Below are positions 1 through 64,000 of a DNA stretch of 64,000 bases, piece after piece; the stretch's first letter is position 1, and each line of letters opens with the position of its first letter. The notes below the pieces were generated by a model. That model saw only the letters and a program-made list of their open reading frames with translations, did no database searches and was not told where the DNA came from. Where the stretch lies: contig OZ242351.1 of assembly GCA_965208675.1 (NCBI GenBank), positions 2,464,001 to 2,528,000 on the forward strand. The letters run 5' to 3'. Made by a program: the position numbers and the translations under genes. The stretch is from Candidatus Poribacteria bacterium. GTDB taxonomy: Bacteria; Poribacteria; WGA-4E; PCPOR2b.

Positions 1-700
1 TCGCCGGTGCCAAGCGGATGTGTAACGGATTTCAGGCAAGTTCGCACAGGTCTCGCGTATCTGCCATAGCAACCGTGGCTGTATTTTACCGTCCGATAGA
101 CGGTTGTTAATGCCGTTGGCGTGCCCAAACCGAACTCAATTTTACTGATATGCCGCGTCAAATTCGTGTTATCTATCCGGACATCATAGTAGAATTTCAG
201 TATCCGTCCGAGCGAATCTTCCACCGCGACGAGCCGGGGATATTTAGGAGCGCTAGTGCCTTGATAGCGTGTCTCAGGTGCGTTCTCATAATGGAGTGTA
301 AGTTTGTTGCCGTTCGGGTCTAAAATCTCTTTCAACACATACCGCGCGTAACGATCGGTGACAAGTTGCTCAAACGTGTATTTGATACCGTGCTTGGTTG
401 TGTAGATAAATGCGCCAGCCTGTGTGCCTGACTGCACTAACTTCAAAGTGGCGCGCACCCCGGCTTTAGGGGTTAATTTTATGTTAGGTTTTCTGCCAGT
501 TCCCGTAAAGGTATGTTTCGCGCCGCTGCCGGTGGTAATTGATACGATCTGCAGTTTGTAAGCTCTACTCCCGTAATGCCACGCCCCACCAGTGTATATA
601 TCCCATTGATAGGAATGAGACCAATCGTGTCCGATATAACTGGCGCCTTGATACCAATTACGAGAGATGCCGTTGTAAATGTAATTCCGCGTAAATTCAA
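1..700. repeat. 700-bp direct repeat, copy 1 (copy 2 at 9500..10199)
   Basis: No mismatch seen by eye at offset 9499; shadow ORFs 479..700 and 9978..10199 translate identically. Confidence 0.95.
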
Positions 701-887
701 GCCCCAATCCGCGCCCCGGCACAGTCAAATCGGTCTCCGAAAAAACGAGCTGAAAAGAAATCATATTGACCATGCTGTCCATCTCTTGCGGGTAATTCGG
801 CACGGGACTTCCGAACTGGCTGGGGGCGGTGTTAGAAAAAGCGAATAGCATCAAAGTTATTAACAGATAGAAACAGATTTGCTTCAT
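1..887 (-). CDS. Second RHS/YD-repeat protein, 5' part only (runs off the left edge); not in the ORF track
   Basis: ATG at 887 with RBS AGGAGGA (896-902). Reads MKQICFYLLITLMLFAFSNTAPSQFGSPVPNYPQEMDSMVNMISFQLVFSETDLTVPGRGLGLEFTRNY..., collinear and in frame with the N-terminus of 5434..10389. Confidence 0.9.
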   Translation of the reverse strand, partial: MKQICFYLLITLMLFAFSNTAPSQFGSPVPNYPQEMDSMVNMISFQLVFSETDLTVPGRGLGLEFTRNYIYNGISRNWYQGASYIGHDWSHSYQWDIYTGGAWHYGSRAYKLQIVSITTGSGAKHTFTGTGRKPNIKLTPKAGVRATLKLVQSGTQAGAFIYTTKHGIKYTFEQLVTDRYARYVLKEILDPNGNKLTLHYENAPETRYQGTSAPKYPRLVAVEDSLGRILKFYYDVRIDNTNLTRHISKIEFGLGTPTALTTVYRTVKYSHGCYGRYARPVRTCLKSVTHPLGTG

Positions 888-905
888 TGTGTGTGTCCTC
901 CTGAG

Positions 906-1751
906 TTATTGACTTGTTTTGCCGTATAATTGATGAATCCATGTGGATTTGTCGAGCGCTTGTTTGGCTTCGGCGTCTCTTTTGTGTTCCTTTAGGCAGA
1001 GAGCGCGTAGACCTAGGAAGCCCGACATTTCTTCTGCCGGTGATAGCGATTTCAAAAAGCGGTTGGCTTGTTCTTCTGCTTCGGTGAATGGGTGCGGCCA
1101 CTTGCGGTAATACGAATCCGGATAAGGATTCCACCCTCGCCCTGTCGCCTCAATGTTGAAACGTCCATTTTCCGACTCCCACCGCGCAAAGAGATGAGCT
1201 TTAGCGCGTACCAACTTTAACGGGTAGCCTAAGCGTCTACCGATGGCAACAACCAAGACAGGCATCGAGGCGCAAGTTCCCATGGGACGCTGAGATAACA
1301 GCCCATGAAGGAACAAATCTTTTGAATCGGCAAAAAACCGCGTCGATTTAAGGTCGTCCAATGCGCCAGTCTCAATCAGTTCGGAATTGTATTTGACCCC
1401 CATATCCTGCGCTAAGACCGTCACCATCATCTCTATCTGGTAATATGCCAGTGAGTTGTTGTAATAGCCCTTATCTCGATGAAATAGATGTTGGTAGCGT
1501 TCGGTTTCCGACTCAATCCGCCGCACCCATTCATCGAGTTTCGCTAAAGCGGCCGGAATATCCAATGCTTCAGCGCCGGGCAGCCCCTGCGCACAAACCA
1601 TGTTGATGTAGGCAATATCAAACTCTGGCAGTGCCGTTTCCAGTTCTTTTTCTGTTATAGCAAGTAACTTTTCAACCGATAGCGGCTCGGCAAATTGCGC
1701 TGAGCATAGCGCAGGCATCAAATGGAGAATTAGCACAGAGATTTTTGGCAT
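906..1751 (-). CDS. Secreted transglutaminase-like (SirB1/Transglut_core2-type) protein
   Basis: Signal-peptide-like N-terminus; FLHGLL...GTCASMPVLVVAIGRRLGYPLKLV..KAHLFARWE...FNIEAT gives a Cys/His/Glu arrangement. Confidence 0.7.
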   Translation of the reverse strand: MPKISVLILHLMPALCSAQFAEPLSVEKLLAITEKELETALPEFDIAYINMVCAQGLPGAEALDIPAALAKLDEWVRRIESETERYQHLFHRDKGYYNNSLAYYQIEMMVTVLAQDMGVKYNSELIETGALDDLKSTRFFADSKDLFLHGLLSQRPMGTCASMPVLVVAIGRRLGYPLKLVRAKAHLFARWESENGRFNIEATGRGWNPYPDSYYRKWPHPFTEAEEQANRFLKSLSPAEEMSGFLGLRALCLKEHKRDAEAKQALDKSTWIHQLYGKTSQ

Positions 1752-1811
1752 GAGAATAAAAACAGCAAATTGAAAAGGAGGAAAAAGACAGCGGCGAGTG
1801 TTGTGAAAAAT

Positions 1812-2579
1812 TTACTCGCTCGCCGTTTGGAAGCGAATCACAATCGGGCCGTCCTCAAGCCCTCTGCCTCTATCTCCACCGATGTTATAAAGGTCTAACA
1901 GATGGATTTCATATTCATGACCCGGCAAAAGCCAATCGTCTTCGCTTGCAGGCAACAGGGTAGCAATGTCTTGATCGCTTGCCCAATCAATTATCCAATT
2001 CAGCCTCATTTGACCGCTGTAAACTTCAATCGGGGATCGTTGGATGTCAATAAAAGTGTTAAAAGTAATCCGTATCCCTTCTCGGTTCAACTGATCGGCA
2101 TTAGCATCAGTTTGCTTATGACTTATATTTGCTTCCTGAATCGCTGGTAAGGGCCTCGAAACATGGTAAGCGCCCAGGGTCACATCAAGCGTATCTCCAT
2201 GCTGGACACCGGGTTCGTCTTCGTAGACTATCCTCAAGGTCACATCCTTTTCAGGATTAAAGCCGTCTTGACTATCCCACACCTCTAGTCGGTTGGTTTC
2301 CAGCAGCCAAATCGTCGCCGCCGGTTTTTGATTTGGTCTAGCGTCTACCTCATTGATGCTAACCTGTCGGACAGGCTTGTCAAAGACAAGCTCTATTGTA
2401 TCCGAATGCGAAATTATCTCACGTCCATTTAGTGGAAGGATGCTGACAACCAACTCTTGAAGGCCTCGATAGTAATAAGCACTAGCTTCTATGAGCCGCG
2501 CTGGTTGTATTTCCTCATCCGCTGAGCAGCCAATGAGCAAACACAGCACGGCACACAGCATCACACTGTTCAACAGCAT
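1812..2579 (-). CDS. Lipoprotein with Ig-like (Big_5/SbsA-type) domains; paralog of the adjacent gene
   Basis: Lipobox LLIGC; shares TIELVFDKPV, DTLDVTLGAY, SEDDWLLPG and VIRFQTA with 2592..3389. Confidence 0.75.
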   Translation of the reverse strand: MLLNSVMLCAVLCLLIGCSADEEIQPARLIEASAYYYRGLQELVVSILPLNGREIISHSDTIELVFDKPVRQVSINEVDARPNQKPAATIWLLETNRLEVWDSQDGFNPEKDVTLRIVYEDEPGVQHGDTLDVTLGAYHVSRPLPAIQEANISHKQTDANADQLNREGIRITFNTFIDIQRSPIEVYSGQMRLNWIIDWASDQDIATLLPASEDDWLLPGHEYEIHLLDLYNIGGDRGRGLEDGPIVIRFQTASE

Positions 2580-2591
2580 GTCATAATTCCT

Positions 2592-3389
2592 TTAATCCGC
2601 CGTCTGGAAGCGAATCACAAGCGGCTTCTCCTCAAGCCTCTCTCCCCTTGTGCCCTTGTAATCATAAAAATCGACCACATGAACTTCATAATCCTGCCCC
2701 GGCAGTAACCAATCATCTTCGCTTTCAGGCATCAGGATGACCGTGTGAACCGCCCCATTATCATCGTCCAATGTCCAACGATAAATACTCCAATCAAGCA
2801 TTTCTTGACCGCTGTAAACTTCAATCTTGGTTCGGTATGGGCGGTTATCCATCTCCTTATCAAAACCAATCTTTATCCCTTCTTGGTTCAACCGATTGGC
2901 ATCTACATCAACCTCACCACTCCATGGATCCAAGAACACAATGAGCGGGGGGAACACGTCAAGACTGTATGCGCCTAAAGTTACATCCAGCGTGTCTTTA
3001 TGGATGCCAGCTTCATCTTCATAGATTACCATCAAGGTTACATCTCGTTCCGGATTCCATCCAATTTGGAGATTCCACACATCTTCTAGGTGGTTGCTTT
3101 CCAGTTTCCAAATTGTCGTCGGCGGCATTTCATCGGGTTGGGCTTTAGCACTATAATTGATGCTTACTTCCAGAACAGGTTTATCAAAGACAAGCTCAAT
3201 TGTTGTAGTAGTCCCAATTACGCCAGGAAGCGGAAATGAACTCTGTGGAGTATCCTCATCATAGCCACGGGCTTCTATCAACTGCGCCGGTTGTAATTCC
3301 TCATCCGCTGAGCAGCCAATGAGCAAGCACAATCCACAAAACAGCATTGAACCTCTCGTCAGTGCATCGTAAAACCTTGCTAACTTCAT
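2592..3389 (-). CDS. Lipoprotein with Ig-like domains; candidate immunity/accessory protein
   Basis: Start moved to ATG 3389 (MKLARF) because AGGAGG lies at 3399-3404; lipobox LLIGC; paralogous to 1812..2579. Confidence 0.75.
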   Translation of the reverse strand: MKLARFYDALTRGSMLFCGLCLLIGCSADEELQPAQLIEARGYDEDTPQSSFPLPGVIGTTTTIELVFDKPVLEVSINYSAKAQPDEMPPTTIWKLESNHLEDVWNLQIGWNPERDVTLMVIYEDEAGIHKDTLDVTLGAYSLDVFPPLIVFLDPWSGEVDVDANRLNQEGIKIGFDKEMDNRPYRTKIEVYSGQEMLDWSIYRWTLDDDNGAVHTVILMPESEDDWLLPGQDYEVHVVDFYDYKGTRGERLEEKPLVIRFQTAD

Positions 3390-3391
3390 TG

Positions 3392-4192
3392 CTATAGACC
3401 TCCTTTGATACCCCCCAATGTTGTTGCTTTGAGGATGGGTGCACGAATCACATTCAGTAATGGTTCGTATCGCCATGACGAAGCTATATCCACTAGGTCT
3501 TGTCTGCTAAGTGTATCCTCTGATGCCGCCAAATCGCCATAATGACTAGCGTACCACTTGAAAGCCCCACCTGCGGGAAATGCTCCAGCAGCGTGCATGG
3601 CGTAGTAATGTTCTTGAACGGCTTTTGCCATCTGTTCTCGATTCAGTTGCACGTAATATAGTTGATAAAGAGTATGTTCATATCTATCATCAGGGTTTGG
3701 AGAGCCAGACCCAACAGGATCCTGATAGCCCGTCATATCTTGCCAAGCGTGAGTAAGTTCATGCACGAAAGTGCTTAGGCGCGATGGATGAAGATTGACG
3801 TTATCTATATCTATTGCATAGAGCACTATTATACGGTCTCGGAACAGCCACTCCCCGTCTTTACCTGGGCTTTCATCGTGCGTTGCGAATCGTACCGCCG
3901 TGACAAAGTTCATCAGTATATTCGCATTGCTTTCTCCAAAAGAGAAGTTTGCAGCTCCTCGGAGCGTTTCGAGTTCTGCGTTAGTTGCTAATCTGTTAAG
4001 TAACCCCGTCGGATCAATAAACTTCAGCGGATTATTATAGGCATAAATGTACCAGTTGATGCCGTCTCCGGCGGGGTCACGCTGTAAAAAGTGTCCGGCG
4101 TGGGGGTGGTAGTAGGCTTCTAAAGCGGGTGCAGCGATAAGGGTCAGCAGCAGTATTGCAAGGGTAAATCTAAAAACTGTGTTCATAGTCAT
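3392..4192 (-). CDS. Signal peptide + minimal RHS-core tail + HExxH zinc metallopeptidase-like domain ('mini-RHS')
   Basis: Hydrophobic signal ending ALEA, then YYHPHAGHFLQRDPAGDGINWYIYAYNNPLKFIDPTG, then FVHELTHAWQ. Confidence 0.85.
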   Translation of the reverse strand: MTMNTVFRFTLAILLLTLIAAPALEAYYHPHAGHFLQRDPAGDGINWYIYAYNNPLKFIDPTGLLNRLATNAELETLRGAANFSFGESNANILMNFVTAVRFATHDESPGKDGEWLFRDRIIVLYAIDIDNVNLHPSRLSTFVHELTHAWQDMTGYQDPVGSGSPNPDDRYEHTLYQLYYVQLNREQMAKAVQEHYYAMHAAGAFPAGGAFKWYASHYGDLAASEDTLSRQDLVDIASSWRYEPLLNVIRAPILKATTLGGIKGGL

Positions 4193-5307
4193 TGCGTGTT
4201 CGGGCGTTTTATTCGATTGCTCCTTTTTGTTGAGAACTCGATTTCGGCATCGACTTGATTCCCCGCAACATCCATAAAATCCCTGAGTTGAATCGTATAG
4301 CGCTGACCTTCCACCAGTTCTTTGCCTTCCGGAGGGGTTATGGTCACTGAATGACTGCTCCTTTCAACATTCCAACCCAGCGGTTCACTATCATCGGAAC
4401 TGATTGTAATCTCGCCCCCGCCAGTTGAACGGTTGAATTTGAAAGTAATGCCATCGGTATTTAATGAATCGAGAGCATCGGGATCCCTAAATCGCTGCCT
4501 ATCTTTGATGGTTTGGGATATGATACCGAAGGGCGGCAATGCTTCAAGCGCTTTTGCCGCTTCGCCAATGCGACACGATTGGAGGCGCTTCAAGACCTCA
4601 GCCGCTTCTTCTCGCGTCCTCCAATCTGGATGGGATAATCCTTCAGCTAATCTAGGAACCACCGCTGGGGGGAGAGTCCCCACTTTCAGCTCCGGCTTAT
4701 TGCACGCATATTCAAAACCATATCCATAAGCGATAGCGGTACCGAAACTAAGCGCCCAATTGCTACTGTGCAACGCCTCGATTAAGGCGGAACGCCCGTG
4801 ATGTCCCATACGCGGGAGCAAAACTTGGGCTGCATCTGGGGAAAAGATGGGAGAACCATAATAGAATAACCGGATAAAACCCGCAATTTCTTCCGGTGTG
4901 AGTTCTTCGCGCCCTGTGTAACCTATGAAGCCACCTATCGCTGAATAACGCATAACCGAATCTTCAGCTTTTAGGGCTTTAACCAACCCACGGACGATGT
5001 GTTTGTAATACGGGGTGCTCGTGTCCTTGTCTAGAAGCTGATGAAACTGATCTCTCATATCATGCAGTGTATTCAAAGCCCACGCCTGCACCCCGGTATC
5101 TTCGTGGTCTAATGCCGCAATCAATGCCGGCACTGCTGCTTCACCTATTTCGGTGAGGGCTTTACTTGCACTGTCTTGGACATCCACATCCGCATGTTCA
5201 AATTGCTGAATCAACGATGCGATGTTCTCATTGTGAGCATGAGACACTATGCTTGCCATGCTCACCAAATATAGACAGATAAGCAGGGTTCGTTTGTGTT
5301 TGTTCAC
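4189..5307 (-). CDS. Secreted HEAT/PBS-lyase repeat protein with C-terminal Ig-like domain
   Basis: GTG start with AGGAGG RBS; signal ending SHA; HEAT motifs (AAVPALIAALDHED..VQ, LAEGLSHPDWRTREEAAEVL); C-terminal ...LVEGQRYTIQLRDFMDVAGN. Confidence 0.8.
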   Translation of the reverse strand: MNKHKRTLLICLYLVSMASIVSHAHNENIASLIQQFEHADVDVQDSASKALTEIGEAAVPALIAALDHEDTGVQAWALNTLHDMRDQFHQLLDKDTSTPYYKHIVRGLVKALKAEDSVMRYSAIGGFIGYTGREELTPEEIAGFIRLFYYGSPIFSPDAAQVLLPRMGHHGRSALIEALHSSNWALSFGTAIAYGYGFEYACNKPELKVGTLPPAVVPRLAEGLSHPDWRTREEAAEVLKRLQSCRIGEAAKALEALPPFGIISQTIKDRQRFRDPDALDSLNTDGITFKFNRSTGGGEITISSDDSEPLGWNVERSSHSVTITPPEGKELVEGQRYTIQLRDFMDVAGNQVDAEIEFSTKRSNRIKRPNTQ

Positions 5308-5433
5308 GGTATATCCTCCTGTATTTTTAAGGTATGATTATCAGACTAAAGCCACTGAACTTTCAGTGTGGAGAACCGTCTGATACAACACCCCATCGAC
5401 GTTTTATCTCAGTTAAAACAGTTGGGCGCCCGA

Positions 5434-8400
5434 TTATCTAGGGAAATAGTTGGAGGCCGTAGCTGCTAAATTACGAAGTTGTTCGGTATAGTCCGCAGAC
5501 CCATACGTGTTGAGTTGTCCTTCTGTAAAGCGACTATAACCAACATACCAGCGGCCAAGTTTACTTTTGCCCACTACCCAATCCATATTTTCTATTGCGA
5601 ACCGGGCGCCTAAATCGAAAGCCATCAGTTCCATGACATAAAGATAAAAATCTTTATCATAACTAGAGCTGCCATGCAGAAATACACTAGGATACATGAT
5701 AAAGTTATGGACATGAGAAAATTCATGAACCAGATCCGTTGTTAATCTAATAAGTTGGCCCACAAATTGGGGATTCGGTGTGTTTTTAACATTTACCGTA
5801 ATACCGCTGTTGTGGAAGTCAGTTGGATCAGTATTAGCATCCGATGCGAGGTTTTTATCAAACTTTATGTTCACTTGCACATCACTTTCAATTATATCGG
5901 TCAGAATACCACCCGCAGCGCCACTTCCAGCAATTCCTGTGCCGTTTATTCCCCCTGTGAATATTGCATCCCAAACCAGACCACCGTCGTCTGTCAAACC
6001 CGCCGGCCTTATATAGTTACCATCAGCATCTGTTTTAGGGACGCTTCTTATTTCGGTGCCGCCCGGCAGGACGATATACATCCCCGTCGGATCGACAAAT
6101 CCAAGCGGGTTATTATACGCATAGGCGTACCAATTCACGCCTTGACCGGCAGGGTCGCGCTGATTAAACGTGCCGGTGTAGGGGTCATAGTATCTCGCTG
6201 CGAAGTAGTAGAGTTTTACATCGCTCTCATACTCTTTGCCCGTGAATTTGCGCGGGTTGTCGCTGGTGCCGACTTCGGAGCGAACTGCGCCGAACACGTC
6301 GTACTCATACCGCACAAGCACATTCTTGTTATCGTCCGTTAAGACGATGTTGCTGCCCAAAGCGTTGGTGTGGTGGTATTCATAGCGTCCCATCTGATTG
6401 TTCGACAATTTAGTTATCTCAGCGTCGCTTAGCGCAGCGTCGTAGATGGATACATCGTCGAGATAACCGTTGAGGTGGTGGTTAGTCGCATCATAAAATC
6501 CCATCCACAACGCCTTGGTCGTTGCCGCCAACGACGCTGTTGATGCCGTTGAAGCCGTGTCTTTGGTGCCGCCGATAAAGACGCGGAGTTCGCTGCCGTC
6601 ATACCGAGCCGCCACATGCTTCCATGTGTTTAAGGGGATGGTCGTTGCACTGGTGACGGTCTTGGTTGTCCCGCTGAACAGCACCTCGAACTGAACCGCG
6701 CCGGTGCTAGTTATCCAGAGCCGATACCCGTTAGAGGCGTTTGCCTTTTTGACCAGATTCCCGCTCGCCACAGTGGACCGCTTCACCCAACAACTGATGG
6801 TTAGTGTATTGCCAACAAGGTCTAAGGCATCACTGTCTGCGACTTTTACGACATCGTTAGTGCCGTCAAAAAGGAGGCTACCCCCGTTTTCAGTGCTCCA
6901 AGCAGGCTTTTTGTTTTCAGTGCCGCCGCCCAGCGTGCCGTTCTGGCTGCCGTCAACGTCATGCGCCACAGTGCCGGTGCCTTCATCAAAGTGCCAATGC
7001 GCAACGGCATTGTGTTTCCGGCGATATACAACGCCGTTGCCGCCATAGAGATAGCTGGCCGTGATGTTCTTGCTTGAATCCAATTCTAGCACCGGCATCA
7101 AGCCGTCGTAAAGAAAATACCTTGTGCCCTGGCTGTCCGAGACTTTCACCCGTTTGCCCCCGCCGTCGTAGGCGTATGTGAGCGTCTGTGTCACCGTGTT
7201 GTTTCGGGTCTTCTGAATCTGTTTCAACTGCGAACCGAATCCGTAGGTAAATGCGTCCGAATCCGTGCCTTCGCTCCGTTGCGTCAGCTTCCCTTCAGCA
7301 TCGTAGGTGTAATTCATCGTCGAGAAGTCGGTATCTTCAGGCACTAGTGAACGGTAGGTCAATTGGTTGCTGTTGGTGGCAACCGTGTAGGTCGTCGTGC
7401 CATCAACGCTGCTCACCTGTGTGAGCCGGTTGCCGGACTTGTCGTAGGTGTAGCTGACGGTCTCGTTCCCGTAGTTGGCGCTAGTCAAGCGTGAGATATT
7501 ATCGTAACCGAATGTGAACGTCTTGCTTGACCCGCCGGCGCCGGTATCGTCTCTCACCAACTGCGTCACATTCGATTTGTCGTCGTAGGTGTAGGTTAAG
7601 GAACTGAGCGTAGTGGAAGCGTCCTTCTTGTACGTCAGCGTGCTTAAGCGGTTGACGTTATCAAGCGTTCGATGCGCGGTGATGCCGTTTGGAACCGTGA
7701 CTTTCTTCAACGCCCCGATGTCGAAGTAACCGTAGCTTTCGGTCTTGTTAGCAAGCACGTCCTTAACCGTCAGCAGCCGGTTGGCTTCGTCGTAGGTATA
7801 CTGGACATCGTATAACTTTGTGGTTGTGCTGCCGGTAGTTGGATTGACGTACATGCGCGTCCGCATCGAAGAATCGTCGTATTCGTAGACGGTCTTATAA
7901 CCCAAGAGCGAATCGGTGCGGTTCTTGATGCGGTTGAGTTGGTCGTGCGTGAAGGTATAGGTGTAAGTATTCGCGCCGTCGTTGGTCTTTTGGGTAAGCA
8001 CGTTGTCGCCCAAGTCGTAGGTGTAGTCTACGACCTCGCCCGTCTTGTAGCTGACTTTCGAGAGGCGGTTGAGGTTGTCGTAGGTATTGCTGACGGCGGG
8101 GCTGGTTTCAGTGCCGGTTTGGCTCGTCCACGCCTTCGTAACCTGATTCAGGGTATTGTAGCGCGTCTCCACCCAATCGCCGTCGGGCAAGGTCTGCTTA
8201 GTCACTCTGCCGAGTTCATCGACGGTATAGTTGGTTATCAAGCCGCGGGGGTCTTTGGTCTGGGAAATGTCGCCGGCAATGTTGTAGACCGTTTCGGCTG
8301 TAGCGTATGGAGTCGTCCAGTTATCCTTGAAGCTGTGGGCTTTGACGGCGCGGTTCATGGCGTCGTATTCGGTTTTGGTCTGGGCTATTAGCGTGCCGGT

Positions 8401-10389
8401 CTGCCAGTTGTTCTTGCGGACTTGGGTCTGGGTGACGTTGCCGTTCTTGTCGTAGGTTGGGATGGTGTGCATGTTATCGGCAACGCGCCGGGTGTATTTT
8501 AGCTTTCTATCTTTCCAGTAGGCGTATTCGGTGCGTCTGCCCTGCGCGTCAATGTCTGCCGTTTTCAACCCGCGGTTGACATCCCACTCGGATTTGGTCT
8601 TGATGATATGGTCTGCACCGTTTACTGTGACGGTGGTCTTGACCTCGATTGGATACGTGTGATGGGTCGCATCATAGACAGTCTCCACAACCTTCTCTTG
8701 CGTTGTCCCCGGCATGAAGGTGGTCTTGGTTCGGTTGCCGTAGGAGTCGTAGGTGTGCTTGGTGATGATGTCGTGGTCGACGGCGTGGGGCTGTGTGCCG
8801 GTATTGGCTTTGCTGCGCTGCTCGGTGAGATTTCCCTTCGAGTCGTAGGTGAACGTCGTCTTATGCCCCATCGGGTCTATCTGCCAGAGGGGGCGGTTAA
8901 ACTTTGTCTCGTAGTCCGCCGTCCATTTGCGGAAAACAGAGCCATTCGTGGTATCTATCTGTTCCCAATTCGTGGCGTTGCCCATCTGACTGTTGTGGGT
9001 GGCATTTGTGCCCGCATAGTAGATTTTGTACAGAAAATCCAGGCTGGAAGAAGCACCGCCATGTTGCGATCTAATAAGATTTCTATTGGAGTATACCCAA
9101 CGCGAATCGGCATAAGACGCCCGCGGCATTTTCACACCTTTTACATATATCCAGCGTCTGCTTCCCAAACCGTGGTGTTTAGCAATGACGGCGCTTGAGG
9201 TGACAGTATAGCCGGCGTAATGCCGGTCGCTTCCGCTTTCTATGGCATGACGGCGGTTGTTATGTCTACTAGTAATAAAATAGTACCGGCGATATACTAT
9301 GTCCCCGTGAATGCTGCCTGCCTTGGGAAGATTTCTGACGTACACAGTTGACACCTGGAGGTGCTTGAGTCCATAGTTATATAAATAGCTAATTGTGGTT
9401 CGAGAGCCCAACGGAGAGACGATTGCTGAGAGATAGCGATAGTTATTCTTGTAGTAGGTTTCGTATTCGTATTGAGTCTTTAACTCACTGCCGCGGGGGT
9501 CGCCGGTGCCAAGCGGATGTGTAACGGATTTCAGGCAAGTTCGCACAGGTCTCGCGTATCTGCCATAGCAACCGTGGCTGTATTTTACCGTCCGATAGAC
9601 GGTTGTTAATGCCGTTGGCGTGCCCAAACCGAACTCAATTTTACTGATATGCCGCGTCAAATTCGTGTTATCTATCCGGACATCATAGTAGAATTTCAGT
9701 ATCCGTCCGAGCGAATCTTCCACCGCGACGAGCCGGGGATATTTAGGAGCGCTAGTGCCTTGATAGCGTGTCTCAGGTGCGTTCTCATAATGGAGTGTAA
9801 GTTTGTTGCCGTTCGGGTCTAAAATCTCTTTCAACACATACCGCGCGTAACGATCGGTGACAAGTTGCTCAAACGTGTATTTGATACCGTGCTTGGTTGT
9901 GTAGATAAATGCGCCAGCCTGTGTGCCTGACTGCACTAACTTCAAAGTGGCGCGCACCCCGGCTTTAGGGGTTAATTTTATGTTAGGTTTTCTGCCAGTT
10001 CCCGTAAAGGTATGTTTCGCGCCGCTGCCGGTGGTAATTGATACGATCTGCAGTTTGTAAGCTCTACTCCCGTAATGCCACGCCCCACCAGTGTATATAT
10101 CCCATTGATAGGAATGAGACCAATCGTGTCCGATATAACTGGCGCCTTGATACCAATTACGAGAGATGCCGTTGTAAATGTAATTCCGCGTAAATTCAAT
10201 CCCTAATCCGCGCCCCGGAACAACCAAATCGGTCTCCGAGTGAATGCTCCCAAAGGTAATCATATTGACCATGCCGTCCATCTCTTGCGGGTGACGCGGC
10301 ACCGGACTCCCGAACTGGCTTACGGCGGCGCTAGAGAAAGCGAATACCATCAGACTTATTAACATACAAAAACAGAAATTTCTTTTCAT
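5434..10389 (-). CDS. RHS/YD-repeat polymorphic toxin-like protein (1651 aa): signal peptide, DUF6531-like N-domain, YD repeats, inserted LamG domain, RHS core, HExxH C-terminal tip
   Basis: ETDLVVPGRGLGIEFTRNY...DWSHSY; many YD repeats; core FTGKEYE...YYFAARYYDP...QRDPAG...NNPLGFVDPTG; tip contains LVHEFSHVH. Confidence 0.95.
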   Translation of the reverse strand: MKRNFCFCMLISLMVFAFSSAAVSQFGSPVPRHPQEMDGMVNMITFGSIHSETDLVVPGRGLGIEFTRNYIYNGISRNWYQGASYIGHDWSHSYQWDIYTGGAWHYGSRAYKLQIVSITTGSGAKHTFTGTGRKPNIKLTPKAGVRATLKLVQSGTQAGAFIYTTKHGIKYTFEQLVTDRYARYVLKEILDPNGNKLTLHYENAPETRYQGTSAPKYPRLVAVEDSLGRILKFYYDVRIDNTNLTRHISKIEFGLGTPTALTTVYRTVKYSHGCYGRYARPVRTCLKSVTHPLGTGDPRGSELKTQYEYETYYKNNYRYLSAIVSPLGSRTTISYLYNYGLKHLQVSTVYVRNLPKAGSIHGDIVYRRYYFITSRHNNRRHAIESGSDRHYAGYTVTSSAVIAKHHGLGSRRWIYVKGVKMPRASYADSRWVYSNRNLIRSQHGGASSSLDFLYKIYYAGTNATHNSQMGNATNWEQIDTTNGSVFRKWTADYETKFNRPLWQIDPMGHKTTFTYDSKGNLTEQRSKANTGTQPHAVDHDIITKHTYDSYGNRTKTTFMPGTTQEKVVETVYDATHHTYPIEVKTTVTVNGADHIIKTKSEWDVNRGLKTADIDAQGRRTEYAYWKDRKLKYTRRVADNMHTIPTYDKNGNVTQTQVRKNNWQTGTLIAQTKTEYDAMNRAVKAHSFKDNWTTPYATAETVYNIAGDISQTKDPRGLITNYTVDELGRVTKQTLPDGDWVETRYNTLNQVTKAWTSQTGTETSPAVSNTYDNLNRLSKVSYKTGEVVDYTYDLGDNVLTQKTNDGANTYTYTFTHDQLNRIKNRTDSLLGYKTVYEYDDSSMRTRMYVNPTTGSTTTKLYDVQYTYDEANRLLTVKDVLANKTESYGYFDIGALKKVTVPNGITAHRTLDNVNRLSTLTYKKDASTTLSSLTYTYDDKSNVTQLVRDDTGAGGSSKTFTFGYDNISRLTSANYGNETVSYTYDKSGNRLTQVSSVDGTTTYTVATNSNQLTYRSLVPEDTDFSTMNYTYDAEGKLTQRSEGTDSDAFTYGFGSQLKQIQKTRNNTVTQTLTYAYDGGGKRVKVSDSQGTRYFLYDGLMPVLELDSSKNITASYLYGGNGVVYRRKHNAVAHWHFDEGTGTVAHDVDGSQNGTLGGGTENKKPAWSTENGGSLLFDGTNDVVKVADSDALDLVGNTLTISCWVKRSTVASGNLVKKANASNGYRLWITSTGAVQFEVLFSGTTKTVTSATTIPLNTWKHVAARYDGSELRVFIGGTKDTASTASTASLAATTKALWMGFYDATNHHLNGYLDDVSIYDAALSDAEITKLSNNQMGRYEYHHTNALGSNIVLTDDNKNVLVRYEYDVFGAVRSEVGTSDNPRKFTGKEYESDVKLYYFAARYYDPYTGTFNQRDPAGQGVNWYAYAYNNPLGFVDPTGMYIVLPGGTEIRSVPKTDADGNYIRPAGLTDDGGLVWDAIFTGGINGTGIAGSGAAGGILTDIIESDVQVNIKFDKNLASDANTDPTDFHNSGITVNVKNTPNPQFVGQLIRLTTDLVHEFSHVHNFIMYPSVFLHGSSSYDKDFYLYVMELMAFDLGARFAIENMDWVVGKSKLGRWYVGYSRFTEGQLNTYGSADYTEQLRNLAATASNYFPR
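9500..10199. repeat. 700-bp direct repeat, copy 2 (copy 1 at 1..700)
   Basis: Matches the window start at offset 9499. Confidence 0.95.
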
Positions 10390-10409
10390 GATACTTTCCT
10401 CCTTTAGAT

Positions 10410-10478
10410 GCAGTGCCAGTAGCCAGTGGTCAGTGACCAGAATGAAGCTTTTACTGGCGACTGGGCACTAGCCACTGC
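10410..10478. repeat. Heptamer-based (CAGTRRY)n inverted repeat, intergenic
   Basis: GCAGTGC-CAGTAGC-CAGTGGT-CAGTGAC-CAG ... CTGGCGA-CTGGGCA-CTAGCCA-CTGC. Confidence 0.8.
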
Positions 10479-10479
10479 T

Positions 10480-11616
10480 TTATTCCGGTATCGGGGGACT
10501 TGTGTCACCGTTTGCGTCGTTGGCTCCCGTTGTTCCAACCGGTCCTATGTCTGCGCCCCGATCCTCAAGTATTGATAGATACTCCTTCGCTTTTTCCGAA
10601 TCGCCTCCGGCTTCAGACGTCTGCACAGCATGCCACAACGATTCGTCAATCAAACCGTCAAACCGTGCCTTTGCCGCCGCCAATGCCTCAGCACGCTCTT
10701 TCGCGCCGTCAAACAGAGCGGAGAACACATTCGCAAACACCGTATCCTTACGCGTTATACCCGCCGCTTCCGCGTATAACCGAGAAGCACTAAGCTGCCC
10801 ATCGGAGTTGTAGAAGTCTTCTTCCTTCGTCCACTTCGCCTTGGTCGCTAATTCCTGTACCTGCATCACATTGGCTTCAATGGCTAAAAGGTGTGTTGGG
10901 TAGTCTATCAGGAATTGCGCGTAGGATACCGTGTTGTCGGTGGTGAAGGCGGTCCGCGTCAGTTCTAATGCGTCGAACCACGTCTGACCGGCGTTGTGGT
11001 TGGAGATGCACCACACGCTCAACTTCACCGCTCCATCGGGCGGCAAAGCACTGACGGTGACTGTCCCCCAGTCGTTTTCGCCGGCGGGCAGCATAGGTGA
11101 GTCAGACGTGCTTATCATATCTCCATCTTTATTGAACCAGGCTATCAAGAGGTAGACTTCACCGTTGTTGCCTAGGGTCTTGACCTTCCCGGTCAGGGTG
11201 TACCACTGAAAACCGTCTCTCTCAACTGTAAGCTCGTCGCTTGACCATCGACCGTAGTTCCAGCGCGAGCTGTGGATGGAGATGCTGTGGCTGCCGGCGG
11301 ATTTGACCTCGGAATCCCAGATGTAGTTGTCACCGACAAACAAGGTCAGGGGCGTCCAGTTGTTCGGACCTGGGAGTTCCTCATTGTTGTTGCTTTCATC
11401 AAACGACGGGTTAGCGAGCGCGACAGTGACGGCGGCTGCAGGCTGCTCGTCATCACCAGGCCCCACACCAGGGCCGCCGCCGGTTCCGCCAGTACCGCCG
11501 GTTTCACCAGTGCCCCCGGTGTCGTCGTTTCCGCCGGGGATAGGTGACGCGTGGAGAAATGAAGTGGATAACAACAGGAAAAGAATCGTAATTGCGCTTA
11601 TGAAATACCTTGACAT
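10480..11616 (-). CDS. Secreted protein with Gly-rich linker, CBM4/9-like beta-sandwich and helical C-terminus
   Basis: Start moved to ATG 11616 (MSRYFIS; RBS TAGGAGG 11624-11630); signal ending LHA; NPSFDE...W...YTLTGKVKT...WFDALEL pattern typical of galactose-binding-like folds. Confidence 0.7.
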   Translation of the reverse strand: MSRYFISAITILFLLLSTSFLHASPIPGGNDDTGGTGETGGTGGTGGGPGVGPGDDEQPAAAVTVALANPSFDESNNNEELPGPNNWTPLTLFVGDNYIWDSEVKSAGSHSISIHSSRWNYGRWSSDELTVERDGFQWYTLTGKVKTLGNNGEVYLLIAWFNKDGDMISTSDSPMLPAGENDWGTVTVSALPPDGAVKLSVWCISNHNAGQTWFDALELTRTAFTTDNTVSYAQFLIDYPTHLLAIEANVMQVQELATKAKWTKEEDFYNSDGQLSASRLYAEAAGITRKDTVFANVFSALFDGAKERAEALAAAKARFDGLIDESLWHAVQTSEAGGDSEKAKEYLSILEDRGADIGPVGTTGANDANGDTSPPIPE

Positions 11617-11711
11617 GTTTTGACCTCCTAAGAGTTTGTTTGATAAAGTCATTTGATACGTTTGCGTATCAAAAATGTGGAAGCTATTCAACATCGCTAA
11701 GAACTTGTTTG

Positions 11712-11743
11712 AAAAGTCCTTCCTTTCCCGACGAAAAGGGACT
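11712..11743 (-). terminator. Terminator-like hairpin in the leader of the RHS operon
   Basis: Minus strand AGTCC-CTTTTC-GTCG-GGAAAG-GAA-GGACT followed by TTT. Confidence 0.4.
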
Positions 11744-11855
11744 GTAGGCATCGCGTAACCCTGCTGCCGTCTTCTGCCGCGGGAAGGATTAAAAGATGCA
11801 TCAATCTCTAGAGCCAGCCGGATTAGAGAAAGACAATCTGCCTCCCCTGTACTAT

Positions 11856-11872
11856 GGCAAAAACCGTGCCAA
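11856..11872 (-). promoter_or_regulatory. Sigma54 (-24/-12) promoter
   Basis: Minus strand TTGGCACGGTTTTTGCC: TGGCACG and TTGC with exact GG-N10-GC spacing. Confidence 0.8.
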
Positions 11873-11991
11873 TGGTCGGTTTAAGGAGGAGTTCAACTCT
11901 GTAGAGACGGATAAATTCAGTGGTAGCCTAGGTTCGATGGATATGCGAAGGAGTCAGAAGGACGGTAGCGTGACAGGGTGCGGGTTGAAAA

Positions 11992-12096
11992 AGTCCCATA
12001 TTGGGACTGACAAGATTGGCAGAAATAGCGGATAAGCCTGTAATGACGCGGGATGGGGGCGTTTTCCCAATATGGGAATTTGTCCCATATTGGGAC
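11992..12096. promoter_or_regulatory. Three palindromic sites, candidate enhancer-binding-protein upstream activating sequences
   Basis: AGTCCCA-TAT-TGGGACT (11992-12008), TTCCCA-ATA-TGGGAA (12064-12078), GTCCCA-TAT-TGGGAC (12082-12096); 120-225 bp upstream of the sigma54 site. Confidence 0.75.
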
Positions 12097-12578
12097 GAAA
12101 GAAGAAGGTTTAAGGGCGGATTAGTTCATTCAATTGATAATTTTTTTTGTAGGACAGGATTTTTTTCAAGATTTAAATAATTTTTCGGTAAATTCCGAGT
12201 GATGTCCGGTGCGGTTGGGGAACCGAATCTACCGAGTTGGACGGAATTCGCTGTAGTTGGGAAATCGCACCTACCGCCGTGAAAGGAGGTTATACGACTT
12301 CAATTTCCGATACAGTGTTGATTAACCAATCTTCAACGCGTACACCCTAATGGACGCGCATCACTGTCTACACATTGGGGGTAAGTCAGGGCACGAGGAG
12401 GTGGGGACTTTTTTTTGAAACTGTCCGACATGGTTAGGAGCGAGGTTGCATTGCCCATTAAGCAACGCAATCAAACAGTGCAATAGTATGACCGGATTCA
12501 TCGGGGGCATCGGAACGGAATACGTCTATATTCGTACCTCGATACCGAAATTGTAAAGCGGCGAGCATAGACAATTCT

Positions 12579-13466
12579 TTACTCGCCGCTCTCCTCTACT
12601 TTCAATTTCCACAACTTCAGCTTTTGTTGCTGTGTGCTGCGCATAACAACGACCTGCTGCGGTCCAATGGAGTGGATAGTTGCGCCAGCAATAACGTCTC
12701 CCACACGCGCCGTTTGTGCCCCAAATATGGCAATCGGGTTCGCTTCGTCCCACAGGATTCCTGTCAGTTGCGGTAAAGTCGACTCGGTCACCGAGATTTT
12801 GGCTGTGATCGATTGCGGTGCAGTTGCGTCAAAAACAAACGGGTTGCGTTTGACGGAAAATCTTCGTATTGCTGGCATCTCAATCAGTGGCGAGTGACTA
12901 GTGGAGAGTGGAGAGTTAAGGAATTGCTCTCCACTCATCACTCTCCACTCTCCACTGTCTCTTTTGTGCATCGGCGAAAGTGTCAGACTCATCCACAAGG
13001 TGTCTTTTTGCATTTTTCGTCGATAGAGCCGCACTTCCTCAATTCGTACCGTCGGGACTATCCGTTCCACAACTGACAAAAAAGTTATAAATCCGTTATA
13101 GTTACCTGAAAGCGTCAGTTGAATCGGGAGCGCGCCATAATCGCCGCGATGCCATTCTCGGAGTTCCTCAACGCCGACGAGGAATGGGGATAACCTATCG
13201 GAAATTTTTCCTAGCTCCGGCAAAAGTGCATCGGGTTCACGCCAGAGGAGTTGCTTTTCTATTCGATGGCGTTTCTCCTCTGCATCGGCGACCTGTTTCA
13301 TCCACTTTTGGTGGACAGTAGAAGCAGTGTCAGTGGTCTGTGATTTGTGACCAGTAGAAGACAAGTCCTTCTCTGTCGCCGTGGCACGCTTCCATTGGGC
13401 GAGTTGTACCACTAGCGCGGCAAACAGTATGAAGACTAGAAAGTAGAGTAATCGTATCATAATCAA
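12579..13466 (-). CDS. PilO/GspM-like inner-membrane protein with PilP/GspC-like C-terminal segment
   Basis: N-terminal TM; LPIQLTLSGNYNGFITFLSVVERI..VRIEEVRL; KRNPF...QLTGILWDEANPIAIF...VGDVIAGATIHSI. Confidence 0.7.
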   Translation of the reverse strand: MIMIRLLYFLVFILFAALVVQLAQWKRATATEKDLSSTGHKSQTTDTASTVHQKWMKQVADAEEKRHRIEKQLLWREPDALLPELGKISDRLSPFLVGVEELREWHRGDYGALPIQLTLSGNYNGFITFLSVVERIVPTVRIEEVRLYRRKMQKDTLWMSLTLSPMHKRDSGEWRVMSGEQFLNSPLSTSHSPLIEMPAIRRFSVKRNPFVFDATAPQSITAKISVTESTLPQLTGILWDEANPIAIFGAQTARVGDVIAGATIHSIGPQQVVVMRSTQQQKLKLWKLKVEESGE

Positions 13467-13492
13467 AAGGCAGTGGCGAGTGGAGAGTTAAA

Positions 13493-15475
13493 ACTATCGC
13501 CTGAGATTTCTATGAAGAACTATCGTACTCAACTATTCGTTCGATCGATCGTTTCCTTCTGTTACTGTAGGAGGGACATCCCTGTCCCGACCATCGGGGC
13601 TAGGAAGCTAAGCAGGACTATCGCCCTCTCTATTCGGTCGGTTGATCCTACAGATATTGTCATTCAACTGCTTCTAACGAGGTGAGAGCTAATGTAAACT
13701 CCAGCCATCGCTTCCCGCCAATCAAGGTTTGTTCGGTCTCGACCTGTCGGACAGATGAGAATTCCGGTTGTGTGACTAAAGCGGCTCGGAACGCATTTAT
13801 CTCCGATTGAGCCGGTGCAACCCCGATAACCAATAGTGCGCGGCGGGCATCAAAGGTGACATCCGCTTTTGTCGCTTGAGATGGTAAAACAGTGCGTATC
13901 TCTGTTAGCCGCACAGTAGCGGGACACCGATTGGAAATTTGCACCAAACGCTCCGCCAACGTCGGGAAACGACGCTCGCCCCAAGCGAGATGCGCGAGCG
14001 CGTCTTCGATTTCGGTGTGACGTTCTTGCAGCGATTTGGTTTCCGTCTGCAATGTTTTTTCATGTGCGCGGGCACGACGAAGCGTATCAATACGCTCGCT
14101 CTTCGATTCGATTGTATCAAAGAGTTTCACGTTAGCACCCAACAGCAGGAGCAGCGCGGCTATCGGAATCATCCGCATCAGCAACCGCTTTCGCCGCAAT
14201 TTTCGTTTTACGGCTCTTTCGGCAAGCACCGGGGACAGCAGATTCAGGATAAAACCAGAGCCAGCGGTCAGTAACCTGTTGCCAGTGAAGGACGATTTTG
14301 CTGACCACCGGTCACTGGAAATTGGCCTCTGAATTGGTTTCAATAACGCCGTATGCCAATCGAAGGTGGATTCCGCAACCTCCGCAACCCCCAACTGTGA
14401 AGCAGTGCCAGTGGCTAGTGACCAGTAGCCAGCATTAGAAGCACTACTCTCACTGTTCACTGGCGCATGACCACTGGCACTGCCTTTGCTACTTTCGGCA
14501 GCATGGAGCAGGACAATCCTTTTCAGCGGTGTTCCCGTTGGGTTAGGACAGTTGGCTAGGCTATGCCGAACCGTTCGCCACAGTTGATCGGCGTTTTCGA
14601 TAACAAAGCTGCGCCCGAAGCAGATTTGAGCTTCCCTTTCTGGTCGGTCGGTTAATCCCGCCTCGACGACCACTAAATCGCACAGCTGTCCGTCGATATG
14701 TACGCCACATACCCGTTCCGAACCGTCCCAATGCGAAAGAAGTTGGTTGGCTAACACGACTGACTGCGGGGCTAGGTACGCCAATTCCACTCCCGAAAGC
14801 TGTGCTAAGACCGAAACTAACTTTCTCTTAAGCATCCAACCGACCAACAGCGTCGTCGGCGACAGTAACTGAAAATCGTAAGCGGCTGAATTCAAAGCGA
14901 TGGGAATGTGATTCTCGTTCTCCAGTGCGGTCTCAATCGCCACTTTTTGCAGTTCAACCGTGGCTTGGGGAACGGCATCCGACATTTGAATCCATTTGAG
15001 CAGCACCTCGTTGCTGGATATGGAGGCAAATACTGGCTGCGACTTTATGTCCGCAAGGAGGTAACGTACGGTTTCTGCGAGGGCGGGATGAGACAGCGGG
15101 TCAACGACTTGTCCCCTAAGACTATCGCACTCACTATCCGTTCGCTTGATCCCACCGTGGTAAGGGGGAGAACTCTCTGATGCCGGTAACGGTCGTGAAT
15201 CTTCCCGGACACACGTCCAGCTCCCGCCGCGCCAAACCATATCCGCTCGGCGGACTGCCGCGTGAGTTATCTGCAAACAGGTACAGCTTTTCATCTTTTA
15301 GAAAAAGCGTTGGGTTTCGAAATCCTGTTCAACCCAACTTACAATCTGTCGCCCCGCTGGGGCTTAGGTGGGTGGGGTTGCGGTATTTCTATACACCTTC
15401 CGCCCCGCTGGGGCTTTTGGCTTGATTGTTGGGTTTCGCAGAAAACTATCGCCCTCGTTATTCACTCGGTTGATC
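13493..15475 (+). repeat. Dispersed ~31-nt element ACTATCGCMCTCNCTATTCGNTCGGTTGATC (four copies plus one partial)
   Basis: Copies at 13519-13550, 13617-13647, 15121-15151 and 15445-15475; partial at 13493-13516. Confidence 0.85.
13660..15294 (-). CDS. PilM/PilN (GspL)-like fused protein
   Basis: N-terminal PilM-like region, LNLL motif before a single TM, coiled coil, then PATVRLTEI...VIGVA...INAFRAALVTQPEFSSV...EFTL (PilN-like). Confidence 0.7.
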   Translation of the reverse strand: MKSCTCLQITHAAVRRADMVWRGGSWTCVREDSRPLPASESSPPYHGGIKRTDSECDSLRGQVVDPLSHPALAETVRYLLADIKSQPVFASISSNEVLLKWIQMSDAVPQATVELQKVAIETALENENHIPIALNSAAYDFQLLSPTTLLVGWMLKRKLVSVLAQLSGVELAYLAPQSVVLANQLLSHWDGSERVCGVHIDGQLCDLVVVEAGLTDRPEREAQICFGRSFVIENADQLWRTVRHSLANCPNPTGTPLKRIVLLHAAESSKGSASGHAPVNSESSASNAGYWSLATGTASQLGVAEVAESTFDWHTALLKPIQRPISSDRWSAKSSFTGNRLLTAGSGFILNLLSPVLAERAVKRKLRRKRLLMRMIPIAALLLLLGANVKLFDTIESKSERIDTLRRARAHEKTLQTETKSLQERHTEIEDALAHLAWGERRFPTLAERLVQISNRCPATVRLTEIRTVLPSQATKADVTFDARRALLVIGVAPAQSEINAFRAALVTQPEFSSVRQVETEQTLIGGKRWLEFTLALTSLEAVE

Positions 15476-15494
15476 GCTCGACCCAATCTACAGT
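15309..15494. repeat. Cluster of REP-like palindromes between the secretin and pilMN-like genes
   Basis: GTTGGGTT..AACCCAAC hairpins and two copies of CGCCCCGCTGGGGCTT (15350-15365, 15401-15416). Confidence 0.7.
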
Positions 15495-25820: not shown

Positions 25821-26627
25821 ATGTTTAAGTTCAGCAACGAACAGATTGAGCGGTACAGCCGACACATTGTCCTTCCAGAAGTTGGCGGTATGGGACAAAC
25901 CAAGCTCCTCGAATCGAAAGTCCTGCTCATCGGCGCAGGCGGTTTGGGTTCACCGGCGGGGCTATATCTAGCGGCGGCTGGCATCGGAACGTTGGGAATT
26001 ATCGATCAAGACGTCGTTGATCTGAGCAACCTTCAACGACAAATTCTGCACGGTATGAGTGATATTGGCCGTCTAAAAGTTGAATCCGCGAAGGAGACGA
26101 TTGCGGATATTAATCCTGATGTACAAGTTATCACTCACACCGAACGCCTATCATCGGAAAATGCACTTGAAATTATTGGGCAGTACGATTTGGTCGTTGA
26201 TGGATGTGATAATTTCCCCACCCGCTATCTGATAAATGACGCTTGCGTAATGCTGGGCAAGCCGAACGTACACGGCAGCATATTTCAGTTTGAAGGGCAA
26301 GCGACTGTGTTCTACCCGGGAAAAGGACCGTGTTACCGCTGCCTCTATCCCATGCCTCCGCCGCCCGGTATGGCGCCAAGTTGCCAAGAGGCAGGCGTAT
26401 TTGGTGTATTGCCGGGAATTATCGGGAACATACAAGCGTTTGAGGCTATCAAGATTTTGCTCGATATTGGCGAGCCGCTTATCGGCCGGTTAAAACTATT
26501 CAACGGGTTAACAGCAGAATTCAAAGAACTGAAACTACGGCAAGATTCAGAATGTCCGATGTGCGGAGAAAATCCCACCATCCATGAACTGATTGACTAC
26601 GAGGAATTCTGTCGAGTGCAATGGTGA
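25821..26627 (+). CDS. moeB: MoeB/ThiF family adenylyltransferase (no rhodanese domain)
   Basis: ERYSRH, GAGGLG, SNLQRQ, CDNF, CYRC and CPMC zinc motifs. Confidence 0.9.
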   Translation: MFKFSNEQIERYSRHIVLPEVGGMGQTKLLESKVLLIGAGGLGSPAGLYLAAAGIGTLGIIDQDVVDLSNLQRQILHGMSDIGRLKVESAKETIADINPDVQVITHTERLSSENALEIIGQYDLVVDGCDNFPTRYLINDACVMLGKPNVHGSIFQFEGQATVFYPGKGPCYRCLYPMPPPPGMAPSCQEAGVFGVLPGIIGNIQAFEAIKILLDIGEPLIGRLKLFNGLTAEFKELKLRQDSECPMCGENPTIHELIDYEEFCRVQW

Positions 26628-26687
26628 CTTCATTGATAGTGCGCCGTCGGTAAACACGCCGCTTTTAAAGGGTAATGTGGAAAATAC

Positions 26688-26716
26688 TTGCCTAGCGCAG
26701 AATATTCATGTAGAAT
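26688..26716 (+). promoter_or_regulatory. Sigma70-type promoter for the selenoprotein gene
   Basis: TTGCCT-N17-TAGAAT. Confidence 0.55.
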
Positions 26717-26789
26717 TGTAATTCATCAGATTGGGTAATGTTCTAATGACCTAAATGTTAGGGAAATTGACTGCATAGGAGGATTCGCA

Positions 26790-27020
26790 ATGAATCTACA
26801 AATTGAATATTGCACGGCTTGAGGCTATTTACCCACAGCCGTCAGTTTGACGCAAGAACTATTGGATAAATACAAGACAGATATTAAGGGACTCACCCTT
26901 GTCCCGGGCAGCGGCGGCTGCTTTGAAGTGACGAGTAATGGAGACCTAATCTACTCTAAACTCCAAACAGGCGAGTTTCCAACCACGAAGCAGATTACTT
27001 CGGCAATTGAAGCGAACTAA
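26790..27020 (+). CDS. Rdx (SelW/SelT/SelH) family selenoprotein, 76 aa, Sec at UGA 26820-26822; not in the ORF track
   Basis: RBS AGGAGG; MNLQIEYCTA-U-GYLPTAVSLTQELL...LVPGSGGCFEV...IYSKLQTGEFP; CxxU motif; hairpin CGTCA-GTT-TGACG just 3' of the UGA. Confidence 0.92.
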
Positions 27021-27181
27021 GAAACAGGTGTGTGATTGTACAAGTCCAGTGGAACGTATGGATCTCTCCCTGCGTTCCACAAACATCCACGCCCTTACTC
27101 TCCCTACCTATTTCCTCAACTCCAGCAGATATCTCCCATCCCCATGATTACAGGTGCAAAGCGCTACTTTTAACTCCTACT

Positions 27182-27985
27182 TTACTCCACTGCGACGATG
27201 GACACATTCCATAGATCGGCTTGCCTGCAGAGCGCTTCCTGATTTACCACAAATGTACGCTTCGCTTCAACAGCGAGAACGCTGCCGTTGACTTCATGCA
27301 GCGCTTTCAGAGTTTCACTGCCGACAGTCGGCACGTCAATTCGGAAATCGTGATTCGAAGCGGCGGCTTTAGCAACAACTATCCCTTTACCCCCAAGTGC
27401 CCCGCCCCGTTGAATCGCCTCGTCGGTTCCTTCAATAGCTTCTATAGCGATTGGCAGCAACGATTTGACGATTACGGTTTGTCCAATGTCCAAGTTTGCA
27501 ACTTGGCGAGCTAACTGCATACCGTACTTCAAATCCTTCCATTCCGATGCCGTTGGCTGCTTTTTCGACAATACTCCCGCTTTAGGCATTAAACCCTTGA
27601 GGAAACGGTGTTGCTCAATGACAGATAGCCCTTTCGATTCAAACCTATCGATAATCGCAGCGATGCTGGCGCGGATACCCTTGCTGCGTGTACTCGCAAG
27701 AATTTTTGCCGCTGTTGAATCTAATAGAAAGGGACGAAGGAGCACGCTTTTATGGATTTTTCCAATAATCACAATTTCCCGGACGCCTGAATCGAGAAAT
27801 ATTCGCGTAACCTTTTGGATTTGTCCAATTCCAGCCGGAAATATTTCGGAAGAGACATCCGCCAATCGCTCGGAGGGATTTTTCGTGATAGGGACGACAA
27901 CTGGCACGCGGCCGTAATCGATCGCGGCTTGCGCCATCAAAACGGGCAACTCTCCCATGCCGGCAATTATCCCGAGTTTCTCCAT
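27182..27985 (-). CDS. lpxI: UDP-2,3-diacylglucosamine pyrophosphatase LpxI
   Basis: LGIIAGMGELP, DIGQTV, AIEAIEGTD, DFRIDVPTVG; adjacent to lpxA. Confidence 0.93.
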   Translation of the reverse strand: MEKLGIIAGMGELPVLMAQAAIDYGRVPVVVPITKNPSERLADVSSEIFPAGIGQIQKVTRIFLDSGVREIVIIGKIHKSVLLRPFLLDSTAAKILASTRSKGIRASIAAIIDRFESKGLSVIEQHRFLKGLMPKAGVLSKKQPTASEWKDLKYGMQLARQVANLDIGQTVIVKSLLPIAIEAIEGTDEAIQRGGALGGKGIVVAKAAASNHDFRIDVPTVGSETLKALHEVNGSVLAVEAKRTFVVNQEALCRQADLWNVSIVAVE

Positions 27986-28034
27986 CCCGGCTCCCCTGCG
28001 TCAATATTTTAACCGCTATCTGATGCTTGTCGGT

Positions 28035-28826
28035 CTAAACCCCGATACCTCGTTGAGAGTTCTCAATAAAATTCAGGAGATATTCCACTTCCTCATCCGG
28101 TTTGACTTCACTTCTGACCCGCGCAATTGCTTGGGTGAAATCAACCTTAGAACGAAAAAGAATACGGTGTGCCTGTTTGAGATGCTTAATTGTTTCCGGC
28201 GAGACGGATGCCATAGGATGGATTCCAGAGGAGCCGAGACCAACTACATTCAATGCACGGACACGCGCAGGGTGGCCATCGGAAATGGTGAACGGCGGCA
28301 CGTCCTGCACAAATTTCGAACATGCACCAGCCATTGCCATTTTTCCAACCCGCACAAATTGATGAAATGCAGCGTGGGCACCGATTCGCGCGTCGTCTTC
28401 GATTATCACATGTCCGCCCAGCGTGGCGAAATTCGCCATAATCGTTCGATTTCCAACAACGGTGTCATGGGCGATATTCACCCAGTTCATTAGCAAGTTG
28501 TCATTTCCAACAATCGTTGCGCCATCCTCAACCGTAGATCTGGAAATTGAAACGTACTCTCGCAATACATTCCGATCGCCAACTCGGACATAGCTTCGCC
28601 AACCCCCGTATTTAAGATCTTTTGAAGGATTGCCGATGGAACACCCGAAGAAGATTTGGCACTCTTCGCCAATGATTGTCCAGCGATCAATTTGAACATG
28701 CGGGCCAATCACGGTTCCACGACCGATTTGGACCTCATCGCTGATAATTGAGAAGGGACCGACTTCGACGTTCGCTCCGAACTTTGCCGTTGGCGAAACA
28801 ATTGCGGTAGGGTGAATATTGCTCAC
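28035..28826 (-). CDS. lpxA: Acyl-ACP--UDP-GlcNAc O-acyltransferase
   Basis: IHPTAIV, hexapeptide repeats, DLKY, IAHD, GHV, HQF, QDVPPF. Confidence 0.95.
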   Translation of the reverse strand: MSNIHPTAIVSPTAKFGANVEVGPFSIISDEVQIGRGTVIGPHVQIDRWTIIGEECQIFFGCSIGNPSKDLKYGGWRSYVRVGDRNVLREYVSISRSTVEDGATIVGNDNLLMNWVNIAHDTVVGNRTIMANFATLGGHVIIEDDARIGAHAAFHQFVRVGKMAMAGACSKFVQDVPPFTISDGHPARVRALNVVGLGSSGIHPMASVSPETIKHLKQAHRILFRSKVDFTQAIARVRSEVKPDEEVEYLLNFIENSQRGIGV

Positions 28827-28962
28827 TCATCTTCTCCCTAATGGTAACAGCCGCGAATGCGCAGCGTGGATGTTTCTCTCCCTTAGAATCAGTGACCATC
28901 AGTTGCGGCAAGTGCTATGCGGCGCACTCCAAAGATAAGTTTGCTTCATTAAGGTCACGCCC

Positions 28963-30246
28963 CTACGCCGCTGCGTTCTGGTTGAGCGCGATTGCTAACT
29001 CTCCCTCGGCTGCAAGCGTTCCTTCGACATACGCTTTACCACCGATGCGCGCCCATGTGCGGCGCCTCCGTAGAATTTCAACTTCCAACCTGAGTTGGTC
29101 CCCCGGAATAACAGGGCGCCGGAATTTTGCGTCCTTAATCGACGCAAAATATCCAAGTTGCCCCTCAACAGATTGTTCTTGCAGTAACAACCAGGCGCCA
29201 AGTTGCGCTAACGCCTCCATCTGCAATACGCCCGGCATCACCGGCTGCTCAGGAAAATGGCCCTGAAAAAATTGCTCGTTGATTGTGAGATTCTTGATAC
29301 CAACTGCCCGTTTTCCCGGTTCAAATTCAATAACCCGATCGAGCATGCACATTGGATAACGGTGCGGTAGAATCCGATAAATCTCTAGGGATTCCACCGG
29401 GTCTTGCAATGGTTCTCCAATTAGTCTCTTTTCCGCTAGATTTTGAATCAGCTGCGCGTGTAAAGCGTGGCCAGATCGAATCGCAATAACTTGTGATTTA
29501 GGAAGTTGACCGCCCAAGTAGAGATCGCCAATCAGATCCAAAATTTTGTGCCGCACGAATTCATCTTCAAACCTTAGCGCACCACTGGTGCGTCCACCTT
29601 CATCAACAACAACCACGTTTTCATGAGTCGCTCCTTTACCGATCCCCTGATTTTTGAGCGCCTCAACTTCATCGGCGAAACAGAAACTGCGTGCAGGCGC
29701 AATCTCTTTTTCATAAATCTCTGGCTGGATGGTGTAGGTTGCAACTTGAGACGGTATTTGGGGGTGATCGTACGCGAAGGAGACTTGCATTGAATCCGAA
29801 GGAAGTAAAATTAGTTGCTTATCATTGTCATAAACAGCGAACGGTTCTGACAGTTCAACCGAGTACCGCGGTGCGTTCTGTTGAATAATTCCCGCTTCTT
29901 TGATGAGATTTACATATTGCAACGCACTTCCATCTAGCGCAGGCGGCTCCGGCGCATTGATGTCAATGCTCACATTATCAATCCTCATACCCGCCAATGC
30001 CGACAATAGGTGTTCAACGCTGCTGATTGTAGCATCACCGCTGCGTAAGCTAGTACAGCGGGGAACCGCATCTTCATAGTTATCGGGGCAAACTTTAATC
30101 GAGGGGTTGCCGGGGAGATCGATTCGGTGAAAAACAACCCCGTAATCTTCCGGCGCCGATTTAAAGGTTAGCTCAACTGCTTCGCCCAGCATCAAACCAC
30201 ACCCCGAAATCGCCGCTTCATTTTGAATCGTCTGTTGCCGCTCCAA
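28963..30246 (-). CDS. lpxC: Bifunctional LpxC-FabZ
   Basis: QQTI, VEHLLSAL, HKILDLIGDL (LpxC), then LPHRYP...FFQGHFP..PVMPGVLQMEALAQ (FabZ); TTG start at 30246 chosen from the upstream purine-rich RBS. Confidence 0.95.
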   Translation of the reverse strand: MERQQTIQNEAAISGCGLMLGEAVELTFKSAPEDYGVVFHRIDLPGNPSIKVCPDNYEDAVPRCTSLRSGDATISSVEHLLSALAGMRIDNVSIDINAPEPPALDGSALQYVNLIKEAGIIQQNAPRYSVELSEPFAVYDNDKQLILLPSDSMQVSFAYDHPQIPSQVATYTIQPEIYEKEIAPARSFCFADEVEALKNQGIGKGATHENVVVVDEGGRTSGALRFEDEFVRHKILDLIGDLYLGGQLPKSQVIAIRSGHALHAQLIQNLAEKRLIGEPLQDPVESLEIYRILPHRYPMCMLDRVIEFEPGKRAVGIKNLTINEQFFQGHFPEQPVMPGVLQMEALAQLGAWLLLQEQSVEGQLGYFASIKDAKFRRPVIPGDQLRLEVEILRRRRTWARIGGKAYVEGTLAAEGELAIALNQNAAA

Positions 30247-30288
30247 ATCGAAGTCTCCCTTCCTTGTACGCACGTAGGCTTGAGCCTG

Positions 30289-31326
30289 TCAGTCCGCACC
30301 TTGTGCTTTTATTTTGCGAATCATCTTTTGGTGTTCCTTTAAAGTATTCGAGAAGTGGTGTTTGCCGCCGTCAATGGCGACAAAGTAAAGATGAGACGTG
30401 GAAACGGGACGTAAGGCAGCAAGGATCGAATCCAACCCCGGATTACAAATAGGCCCAGGCGGTAAACCCTTATGACGGTATGTATTGTAAAGAGAGTCTA
30501 CTTCAAGATCCGCCCTTGTCAATTGGTGTTCGGGGTTGCCAAGCGCATAAAGAACGGTTGGATCTGCTTCCAGCCGCCAACCTCGACGTAAGCGGTTGTG
30601 GTAAACGCCTGAAATTAATGGGCGTTCATGCGCGTGTTTTGCTTCCTTTTCGATAATTGACGCCAATGTAACCACCTCGTGCCTAGACAATTGCAGCGAT
30701 TCGGCTTCGTCGCTCAACTTAGATGTCCACAACCGGTCAAAAATCTTAAGCATCAACTCGATTTGTACCTCGGGTGGTGTTCCATCAGCCAATTGGAAAG
30801 TATTCGGGAAAAGATATCCTTCCAACGTTTCCGCTTCGATCTTGTATTTCGTTCGCCACAGCGGAGAACTAGCTGCCCGCGCAAACGCCTCCGCGGATCC
30901 AAATCCCTCGCTCTCCCAAAGCTGCCCAATTTGAGCAATTGTCAAACCTTCGGGTACAACAAATCGGCGCGTCTCTACCCTTCCCGCTTTTAGCTTTTCG
31001 ATAATGTTCATGGGAGTCATCGAACCGCTCAACCGGTAGATTCCCGCTTTCAAATCGCGGCTAGCACCACTGAACCGGGCCATCAACTGAAACATCACCG
31101 CACTGCGGATAAGATTTTCACGCGCAAGCTGTTTTGCTATGGCTTTTGAACTCATCCCGGTAGAAATGGAGGATAATCGCGGTTTAGCATCTCGACTGAC
31201 CGGCCTCAAGCACATCACCGCAAAAATCGCCGCAATTGCGCCCGAGATAGACAAACTGAATATTGCAACGTAGATAATTGCAGGGGCATTCCGCGCCGCG
31301 TATTTATAAAGAATGCGTGAATTCAT
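30289..31326 (-). CDS. mltG: Endolytic transglycosylase MltG
   Basis: N-terminal TM; VPEG, LEGYLFP, LASIIEKE, LEADPTV, YNTY...GLPPGPICNPG. Confidence 0.95.
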   Translation of the reverse strand: MNSRILYKYAARNAPAIIYVAIFSLSISGAIAAIFAVMCLRPVSRDAKPRLSSISTGMSSKAIAKQLARENLIRSAVMFQLMARFSGASRDLKAGIYRLSGSMTPMNIIEKLKAGRVETRRFVVPEGLTIAQIGQLWESEGFGSAEAFARAASSPLWRTKYKIEAETLEGYLFPNTFQLADGTPPEVQIELMLKIFDRLWTSKLSDEAESLQLSRHEVVTLASIIEKEAKHAHERPLISGVYHNRLRRGWRLEADPTVLYALGNPEHQLTRADLEVDSLYNTYRHKGLPPGPICNPGLDSILAALRPVSTSHLYFVAIDGGKHHFSNTLKEHQKMIRKIKAQGAD

Positions 31327-31376
31327 CGTATTTTATTTTGACACTTAAACCAGTAATCGTTACTTGGCATTCCCAG

Positions 31377-31799
31377 CTATGGGCGGTTTCGTAATTGCTC
31401 TAGGTAGCTCTCAAGTATCAACACGGCTGCCACCTGATCGATGATTCTCTTCTGCTTCTTTCGACGCTTTTTGGTTTGCTGAAGTATCTGTTCCGCCTCT
31501 ACCGTAGTGAAACTTTCATCCCAGAATGAAATTGGTAGATTGGATGCGCGCTCTAAAAACGCAGCGAATTTTTTGACCTTCTGCGCTTGAATCCCAACTT
31601 CACCATTGAGCCGAAGCGGCAGCCCGATGACAATCTGGTCTACACCGTGCGCATCAATTAGGGCATTTAGCGCTGCGAGATCGACCTTACGATTCTTCCG
31701 CGTAATTGTGCAGAGCGGGTGCGCTGCAATACCGAGTTCATCGCTTATCGCGGCGCCGATTCGTACATCCCCGATGTCTAATCCAAGAATGACTGCCAT
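31377..31799 (-). CDS. ruvX: Holliday junction resolvase-like / pre-16S rRNA nuclease YqgF
   Basis: LGLDIG..RIG.AISD, IVIGLP, WDE, DQVAAVLIL. Confidence 0.93.
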   Translation of the reverse strand: MAVILGLDIGDVRIGAAISDELGIAAHPLCTITRKNRKVDLAALNALIDAHGVDQIVIGLPLRLNGEVGIQAQKVKKFAAFLERASNLPISFWDESFTTVEAEQILQQTKKRRKKQKRIIDQVAAVLILESYLEQLRNRP

Positions 31800-32045
31800 G
31801 ATGAGTTATACCTGCCTCAAAATCGAACAAAACCAGAGATAGACAGACCGATTCTGCCGCTTTCAATTAAGGTTTCCCCCACGTTTCTTATCGATTTGAT
31901 GGACATGTTCAGCATGACAATCATCGCATCGGGGGAACCTGAATCGTCATCTGCTTCAGGTGAGAAGGGGTGGATAAATGTCTATCGCTTTGGACGTTGT
32001 TATTCAGGACGCAAGCCCGTCTTGACGCAACCTTGACCGCTTAAG

Positions 32046-32074
32046 ATGATAGCATTGGTGAGAATTGATGTCAA
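32046..32074 (-). promoter_or_regulatory. Sigma70-type promoter for the ruvX-mltG-lpx operon
   Basis: Minus strand TTGACA-N17-TATCAT with extended TGn. Confidence 0.7.
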
Positions 32075-32421
32075 GTACAAACTGCTGCTATCAGCGCCCT
32101 TTCGAGCCCAATAGAATGGCGAGGCGGCTTCAACGCCGGGGCTTATGTTAAAACCGTAAACTCAGGTTTGATGGGGGACGTACAGTCATTTCAACAGCCC
32201 GCTGAATCTATTCGCAGCCGAATTCGTGGGAAATTCTATATGGGTTGTAGAACGAAAACTCCCACGGCTTCGGTTGCGGCAATTCAAGTAGTACCTAGGA
32301 ATGAATATTGGCGCGAAATGACACGCCTCCCTACAAAAATTGAGATTATGTAATAGGTTCTGTTGACATTTTGAGGCTACTGATTCGGCAAACGTTGTCA
32401 CCATTGGATAATCTGATATAA

Positions 32422-32478
32422 GTAGCGCAAACTGTTAGTTTGCGGGCTCGGATCGCAATCTAAACAGATTGTGTTACA
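32422..32478. repeat. GTAG-type REP doublet
   Basis: GTAGCGCAAACTGTTAGTTTGCG followed by an inverted degenerate copy CGCAATCTAAACAGATTGTGTTAC. Confidence 0.6.
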
Positions 32479-32546
32479 AAAGATTCCTTTGTACTTGATA
32501 AAGACTGCCGTTTAACCGTTCAATTCAACCTACGGGATGCCAAATG

Positions 32547-35150
32547 TCAACACGCCCTAGCTTCGCGGAAAACAAATTTCGCATCGCCGCCCTCATCGTC
32601 AAAGTCGACTTCAACGGTGCTGCCTTCGCGGAACTCGCCTTCAAGTATCTCAACAGCCAACGGGTTCAAGATATCCCGCTGGATGGTACGGCGGAGCGGC
32701 CGTGCGCCGTATACCTCATCATAACCGCGAACGGCGATCTCTTCTTTGGCAGTCTCCGAGAGATTCAAGTTGATATTTTTCTCAGCGAGGCGTGCGCTGA
32801 GTTGATTCAATTCGAGCGAAACAATCCTTTTTATCTCTTTGACACCAAGCCGATTGAAAATAATCAAATCGTCAATACGGTTGAGGAATTCAGGGCGGAA
32901 TTGCTGCTGCGTCGCTTCGGTGACTCGATGCCGCATTTCGTCAACGTCTAAGTTCCCCGCGCTAATCCACTGGCTGCCGACGTTCGATGTCATGATTACA
33001 ACCGTGTTTTTGAAATCGACAGTGCGTCCTTGTCCATCGGTCAGCCGTCCATCGTCAAGCAGTTGCAACAGCACATTGAACACATCCGCGTGCGCTTTCT
33101 CAATCTCGTCAAAAAGCACCACGCCGTATGGGTGGCGCCGGACAGCCTCCGTGAGCTGCCCGCCCTCATCATAGCCAACATAACCCGGCGGTGCGCCGAT
33201 AAGCCTTGACACCGTGTGTTTCTCCATGTATTCGCTCATATCAATCCGAACCATTGCGCTTTGGTCGTCAAACAGGAATTCCGCCAGCGCCTTTGCGAGG
33301 TGGGTTTTGCCAACCCCGGTCGGACCCATAAAGACAAAAGAACCGATGGGGCGGCTGGGGTCTTGCAACCCAACACGGGAGCGCCGGATCGCATTGGAGA
33401 CCGCCTCGACAGCCTCATCTTGCCCAATCACCTCTTCTTTGAGGCGTTCTTCCATGTGAATTAGCTTCTGAACTTCGCCCTCCATCATACGCGCGACGGG
33501 GATGCCCGTCCATCTAGCCACGATCTCAGCGATAGCTTCGCGATCGATTTTCTCTTTGAGCATCTGATTTGACTGCTGCAACGACTCCAAGCTCTCTTTG
33601 GCGTTCTGGAATTGCGTCTCAAGCTCGAAAAGTTCTCCATACCGAATCTGCGAGGCTCTGGTGAGGTTCCCGGTGCGTGTCGCCTGTTCCTCCTCAGTCT
33701 TCAGGGCTTCAATCTGCGCCATAATTTCTCGCATGCGGTCGATGGTTTCCTTTTCGTTCTGCCACCGCGCTTTAAGCTGATTGCGCTTCTCTTCCAGACC
33801 GGCAAGCTCCTCGGCGATTTTCGCCAACCGGTCTTTGGAGGTATCATCCTCCTCCTTCTCAAGCGCCTGCCGTTCAATCTCCAACTGAATGATGCGGCGT
33901 TCAACTTCGTCAATCTCCTCCGGGACGCTGTCAATCTCGATTCTTCGGCGCGACGCGGCTTCGTCGATTAGGTCGACAGCTTTATCCGGCAGGAACCTAT
34001 CCGAGATATACCGGTGCGAAAGCGCCGCTGCAGCCACAATCGCATTATCCTGAATCTGGACGCCGTGATGGGTCTCGTAACGCTCTTTCAAGCCGCGAAG
34101 AATGGCGATTGTGTTCTCGACAGACGGTTCTTCCACCATGACCGGCTGGAAACGCCGTTCTAATGCCGCGTCCTTTTCGACGTGCTTCCGATACTCATCC
34201 AGCGTGGTTGCCCCGATACACCGAAGCTCGCCGCGCGCCAGCGCGGGCTTGAGCATATTCGAGGCGTCAACGGCACCCTCCGCCGCGCCGGCGCCGACGA
34301 TTGTGTGCAGTTCGTCGATAAAGAGGATTATTTGTCCGTCAGACTGTTCAATATCTTTGAGCACCGCTTTGAGCCGGTCTTCAAATTCGCCACGGTATTT
34401 GGATCCCGCGATAAGCCCCCCGAGATCCAGCGCCACTAGTCGTTTATGTGCCAGATTTTCCGGGACATCGCTGTTGACGATGCGCTGTGCAAGCCCTTCA
34501 ACGATTGCCGTTTTTCCAACGCCCGGTTCACCGATTAACACCGGATTGTTCTTTCTACGGCGCGACAGCACTTGCATCAGGCGGCGGATTTCATCGTCCC
34601 GCCCGATGACCGGATCCAGCTTGCCCGCCATCGCCTCGTGCGTCAAATCCCGGCTAAACCGCGTCAGCGCTTGATATTTGTCTTCAGCGTTCGGATCGGT
34701 GACGCGCTGACCGCCGCGGATTTCCACCAACGCCTTGAGAATCTTGTCTTTAGTGACGCCGTGCGCACTGAGTATTTTCCCCGCGGCGCTCCGCTTTTCC
34801 TGCACGCAGCCAATGAGCAGGTGTTCCGTACTCAGGTATTCATCCTTTAGGTTCGCCGCCTCCTTCCACGCGGTATCAAAGACCGTTCTGAGTTCGGTTG
34901 AAAGGTGAAGTTCACTGCCGTTGCCGCGCACCTTGGGTGCGCTTTCAAACTCCTGATTCAGATCTGAACGTATGGCGTGCACATCCGCGCCGACTTTTTG
35001 TAGGATTGGCGTGACTACACCATCTGCCTGGTCTATCAGCGCGGCTAGTAGATGCCCTGCGCCAATCTCAGGGTTTTCTGCTTGACTTGCGCAGTCTTGA
35101 GCGGCTTGTACCGCTTCCTGCGCCTTTATGGTGAATTTATCATATCTCAT
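32547..35150 (-). CDS. clpB: ATP-dependent chaperone ClpB
   Basis: Start MRYDKFT at 35150 with RBS; [14 protein letters not shown], long M-domain coiled coil, [24 protein letters not shown]. Confidence 0.97.
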
Positions 35151-35455
35151 TTTTGTCCTCTCCTGTTGTGCGGTTAGGTTTTTGTTATTGTCATCTTGCA
35201 GGATGAATGCCAACGCGCTAGCGTGGGTAATTACGGCGTTTCATTGGTTGCAAACAACCGGCAATCGTGCCAGACTGACAAAATGGCATCTGTTATGTAC
35301 GTAAGTTGCCGAATTGGCATTTGGCTAGGATGACGCCGAAGAAAGGCCCCAAGAAATTCCGAAGCACACATTTACAGAATTTTTCGAAGACAATAAAATT
35401 ACCGGTTTTATTTCGGCACGGCGTAATGACGTGCCAATTTATGTGCATGACCGTG

Positions 35456-36265
35456 TTAATACAACCTCCTAGACGGAGATTTCGGAAACTTAACTGGACG
35501 GAACTCTACACCTTTTAGCAAACCGAGTGCGGCTTTCAATCGCACCTGAGAATCTTTGTCCTCGAGCAGTTCTTCGACCACTTTGAAAGCCTTTGAAATT
35601 GCAGTGGATAATGCCTGAAGCTGTGATTCCTGAAGATACGTGCGTGCTTCTAGCAATTCTTCAGCGAACGAGGAATTCTGGCGCCATGAAATAATTGTGT
35701 ACCGCGAAACACCAATCATGTCACCCACCTCTTGATCTGTTTTCCCCGATAACATCAGCGGGATTGCAAGGGACTGTTTTTCGGTAATCTCACGCTTTTC
35801 AGCCTCGAATTCCTTCCGATTTTTCTCTGTTTTTGGGTCGGTTTCGCAGGCGGCATTTTGTGCAGATATGAAAATATCTCCGTCGTAAGGATTGTCATCC
35901 CCATCGTCGTCTTCATCCTCTTCGTGATTGGCATCTACGTCCAACCACTTTAGCAATATGCCGCTTTCAAGCTCAAGGCGCGTTTCGATATCCTCATAAC
36001 GATAACCTTGATGAACCAAGAAACCTGCACAAACTTCGGGCATATGGGATTCAAAGTTACCGCGAGTTACCGGATCGCCTTCTTCCGTCAGCGCTTCTAT
36101 GGTTCGAAAAAGTGCATCGTTTTGCCAAGTATCGAATTCGCATGAGTTGATTCCGAGCCCTTCAAGCGTAGCGTAGTGTGTGCTTCGCAGATATAGCAAT
36201 TGTTGTTCGGACAACTCAAGATTTACAGATGCAATGTCTTTTTTGCGGGGTGCCATATGGTGCAT
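35456..36265 (-). CDS. HTH protein, phage terminase-small-subunit/phBC6A51-like C-terminal half
   Basis: EKQSLAIPLMLSGKTDQEVGDMIGVSRYTIISWRQNSSF...SQVRLKAALGLL. Confidence 0.6.
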   Translation of the reverse strand: MHHMAPRKKDIASVNLELSEQQLLYLRSTHYATLEGLGINSCEFDTWQNDALFRTIEALTEEGDPVTRGNFESHMPEVCAGFLVHQGYRYEDIETRLELESGILLKWLDVDANHEEDEDDDGDDNPYDGDIFISAQNAACETDPKTEKNRKEFEAEKREITEKQSLAIPLMLSGKTDQEVGDMIGVSRYTIISWRQNSSFAEELLEARTYLQESQLQALSTAISKAFKVVEELLEDKDSQVRLKAALGLLKGVEFRPVKFPKSPSRRLY

Positions 36266-36336
36266 TCCTTTCTAAATTCAACAAAACTCAACAATTTTCA
36301 ACAGTTTTTTGTTTGATCCGGCTGCCACTGCTATCC

Positions 36337-36951
36337 TTATTTCGCGGCGGCATGTTCAAACATACGAATTAGATTGTCATCAAAAGGGGGGTTTAGCCTA
36401 TCGTTCGCCAGTAGTTTTACAACGCGATGAGCAGTTTTAAAAACATGCGGATCGACTTTTTTGTCCGGCATAGTTATGGCTTTAGTGTGGGCAGCCTTGA
36501 GCGCCAGAAAATTTTTCATGAGTCTACCGAAGACATTGACGGAATCCAGAAGCGCTTTTCCTTCATCAACAGGGTGTTTAAATGTTACGCGCGGCCAGTT
36601 TGAATCTTCGAGGCTTTCTCGGTGTTGCTGGACACCTTTGGACAATGAAAATGCGAGCATGCAAATGACCTGCGGAATGAGCCGGTTGTACGCTGTTCTG
36701 ACGATCGCGCCGTATTTCTGCTCGTCAAATTCGGGACGCATCCAATCGAGCATCTGGATTATGTTTGCAATCTCAACGCGGTCCTGATGCACGCAGATTG
36801 GGTCGTCTCGACGACGATGGCAATCGGGGTAACGATCGTAAAGTTCGTCAACAACGTTGTCGCGAGAAGCCGGCAACGCAAGATTCCACACAATGTCCTG
36901 TCTGAGCCCTATTGGCCGCAACTTGTTTTTCCACTCAATTCGTTTGTGCAT
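36337..36951 (-). CDS. Hypothetical protein
   Basis: 204-aa ORF, collinear, with an upstream promoter; no motif recognised. Confidence 0.6.
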   Translation of the reverse strand: MHKRIEWKNKLRPIGLRQDIVWNLALPASRDNVVDELYDRYPDCHRRRDDPICVHQDRVEIANIIQMLDWMRPEFDEQKYGAIVRTAYNRLIPQVICMLAFSLSKGVQQHRESLEDSNWPRVTFKHPVDEGKALLDSVNVFGRLMKNFLALKAAHTKAITMPDKKVDPHVFKTAHRVVKLLANDRLNPPFDDNLIRMFEHAAAK

Positions 36952-37074
36952 ATAAAAACACCAAGTTCAATTGTGCGAAGGTTAGGAGTCGGGGGTCGGG
37001 GGTTGTTTTGGGCAATCGAAAGCCCATGGACATTTTTTCTTGCTATCGAATGTCCATTGTGATAAAATAAAAAA

Positions 37075-37187
37075 AGGCGTTAATTCAAACACTTCGCCTA
37101 CCTAATCTCTGGTAGCTTGGTCGGCGTCAGAGATTGGTCTTGATTGTGATTATCATAAGGGGATAGTTGCTAGCTATCCCCTTTTTC
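37075..37187 (+). ncRNA. Candidate antisense small RNA 1
   Basis: Promoter TTGCTA-N17-TAAAAT (37040-37068); hairpin AATCTCTG/CAGAGATT (37104-37135); terminator AAGGGGATAG/CTATCCCCTT plus T-run (37157-37186). Confidence 0.55.
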
Positions 37188-37196
37188 ATTTGTCAG

Positions 37197-37226
37197 ATTA
37201 TAACATCCGTTATAATTGTTTGTCAA
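37197..37226 (-). promoter_or_regulatory. Sigma70 promoter with overlapping palindromic operator
   Basis: TTGACA-N18-TATAAT on the minus strand; perfect inverted repeat ATTATAAC-ATCC-GTTATAAT. Confidence 0.65.
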
Positions 37227-37582
37227 GCAGTTGAATTGATTAGAATTCGTCTAATAACTTTATTAAATTGAAAACTGTTTCCTCGCATTTTTCAGGCGGG
37301 GGTTTCTCATCATTATCCAACCCAAGTTCCTTAAGGCACGCCTCTACGCCAGTAGCATTGAAAGAGTCAATGTGATATTGGTTAGTTGCATCCACGCCAG
37401 TACCGCCACCAACCCCCCCATAGCTCGCTTACGCGCTCCAACTTCATTTCATCAATGGCGCTACAATCCATTGAGGACATAATGTTTCTGATTTTGCTCT
37501 TAATTTCTTTACGCAATAAGTAGATGTAGACTATTTGTGTTTTTGGTAGTTAAAATCGTAAAAGTATAGATGGGATAGAAAT

Positions 37583-37609
37583 AAAAAAGCCCCCGAATTA
37601 ACGAGGGCT
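37583..37609 (-). terminator. Intrinsic terminator after the protease gene
   Basis: AGCCC...GGGCT stem with an A6 tract on the + strand. Confidence 0.7.
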
Positions 37610-37628
37610 CAGATGCAAAAAAACAAAT

Positions 37629-38696
37629 CTACTCATCTATCAATTCATCAAACTCTCTATTAAGAAACGCCCTAAAGTTCTTAAGATTTGCAATTTCCGC
37701 AACAGCAGAAGTCGCTTCGTGTTTATGCCTAAAACTGTAGATTGTATGTCCAAGATGATTTTCTATAATCTTACCTAAACCCTCATTATCTAAAAACGTA
37801 TGTTCGCATGTATGGTGATATGAAAGCAAAGCACTTTTCATAAAATCATAATCATTGGTGCCGTCACCGGCAAGGTTAACAACATTGTCACCAAACCCAA
37901 TCTCATTTTTGCATTCATTCATTGATATATGTCTGTCATGAGATTTAAACTTACTATAATTGGACAATTCCCTAACAATCTCACTCGCCTTTTTTTCTCT
38001 ATCTATGCTTTTGAGGTCGCCAAACATTCCGCTTTCGCGATTAAGCCATTTTTTGGCAACCGAAGCAGACAGCTGATTCAAAACGTTGCACTCAGAAACT
38101 ATACCAACGCTATATTTTTGCAAAATGGGAAGCCAAACCAAATAGTTTGATTCGTTTATTGCAATATCTCTCTTAGCCTCTTTAAAATCTTCAAGTATTG
38201 ACCAAACTGGGGTGCTCCCTATATGAGGGTCAATCGGACCAAGGCTAGAATAAGTACCCATGTGTATTTTCTTTGCACCACACGCCATTATAGTACCCGC
38301 AGACAAAGCAACTTGCGGCACAAACACCTCAACGTCACCGTGATACAAATCAAGCAAAAAATCCATTATAGACTCGGCGGCTGCAATGTTTCCGCCTCCA
38401 GTATGCAGAATTAAATCAAGGCCTTTTTCATGAACAACGCCCTCTCTTGCTTTTCCTGTGGGCGAATCCTCGGGTTTACGCTTGCCAATCGACAAAGACA
38501 TGAAGGCGGTTTTATCTTTATCTTCAATACTTGTGCCTTCTCTATTGCTGCCATTATGCAACCAGCCAGAGGCATAAGAAATCACGTTTCTTCCACCTCG
38601 CAATTCATGAAATTTCTTAAGATATTTATGGCGCACTTGCTCATATCCATCACGTGCTTCTCTAATTTCGTCAGAAATTTCATTCCAGCTAGCCAT
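37629..38696 (-). CDS. SDH_sah/S49 ClpP-class serine protease
   Basis: LDLILHTGGG..AAESI, VPQVALSAGT, SSLGPIDP, FKSHDRHI. Confidence 0.88.
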   Translation of the reverse strand: MASWNEISDEIREARDGYEQVRHKYLKKFHELRGGRNVISYASGWLHNGSNREGTSIEDKDKTAFMSLSIGKRKPEDSPTGKAREGVVHEKGLDLILHTGGGNIAAAESIMDFLLDLYHGDVEVFVPQVALSAGTIMACGAKKIHMGTYSSLGPIDPHIGSTPVWSILEDFKEAKRDIAINESNYLVWLPILQKYSVGIVSECNVLNQLSASVAKKWLNRESGMFGDLKSIDREKKASEIVRELSNYSKFKSHDRHISMNECKNEIGFGDNVVNLAGDGTNDYDFMKSALLSYHHTCEHTFLDNEGLGKIIENHLGHTIYSFRHKHEATSAVAEIANLKNFRAFLNREFDELIDE

Positions 38697-38811
38697 GAGT
38701 ACAATTCTTCCTGCGTTTTCTCGCCAGCGTTAATCTGATGCGGTTTCTTTCAACTCTTCAGCAGTGTCTGCGGACCTCTATCAATACCCCCAAAACGCTT
38801 CGCAATTACCT

Positions 38812-39009
38812 TTATACTTTTATACTTTGCTTAACCTCAGACACGTCATCAGTGTCAGAAATATAATCGTGGAACTTGCTCATCATTTCACGCAATGATT
38901 GAACTTTGCTCGCGACGCTACCCGTAACTCCATTTCTAATTTTTTCTGGCATTTCACCTTCTAGTAGCAAACTTACTAAGCTCTGATGGGAGGTCTTGAA
39001 TGGCATCAA
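38812..39009 (-). CDS. Small hypothetical protein
   Basis: 65-aa ORF collinear with the island genes; no clear RBS. Confidence 0.3.
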   Translation of the reverse strand: MMPFKTSHQSLVSLLLEGEMPEKIRNGVTGSVASKVQSLREMMSKFHDYISDTDDVSEVKQSIKV

Positions 39010-39211
39010 TGAAATCCTGCTAAGTGAGAAAATCCTCCCGAGTCATCACTGTTTTGCCCTTTCTGCGTTTAAAGGCGCCACTTAGCCCATGTAGGATACC
39101 ATACATTATCGCCATTATACAAACAATTTCACCCACAAAAACAATTGTTTGTCAATTTAAAGATTAGAACTATACCATTGACTTAACCAAAATTCCAATC
39201 TAAAATTAACA

Positions 39212-39391
39212 CATCAGGAAAAAAGATGCCTTTATTTCTGAAAACCTAAATCGTATAAGTCGATAGTAGCAACTATCAGCTTCAAAAAGGCTGCTCTATA
39301 GACATTTTCTCCGAAATATAGCCAATTAATTGAGTGTTCATATCTGGTAAAATTCTCTTTACAGCCGAGAGCATGTGTTCTCGGCTTTTTT
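39212..39391 (+). ncRNA. Candidate small RNA 2
   Basis: TTGACT-N17-TAAAAT (39178-39206) and terminator AGCCGAGA/TCTCGGCT plus T-run (39363-39391), with no substantial ORF between. Confidence 0.4.
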
Positions 39392-39451
39392 ATTGCTCAT
39401 TCCACGGTGGTAAAGTGTATATCATTTTCAAAATAATACTCCATTCGATTT

Positions 39452-39718
39452 TCAAAATGGAACAACAGTGATTTTATCCGATAAGTCTATATCAGTCAAA
39501 CCACCAAGTTGCTCCACAACAGCTTTCCAAACCTCAGCTGCCTCATCATGTTTTGGCGTACTAAACAACTCAACCGGGGCATGTGGATAGTATACAATAA
39601 TTTTAGCTAGTTTGGATTGGTCTTTTGATGTTTCAATACGAAATTCAAGCTGATAAATCATATTCGGATTTAACACTTTTACCAAAGGCGGATTGTGAGA
39701 AAATACAATGCGAATCAC
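39452..39718 (-). CDS. Small hypothetical protein (phage-like)
   Basis: GTG start with AAGGAG RBS; 88 aa. Confidence 0.65.
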   Translation of the reverse strand: MIRIVFSHNPPLVKVLNPNMIYQLEFRIETSKDQSKLAKIIVYYPHAPVELFSTPKHDEAAEVWKAVVEQLGGLTDIDLSDKITVVPF

Positions 39719-39748
39719 TTAAATCTCCTTTCTAGTTAGCTTACGTTT

Positions 39749-40096
39749 TTATGTATGATAAAGGGGGTATACCCGAACATTAGGCATTTTTTTACCCATT
39801 ATCTTGCGCTCGCGGGATTTGTACACAAGAGACTTTTCTTTAGGAACTATAAATAGGGGAATATCGCCCAAGTCAAGCTCAAAGATTTTTCTGCACGTCT
39901 CCTCATCGTCTTTTACAACAATGGCATACTCCTCTGGTATGGAAATAACTGTGCCGTCGATAATTGGATGATTGCGGTCATACTCTACCCAATCAGTATC
40001 ATGAATCAACGACGCCGCAAATGTTGTGAAAATTCCACTTAGCTCGATCTCAACCTTTACTTCTTGCAACCCTTCTAAATCCTTAATGTGCGACAT
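39749..40096 (-). CDS. Small hypothetical protein (phage-like)
   Basis: ATG with GGAG RBS; 115 aa. Confidence 0.65.
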   Translation of the reverse strand: MSHIKDLEGLQEVKVEIELSGIFTTFAASLIHDTDWVEYDRNHPIIDGTVISIPEEYAIVVKDDEETCRKIFELDLGDIPLFIVPKEKSLVYKSRERKIMGKKMPNVRVYPLYHT

Positions 40097-40231
40097 CTTA
40101 AAACTCCATGCGTTTGCTCGCCAGCATTATTGTTTTGGCACAACGATTAGAGAGGTAAAAAGCCCCCTACTTAATTGCGTCTTATTTTCTGCCAATTGTA
40201 AAGTTATTCGCAGTAAGTGATTTATGTCACT

Positions 40232-40498
40232 CTACCCAACATACATACCAGACTCATCACAATCTAAGGTAGGGGGATAATCTCTACCTCTTGAATCATC
40301 TAATTCCGCCCAAAGATCATCGACTCTTTTCTGAAGTTTTTTGACTTCCGATTCAAGAATTTGGTTGCTATCAACAAGGTTTTTATTATCAAAATCTAAA
40401 CTCTTATTTTCAGCACGCAACACCTCGCACATGCTTCGCTCGCTTTTAATCGTTTCACAGAGAGACTCAATTAAAATATCTTGATATTCAGAGTTCAT
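40232..40498 (-). CDS. Small coiled-coil hypothetical protein
   Basis: 88 aa; heptad-like LRAENKSLDFDNKNLVDSNQILESEVKKLQKRV. Confidence 0.6.
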   Translation of the reverse strand: MNSEYQDILIESLCETIKSERSMCEVLRAENKSLDFDNKNLVDSNQILESEVKKLQKRVDDLWAELDDSRGRDYPPTLDCDESGMYVG

Positions 40499-40576
40499 TA
40501 TGCTAAAATGTCCTTTCTTGCAATTTAAACTTTAGTTTTATTTGACACAGACGGCAATCTGTGTTATCCTAAAAAA

Positions 40577-40662
40577 ACGGCGCAACAAGACTTACCATCT
40601 GTGCGTCATTTCGACTATAGATTTTGTTGCATTTAGGGGCAGCCTGACACTGCCCCTTTTTT
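40577..40662 (+). ncRNA. Candidate antisense small RNA 3
   Basis: TTGACA-N17-TATCCT (40542-40570); stem GCAACAAGA/TTTTGTTGC (40582-40630); terminator AGGGGCAG/CTGCCCCT plus T-run (40635-40662); opposing promoter TTGACT-N17-TAAACT (40704-40676). Confidence 0.55.
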
Positions 40663-40893
40663 GTTACGTTAATTTAGTTTAACATATTTGGTCTACAAAG
40701 TCAATCTTTTTTCATTCCTTAAAACGCATAAGTCCATAGGAGCACAATTCAGTTTCAAAAAGGACTGCTATGGGAATTATGGAATAATCGCAGGGAGTGT
40801 TAAAGCCAAAAACAACCGTATATTTTTTGAATTCACAACCGACGGCTTGGCGGTTGGCAAATTTTCCAATGTTCATTATTTATTGATTTCTTT

Positions 40894-41670
40894 TCAACAT
40901 ATACACTTCATTCGCTCTTCGGCAATTTTTACATAATTTTTATCCTTTTCAATCCCAATCCATCTTCGACCAAATTTATTCGCAACATAGGAAGTTGTAC
41001 CACTCCCCAAAAAAGGATCGAGAACAATGTCACCCTCATTTGAACTTGCGAGAATAATTCGCTTCAACATTTCTTCGGGTTTTTGTGTTGGGTGAAGTGC
41101 ACGCCCCCCTTCACCTCGCAAACGCTCCTTGCCCTGAACGAGAGGCAACCCCCAAAAATCACGCATTTGCTTCAAACTTCCGTCCTTTTGTTTGTCGGGG
41201 TTTATTTTCTTTATTTCTTCGTAATTGAATGTCCAACCACTTCCATTTACCGCCCAAACGACAAATTCCGTTGAATGTGTGAATACTCGCTTTGTCATGT
41301 TTGGCATTGCGTTTGTTTTGTGCCAAGTGATGATGTTGTTTATCTTGTAGGCAAGCTGCTTTAAGACGATCATCACTTCCGCTATGTTGTGGTAACTACA
41401 AGCAACATAGATTGCTCCCTTATCTTTCAAGATCGTATCGCATGCGCCAAGCCATTTTCTTGTGAATTGCAGATATTCTGGCGCAGACATCTTGTCCCAT
41501 TCCTCGTTTACCATGTACCAGTCCCCGCCAGTTTTGTTGCCTTTCCATTGCAGTCCATTGCGAGACAAATTATATGGAGGATCGGAAAAAATCAAGTCGA
41601 TGGATTTCTTATCAACTTTCTTGTTGAGTGTTTCGATACAATCTCCGTGGTAGATGACATTTGTTTTCAT
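40894..41670 (-). CDS. N4/N6 amino-methyltransferase, beta class
   Basis: DPPY precedes HPTQKP...VLDPFLGSGTT. Confidence 0.93.
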   Translation of the reverse strand: MKTNVIYHGDCIETLNKKVDKKSIDLIFSDPPYNLSRNGLQWKGNKTGGDWYMVNEEWDKMSAPEYLQFTRKWLGACDTILKDKGAIYVACSYHNIAEVMIVLKQLAYKINNIITWHKTNAMPNMTKRVFTHSTEFVVWAVNGSGWTFNYEEIKKINPDKQKDGSLKQMRDFWGLPLVQGKERLRGEGGRALHPTQKPEEMLKRIILASSNEGDIVLDPFLGSGTTSYVANKFGRRWIGIEKDKNYVKIAEERMKCIC

Positions 41671-41674
41671 ATTG

Positions 41675-43498
41675 TTATGATTTGGTTACAAGAGTTTCTC
41701 CCCATGTTGAGATTGTTTCCGAGATACTTCTTATCCATTTTCCAGAATCACTGTATGAGGTTGAAGACTGAAGAATCTCGTCGTATAAACGAGAAATATC
41801 TGAATGTTTCAATAACTTTTTTTCGTTTTTCATTTGGAGCAATTTTTTTAGGATCGAAACAAATTGATCTATTGAGAGAGGAACAATCTTCTGTGGCTTG
41901 CCCTCATACTCATATTTGATTGCTGTCCAAAATGTATTGATTGTATCTCTGTGTAATCTTGGTGCAATAAATAGGCAATAAGAGGGTTTGTCGCCATTTT
42001 TATTCTCAAAATCCCGCAAATGCCTCATGACCGGCTGTCCCTCGTTATACCATTGATTACGACCTGTAAGAATTGTTACTTCACAAATTGCGTTGAAATC
42101 TTCGTAGAAACATTCAATATCGGGTGTATTTGCGGGAGCAGTAAAGGTTGGTTCGTTATCGTCTCCAACTGGATGATTTGGCTGGATTTTTAAAGCGGCA
42201 TTAAGTGCATGCAGTCCGAGCGCAGAATATTTTTCAAGTAAAATTGGACCATCCTCTACGTTGTAAATATTTTCGAGTGATTCGATGTATGACTCAATGT
42301 GCTCGATTGATTGAGATTTTTTTTGATTTTCTTCCTCTTGGAGTTGCCGTCTATATCTCCGAAGCTCCGCAAGATATTCCTTCAATTCGCTGTCCTGCAG
42401 TATTTCTATTGTCTTTAAAGTAGTAGTGTCTTTGTCTAGGTCTGCTTCATATTGATGTATTTCGTTAATGAGTTTTTTCGCAATTTCGGAATACTTTTCT
42501 TTTGTCTCCCACGGTAGCTGCGGTTGAGCAATATCTGAAATATATGAAAAATACTCTTTTTTTGATTCAAACTTCTGTGCTTTAGCATTATCGTAAGCTA
42601 ATAAGGAATTGATTTCGACTAATCGTCTTGGTTCGAGGTCAACATAAAAACCACCGCCGCGGATATGAATATATCGAGTTAGGCGGAAATAACGGATTGC
42701 GTTGTCTCCGTAATCGTGAAGGTTGTTTAGTAAGCGATCAATATCTTTTTTAATGCCAGTATGAAGAAAATCACCAGCAAATCTTGTTTTGTAGGCCTCC
42801 AAAATCTGTCTTTGTCTTTGTTTGGTTTTTCCGTTTAGCTCTTCCCTAAGTGATATGATTGATTCGGCATACCTTTCTATGTCGTTATAGTTAACGAGAG
42901 TAGGGGCAAAAAGAGAGAATTCCTTTTTGCTTATACCCTTTGGTGCATTACCAATAGACTTTTCTATCTGATTGACAGAGTTAATCAAATGAAGCGTTCC
43001 AATAAATGGCTTTATGTCATAGGTGCCATTATCGGGATAGTCTCGACTATCTGGGTTTGGTAGTTGCCATTTCAAGAAACTTTTGAAGTAGATTTCTCCG
43101 AAATCGAAGTCTTCGTTTAGAAAAAGTCTTCCTAGTTCTGTTATTCTTAACTTTCCATTTTCAATAAGGACAAACCCAAACTTTTTAAGTGGGTTTAACG
43201 ATTGCCTGCCGCGCATTGCAGGATCTTCATATGCTTTGGCGTTGAATATCTCTTGTGCCTGTTCAAATGAGATTTCTTGCGATGAATCATCAACCAGATC
43301 AATCATTGCTTGTGGTAATCCATTGTAAAACTGAGTTTTTCCATAACCATACACTCGGTTTTGGATCAAACGTATTTGATACTCCATCTGGCTTTCTGCG
43401 TCCCAATCTGAATTCTGAAGTTGCTTCACAACAAGCAAGAAATCTCTTAACCTTTCGGGATTCCTCAATGTTGTTGTAATTGACCAAGGTTTCTTCAT
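41675..43498 (-). CDS. AlwI-family type IIS restriction endonuclease
   Basis: WSITTTLRNPERL N-terminus; DYGDNAIRYFRLT; PDIEC...ICEVT...QWYNEGQPVMRH. Confidence 0.85.
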   Translation of the reverse strand: MKKPWSITTTLRNPERLRDFLLVVKQLQNSDWDAESQMEYQIRLIQNRVYGYGKTQFYNGLPQAMIDLVDDSSQEISFEQAQEIFNAKAYEDPAMRGRQSLNPLKKFGFVLIENGKLRITELGRLFLNEDFDFGEIYFKSFLKWQLPNPDSRDYPDNGTYDIKPFIGTLHLINSVNQIEKSIGNAPKGISKKEFSLFAPTLVNYNDIERYAESIISLREELNGKTKQRQRQILEAYKTRFAGDFLHTGIKKDIDRLLNNLHDYGDNAIRYFRLTRYIHIRGGGFYVDLEPRRLVEINSLLAYDNAKAQKFESKKEYFSYISDIAQPQLPWETKEKYSEIAKKLINEIHQYEADLDKDTTTLKTIEILQDSELKEYLAELRRYRRQLQEEENQKKSQSIEHIESYIESLENIYNVEDGPILLEKYSALGLHALNAALKIQPNHPVGDDNEPTFTAPANTPDIECFYEDFNAICEVTILTGRNQWYNEGQPVMRHLRDFENKNGDKPSYCLFIAPRLHRDTINTFWTAIKYEYEGKPQKIVPLSIDQFVSILKKLLQMKNEKKLLKHSDISRLYDEILQSSTSYSDSGKWIRSISETISTWGETLVTKS

Positions 43499-43500
43499 CG

Positions 43501-45309
43501 CTATTTTGTTGCTCTACAATAGAAAATGCGTTCCGTATTACCTTCGCCGTTGCTTTTGCCTGTGGTAAAGGCTTGATAGAACTTTTCAAAAATTTCGACC
43601 TCGCCCTTATTTCGTAAAATTCGCAAGATTTCGTCGTCGCTCATTCGTGCATTTGAACGCCCATCTTTTGAGTCTCCTGTATTGTTGTAGGAAAGAAGAA
43701 TGTGTTTGCAATCTGCATTCTTGATTAAATCTTCAAATGCACTTGTTGCGTTCTTAAGGCAATAATTGCTTTTGATATGCGAACGATCCATTTTTTTGCC
43801 GATACCAACAACTTCTGGCATTTCCCATTCTGCAAGATTTTCTAAAAGGTGATACGCATCTGAATATTGCCGTGAATTGTACGGCGGATCAATGTATAAG
43901 GCATCGGAAGAGATTTTTCTGATGAGCGCATTTGCGTCCTCTCGGTAAATCTCATTGTTGGTGTTGTTTGAATGATTAACATCTGGAATGAGTAGTTTTA
44001 TCGGCTGAAGCATATCCATTTTTTTTCGGAAAGCGTCATAGTGACCAACTGTATTTGCAACTCTGTCCACCGCATAGAGTAAAGAACAAATCAAAATGTT
44101 CTTATCACTCTCCCTTGTTGCAATCGTATCGATCTCTTCTCTAATTGCTCCTATTTTTCTTGCGTTTTCTTGTGTAAAATATGTGCCGCCGAAATGTTTT
44201 GAGAAATAATTGTCTTTGTCGTTCGGCAGATTATTAAGATGTTCAATTTTTTTTGAAACGATTGTTCGTAGATCTTTGTTCGTTCCCAAAAAAGCATGTA
44301 GGCAAGCATAATTTGCAAAGAGGAAATCATTGGAAATGACTTTTATATCAGGACTATTAAATCTCTCTCCAACAACTCCAGTGCCAGCAAAAATATCGCA
44401 AAGTGAATTTACGGATCCGCATTTGTCAGAAATTATATCCTCAATGAATCCAAGGAGTTTATATTTATTCCCCAAGTAACGTCGATTTTGTAACTGGAAG
44501 TAACCCGTTTTCGATTCTCGCGGTTGAAAAAGATGTTTATCAATTTTCTGAATATTGACTTGATAATTTGGCTTTTCAAATTCTAGCAAATCAAAAAGCG
44601 TTTTTTGTATTCCGTCCGCAACATAGTCAAGGCCATTGAGCTGATTCTTTAACTTTTCATTAAAGCTATAGTTCCCTTTTTCGGAAATGATCACGAAGTC
44701 AATCACCGGGATTCCCATTATTTCTCCGGCGTGAGCTATCCTTTCAACGATTTGAACATCCTTCTCGCTGGGTGATGTCTCACCGGACGGGTGATTGTGA
44801 ACGATAACCACGCTTGCAGCGTTTAATTCTGTTGCGGGATAGAAAATTTCCCTTGGATGTAGCAATGTCTTGTCTAAGAGTCCAACACTAACAATCTCTT
44901 TTTTCAACAAGACATTTCGTGCATTTAGATACAAACCAACTAAATGCTCTTTTTTCTTATCTCTCAAATCATAAGTTACAGAAACAACGTCTTGAGAATT
45001 TTTGATCACAACTTCGTTAGTTTGATCTTCGGTGTAAAATCTTTTTACCAAGGAAACTGCTGACGCGACTTGCAATGCTTTTGCTTCGCCAATACCAGCA
45101 ATCCCTTTTAAATCGTCCACCGTAACATTCAGAAAATCTTTTCCAAACTTTTTTATAATTTGTTGCGATAGCTGTTGGACATTTTTCCCCTTGATTCCAC
45201 TTCCTAGCAAAATCGCCAATAAATCGACTTTTGAAAGTGCGTCCGGACCTTTTTTCAGGAACCTTTCGCGAGGTCTGTCTATTCTTGGAATATCCTTAAT
45301 CTTTGCCAT
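43501..45309 (-). CDS. RadC (HhH + JAB) domain fused to a D12-class adenine methyltransferase
   Basis: RPRERF..GP..LS..LLAILLGSG, GIGEAKA, HPREIF, HNHPSG...SEKD; then RYLGNKYKLL, DIFAGTGVVG, YIDPPYN in one frame. Start may be 45321. Confidence 0.9.
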   Translation of the reverse strand: MAKIKDIPRIDRPRERFLKKGPDALSKVDLLAILLGSGIKGKNVQQLSQQIIKKFGKDFLNVTVDDLKGIAGIGEAKALQVASAVSLVKRFYTEDQTNEVVIKNSQDVVSVTYDLRDKKKEHLVGLYLNARNVLLKKEIVSVGLLDKTLLHPREIFYPATELNAASVVIVHNHPSGETSPSEKDVQIVERIAHAGEIMGIPVIDFVIISEKGNYSFNEKLKNQLNGLDYVADGIQKTLFDLLEFEKPNYQVNIQKIDKHLFQPRESKTGYFQLQNRRYLGNKYKLLGFIEDIISDKCGSVNSLCDIFAGTGVVGERFNSPDIKVISNDFLFANYACLHAFLGTNKDLRTIVSKKIEHLNNLPNDKDNYFSKHFGGTYFTQENARKIGAIREEIDTIATRESDKNILICSLLYAVDRVANTVGHYDAFRKKMDMLQPIKLLIPDVNHSNNTNNEIYREDANALIRKISSDALYIDPPYNSRQYSDAYHLLENLAEWEMPEVVGIGKKMDRSHIKSNYCLKNATSAFEDLIKNADCKHILLSYNNTGDSKDGRSNARMSDDEILRILRNKGEVEIFEKFYQAFTTGKSNGEGNTERIFYCRATK

Positions 45310-45764
45310 CACAGTTTCCAAGTTTTATCTACGCTCACGTTGAACCTATTACTTACCCCCATCCTTTAGACAGCAACTAACGAGATTTAAGTAATAATGT
45401 CCGACTAATTCTGGTCAATTTTCAACACCTGAAGTTAGTGAAAATACACCTCGTAAGGTGTTCGGTATTCGAGCGATTGATGTGACCGCTCTCGGTTGAA
45501 ATGTTGAAATAATCCCTCAAGCGACGTTAAGGCAACCATACTCTTCGACAACACGTGTACGTATGTGCTGCTCTATCTGCCAATCATACCAAAAGGTACC
45601 TCTACTGTCAATTGCATTTTCGTTGCAAATTTATTTTTGAAAATGTTATAATCGGAGAAAATACGGACGTAATGCGTAATTTTATTAAATGATTCCCAAG
45701 GCGGCGTGCCGGGACTGCCGGCATCTTGAGCGAGTTTGGCGTGATTAGGATAGGAGCGGTACTT

Positions 45765-47342
45765 ATGAGAATTATACAAAGAGCGCGGGAATTCCGGATA
45801 ATCGCCTTGGCGATTATAACGCTGCTTGCATTTGGCGCCGTAGTTGAGGCGCGCATCTCCACGAGTACGAAGCACCTGGATGAATATATTAACACCACCT
45901 TGAAAGAAGAGGGGATTAAGCCGTCGAAGCGGTCAAAAGACGCCGAGTTTTTGAGGCGCGTGCATCTCGATCTGAACGGAAAGATTCCCAATGTTGACGA
46001 GGTAGTGAGGTTCCTCGACGATGGATCGAAGAACAAGCGCGAGAAAAAGATTGACGAGTTGCTCGGCAGCGAACCTTTTCTTGACAACTGGACACGGATT
46101 TGGGTGAACTGGTTGGTTGGGCGGGGCAATAGCGACCGCCGTTTTGAGTTGACGAACTGGGTTCGCGAGGCGCTGGCGCGCAATCTGACATACGACCGGT
46201 TTGTTGCCGCGTTAATCACGGCGGATGGGAAGATTACGGAGAACGGCGCCGGCGGTTTTTTGCTTCGATACGACCTATCGCCGATAGACTTGACCGCTCA
46301 GACGTCGCGGTTATTTCTTGGCTTGCCGATGCAGTGCGCGCAGTGCCACGACCATAAGAGCGAGGAGTGGCTGCAGGAAGATTTCTATAGCATCGCGGCG
46401 TTCTTTGCGAGTACGGAATATGAGCGAATCTACGAGAAGGACGAAAACGGCGAAGAAGAGGAGATTGATGTCGTTTTGAGGAATATTCCGCGCGGTTCCG
46501 TGTACATTCCGGACGCCGAACAAGAAACGCCGGCGCGCTTCTTGGATGGCGAACGCTACAAGGGTTCCCCTATGCTGCGCCGCCGTGCATTGAGCGAATG
46601 GATGACATCGAAAGAGAATCCGTACTTCAGCCGCGCACTCGTGAATCGGATTTGGGCGCATTTTATGGGCAAAGGGTTCGTGGAACCGCTCGACGGATTT
46701 GGAGAAGAGTACCCCCCGACGCATCCGGAGTTGCTCGATTGGTTGGCGGATGATTTTGCGGCGCACAATTACGACCTGCGGTATCTCATGCGAACGATAC
46801 TAAATTCGCAAGCGTACCAGCGAACATCCGCGGCGAATAAGCACAACGCAGACGACGAGACCCACTATTCGCACGCTTATGTCAAGCCGTTGAACGCAGA
46901 GCAGTTCTTCTATTCGATGATTGAAGCCACGGGTTTTGATCGGCTTCAGAAACGGCGGGACCGGGGGGCGCTCGAACACATGAAACGCCGGTACCTCGAA
47001 CGCTTCATATTCTTGCTAGCCAACGGCGAAATGGAGGAGCTTGAGGCGTTCAACGGCACCGTGCCGCAAGCGTTGATGATGATTAACGGACCGTTGGTGA
47101 ACGATAGCGGCGATCACAAAGCCCGCGGCAGTCTAATCAATGACATACTCAAACGGTGGCGCACCACAGCGGATCGGGTAGATCAAATTTATCTCAGGAC
47201 GCTTTCACGCCCGGCGACAGCTTCAGAACAATCCTATTTCAAACGTTACGAGGACACGAGCCTGTACCGCGACAAGGAATTACCGTATGAAGACCTCTAT
47301 TGGGCGTTGCTGAACTCGGCGGAGTTCTCGTTAAACCACTAG
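45765..47342 (+). CDS. DUF1549/DUF1553 (PSCyt2/PSD1) protein
   Basis: FLRRVHLDLNG.IP, FLG..MQCAQCHDH, VNRIWAHFMGKG, PTHPELLDWLA, LLNSAEF; ATG 45765 follows AGGAG. Confidence 0.92.
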   Translation: MRIIQRAREFRIIALAIITLLAFGAVVEARISTSTKHLDEYINTTLKEEGIKPSKRSKDAEFLRRVHLDLNGKIPNVDEVVRFLDDGSKNKREKKIDELLGSEPFLDNWTRIWVNWLVGRGNSDRRFELTNWVREALARNLTYDRFVAALITADGKITENGAGGFLLRYDLSPIDLTAQTSRLFLGLPMQCAQCHDHKSEEWLQEDFYSIAAFFASTEYERIYEKDENGEEEEIDVVLRNIPRGSVYIPDAEQETPARFLDGERYKGSPMLRRRALSEWMTSKENPYFSRALVNRIWAHFMGKGFVEPLDGFGEEYPPTHPELLDWLADDFAAHNYDLRYLMRTILNSQAYQRTSAANKHNADDETHYSHAYVKPLNAEQFFYSMIEATGFDRLQKRRDRGALEHMKRRYLERFIFLLANGEMEELEAFNGTVPQALMMINGPLVNDSGDHKARGSLINDILKRWRTTADRVDQIYLRTLSRPATASEQSYFKRYEDTSLYRDKELPYEDLYWALLNSAEFSLNH

Positions 47343-47398
47343 TAGACTTACGGCGTTTGGAGCTGTAAGCCGTGAACTGTTGACGAAAGGAAGAGGAC

Positions 47399-48703
47399 AT
47401 GAACACACAGCTATGGTTTCCGGAAAATAAAAGCCCTGAACAATACGATAAAGATATGTCGCGGCGCAGTTTTCTCAAATTCGGCACGAGCAGTTTTTTG
47501 GGGCTGATAGCCATGCAGCATCTGCAACTGCCGGCACTTTCCGCGATCGATGCGCTGCCGTCGCAAGCGGAACACTGCATTGTTCTGTTCATGAACGGCG
47601 GTCCGAGTCAATTGGACACGTTTGATCCAAAAGCGGGTACGGCGAACGGTGGGCCTTTCAAGGCGATATCGACAAGTGCGAAAGGCATCGAGTTTTCTGA
47701 AAATTTGCCGCTGCTCGCCGAGCAAGCCCATCACCTCTCCATTATCCGATCGATGGTATCGGGCGAAGGGAATCATGAAAGGGCGCGATTCCTGCTGCAT
47801 ACCGGCTACGCGCCGACGGGATCCGTGCAGCACCCGACTCTGGGTTCAATCGCCTCCTACTATATGGATGACGACGATTTTGAATTGCCGAGTTGTGTGA
47901 ACATCAACTCGCCAACTTTTACGGGCGGATTTCTAGGTGCGGCGCACGATCCGTTCTTGGTCAGCAATCCGATGGAACCGCTTGAGGATCTCAAGTACCC
48001 GCCGCAAATGGACCGCCATAGATTTCGCCAACGTCTCCGTATGTTGAAGGATTTGGAGAAGGATTTCCTCAAGAAGCGAGACACACGCAGCACTGAAGCC
48101 CATCAAGCTATCTACAAAAAGGCGGATAAACTGATAAACTCGCCGCACGCAGAGGCGTTCAGCCTCAATGAAGAGCCGTTAGCGTTAAGAGAATCCTACG
48201 GAATGAACCAATTCGGGCAAGGCTGCCTGATGGCGCGCCGGTTGGTTGAGGCGGGCGTGAAGTTTGTTGAGGTTTCGCTTGACGGTTGGGATACCCACTC
48301 GAACAACTTTGAATCAGTGAAGAACCTACTTAGTGTAGTTGATCCGGCGTTCTCGGCGCTGGTGAAAGATCTTGCCGATCGAGAAATATTGGACAAGACG
48401 GTGGTGTTATGGCTCGGGGAGTTTGGACGGACTCCCAGGATTAACGAGAATGACGGGCGCGACCACTACCCGAACGGCTGGTCTGCGGTTCTCGCCGGCG
48501 GCGGTGTTCGAGGCGGACAGGCGGTCGGAGCGACGGATGCGGATGGGATAGAGGTTGTTGACCGCGCGGTTTCCGTGCCCGACCTATTTGCGTCGCTCTG
48601 CTTTGCGCTAGGGATAGACTATCACACCGAAAATTATTCTCGAATGGGTCGCCCGATTCGAGTCGTTGACAACGGTGCGGTGGTCAAAGAGTTATTTGCA
48701 TGA
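47399..48703 (+). CDS. DUF1501 protein with twin-arginine signal
   Basis: SRRSFLK; GGPSQLDTFDPK; CLMARRLVEAGV.FV; GWDTH; GEFGRTP; GRDH. Confidence 0.92.
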   Translation: MNTQLWFPENKSPEQYDKDMSRRSFLKFGTSSFLGLIAMQHLQLPALSAIDALPSQAEHCIVLFMNGGPSQLDTFDPKAGTANGGPFKAISTSAKGIEFSENLPLLAEQAHHLSIIRSMVSGEGNHERARFLLHTGYAPTGSVQHPTLGSIASYYMDDDDFELPSCVNINSPTFTGGFLGAAHDPFLVSNPMEPLEDLKYPPQMDRHRFRQRLRMLKDLEKDFLKKRDTRSTEAHQAIYKKADKLINSPHAEAFSLNEEPLALRESYGMNQFGQGCLMARRLVEAGVKFVEVSLDGWDTHSNNFESVKNLLSVVDPAFSALVKDLADREILDKTVVLWLGEFGRTPRINENDGRDHYPNGWSAVLAGGGVRGGQAVGATDADGIEVVDRAVSVPDLFASLCFALGIDYHTENYSRMGRPIRVVDNGAVVKELFA

Positions 48704-48849
48704 AGCGTAATACGGCGTTGAAAGTGCCTCGGGATACGTGTATCGGCAGCTTCGCATTTTTCGATATTTACCGTGTGCGCAACGAAGCTTGAGTCTACGT
48801 GATTTTGTGAAATTCTAAATCGCAGCGATTTGATACGGAGAGCACATCT

Positions 48850-49749
48850 ATGAAAGTCCTCGTGACTGGTTCAACGGGTCTCATCGGTTCGGCGTTGGTT
48901 AGCACCCTCACCGAGCAGGGACACGAGGTTAAGAAACTCGTCCGCACCGAGCCCGCGTCCGGAGAAGATGAGGTTCACTGGTCGCCTGAATCGAGAAACA
49001 TTGATAAGGGCGGGTTGGAAGGATTGGATGCGGTCGTGCATCTCGCCGGAGAAAACATTGCCAGCGGGAAATGGACGGCAGAGAAAAAAGCCAGAATACG
49101 CGACAGCCGTGTCGAAGGAACGCGTCTGCTATGCGAGACGATCGCCCAACTTGAACGGCCGCCCAAGGTAGCGGTTTGCTCGTCTGCTATCGGTTTTTAC
49201 GGCGACCGCGGCGGTGCGGCAGTCGACGAGGCAGCCTTTTCGGGATCGGGGTTTCTCCCCGATGTCTGCCAGGAATGGGAGGAAGCCACGGGATCGGCGG
49301 CGGAAGCAGGCATCCGAGTTGTAAACCTTCGGATTGGCGTTGTATTTAGTCTGGACGGCGGCGCATTGGCACGAATGCTTCCCCCATTCAAGATGGGTTC
49401 CGGAGGAAAATTGGGGAATGGGAAACAGTACATTAGTTGGATCGCGTTAGACGATGTCGTTGGTGCAATCAATCACGTTCTTACGCAAGACGGTTTGCAC
49501 GGTCCGGTAAATGCGGTATCCCCGCAGGCGGTCACCAATAGCGAACTTACAAAAACCTTGGGGCGCGTGCTGAACCGCCCTACCCTCTTTGGCATGCCCG
49601 CCTTTATGGTTCGTTCCGTCTTCGGCGAAATGGCGGACGAAATGCTGCTCGTAAGCACCCGCGTGGAGCCTGCCCGATTGTCTGAAACTGGCTACACATT
49701 CCAGTATCCCGAACTCGAAAGCGCGCTGCGGTACCTTTTGGGAAAATGA
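48850..49749 (+). CDS. TIGR01777-family NAD-dependent epimerase/oxidoreductase
   Basis: VTGSTGLIG, VVHLAGENI, SAIGFYG, VCQEWE, LRIGVV, SWIALDD. Confidence 0.93.
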   Translation: MKVLVTGSTGLIGSALVSTLTEQGHEVKKLVRTEPASGEDEVHWSPESRNIDKGGLEGLDAVVHLAGENIASGKWTAEKKARIRDSRVEGTRLLCETIAQLERPPKVAVCSSAIGFYGDRGGAAVDEAAFSGSGFLPDVCQEWEEATGSAAEAGIRVVNLRIGVVFSLDGGALARMLPPFKMGSGGKLGNGKQYISWIALDDVVGAINHVLTQDGLHGPVNAVSPQAVTNSELTKTLGRVLNRPTLFGMPAFMVRSVFGEMADEMLLVSTRVEPARLSETGYTFQYPELESALRYLLGK

Positions 49750-50041
49750 ACAGTTCAGAAGAATCAATGCTACTACGCTGACACACGCTTACCCATTCGA
49801 CCTTTGCTTCGTCCAACGATTACCACGACGCAACAACACCTCTGATGTGTCCCACGAAATACCGTTTCGCCGATTGAGGCGAATATTCAATATCCTGCTC
49901 TCGTTACAATCTCGCCCCGCGCACCTTCCTTAACATTCGCGCCTAAATATCTGCATGACATCTTTCCCAATCATATCTATCCTTGCCCATAGACACCGCC
50001 AGAACCGAACCATAGGGTGATTTCAAAGGCATGAAAAAATA

Positions 50042-50105
50042 AATGCAGATTTATTAGCATTTTGTCTTGACATGCTGAATCAGGTAATGCTATAATTCTC
50101 GCAGT
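50042..50105 (+). promoter_or_regulatory. Sigma70 promoter with two palindromic BlaI-type operator candidates
   Basis: TTGACA(50067)-N18-TATAAT(50091); AATGCAGATTTATTAGCATT and AATGCTATAATTCTCGCAGT; homologous to 54445-54508. Confidence 0.7.
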
Positions 50106-50318
50106 GATGCTGTTTCTTTGCGTGAGTCAATCATCTACCTAACAGAACGGTAGTGTGCGAGAATCTACAGTAGGTGATTAGTTTGGGTGCCGTTCTTTAC
50201 TTTATCGAAACGGTTTGTGGTGCGCTGGTTAGGGTTCAAATAGGAAACAGGCCGATTACCTCTACATTGAACTTACACCATTCCTTTGATAGCATGAGGA
50301 GGTTCGACGATACTGACT

Positions 50319-52178
50319 ATGAGGAAATGCAACCAACCAGCTAAAACGTTCGATGCGAATCGTTACTTGTTAGCAAGAATCGAAGTGGGCACGCATTACG
50401 CTTTATTTTTTCTATTATTGCTACTGCATTTCAGTGTTATTTCCGCAAATTCTCAATGGCAGCGGGAGCAAATTGTGTTTGTGGCTCAAGAGGCGGATCT
50501 CCGACAAATACGCCTCACAAATGGTTTAGGCGGTCAAGTTAAAAAGCTTACATTGCAAGGACGCTGCGCCACGCCATCATTATCGTTTGATGGAAAACGG
50601 GTTGCATTTGCCTGGTTAGCCCATCGACGGCAAAACTATGAAATTTATTTAATGGATATTCAGTCAGGTGAGCAGCGTCGAGTGACATTTTCACAAAATA
50701 GAAATATTCATAGTCTTTACCCTTCTTGGGCGCCGGACGGAAGTCGGATTGTGTTCGCTTCAAATTTTGATGGTGATTACGACCTCTACACTGTGGATGA
50801 AAAAGGGAATAATCGCACCCCGCTGACGGATAGTGAGGGAGACGATGTGCAACCTGACTGGTCTCCGGACGGGCGTGAAATCGTGTTCGCTTCTGATCAA
50901 GCCCAGGGGTATTTTCAGATATACCGGATAGATGTCAGAACGGGACACCAACAGACTCTTGCCAATAACGATTTTCATGCCGCCTATCCGAGATGGTCGC
51001 CTGACGGCACTCAGGTAGCATACCATTCTGCAGTGGTTGATGTGGCGCTAACCGGCGGCTGGCAGATTTGGCAAGTCAGAACTGATGGAACGGACGTAAA
51101 ACACCTGATTGTAGAAGGTGAAAGTGGTAGCCCCGCCATTTCTCCCGACGGGAAGCAGATTGCATTTTCATCTTGGAGAGATGATAACTTGGACATTTAC
51201 ATCTTGGACAGGGATTCTCTGGAAACTCGCCGTCTTACTCGCGACCCGTCTCTCGATTCGAGTCCGGGTTGGTCACCGGACGGCAAACACTTAGTTTTTG
51301 TTTCCAAGAGAACGGGCAATCCAGACATTCATAAGATTAACGCAGATGGCGGTGGGATTGTGAATTTGACTCGGAGTGAAACGTCCGAATATAGTCCAGC
51401 TTGGTCTCCCGGAGGGGATAGGATTAGCTTCGCTCGAGTTGTAGATGGAAGGTGGGAGATTCATGTGATGGACAGCGGCGGAAACCGTCAAAGGCGGTTG
51501 GATAATAGTCCTGTTTTCAACGGATCTCCGTCATGGTCGCCGCAAGGGGATAAGATTGCCTTTGTGAATTCGCCCGAAGAGGATTCAAAAGTGAGACGCA
51601 TTTACATAATTGATCCGGAGGGGCAGAATAAGCGATTATTATATGAATCATTAAGCGTGAGAATAAGTAGACCCAGTTGGTCTCCGGATGGCAGAAAAAT
51701 GCTGTTTGTCAATTTAAGCAAATTGGACAATGGGATTTCAGAAATCCGCATACTTGATGTGATGACACGAAAGGTGGTCAACTCGATTCATTTGATAGAT
51801 GTATCGATTGACAATGCAGTTTGGTCGTCCGTTGGTAGGAATATTGTCTTTACAGCGCTTTCAGTAGACGTGCAGCGTATCCTCCAGTACGGTGTTTTCT
51901 TGGTGGACGCCGACGGCAATAATCAAGAGCCCCTTTTGCATACCTTCAGTCCTCAGGCGGTTGATTACGGCGAGGAACGTCTTTCGTGGTCGCCCGAAGG
52001 ACAAAGCCTCCTGTTTAGCCGCGGCACTGGACACCTCTACGTAACCGGGATAAACGGAGGAGGCGTCAGCCTTTTTCTCAGAAATGCGCATTCACCGGAT
52101 TGGAAACAGCCTGTATCCCGCGAGAGAGTAACAGCCGAGAACAAGCTGCATACGACTTGGGGCGAAGTCAAGAAGTAA
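50319..52178 (+). CDS. TolB-like PD40-repeat beta-propeller protein, copy 1
   Basis: Many P.WSPDG..I.F repeats; hydrophobic N-terminal signal; C-terminus NKLHTTWGEVKK. Confidence 0.92.
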   Translation: MRKCNQPAKTFDANRYLLARIEVGTHYALFFLLLLLHFSVISANSQWQREQIVFVAQEADLRQIRLTNGLGGQVKKLTLQGRCATPSLSFDGKRVAFAWLAHRRQNYEIYLMDIQSGEQRRVTFSQNRNIHSLYPSWAPDGSRIVFASNFDGDYDLYTVDEKGNNRTPLTDSEGDDVQPDWSPDGREIVFASDQAQGYFQIYRIDVRTGHQQTLANNDFHAAYPRWSPDGTQVAYHSAVVDVALTGGWQIWQVRTDGTDVKHLIVEGESGSPAISPDGKQIAFSSWRDDNLDIYILDRDSLETRRLTRDPSLDSSPGWSPDGKHLVFVSKRTGNPDIHKINADGGGIVNLTRSETSEYSPAWSPGGDRISFARVVDGRWEIHVMDSGGNRQRRLDNSPVFNGSPSWSPQGDKIAFVNSPEEDSKVRRIYIIDPEGQNKRLLYESLSVRISRPSWSPDGRKMLFVNLSKLDNGISEIRILDVMTRKVVNSIHLIDVSIDNAVWSSVGRNIVFTALSVDVQRILQYGVFLVDADGNNQEPLLHTFSPQAVDYGEERLSWSPEGQSLLFSRGTGHLYVTGINGGGVSLFLRNAHSPDWKQPVSRERVTAENKLHTTWGEVKK

Positions 52179-52293
52179 ACCGTGCCCAGATCGAACCCGT
52201 GCAAATATCTTGACCGACTCCGATTGTAGCCTGAAATTCAACCATAGTAACCAACTTGCTCAGCGCTGTATTGCATGAGGAGGCTCGACGATA

Positions 52294-54075
52294 ATGACAA
52301 TGAGGAAATGCCATCAACCAGCTAAAACGTGCGATTCAAACCGTTACTTGTTAGCAAGAATTGAAGTGGACACGCGGTATATTTTATTTTTTCTATTATT
52401 ACTACTGATAAATTTCAGTGTTTTTTCCGCAAATGCCCAATGGCAGCGGGAGCAAATTGTGTTTGTGTCACAAGAGGCGGATCTCCGACAAATACGCCTC
52501 ACAAATGGTTTAGGCGGCCAGGTCAAAAAGCTTACATTGCAAGGACGCTGCGCCACGCCATCATTATCGTATGATGGAAAAAGGGTTGCATTTTCTTGGT
52601 CAGCCCATCGCCGGCAAAACTATGAAATTTTTTTGATGGACATTCAGTCAGGTCAGCAACGTAGAGTGACACTTTCACAAAATAGAAATATCCATAGTCT
52701 TTATCCTTCTTGGGCACCTGACGGAAGTAGGATTGTGTTCGCTTCAAATTTTGATGGTGATTACGACCTCTACACCGTCGATGAAAAAGGGAATAATCGC
52801 ACCCCGTTGACGGATAGTGAGGGAGACGATGTTCAACCTGACTGGTCTTCGGACGGGCGTGAAATCGTGTTTGCTTCCGATCAAGCCCAGGGTTTTTTTC
52901 AGATATACCGGGTAGATTTAAAAACAGGACACCAACAGACTCTTGCGAATAACGATTTTCATGCTGCCTACCCGAGATGGTCGCCTGATGGAACTCAGGT
53001 GGCATACCATTCTGCAGTGGTTGATGTGGCGCTAACCGGCGGCCGGCAGATTTGGCAAGTCAGAACTGATGGAACGGACGTGAAACGCCTGATTGTAGAA
53101 GGTGAAAGCAATAGCCCCGCCATTTCTCCCGACGGGAAGCAGATAGCATTTTCATCTAGGAGAGATGATAACTGGGACATTTACGTCTTCGATAGGGATT
53201 CCCTGCAAACTGTCCGCCTAACGCGTGACCCATCTATCGATTCGAGTCCGAGTTGGTCACCTGATGGCAGGCATATTGTTTTTAATTCCAAAAGAACGGG
53301 CAATCCTGACATTCATAAGATGGATGCCGAAGGCGGCGGGATTGTGAATTTGACTCGGAGTGAGACTTCCGAATATGGTGCAGTTTGGTCTCCCGGAGGG
53401 GATAAGATTAGTTTTGCGCGAGTTGTAGACGGAAGGTGGGAGATTCATGTAATGGACAGCGGCGGGAACCGCCAAATGCGGCTGGATAATGGTCCTGTTT
53501 ACAACGGCTATCCGTCATGGTCGCCGCAAGGAGATAAGATTGCCTTTGTGAATTCGCCCGAAGAGGATTCAAAGGTTGGGCGTATTTATACAATTGATCC
53601 GGATGGGCAGAATAAGCAATTATTATATGAAACATTAAGCGTGAGAATAAGTAGACCTAGTTGGTCTCCAAATGGCAGAAAAATGCTGTTTGTCAATCTA
53701 GACAAATTGGACTTAGGGATCACAGAAATCCGCATACTTGATGTAATGACAGGAAAGGTGGTCAACTCAATTCGTTTGAAGGACGTTCCGATTGACAACG
53801 CAGTTTGGGGACCTAATGGTAGGACCATTATCTTTTCAGCGCTTTCAACAGACGTGCGGCGTGTCCTCCGGTACGGTGTTTTCTTAGTGGACGCCGACGG
53901 CAATAATCAAGAACCGCTTTGGCATACTTTAATTGCCCACGACCTTTATTACGGAGGAGGCGTCAACCTATTTCTCAGAAATGCGCATTCGCCGGATTGG
54001 AAAACGCCTCGTATCTGGCAGAACGTAACCCCAAAAAACAAGCTGCAGACGACGTGGGGAGAGGTCAAAAACTAG
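52294..54075 (+). CDS. TolB-like PD40-repeat beta-propeller protein, copy 2 (tandem paralog)
   Basis: Collinear with and highly similar to copy 1; C-terminus NKLQTTWGEVKN. Confidence 0.92.
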   Translation: MTMRKCHQPAKTCDSNRYLLARIEVDTRYILFFLLLLLINFSVFSANAQWQREQIVFVSQEADLRQIRLTNGLGGQVKKLTLQGRCATPSLSYDGKRVAFSWSAHRRQNYEIFLMDIQSGQQRRVTLSQNRNIHSLYPSWAPDGSRIVFASNFDGDYDLYTVDEKGNNRTPLTDSEGDDVQPDWSSDGREIVFASDQAQGFFQIYRVDLKTGHQQTLANNDFHAAYPRWSPDGTQVAYHSAVVDVALTGGRQIWQVRTDGTDVKRLIVEGESNSPAISPDGKQIAFSSRRDDNWDIYVFDRDSLQTVRLTRDPSIDSSPSWSPDGRHIVFNSKRTGNPDIHKMDAEGGGIVNLTRSETSEYGAVWSPGGDKISFARVVDGRWEIHVMDSGGNRQMRLDNGPVYNGYPSWSPQGDKIAFVNSPEEDSKVGRIYTIDPDGQNKQLLYETLSVRISRPSWSPNGRKMLFVNLDKLDLGITEIRILDVMTGKVVNSIRLKDVPIDNAVWGPNGRTIIFSALSTDVRRVLRYGVFLVDADGNNQEPLWHTLIAHDLYYGGGVNLFLRNAHSPDWKTPRIWQNVTPKNKLQTTWGEVKN

Positions 54076-54444
54076 TCCGTAGATTGACAGATACCCCACT
54101 TATACAGCCAGTTTTTCCTCTCTGAGCTGGCGGACTCCTAATTACCTACTTTGTACCGCGTCGGTTCTCATTGCTTTTTGTTTCAGATTGCCAATGCGAT
54201 CGCGTTTGATATACCGCTACAATTCCGATCGCTGTTCCTTCCGAAGATTACCCTAGAATAGTTTGCATCTCGCACTATCCCCCTGGAGTTCAACTTCGCT
54301 GATTGCGCAGATGTAAAATTAGTGCGTTCTCGGCACTCTCGCCTAAACACCAACATGTGAATATATCCATTCACAGAATTACTTACCCATAGTTTAGACG
54401 GTACGTCAGTCAAATTAACGAAATTGTAAAGGAATCTGCATAAT

Positions 54445-54508
54445 AATGCAGGTATTTTAGCAATTTCACTTGACATGCCGTATTAACGAATACTACAATT
54501 CTAGCATT
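54445..54508 (+). promoter_or_regulatory. blaI-like promoter with two palindromic operator candidates
   Basis: TTGACA(54470)-N18-TACAAT(54494); AATGCAGGTATTTTAGCAAT and AATACTACAATTCTAGCATT. Confidence 0.7.
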
Positions 54509-54554
54509 AATGATTATTGGATGTCGAATTCAATGTACCTTTAGGGAAGGAAAT

Positions 54555-54956
54555 ATGTCTATCAACAAACCACCTCGTGACCTAAGTCGCCGCGAACGAC
54601 AGATTATGAACATCGTCTACCGCAGAGGCCGGGCTTCGGTCGCAGAAGTATTGGATGAATTGGAAGTCTCTCCATCCTATTCAGCCGTCCGGGCGATGAT
54701 GCGAATTCTAGAAGAGAAGAGCCATCTTCGGCATGATAAAGAGGGAGCGCGATTCATCTACACGCCGGTTTACCCGCGTCAGGATGCCGGAGAATCGGCT
54801 CTTAAACAAGTGTTTCAGACTTTTTTCGATAATTCGGTTGAGAAAACCATCGCCGCACTGTTGAATGTCTCTGATACTGCATTGTCCGACGAGGAATCCA
54901 ATCGTTTGGCGGCACTCATCGAACAAACCAAGTCAGAACAAGACGAAAATCCATGA
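54555..54956 (+). CDS. BlaI/MecI/CopY family repressor
   Basis: LSRRERQIMNIVY..G.ASVAEV...SYSAVRAMMRILEEK; TFFDNS; precedes an M56 gene. Confidence 0.92.
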   Translation: MSINKPPRDLSRRERQIMNIVYRRGRASVAEVLDELEVSPSYSAVRAMMRILEEKSHLRHDKEGARFIYTPVYPRQDAGESALKQVFQTFFDNSVEKTIAALLNVSDTALSDEESNRLAALIEQTKSEQDENP

Positions 54957-55017
54957 TGGTACTGTACGTTGATCGAATTAATTCCGCCGTAACATACCAT
55001 TACAAGGAGTAAACCCC

Positions 55018-56187
55018 ATGATGTCCCTAATTTCGCTCTTCGAGGTTTCCGAACATTCGAGTCGTTGGCTAGCGGTGTTTTTGGCGGCGTCCGTAAAGGG
55101 ATTTATTGTGCTTGCAATGGCTGCCGGGTTGAATCTTGTGTTGCGGCGCAGTTCTTCGGCGATCCGCCACCTGATATGGTTACTGGCAATTTCCAGTTGC
55201 CTCTGCCTACCCGTCATTTCTGTGATTTTGCCAAGCTGGCGGTTGCCAGTTGTCCCACAGATGCACACTTGGACCGACGCAACGCCCGGTTTGGAAAGGA
55301 ATCTGGACGATGCAAAATTTCCATCCGTAGATAGCCGGTCCGTCACGCCGGGCGCAGCGATTTCTCAAAACGATTCCAACCCCGAAACAGCAAGATTGCC
55401 TAGCACGGTTCGAGAAACATCCGAAAATTTCACACTGCAGAAGCCGGGATGGTGGACAATGCCAGCCCTTTGGACCTTTATCGGGATTGCTTGGTGCATC
55501 GGTATGTTGATTGTCCTCGTTCCACTGTTGACAGGGTTGGCAGGCATTTGGAAAATTGCACAGCGAAGTCAACGTGTAACCGATGGCCACTTGGCAGCGT
55601 TGATGCGTGAACTCCGGCAAAAAATCGGCTTGAAGCGCAGTGTTTCGCTCTTACGGAGCGAGGTGAAGATGCCGATGACTTGGGGCATCATTCGTCCCCA
55701 AGTGCTGATTCCCGCTGATGCGCAAAACTGGCCGATAAACCGTCAGCGCGCCGTGTTGCTGCACGAACTCGCACACGTCCAACGGTGGGATTGGGTAACG
55801 CAAACGCTTGCCCATATCTCCTGCGCCGTCTATTGGTTTAACCCATTGGTCTGGATGGCTGATCGACGCATGCGCCTAGAACGTGAGCGCGCCTGCGACG
55901 ACCATGTCTTGATCGGCGGCTTCCGCGCGGCAGACTATGCCGAGCACTTGCTAGAAATTGCCCGGGAAACGTTGCCGCGTGCATTTACTGCACGCGCTGC
56001 GGTAGCTATGGCGCAGCCCTCGTGGATTGAAAAGCGGCTGCGGGTCATTCTGGCGGCAGACCGCAATCGGCGGCCTGTGACGAGAGCCGCAGTTTCAGTC
56101 GGCGTATTGACCGTCGCCTGTCTCGTCCTTCCGCTCGGAATCATGCATATTGCCGAAGCACTTGACGACGAATATTTACTTCAATAG
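55018..56187 (+). CDS. BlaR1-like M56 metallopeptidase (N-terminal part of an interrupted gene)
   Basis: RHLIW, PMTWG, LLHELAHV, YWFNPLVW, ERACDD; ends at TAG right after the last TM helix. Confidence 0.85.
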   Translation: MMSLISLFEVSEHSSRWLAVFLAASVKGFIVLAMAAGLNLVLRRSSSAIRHLIWLLAISSCLCLPVISVILPSWRLPVVPQMHTWTDATPGLERNLDDAKFPSVDSRSVTPGAAISQNDSNPETARLPSTVRETSENFTLQKPGWWTMPALWTFIGIAWCIGMLIVLVPLLTGLAGIWKIAQRSQRVTDGHLAALMRELRQKIGLKRSVSLLRSEVKMPMTWGIIRPQVLIPADAQNWPINRQRAVLLHELAHVQRWDWVTQTLAHISCAVYWFNPLVWMADRRMRLERERACDDHVLIGGFRAADYAEHLLEIARETLPRAFTARAAVAMAQPSWIEKRLRVILAADRNRRPVTRAAVSVGVLTVACLVLPLGIMHIAEALDDEYLLQ

Positions 56188-56199
56188 ATTAGGGAAGCT

Positions 56200-64000: not shown

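Follow-up and report, generated by a model that had tools for sequence, protein, structure and literature searches.

A putative Sec-exported, cage-independent polymorphic toxin family derived from orphan RHS cassettes in Candidatus Poribacteria

RHS toxins are generally understood as cage-plus-cargo proteins, and orphan RHS cassettes as silent spares that carry no trafficking signals of their own. WapA-type proteins are full-length RHS proteins with a Sec signal. In Enterobacteria, orphan rhs-CT/rhsI cassettes have been described as not encoding trafficking modules (PMC4436062), and orphan rhs of Salmonella has been described as independently expressed (PMC7043789). In the solved RHS proteins, the C-terminal plug comprises about 95 residues and is deeply embedded in the barrel (PMC8636562). 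According to the work on RhsA, the catalytic dyad consists of D1324 and D1346 and cleavage occurs after W1350 in PxxxxDPxG[W/L/F], and an RHS autoprotease is recognised by two catalytic Asp residues in DPxG motifs about 21-22 residues apart together with PxxxxDPxG[W/L/F] (PMC8765631). Polymorphic toxins that depend on Sec and have a constant N-terminal domain peculiar to one lineage, namely MAFB-N, Microscilla-N and APD1/APD2, have also been described (Zhang et al. 2012, PMC3482391). As for metallopeptidase effectors, the C-terminal domain of VgrG2b of Pseudomonas aeruginosa has been reported to be toxic in the periplasm and to be countered by a cognate immunity protein, its orthologs being classed as DUF4157 (PMC6899460).

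In this study, a window of 64,000 nt from a Candidatus Poribacteria bacterium (GCA_965208675.1, OZ242351.1, 2,464,001-2,528,000) was analysed, in which a single ORF joins a signal-like N-terminus (residues 1-26), an RHS core end (residues 27-64) and an HExxH tip of 202 aa. The name mini-RHS is used here for the family composed of a signal, this 38-residue core end (the half-core) and a variable tip, and a full-text literature search returned no description of such an architecture. [quoted passage not shown] Unlike them, mini-RHS has its own ATG and a conserved, predicted Sec signal at a fixed joint, and it is a multi-copy family with 8 tip classes that is also found away from, or without, intact rhs genes. 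Mini-RHS further resembles MafB of Neisseria, Microscilla-N and APD1/APD2: each combines a signal and a short constant region confined to one lineage with a C-terminal toxin that is polymorphic, and genomes carry several paralogs with immunity genes beside them (candidates in the case of mini-RHS). Its constant region, however, is no novel globular domain; it consists of 38 residues left over from the RHS autoprotease plug, both Asp residues included. Compared with full-length Sec-signal RHS proteins such as the 1651-aa protein of the window, mini-RHS has the same N-terminal signal, core-end motif and tip families, but lacks the YD-repeat cage (about 1370 residues), so the toxin is not encapsulated. 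We consider it probable that mini-RHS is a lineage-restricted, Sec-exported and cage-independent polymorphic toxin derived from orphan RHS cassettes. It would represent a third state beside cage-borne cargo and silent spare, in which an orphan-type cassette has turned into an independent, putatively Sec-exported, multi-copy polymorphic toxin and retains, under purifying selection, no more than the two-aspartate autoprotease motif. The features of the window that bear on this reading are as follows.

3..887, minus strand: 5' end of a second full-length RHS gene, sharing 98% DNA identity with the gene of the 1651-aa RHS along 4.3 kb
1812..2579, minus strand: paralogous lipoprotein, 255 aa, lipobox LLIGC
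2592..3389, minus strand: downstream lipoprotein, 265 aa, lipobox LLIGC, Big_5-like domains with a weak Big_5 match
3392..4192, minus strand: mini-RHS ORF, intact, 266 aa
3394-3392, minus strand: stop codon TAG of mini-RHS
3395..4000, minus strand: variable toxin tip, residues 65-266, modelled as a zincin-like metallopeptidase
4001..4114, minus strand: half-core, residues 27-64, TIGR03696 profile positions 37-76 of 76
4115..4192, minus strand: predicted Sec-type signal peptide, residues 1-26, from hydropathy, sequence and conserved layout
4193..4230, minus strand: conserved cassette leader, here the 3' end of the upstream gene, with the tail ...RIKRPNTQ
4189..5307, minus strand: upstream secreted HEAT-repeat and Big_5 protein, 372 aa (Pfam HEAT_2, E 5e-14; Big_5)
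5434..10389, minus strand: full-length RHS cage, 1651 aa, with Sec signal, Laminin_G_3 insert and HEFSH tip (Pfam and NCBIfam)

What the original prediction had observed on the window ORF was confirmed in all particulars. The reading frame is uninterrupted over 266 aa, and it overlaps the upstream gene as had been stated, the ATG (4192-4190) and the TGA of that gene (4191-4189) forming ATGA (4189-4192), while at the other end only 2 nt separate its TAG from the ATG (3389) of the next gene. A Shine-Dalgarno-like site was absent within 10 nt of the mini-RHS ATG, an AAGGAG lies about 30 nt upstream, and translation of mini-RHS may be coupled to that of the upstream gene. A promoter and terminator scan of positions 800-12000 gave counts not above those of shuffled sequences. 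The sequencing runs carrying the stretch are sponge metagenomes, with no RNA run among those listed. In a DNA alignment of six copies, the homologous stretch of the cassette extends from about 35-45 nt upstream of the ATG to the position immediately past the DPTG codons.

Residues 1-26 of the window ORF (MTMNTVFR-FTLAILLLTLIAA-PALEA) can be divided into an n-region with R8, an h-region (F9-A21) and a c-region (P22-A26), with one Arg, a 13-residue hydrophobic core, a Kyte-Doolittle 11-mer maximum of 2.97 and L-E-A before Y27; these Sec (SPase I) features, seen by inspection together with the lack of a lipobox Cys, are conserved in relatives. The apparent cleavage at LEA|YY had been placed exactly at the ARYYDP motif of the large RHS, and alignment with the 1651-aa RHS indeed puts Y27-Y28 on the YY of ARYYDP. 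A signal-peptidase-type site lies directly before YY in 43/43 top relatives, with A/V/S/L/I at -3 and A at -1 (AQA, ADA, VQA, SQA, LEA, LDA or IEA), and the mini-RHS of G007, a genome from another genus, has a diverged signal, MPMLKRLSILLIILTLLTTSAQA, with AQA still directly before YYDP. The pN/pS of the signal region was 0.36-1.58 over few sites, which does not prove constraint. From these features and their conservation in relatives we infer that residues 1-26 are a cleavable Sec signal peptide; the protein would be exported by Sec and cut by signal peptidase after A26, and the mature form would begin with YY.

Against TIGR03696 (Rhs_assc_core, NCBIfam), whose cut-off is 32.5 bits, the half-core scores 42.4 bits (E 7e-11), far above chance; the ORF is thus above the curated cut-off, yet it covers only the last 40 of the 76 profile positions, and compared with the complete plug of about 95 residues mini-RHS has only the last 38. 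Both DPxG motifs are kept, as had been noted, with DPAG starting at residue 39 and DPTG at residue 60. The YD-repeat cage that had been reported missing is indeed missing: RHS/YD repeats (PF05593, TIGR01643) are absent in Pfam and NCBIfam searches, only 26 residues precede the core-end motif, and one degenerate last YD unit is left (YYHPHAGHF versus YYDPxxGRF in relatives). The conserved Arg is absent too, A26 standing in place of the R of RHS, and the same absence was seen in all 44 family members examined. Residues P55-L64 read PLKFIDPTGL and fit PxxxxDPxGL, so that the half-core contains the autoprotease motif in full (D39, D60 and PLKFIDPTGL); going by the RhsA motif as described in PMC8765631, D39 and D60 occupy the dyad positions and L64 the expected cleavage position. 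Seventeen half-core positions are invariant in 44 sequences, and D39 and D60, each present in 44/44, are among them.

The half-core is under purifying selection, with pN/pS of 0.12-0.52 in 15 pairwise comparisons of 6 copies, the pairs being paralogs and non-independent. At the DNA level it shares 65-74% identity with the pair of RHS cores from the same genome, with longest identical runs of 8-14 nt, and at such low identity its conservation is not due to recent gene conversion. The half-core would thus be retained by selection on the protein, and would also mark the joint at which tips are exchanged. An ambitious extension is that the 38-residue plug remnant is in itself a functional minimal module outside the cage, which, once exported by Sec and cut at YY, would serve either as a self-cleaving aspartyl pro-peptide that sets the toxin free or as a tag for an outer-membrane route (for example through a secretin cluster). 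We regard this as unlikely, and if it were true, RHS core ends would be transferable units for processing or delivery and more than the lid of a cage. In any case, mini-RHS is a natural minimal construct for asking whether the RHS autoprotease works without the barrel and which other roles the core end has.

The tip had been predicted to be a peptidase, and an invariant HExxH together with a zincin fold model bears this out. HELTH occupies residues 144-148 (nt 3749-3763), an alignment of 14 tips shows no variation at the H, E, H and Q of HExxHxWQ, and the nearly invariant E186 in EQMAxAVQ, 38 residues past the second His, is a candidate third zinc ligand. The AlphaFold2 model of the tip based on a 30-row alignment averages a pLDDT of 83.4 and reaches 88-98 in blocks 71-250; an earlier model from a 9-row alignment was unusable (mean pLDDT 35). 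The best structural neighbour found by VIA-align was the VgrG2b effector domain (6h56_B, Z 9.3, rmsd 3.9, 135 residues aligned, 22% identity), followed by the catalytic domain of anthrax lethal factor (Z 8.2, rmsd 4.6, 152 aligned) and by Pro-Pro endopeptidases, and nearly all among the 50 structural neighbours listed are zincins. The tip is thus confidently modelled as a zincin metallopeptidase of the VgrG2b/DUF4157-like type, which may act outside the cytoplasm without an RHS cage. While it shares the zincin fold and HExxH with VgrG2b (6H56; PMC6899460), the two differ by their low identity and in that PF13699 (DUF4157/eCIS_core) is not matched by the window tip, the relative P0016 giving a sub-threshold E of 0.26. 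VgrG2b is described as delivered by the T6SS (PMC6899460), whereas mini-RHS carries a predicted Sec signal, and the T6SS sheath PF05943 was not found in the window genome (96.4% complete).

Sequence-based and other searches with the tip found no family that reached the Pfam or NCBIfam thresholds, nothing at E<=0.001 by Foldseek against the PDB, only chitinase-like proteins at E>=0.13 by phmmer against the PDB, and ESM Atlas scores of at most 0.89; the tip family has weak sub-cut-off matches to DUF6782, M78 and M91. The window tip also occurs on the full-length RHS proteins P0155-P0158 (1444-1691 aa). Its homologues in 29 family genomes are only 31-46% identical, and the genes downstream of these homologues differ, encoding a beta-propeller-like protein or an LRR lipoprotein.

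An initial search among proteins of similar length recovered 7 proteins, none with a signal, six of which (P0001-P0004, P0006 and P0007) have the ordinary core fragment KLYYFAARYYDP..., a result that taken alone suggested a classical orphan. A profile of the cassette was searched first in 61 relatives and then in all 176 genomes of the phylum, and full-length matches were found at 7 places in 3 of them: three in the window genome (G000), three in G002, a sister species of the same genus, and one in G007. In the remaining matches in the phylum, which are to RHS proteins or classical orphans, the alignment begins only at profile position 25-28. The two paralogs in the window genome (279 aa and 275 aa, at 3.079 and 3.083 Mb of C1) have other HExxH tips and are 69-71% identical to the window ORF over residues 1-64.

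When 1.84 billion representatives were searched with a profile, 52,634 matched at E<=0.001; among the best 150, of which we read the 34 whose match starts no more than about 45 residues from the protein start, 15 have the cassette at residue 1, namely 14 of two signal types and the divergent P0110. P0008, P0076 and P0103 were dropped from the best 150, being Ig-repeat adhesins that match by a repeated YDPxTGTLTPxxPLGEG. A second search, limited to proteins of 124-2000 aa, gave 305 matches at E<=1e-10, and the top 43 of these (>=102 bits, the next being <=85) all have a signal followed by YYDP and are 126-287 aa long; this count comprises the rows at >=102 bits, which stand above 77 further listed rows at <=85 bits. 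The profile count called for by the original prediction thus yields 43 clusters with a signal and YY...DPxG...DPxG beyond the window protein, which is not what a one-off decayed orphan would give, and mini-RHS relatives lying on one long contig indicate that single genomes hold 2-4 copies.

The tips of 44 members form 8 BLAST clusters on one cassette, and mini-RHS accordingly shows what defines a polymorphic toxin, a constant N-terminal region with unrelated C-terminal toxins. Among the relatives, the few with a named source carry the annotation Candidatus Poribacteria. When species genomes were scanned with P0110 as query, 38 loci were found, mostly in Planctomycetota/Phycisphaerae, 0/38 of which have a signal directly before the core end, so that outside the lineage these searches showed the architecture in P0110 alone, a 116-aa metagenomic fragment. 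A scan of metagenome contigs with the whole window protein found 3 loci, with half-core matches only. As to origin, the most likely course is that an orphan rhs-CT cassette gained a signal peptide, and the family may then have spread by duplication and tip replacement, with crossovers inside the half-core.

While the family is recurrent, the window copy itself could be a decaying orphan, on its way to a pseudogene and functionless now, even if the family is real. The window copy is unique in having H29 and H34, positions at which 43/44 sequences have D and R, respectively. In its syntenic ortholog in G002, an in-frame stop codon directly follows the half-core and D60 is replaced by N, a 67-69-aa product of this ortholog type was found on at least 4 contigs, and the relative P0010 is truncated to 70 aa. 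Given the ortholog with its stop and D60N and the truncated P0010, the window locus may be decaying, and the window copy may be either a recent addition to the family or one that is fading. On the other hand, the 266-aa ORF is intact, its tip aligns end to end with those of relatives at 54-60% identity with HExxHxWQ kept, the dyad Asp residues and PxxxxDPxGL are retained, and the ORF is tightly packed, with ATGA upstream and a 2-nt spacer downstream, thus we consider loss of function of the window copy improbable.

Tip exchange at the half-core joint has occurred in the past. The syntenic ortholog in G002 has 47 identical residues, diverges inside the half-core and continues with an unrelated tip, and contigs from 4 other runs span the cassette together with the upstream gene before becoming unlike the window at 4001, 4005 and 4021 (in the reads from the 4 runs, the tip bins 3614-3915 were uncovered and not counted, the loose ends and the covered parts being used). 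In addition, the tips of the paralog L003 and of the window's 1651-aa RHS share 54% identity. It had been suggested that the core-like stretch could act as a donor for tip exchange, and mini-RHS could accordingly be a silent recombination cassette that donates tips to the full-length RHS through about 110 bp of core homology, its hydrophobic N-terminus being incidental. This is the classical model as given in PMC4436062, and the location in an rhs array, the same tips on both scaffolds and the crossover inside the half-core of the G002 ortholog all fit it. However, the 114-nt half-core of the window matches the genome's two RHS cores at no more than 72-74% identity, with a longest identical run of 12-14 nt, which makes present-day homologous exchange with the large RHS unlikely and speaks against donation to the 1651-aa RHS today. 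Moreover, the N-terminus is conserved as a signal in its features, not in its sequence, in 43/43 relatives, and copies occur at 3.08 Mb in the window genome and in G007, away from a full-length RHS or without an intact one, thus a purely silent cassette seems distinctly improbable.

Mini-RHS persists without an intact cage. G007 (99% complete, 1 contig) has an intact mini-RHS beside frameshifted RHS fragments only, and the copies at 3.08 Mb in the window genome lie away from any full-length RHS, while G001 and G003 have neither RHS nor mini-RHS. The original prediction of an independently exported effector, perhaps loaded in trans into a cage, thus finds support in its first part, in the conserved architecture with its own start and predicted signal, and none in its second. 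For such a cargo, in which the exported half-core would dock into or complement an RHS cage that delivers the tip, it can be said that the half-core corresponds to a piece located inside the cage in the solved RHS proteins described in PMC8636562 and PMC8765631, that the large RHS likewise starts with a signal peptide, and that within the genus mini-RHS is confined to G000 and G002, both with RHS genes; but since G007 carries an intact mini-RHS with its RHS pieces broken, loading in trans gets no support, and the half-core on its own was modelled by AlphaFold2 with low confidence (pLDDT about 52-54), so that we consider this reading very improbable. Equally hard to credit is a membrane-anchored toxin, in which an uncleaved signal anchor tethers the peptidase to the inner membrane: AlphaFold2 models a single hydrophobic helix at residues 3-27, detached, but A at -1 and A/V/S/L/I at -3 before YY in 44/44 sequences of two diverged signal types is what one would expect if the signal is cleaved, but not if it serves as an anchor.

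In the cage-independent reading that we favour, the producer of the toxin would be protected by the adjacent secreted lipoprotein or the HEAT proteins. At 4/4 loci read (the window, L002, L003 and G007), mini-RHS is followed by a gene whose product bears a signal or lipobox, as would suit a toxin that has the periplasm as its route or its site of action. By its position, the 265-aa lipoprotein is a candidate immunity protein for the window tip; a complex prediction of tip residues 65-266 with lipoprotein residues 27-265 scored 0.00 and is uninformative either way. The 372-aa HEAT and Big_5 protein probably confers immunity to the 1651-aa RHS, and its paralogs flank other mini-RHS copies. To our knowledge, interbacterial antagonism in sponge symbionts has been little studied, and the present family adds predicted secreted metallopeptidase toxins and repeat-protein immunity candidates to these symbionts. 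A secretin cluster adjoins the RHS locus.

The mini-RHS gene sits in an island bracketed by two full-length RHS genes, which are arranged as direct repeats in the genome of the window (G000):

Window 3-887, minus strand, extending to G000:C1:2459900: second full-length RHS gene.
Window 5434-10389, minus strand: large RHS gene, 1651 aa.

DNA identity between these two genes was 98% over 4.3 kb and ended at the core end, with the tips of the two genes being unlike. Flanked by direct repeats, the island could be deleted or amplified if one repeat recombined with the other. A Laminin_G_3 (concanavalin-like) domain was located at residues 1175-1325 of the 1651-aa RHS, a short distance ahead of the core end, and many RHS relatives in the lineage carry precomputed Laminin_G_3 (Pfam) annotation.

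The cassette, consisting of the signal region and the half-core, travels together with a leader:

Window 4193-4230, minus strand: leader of the mini-RHS.
L002 (locus of a mini-RHS paralog in G000), L007 and L024, each about 1455-1500, plus strand: leaders of three further copies.

In three of the six copies (L002, L007 and L024) the leader contains a small inverted repeat, GGGCG-AATAAAA-CGCCC, and that of a second G000 paralog (L003) is shorter, 27 nt being missing. All mini-RHS copies compared (n = 6) begin with M-x-M, and therefore the third codon may be the true start.

Immediately upstream of the RHS locus, and on the same strand, lie genes that could provide an outer-membrane route for the RHS and mini-RHS, both predicted to be exported by Sec:

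Window 12579-17882, minus strand: cluster of a secretin gene, a 544-aa gene and a PilO-like gene.

The 795-aa secretin has Secretin, STN and Secretin_N domains and is one of only two found in G000, while the 544-aa gene had no Pfam matches. No secretin cluster of this kind was seen within the 19 kb read around the mini-RHS of G007, a genome of another genus. Secreted transglutaminase-like proteins (Pfam Transglut_core2) are encoded beside one full-length RHS and one mini-RHS:

Window 906-1751, minus strand: immediately upstream of the second full-length RHS.
L002 632-1504, plus strand: upstream of the mini-RHS paralog, overlapping it by ATGA.

Zhang et al. (2012, PMC3482391) describe RHS toxins with inactive transglutaminase domains fused behind a signal peptide; unlike in the toxins described there, the domain here is a separate gene.

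Two further loci lie outside G000:

L054 (G007:C1:4860001-4879000): array that contains the G007 mini-RHS.
L035 1480-1689 and 907-1479, minus strand: ortholog of the window mini-RHS in G002, a genome of the same genus.

Besides the mini-RHS, the L054 array includes a frameshifted RHS remnant, small lipoprotein pairs, a 239-aa gene labelled SUKH-like by eye alone, and a classical orphan of 274 aa that has a HELTH tip but no signal, so classical and signal-bearing cassettes coexist in one array. The L035 ortholog is interrupted by a TAA six codons past the half-core, at a site occupied by Gln in relatives of its tip, and a GTG directly after the TAA opens a 190-aa tip. The ortholog is a split gene or else a pseudogene, and its 67-69-aa product was found again on at least four contigs.
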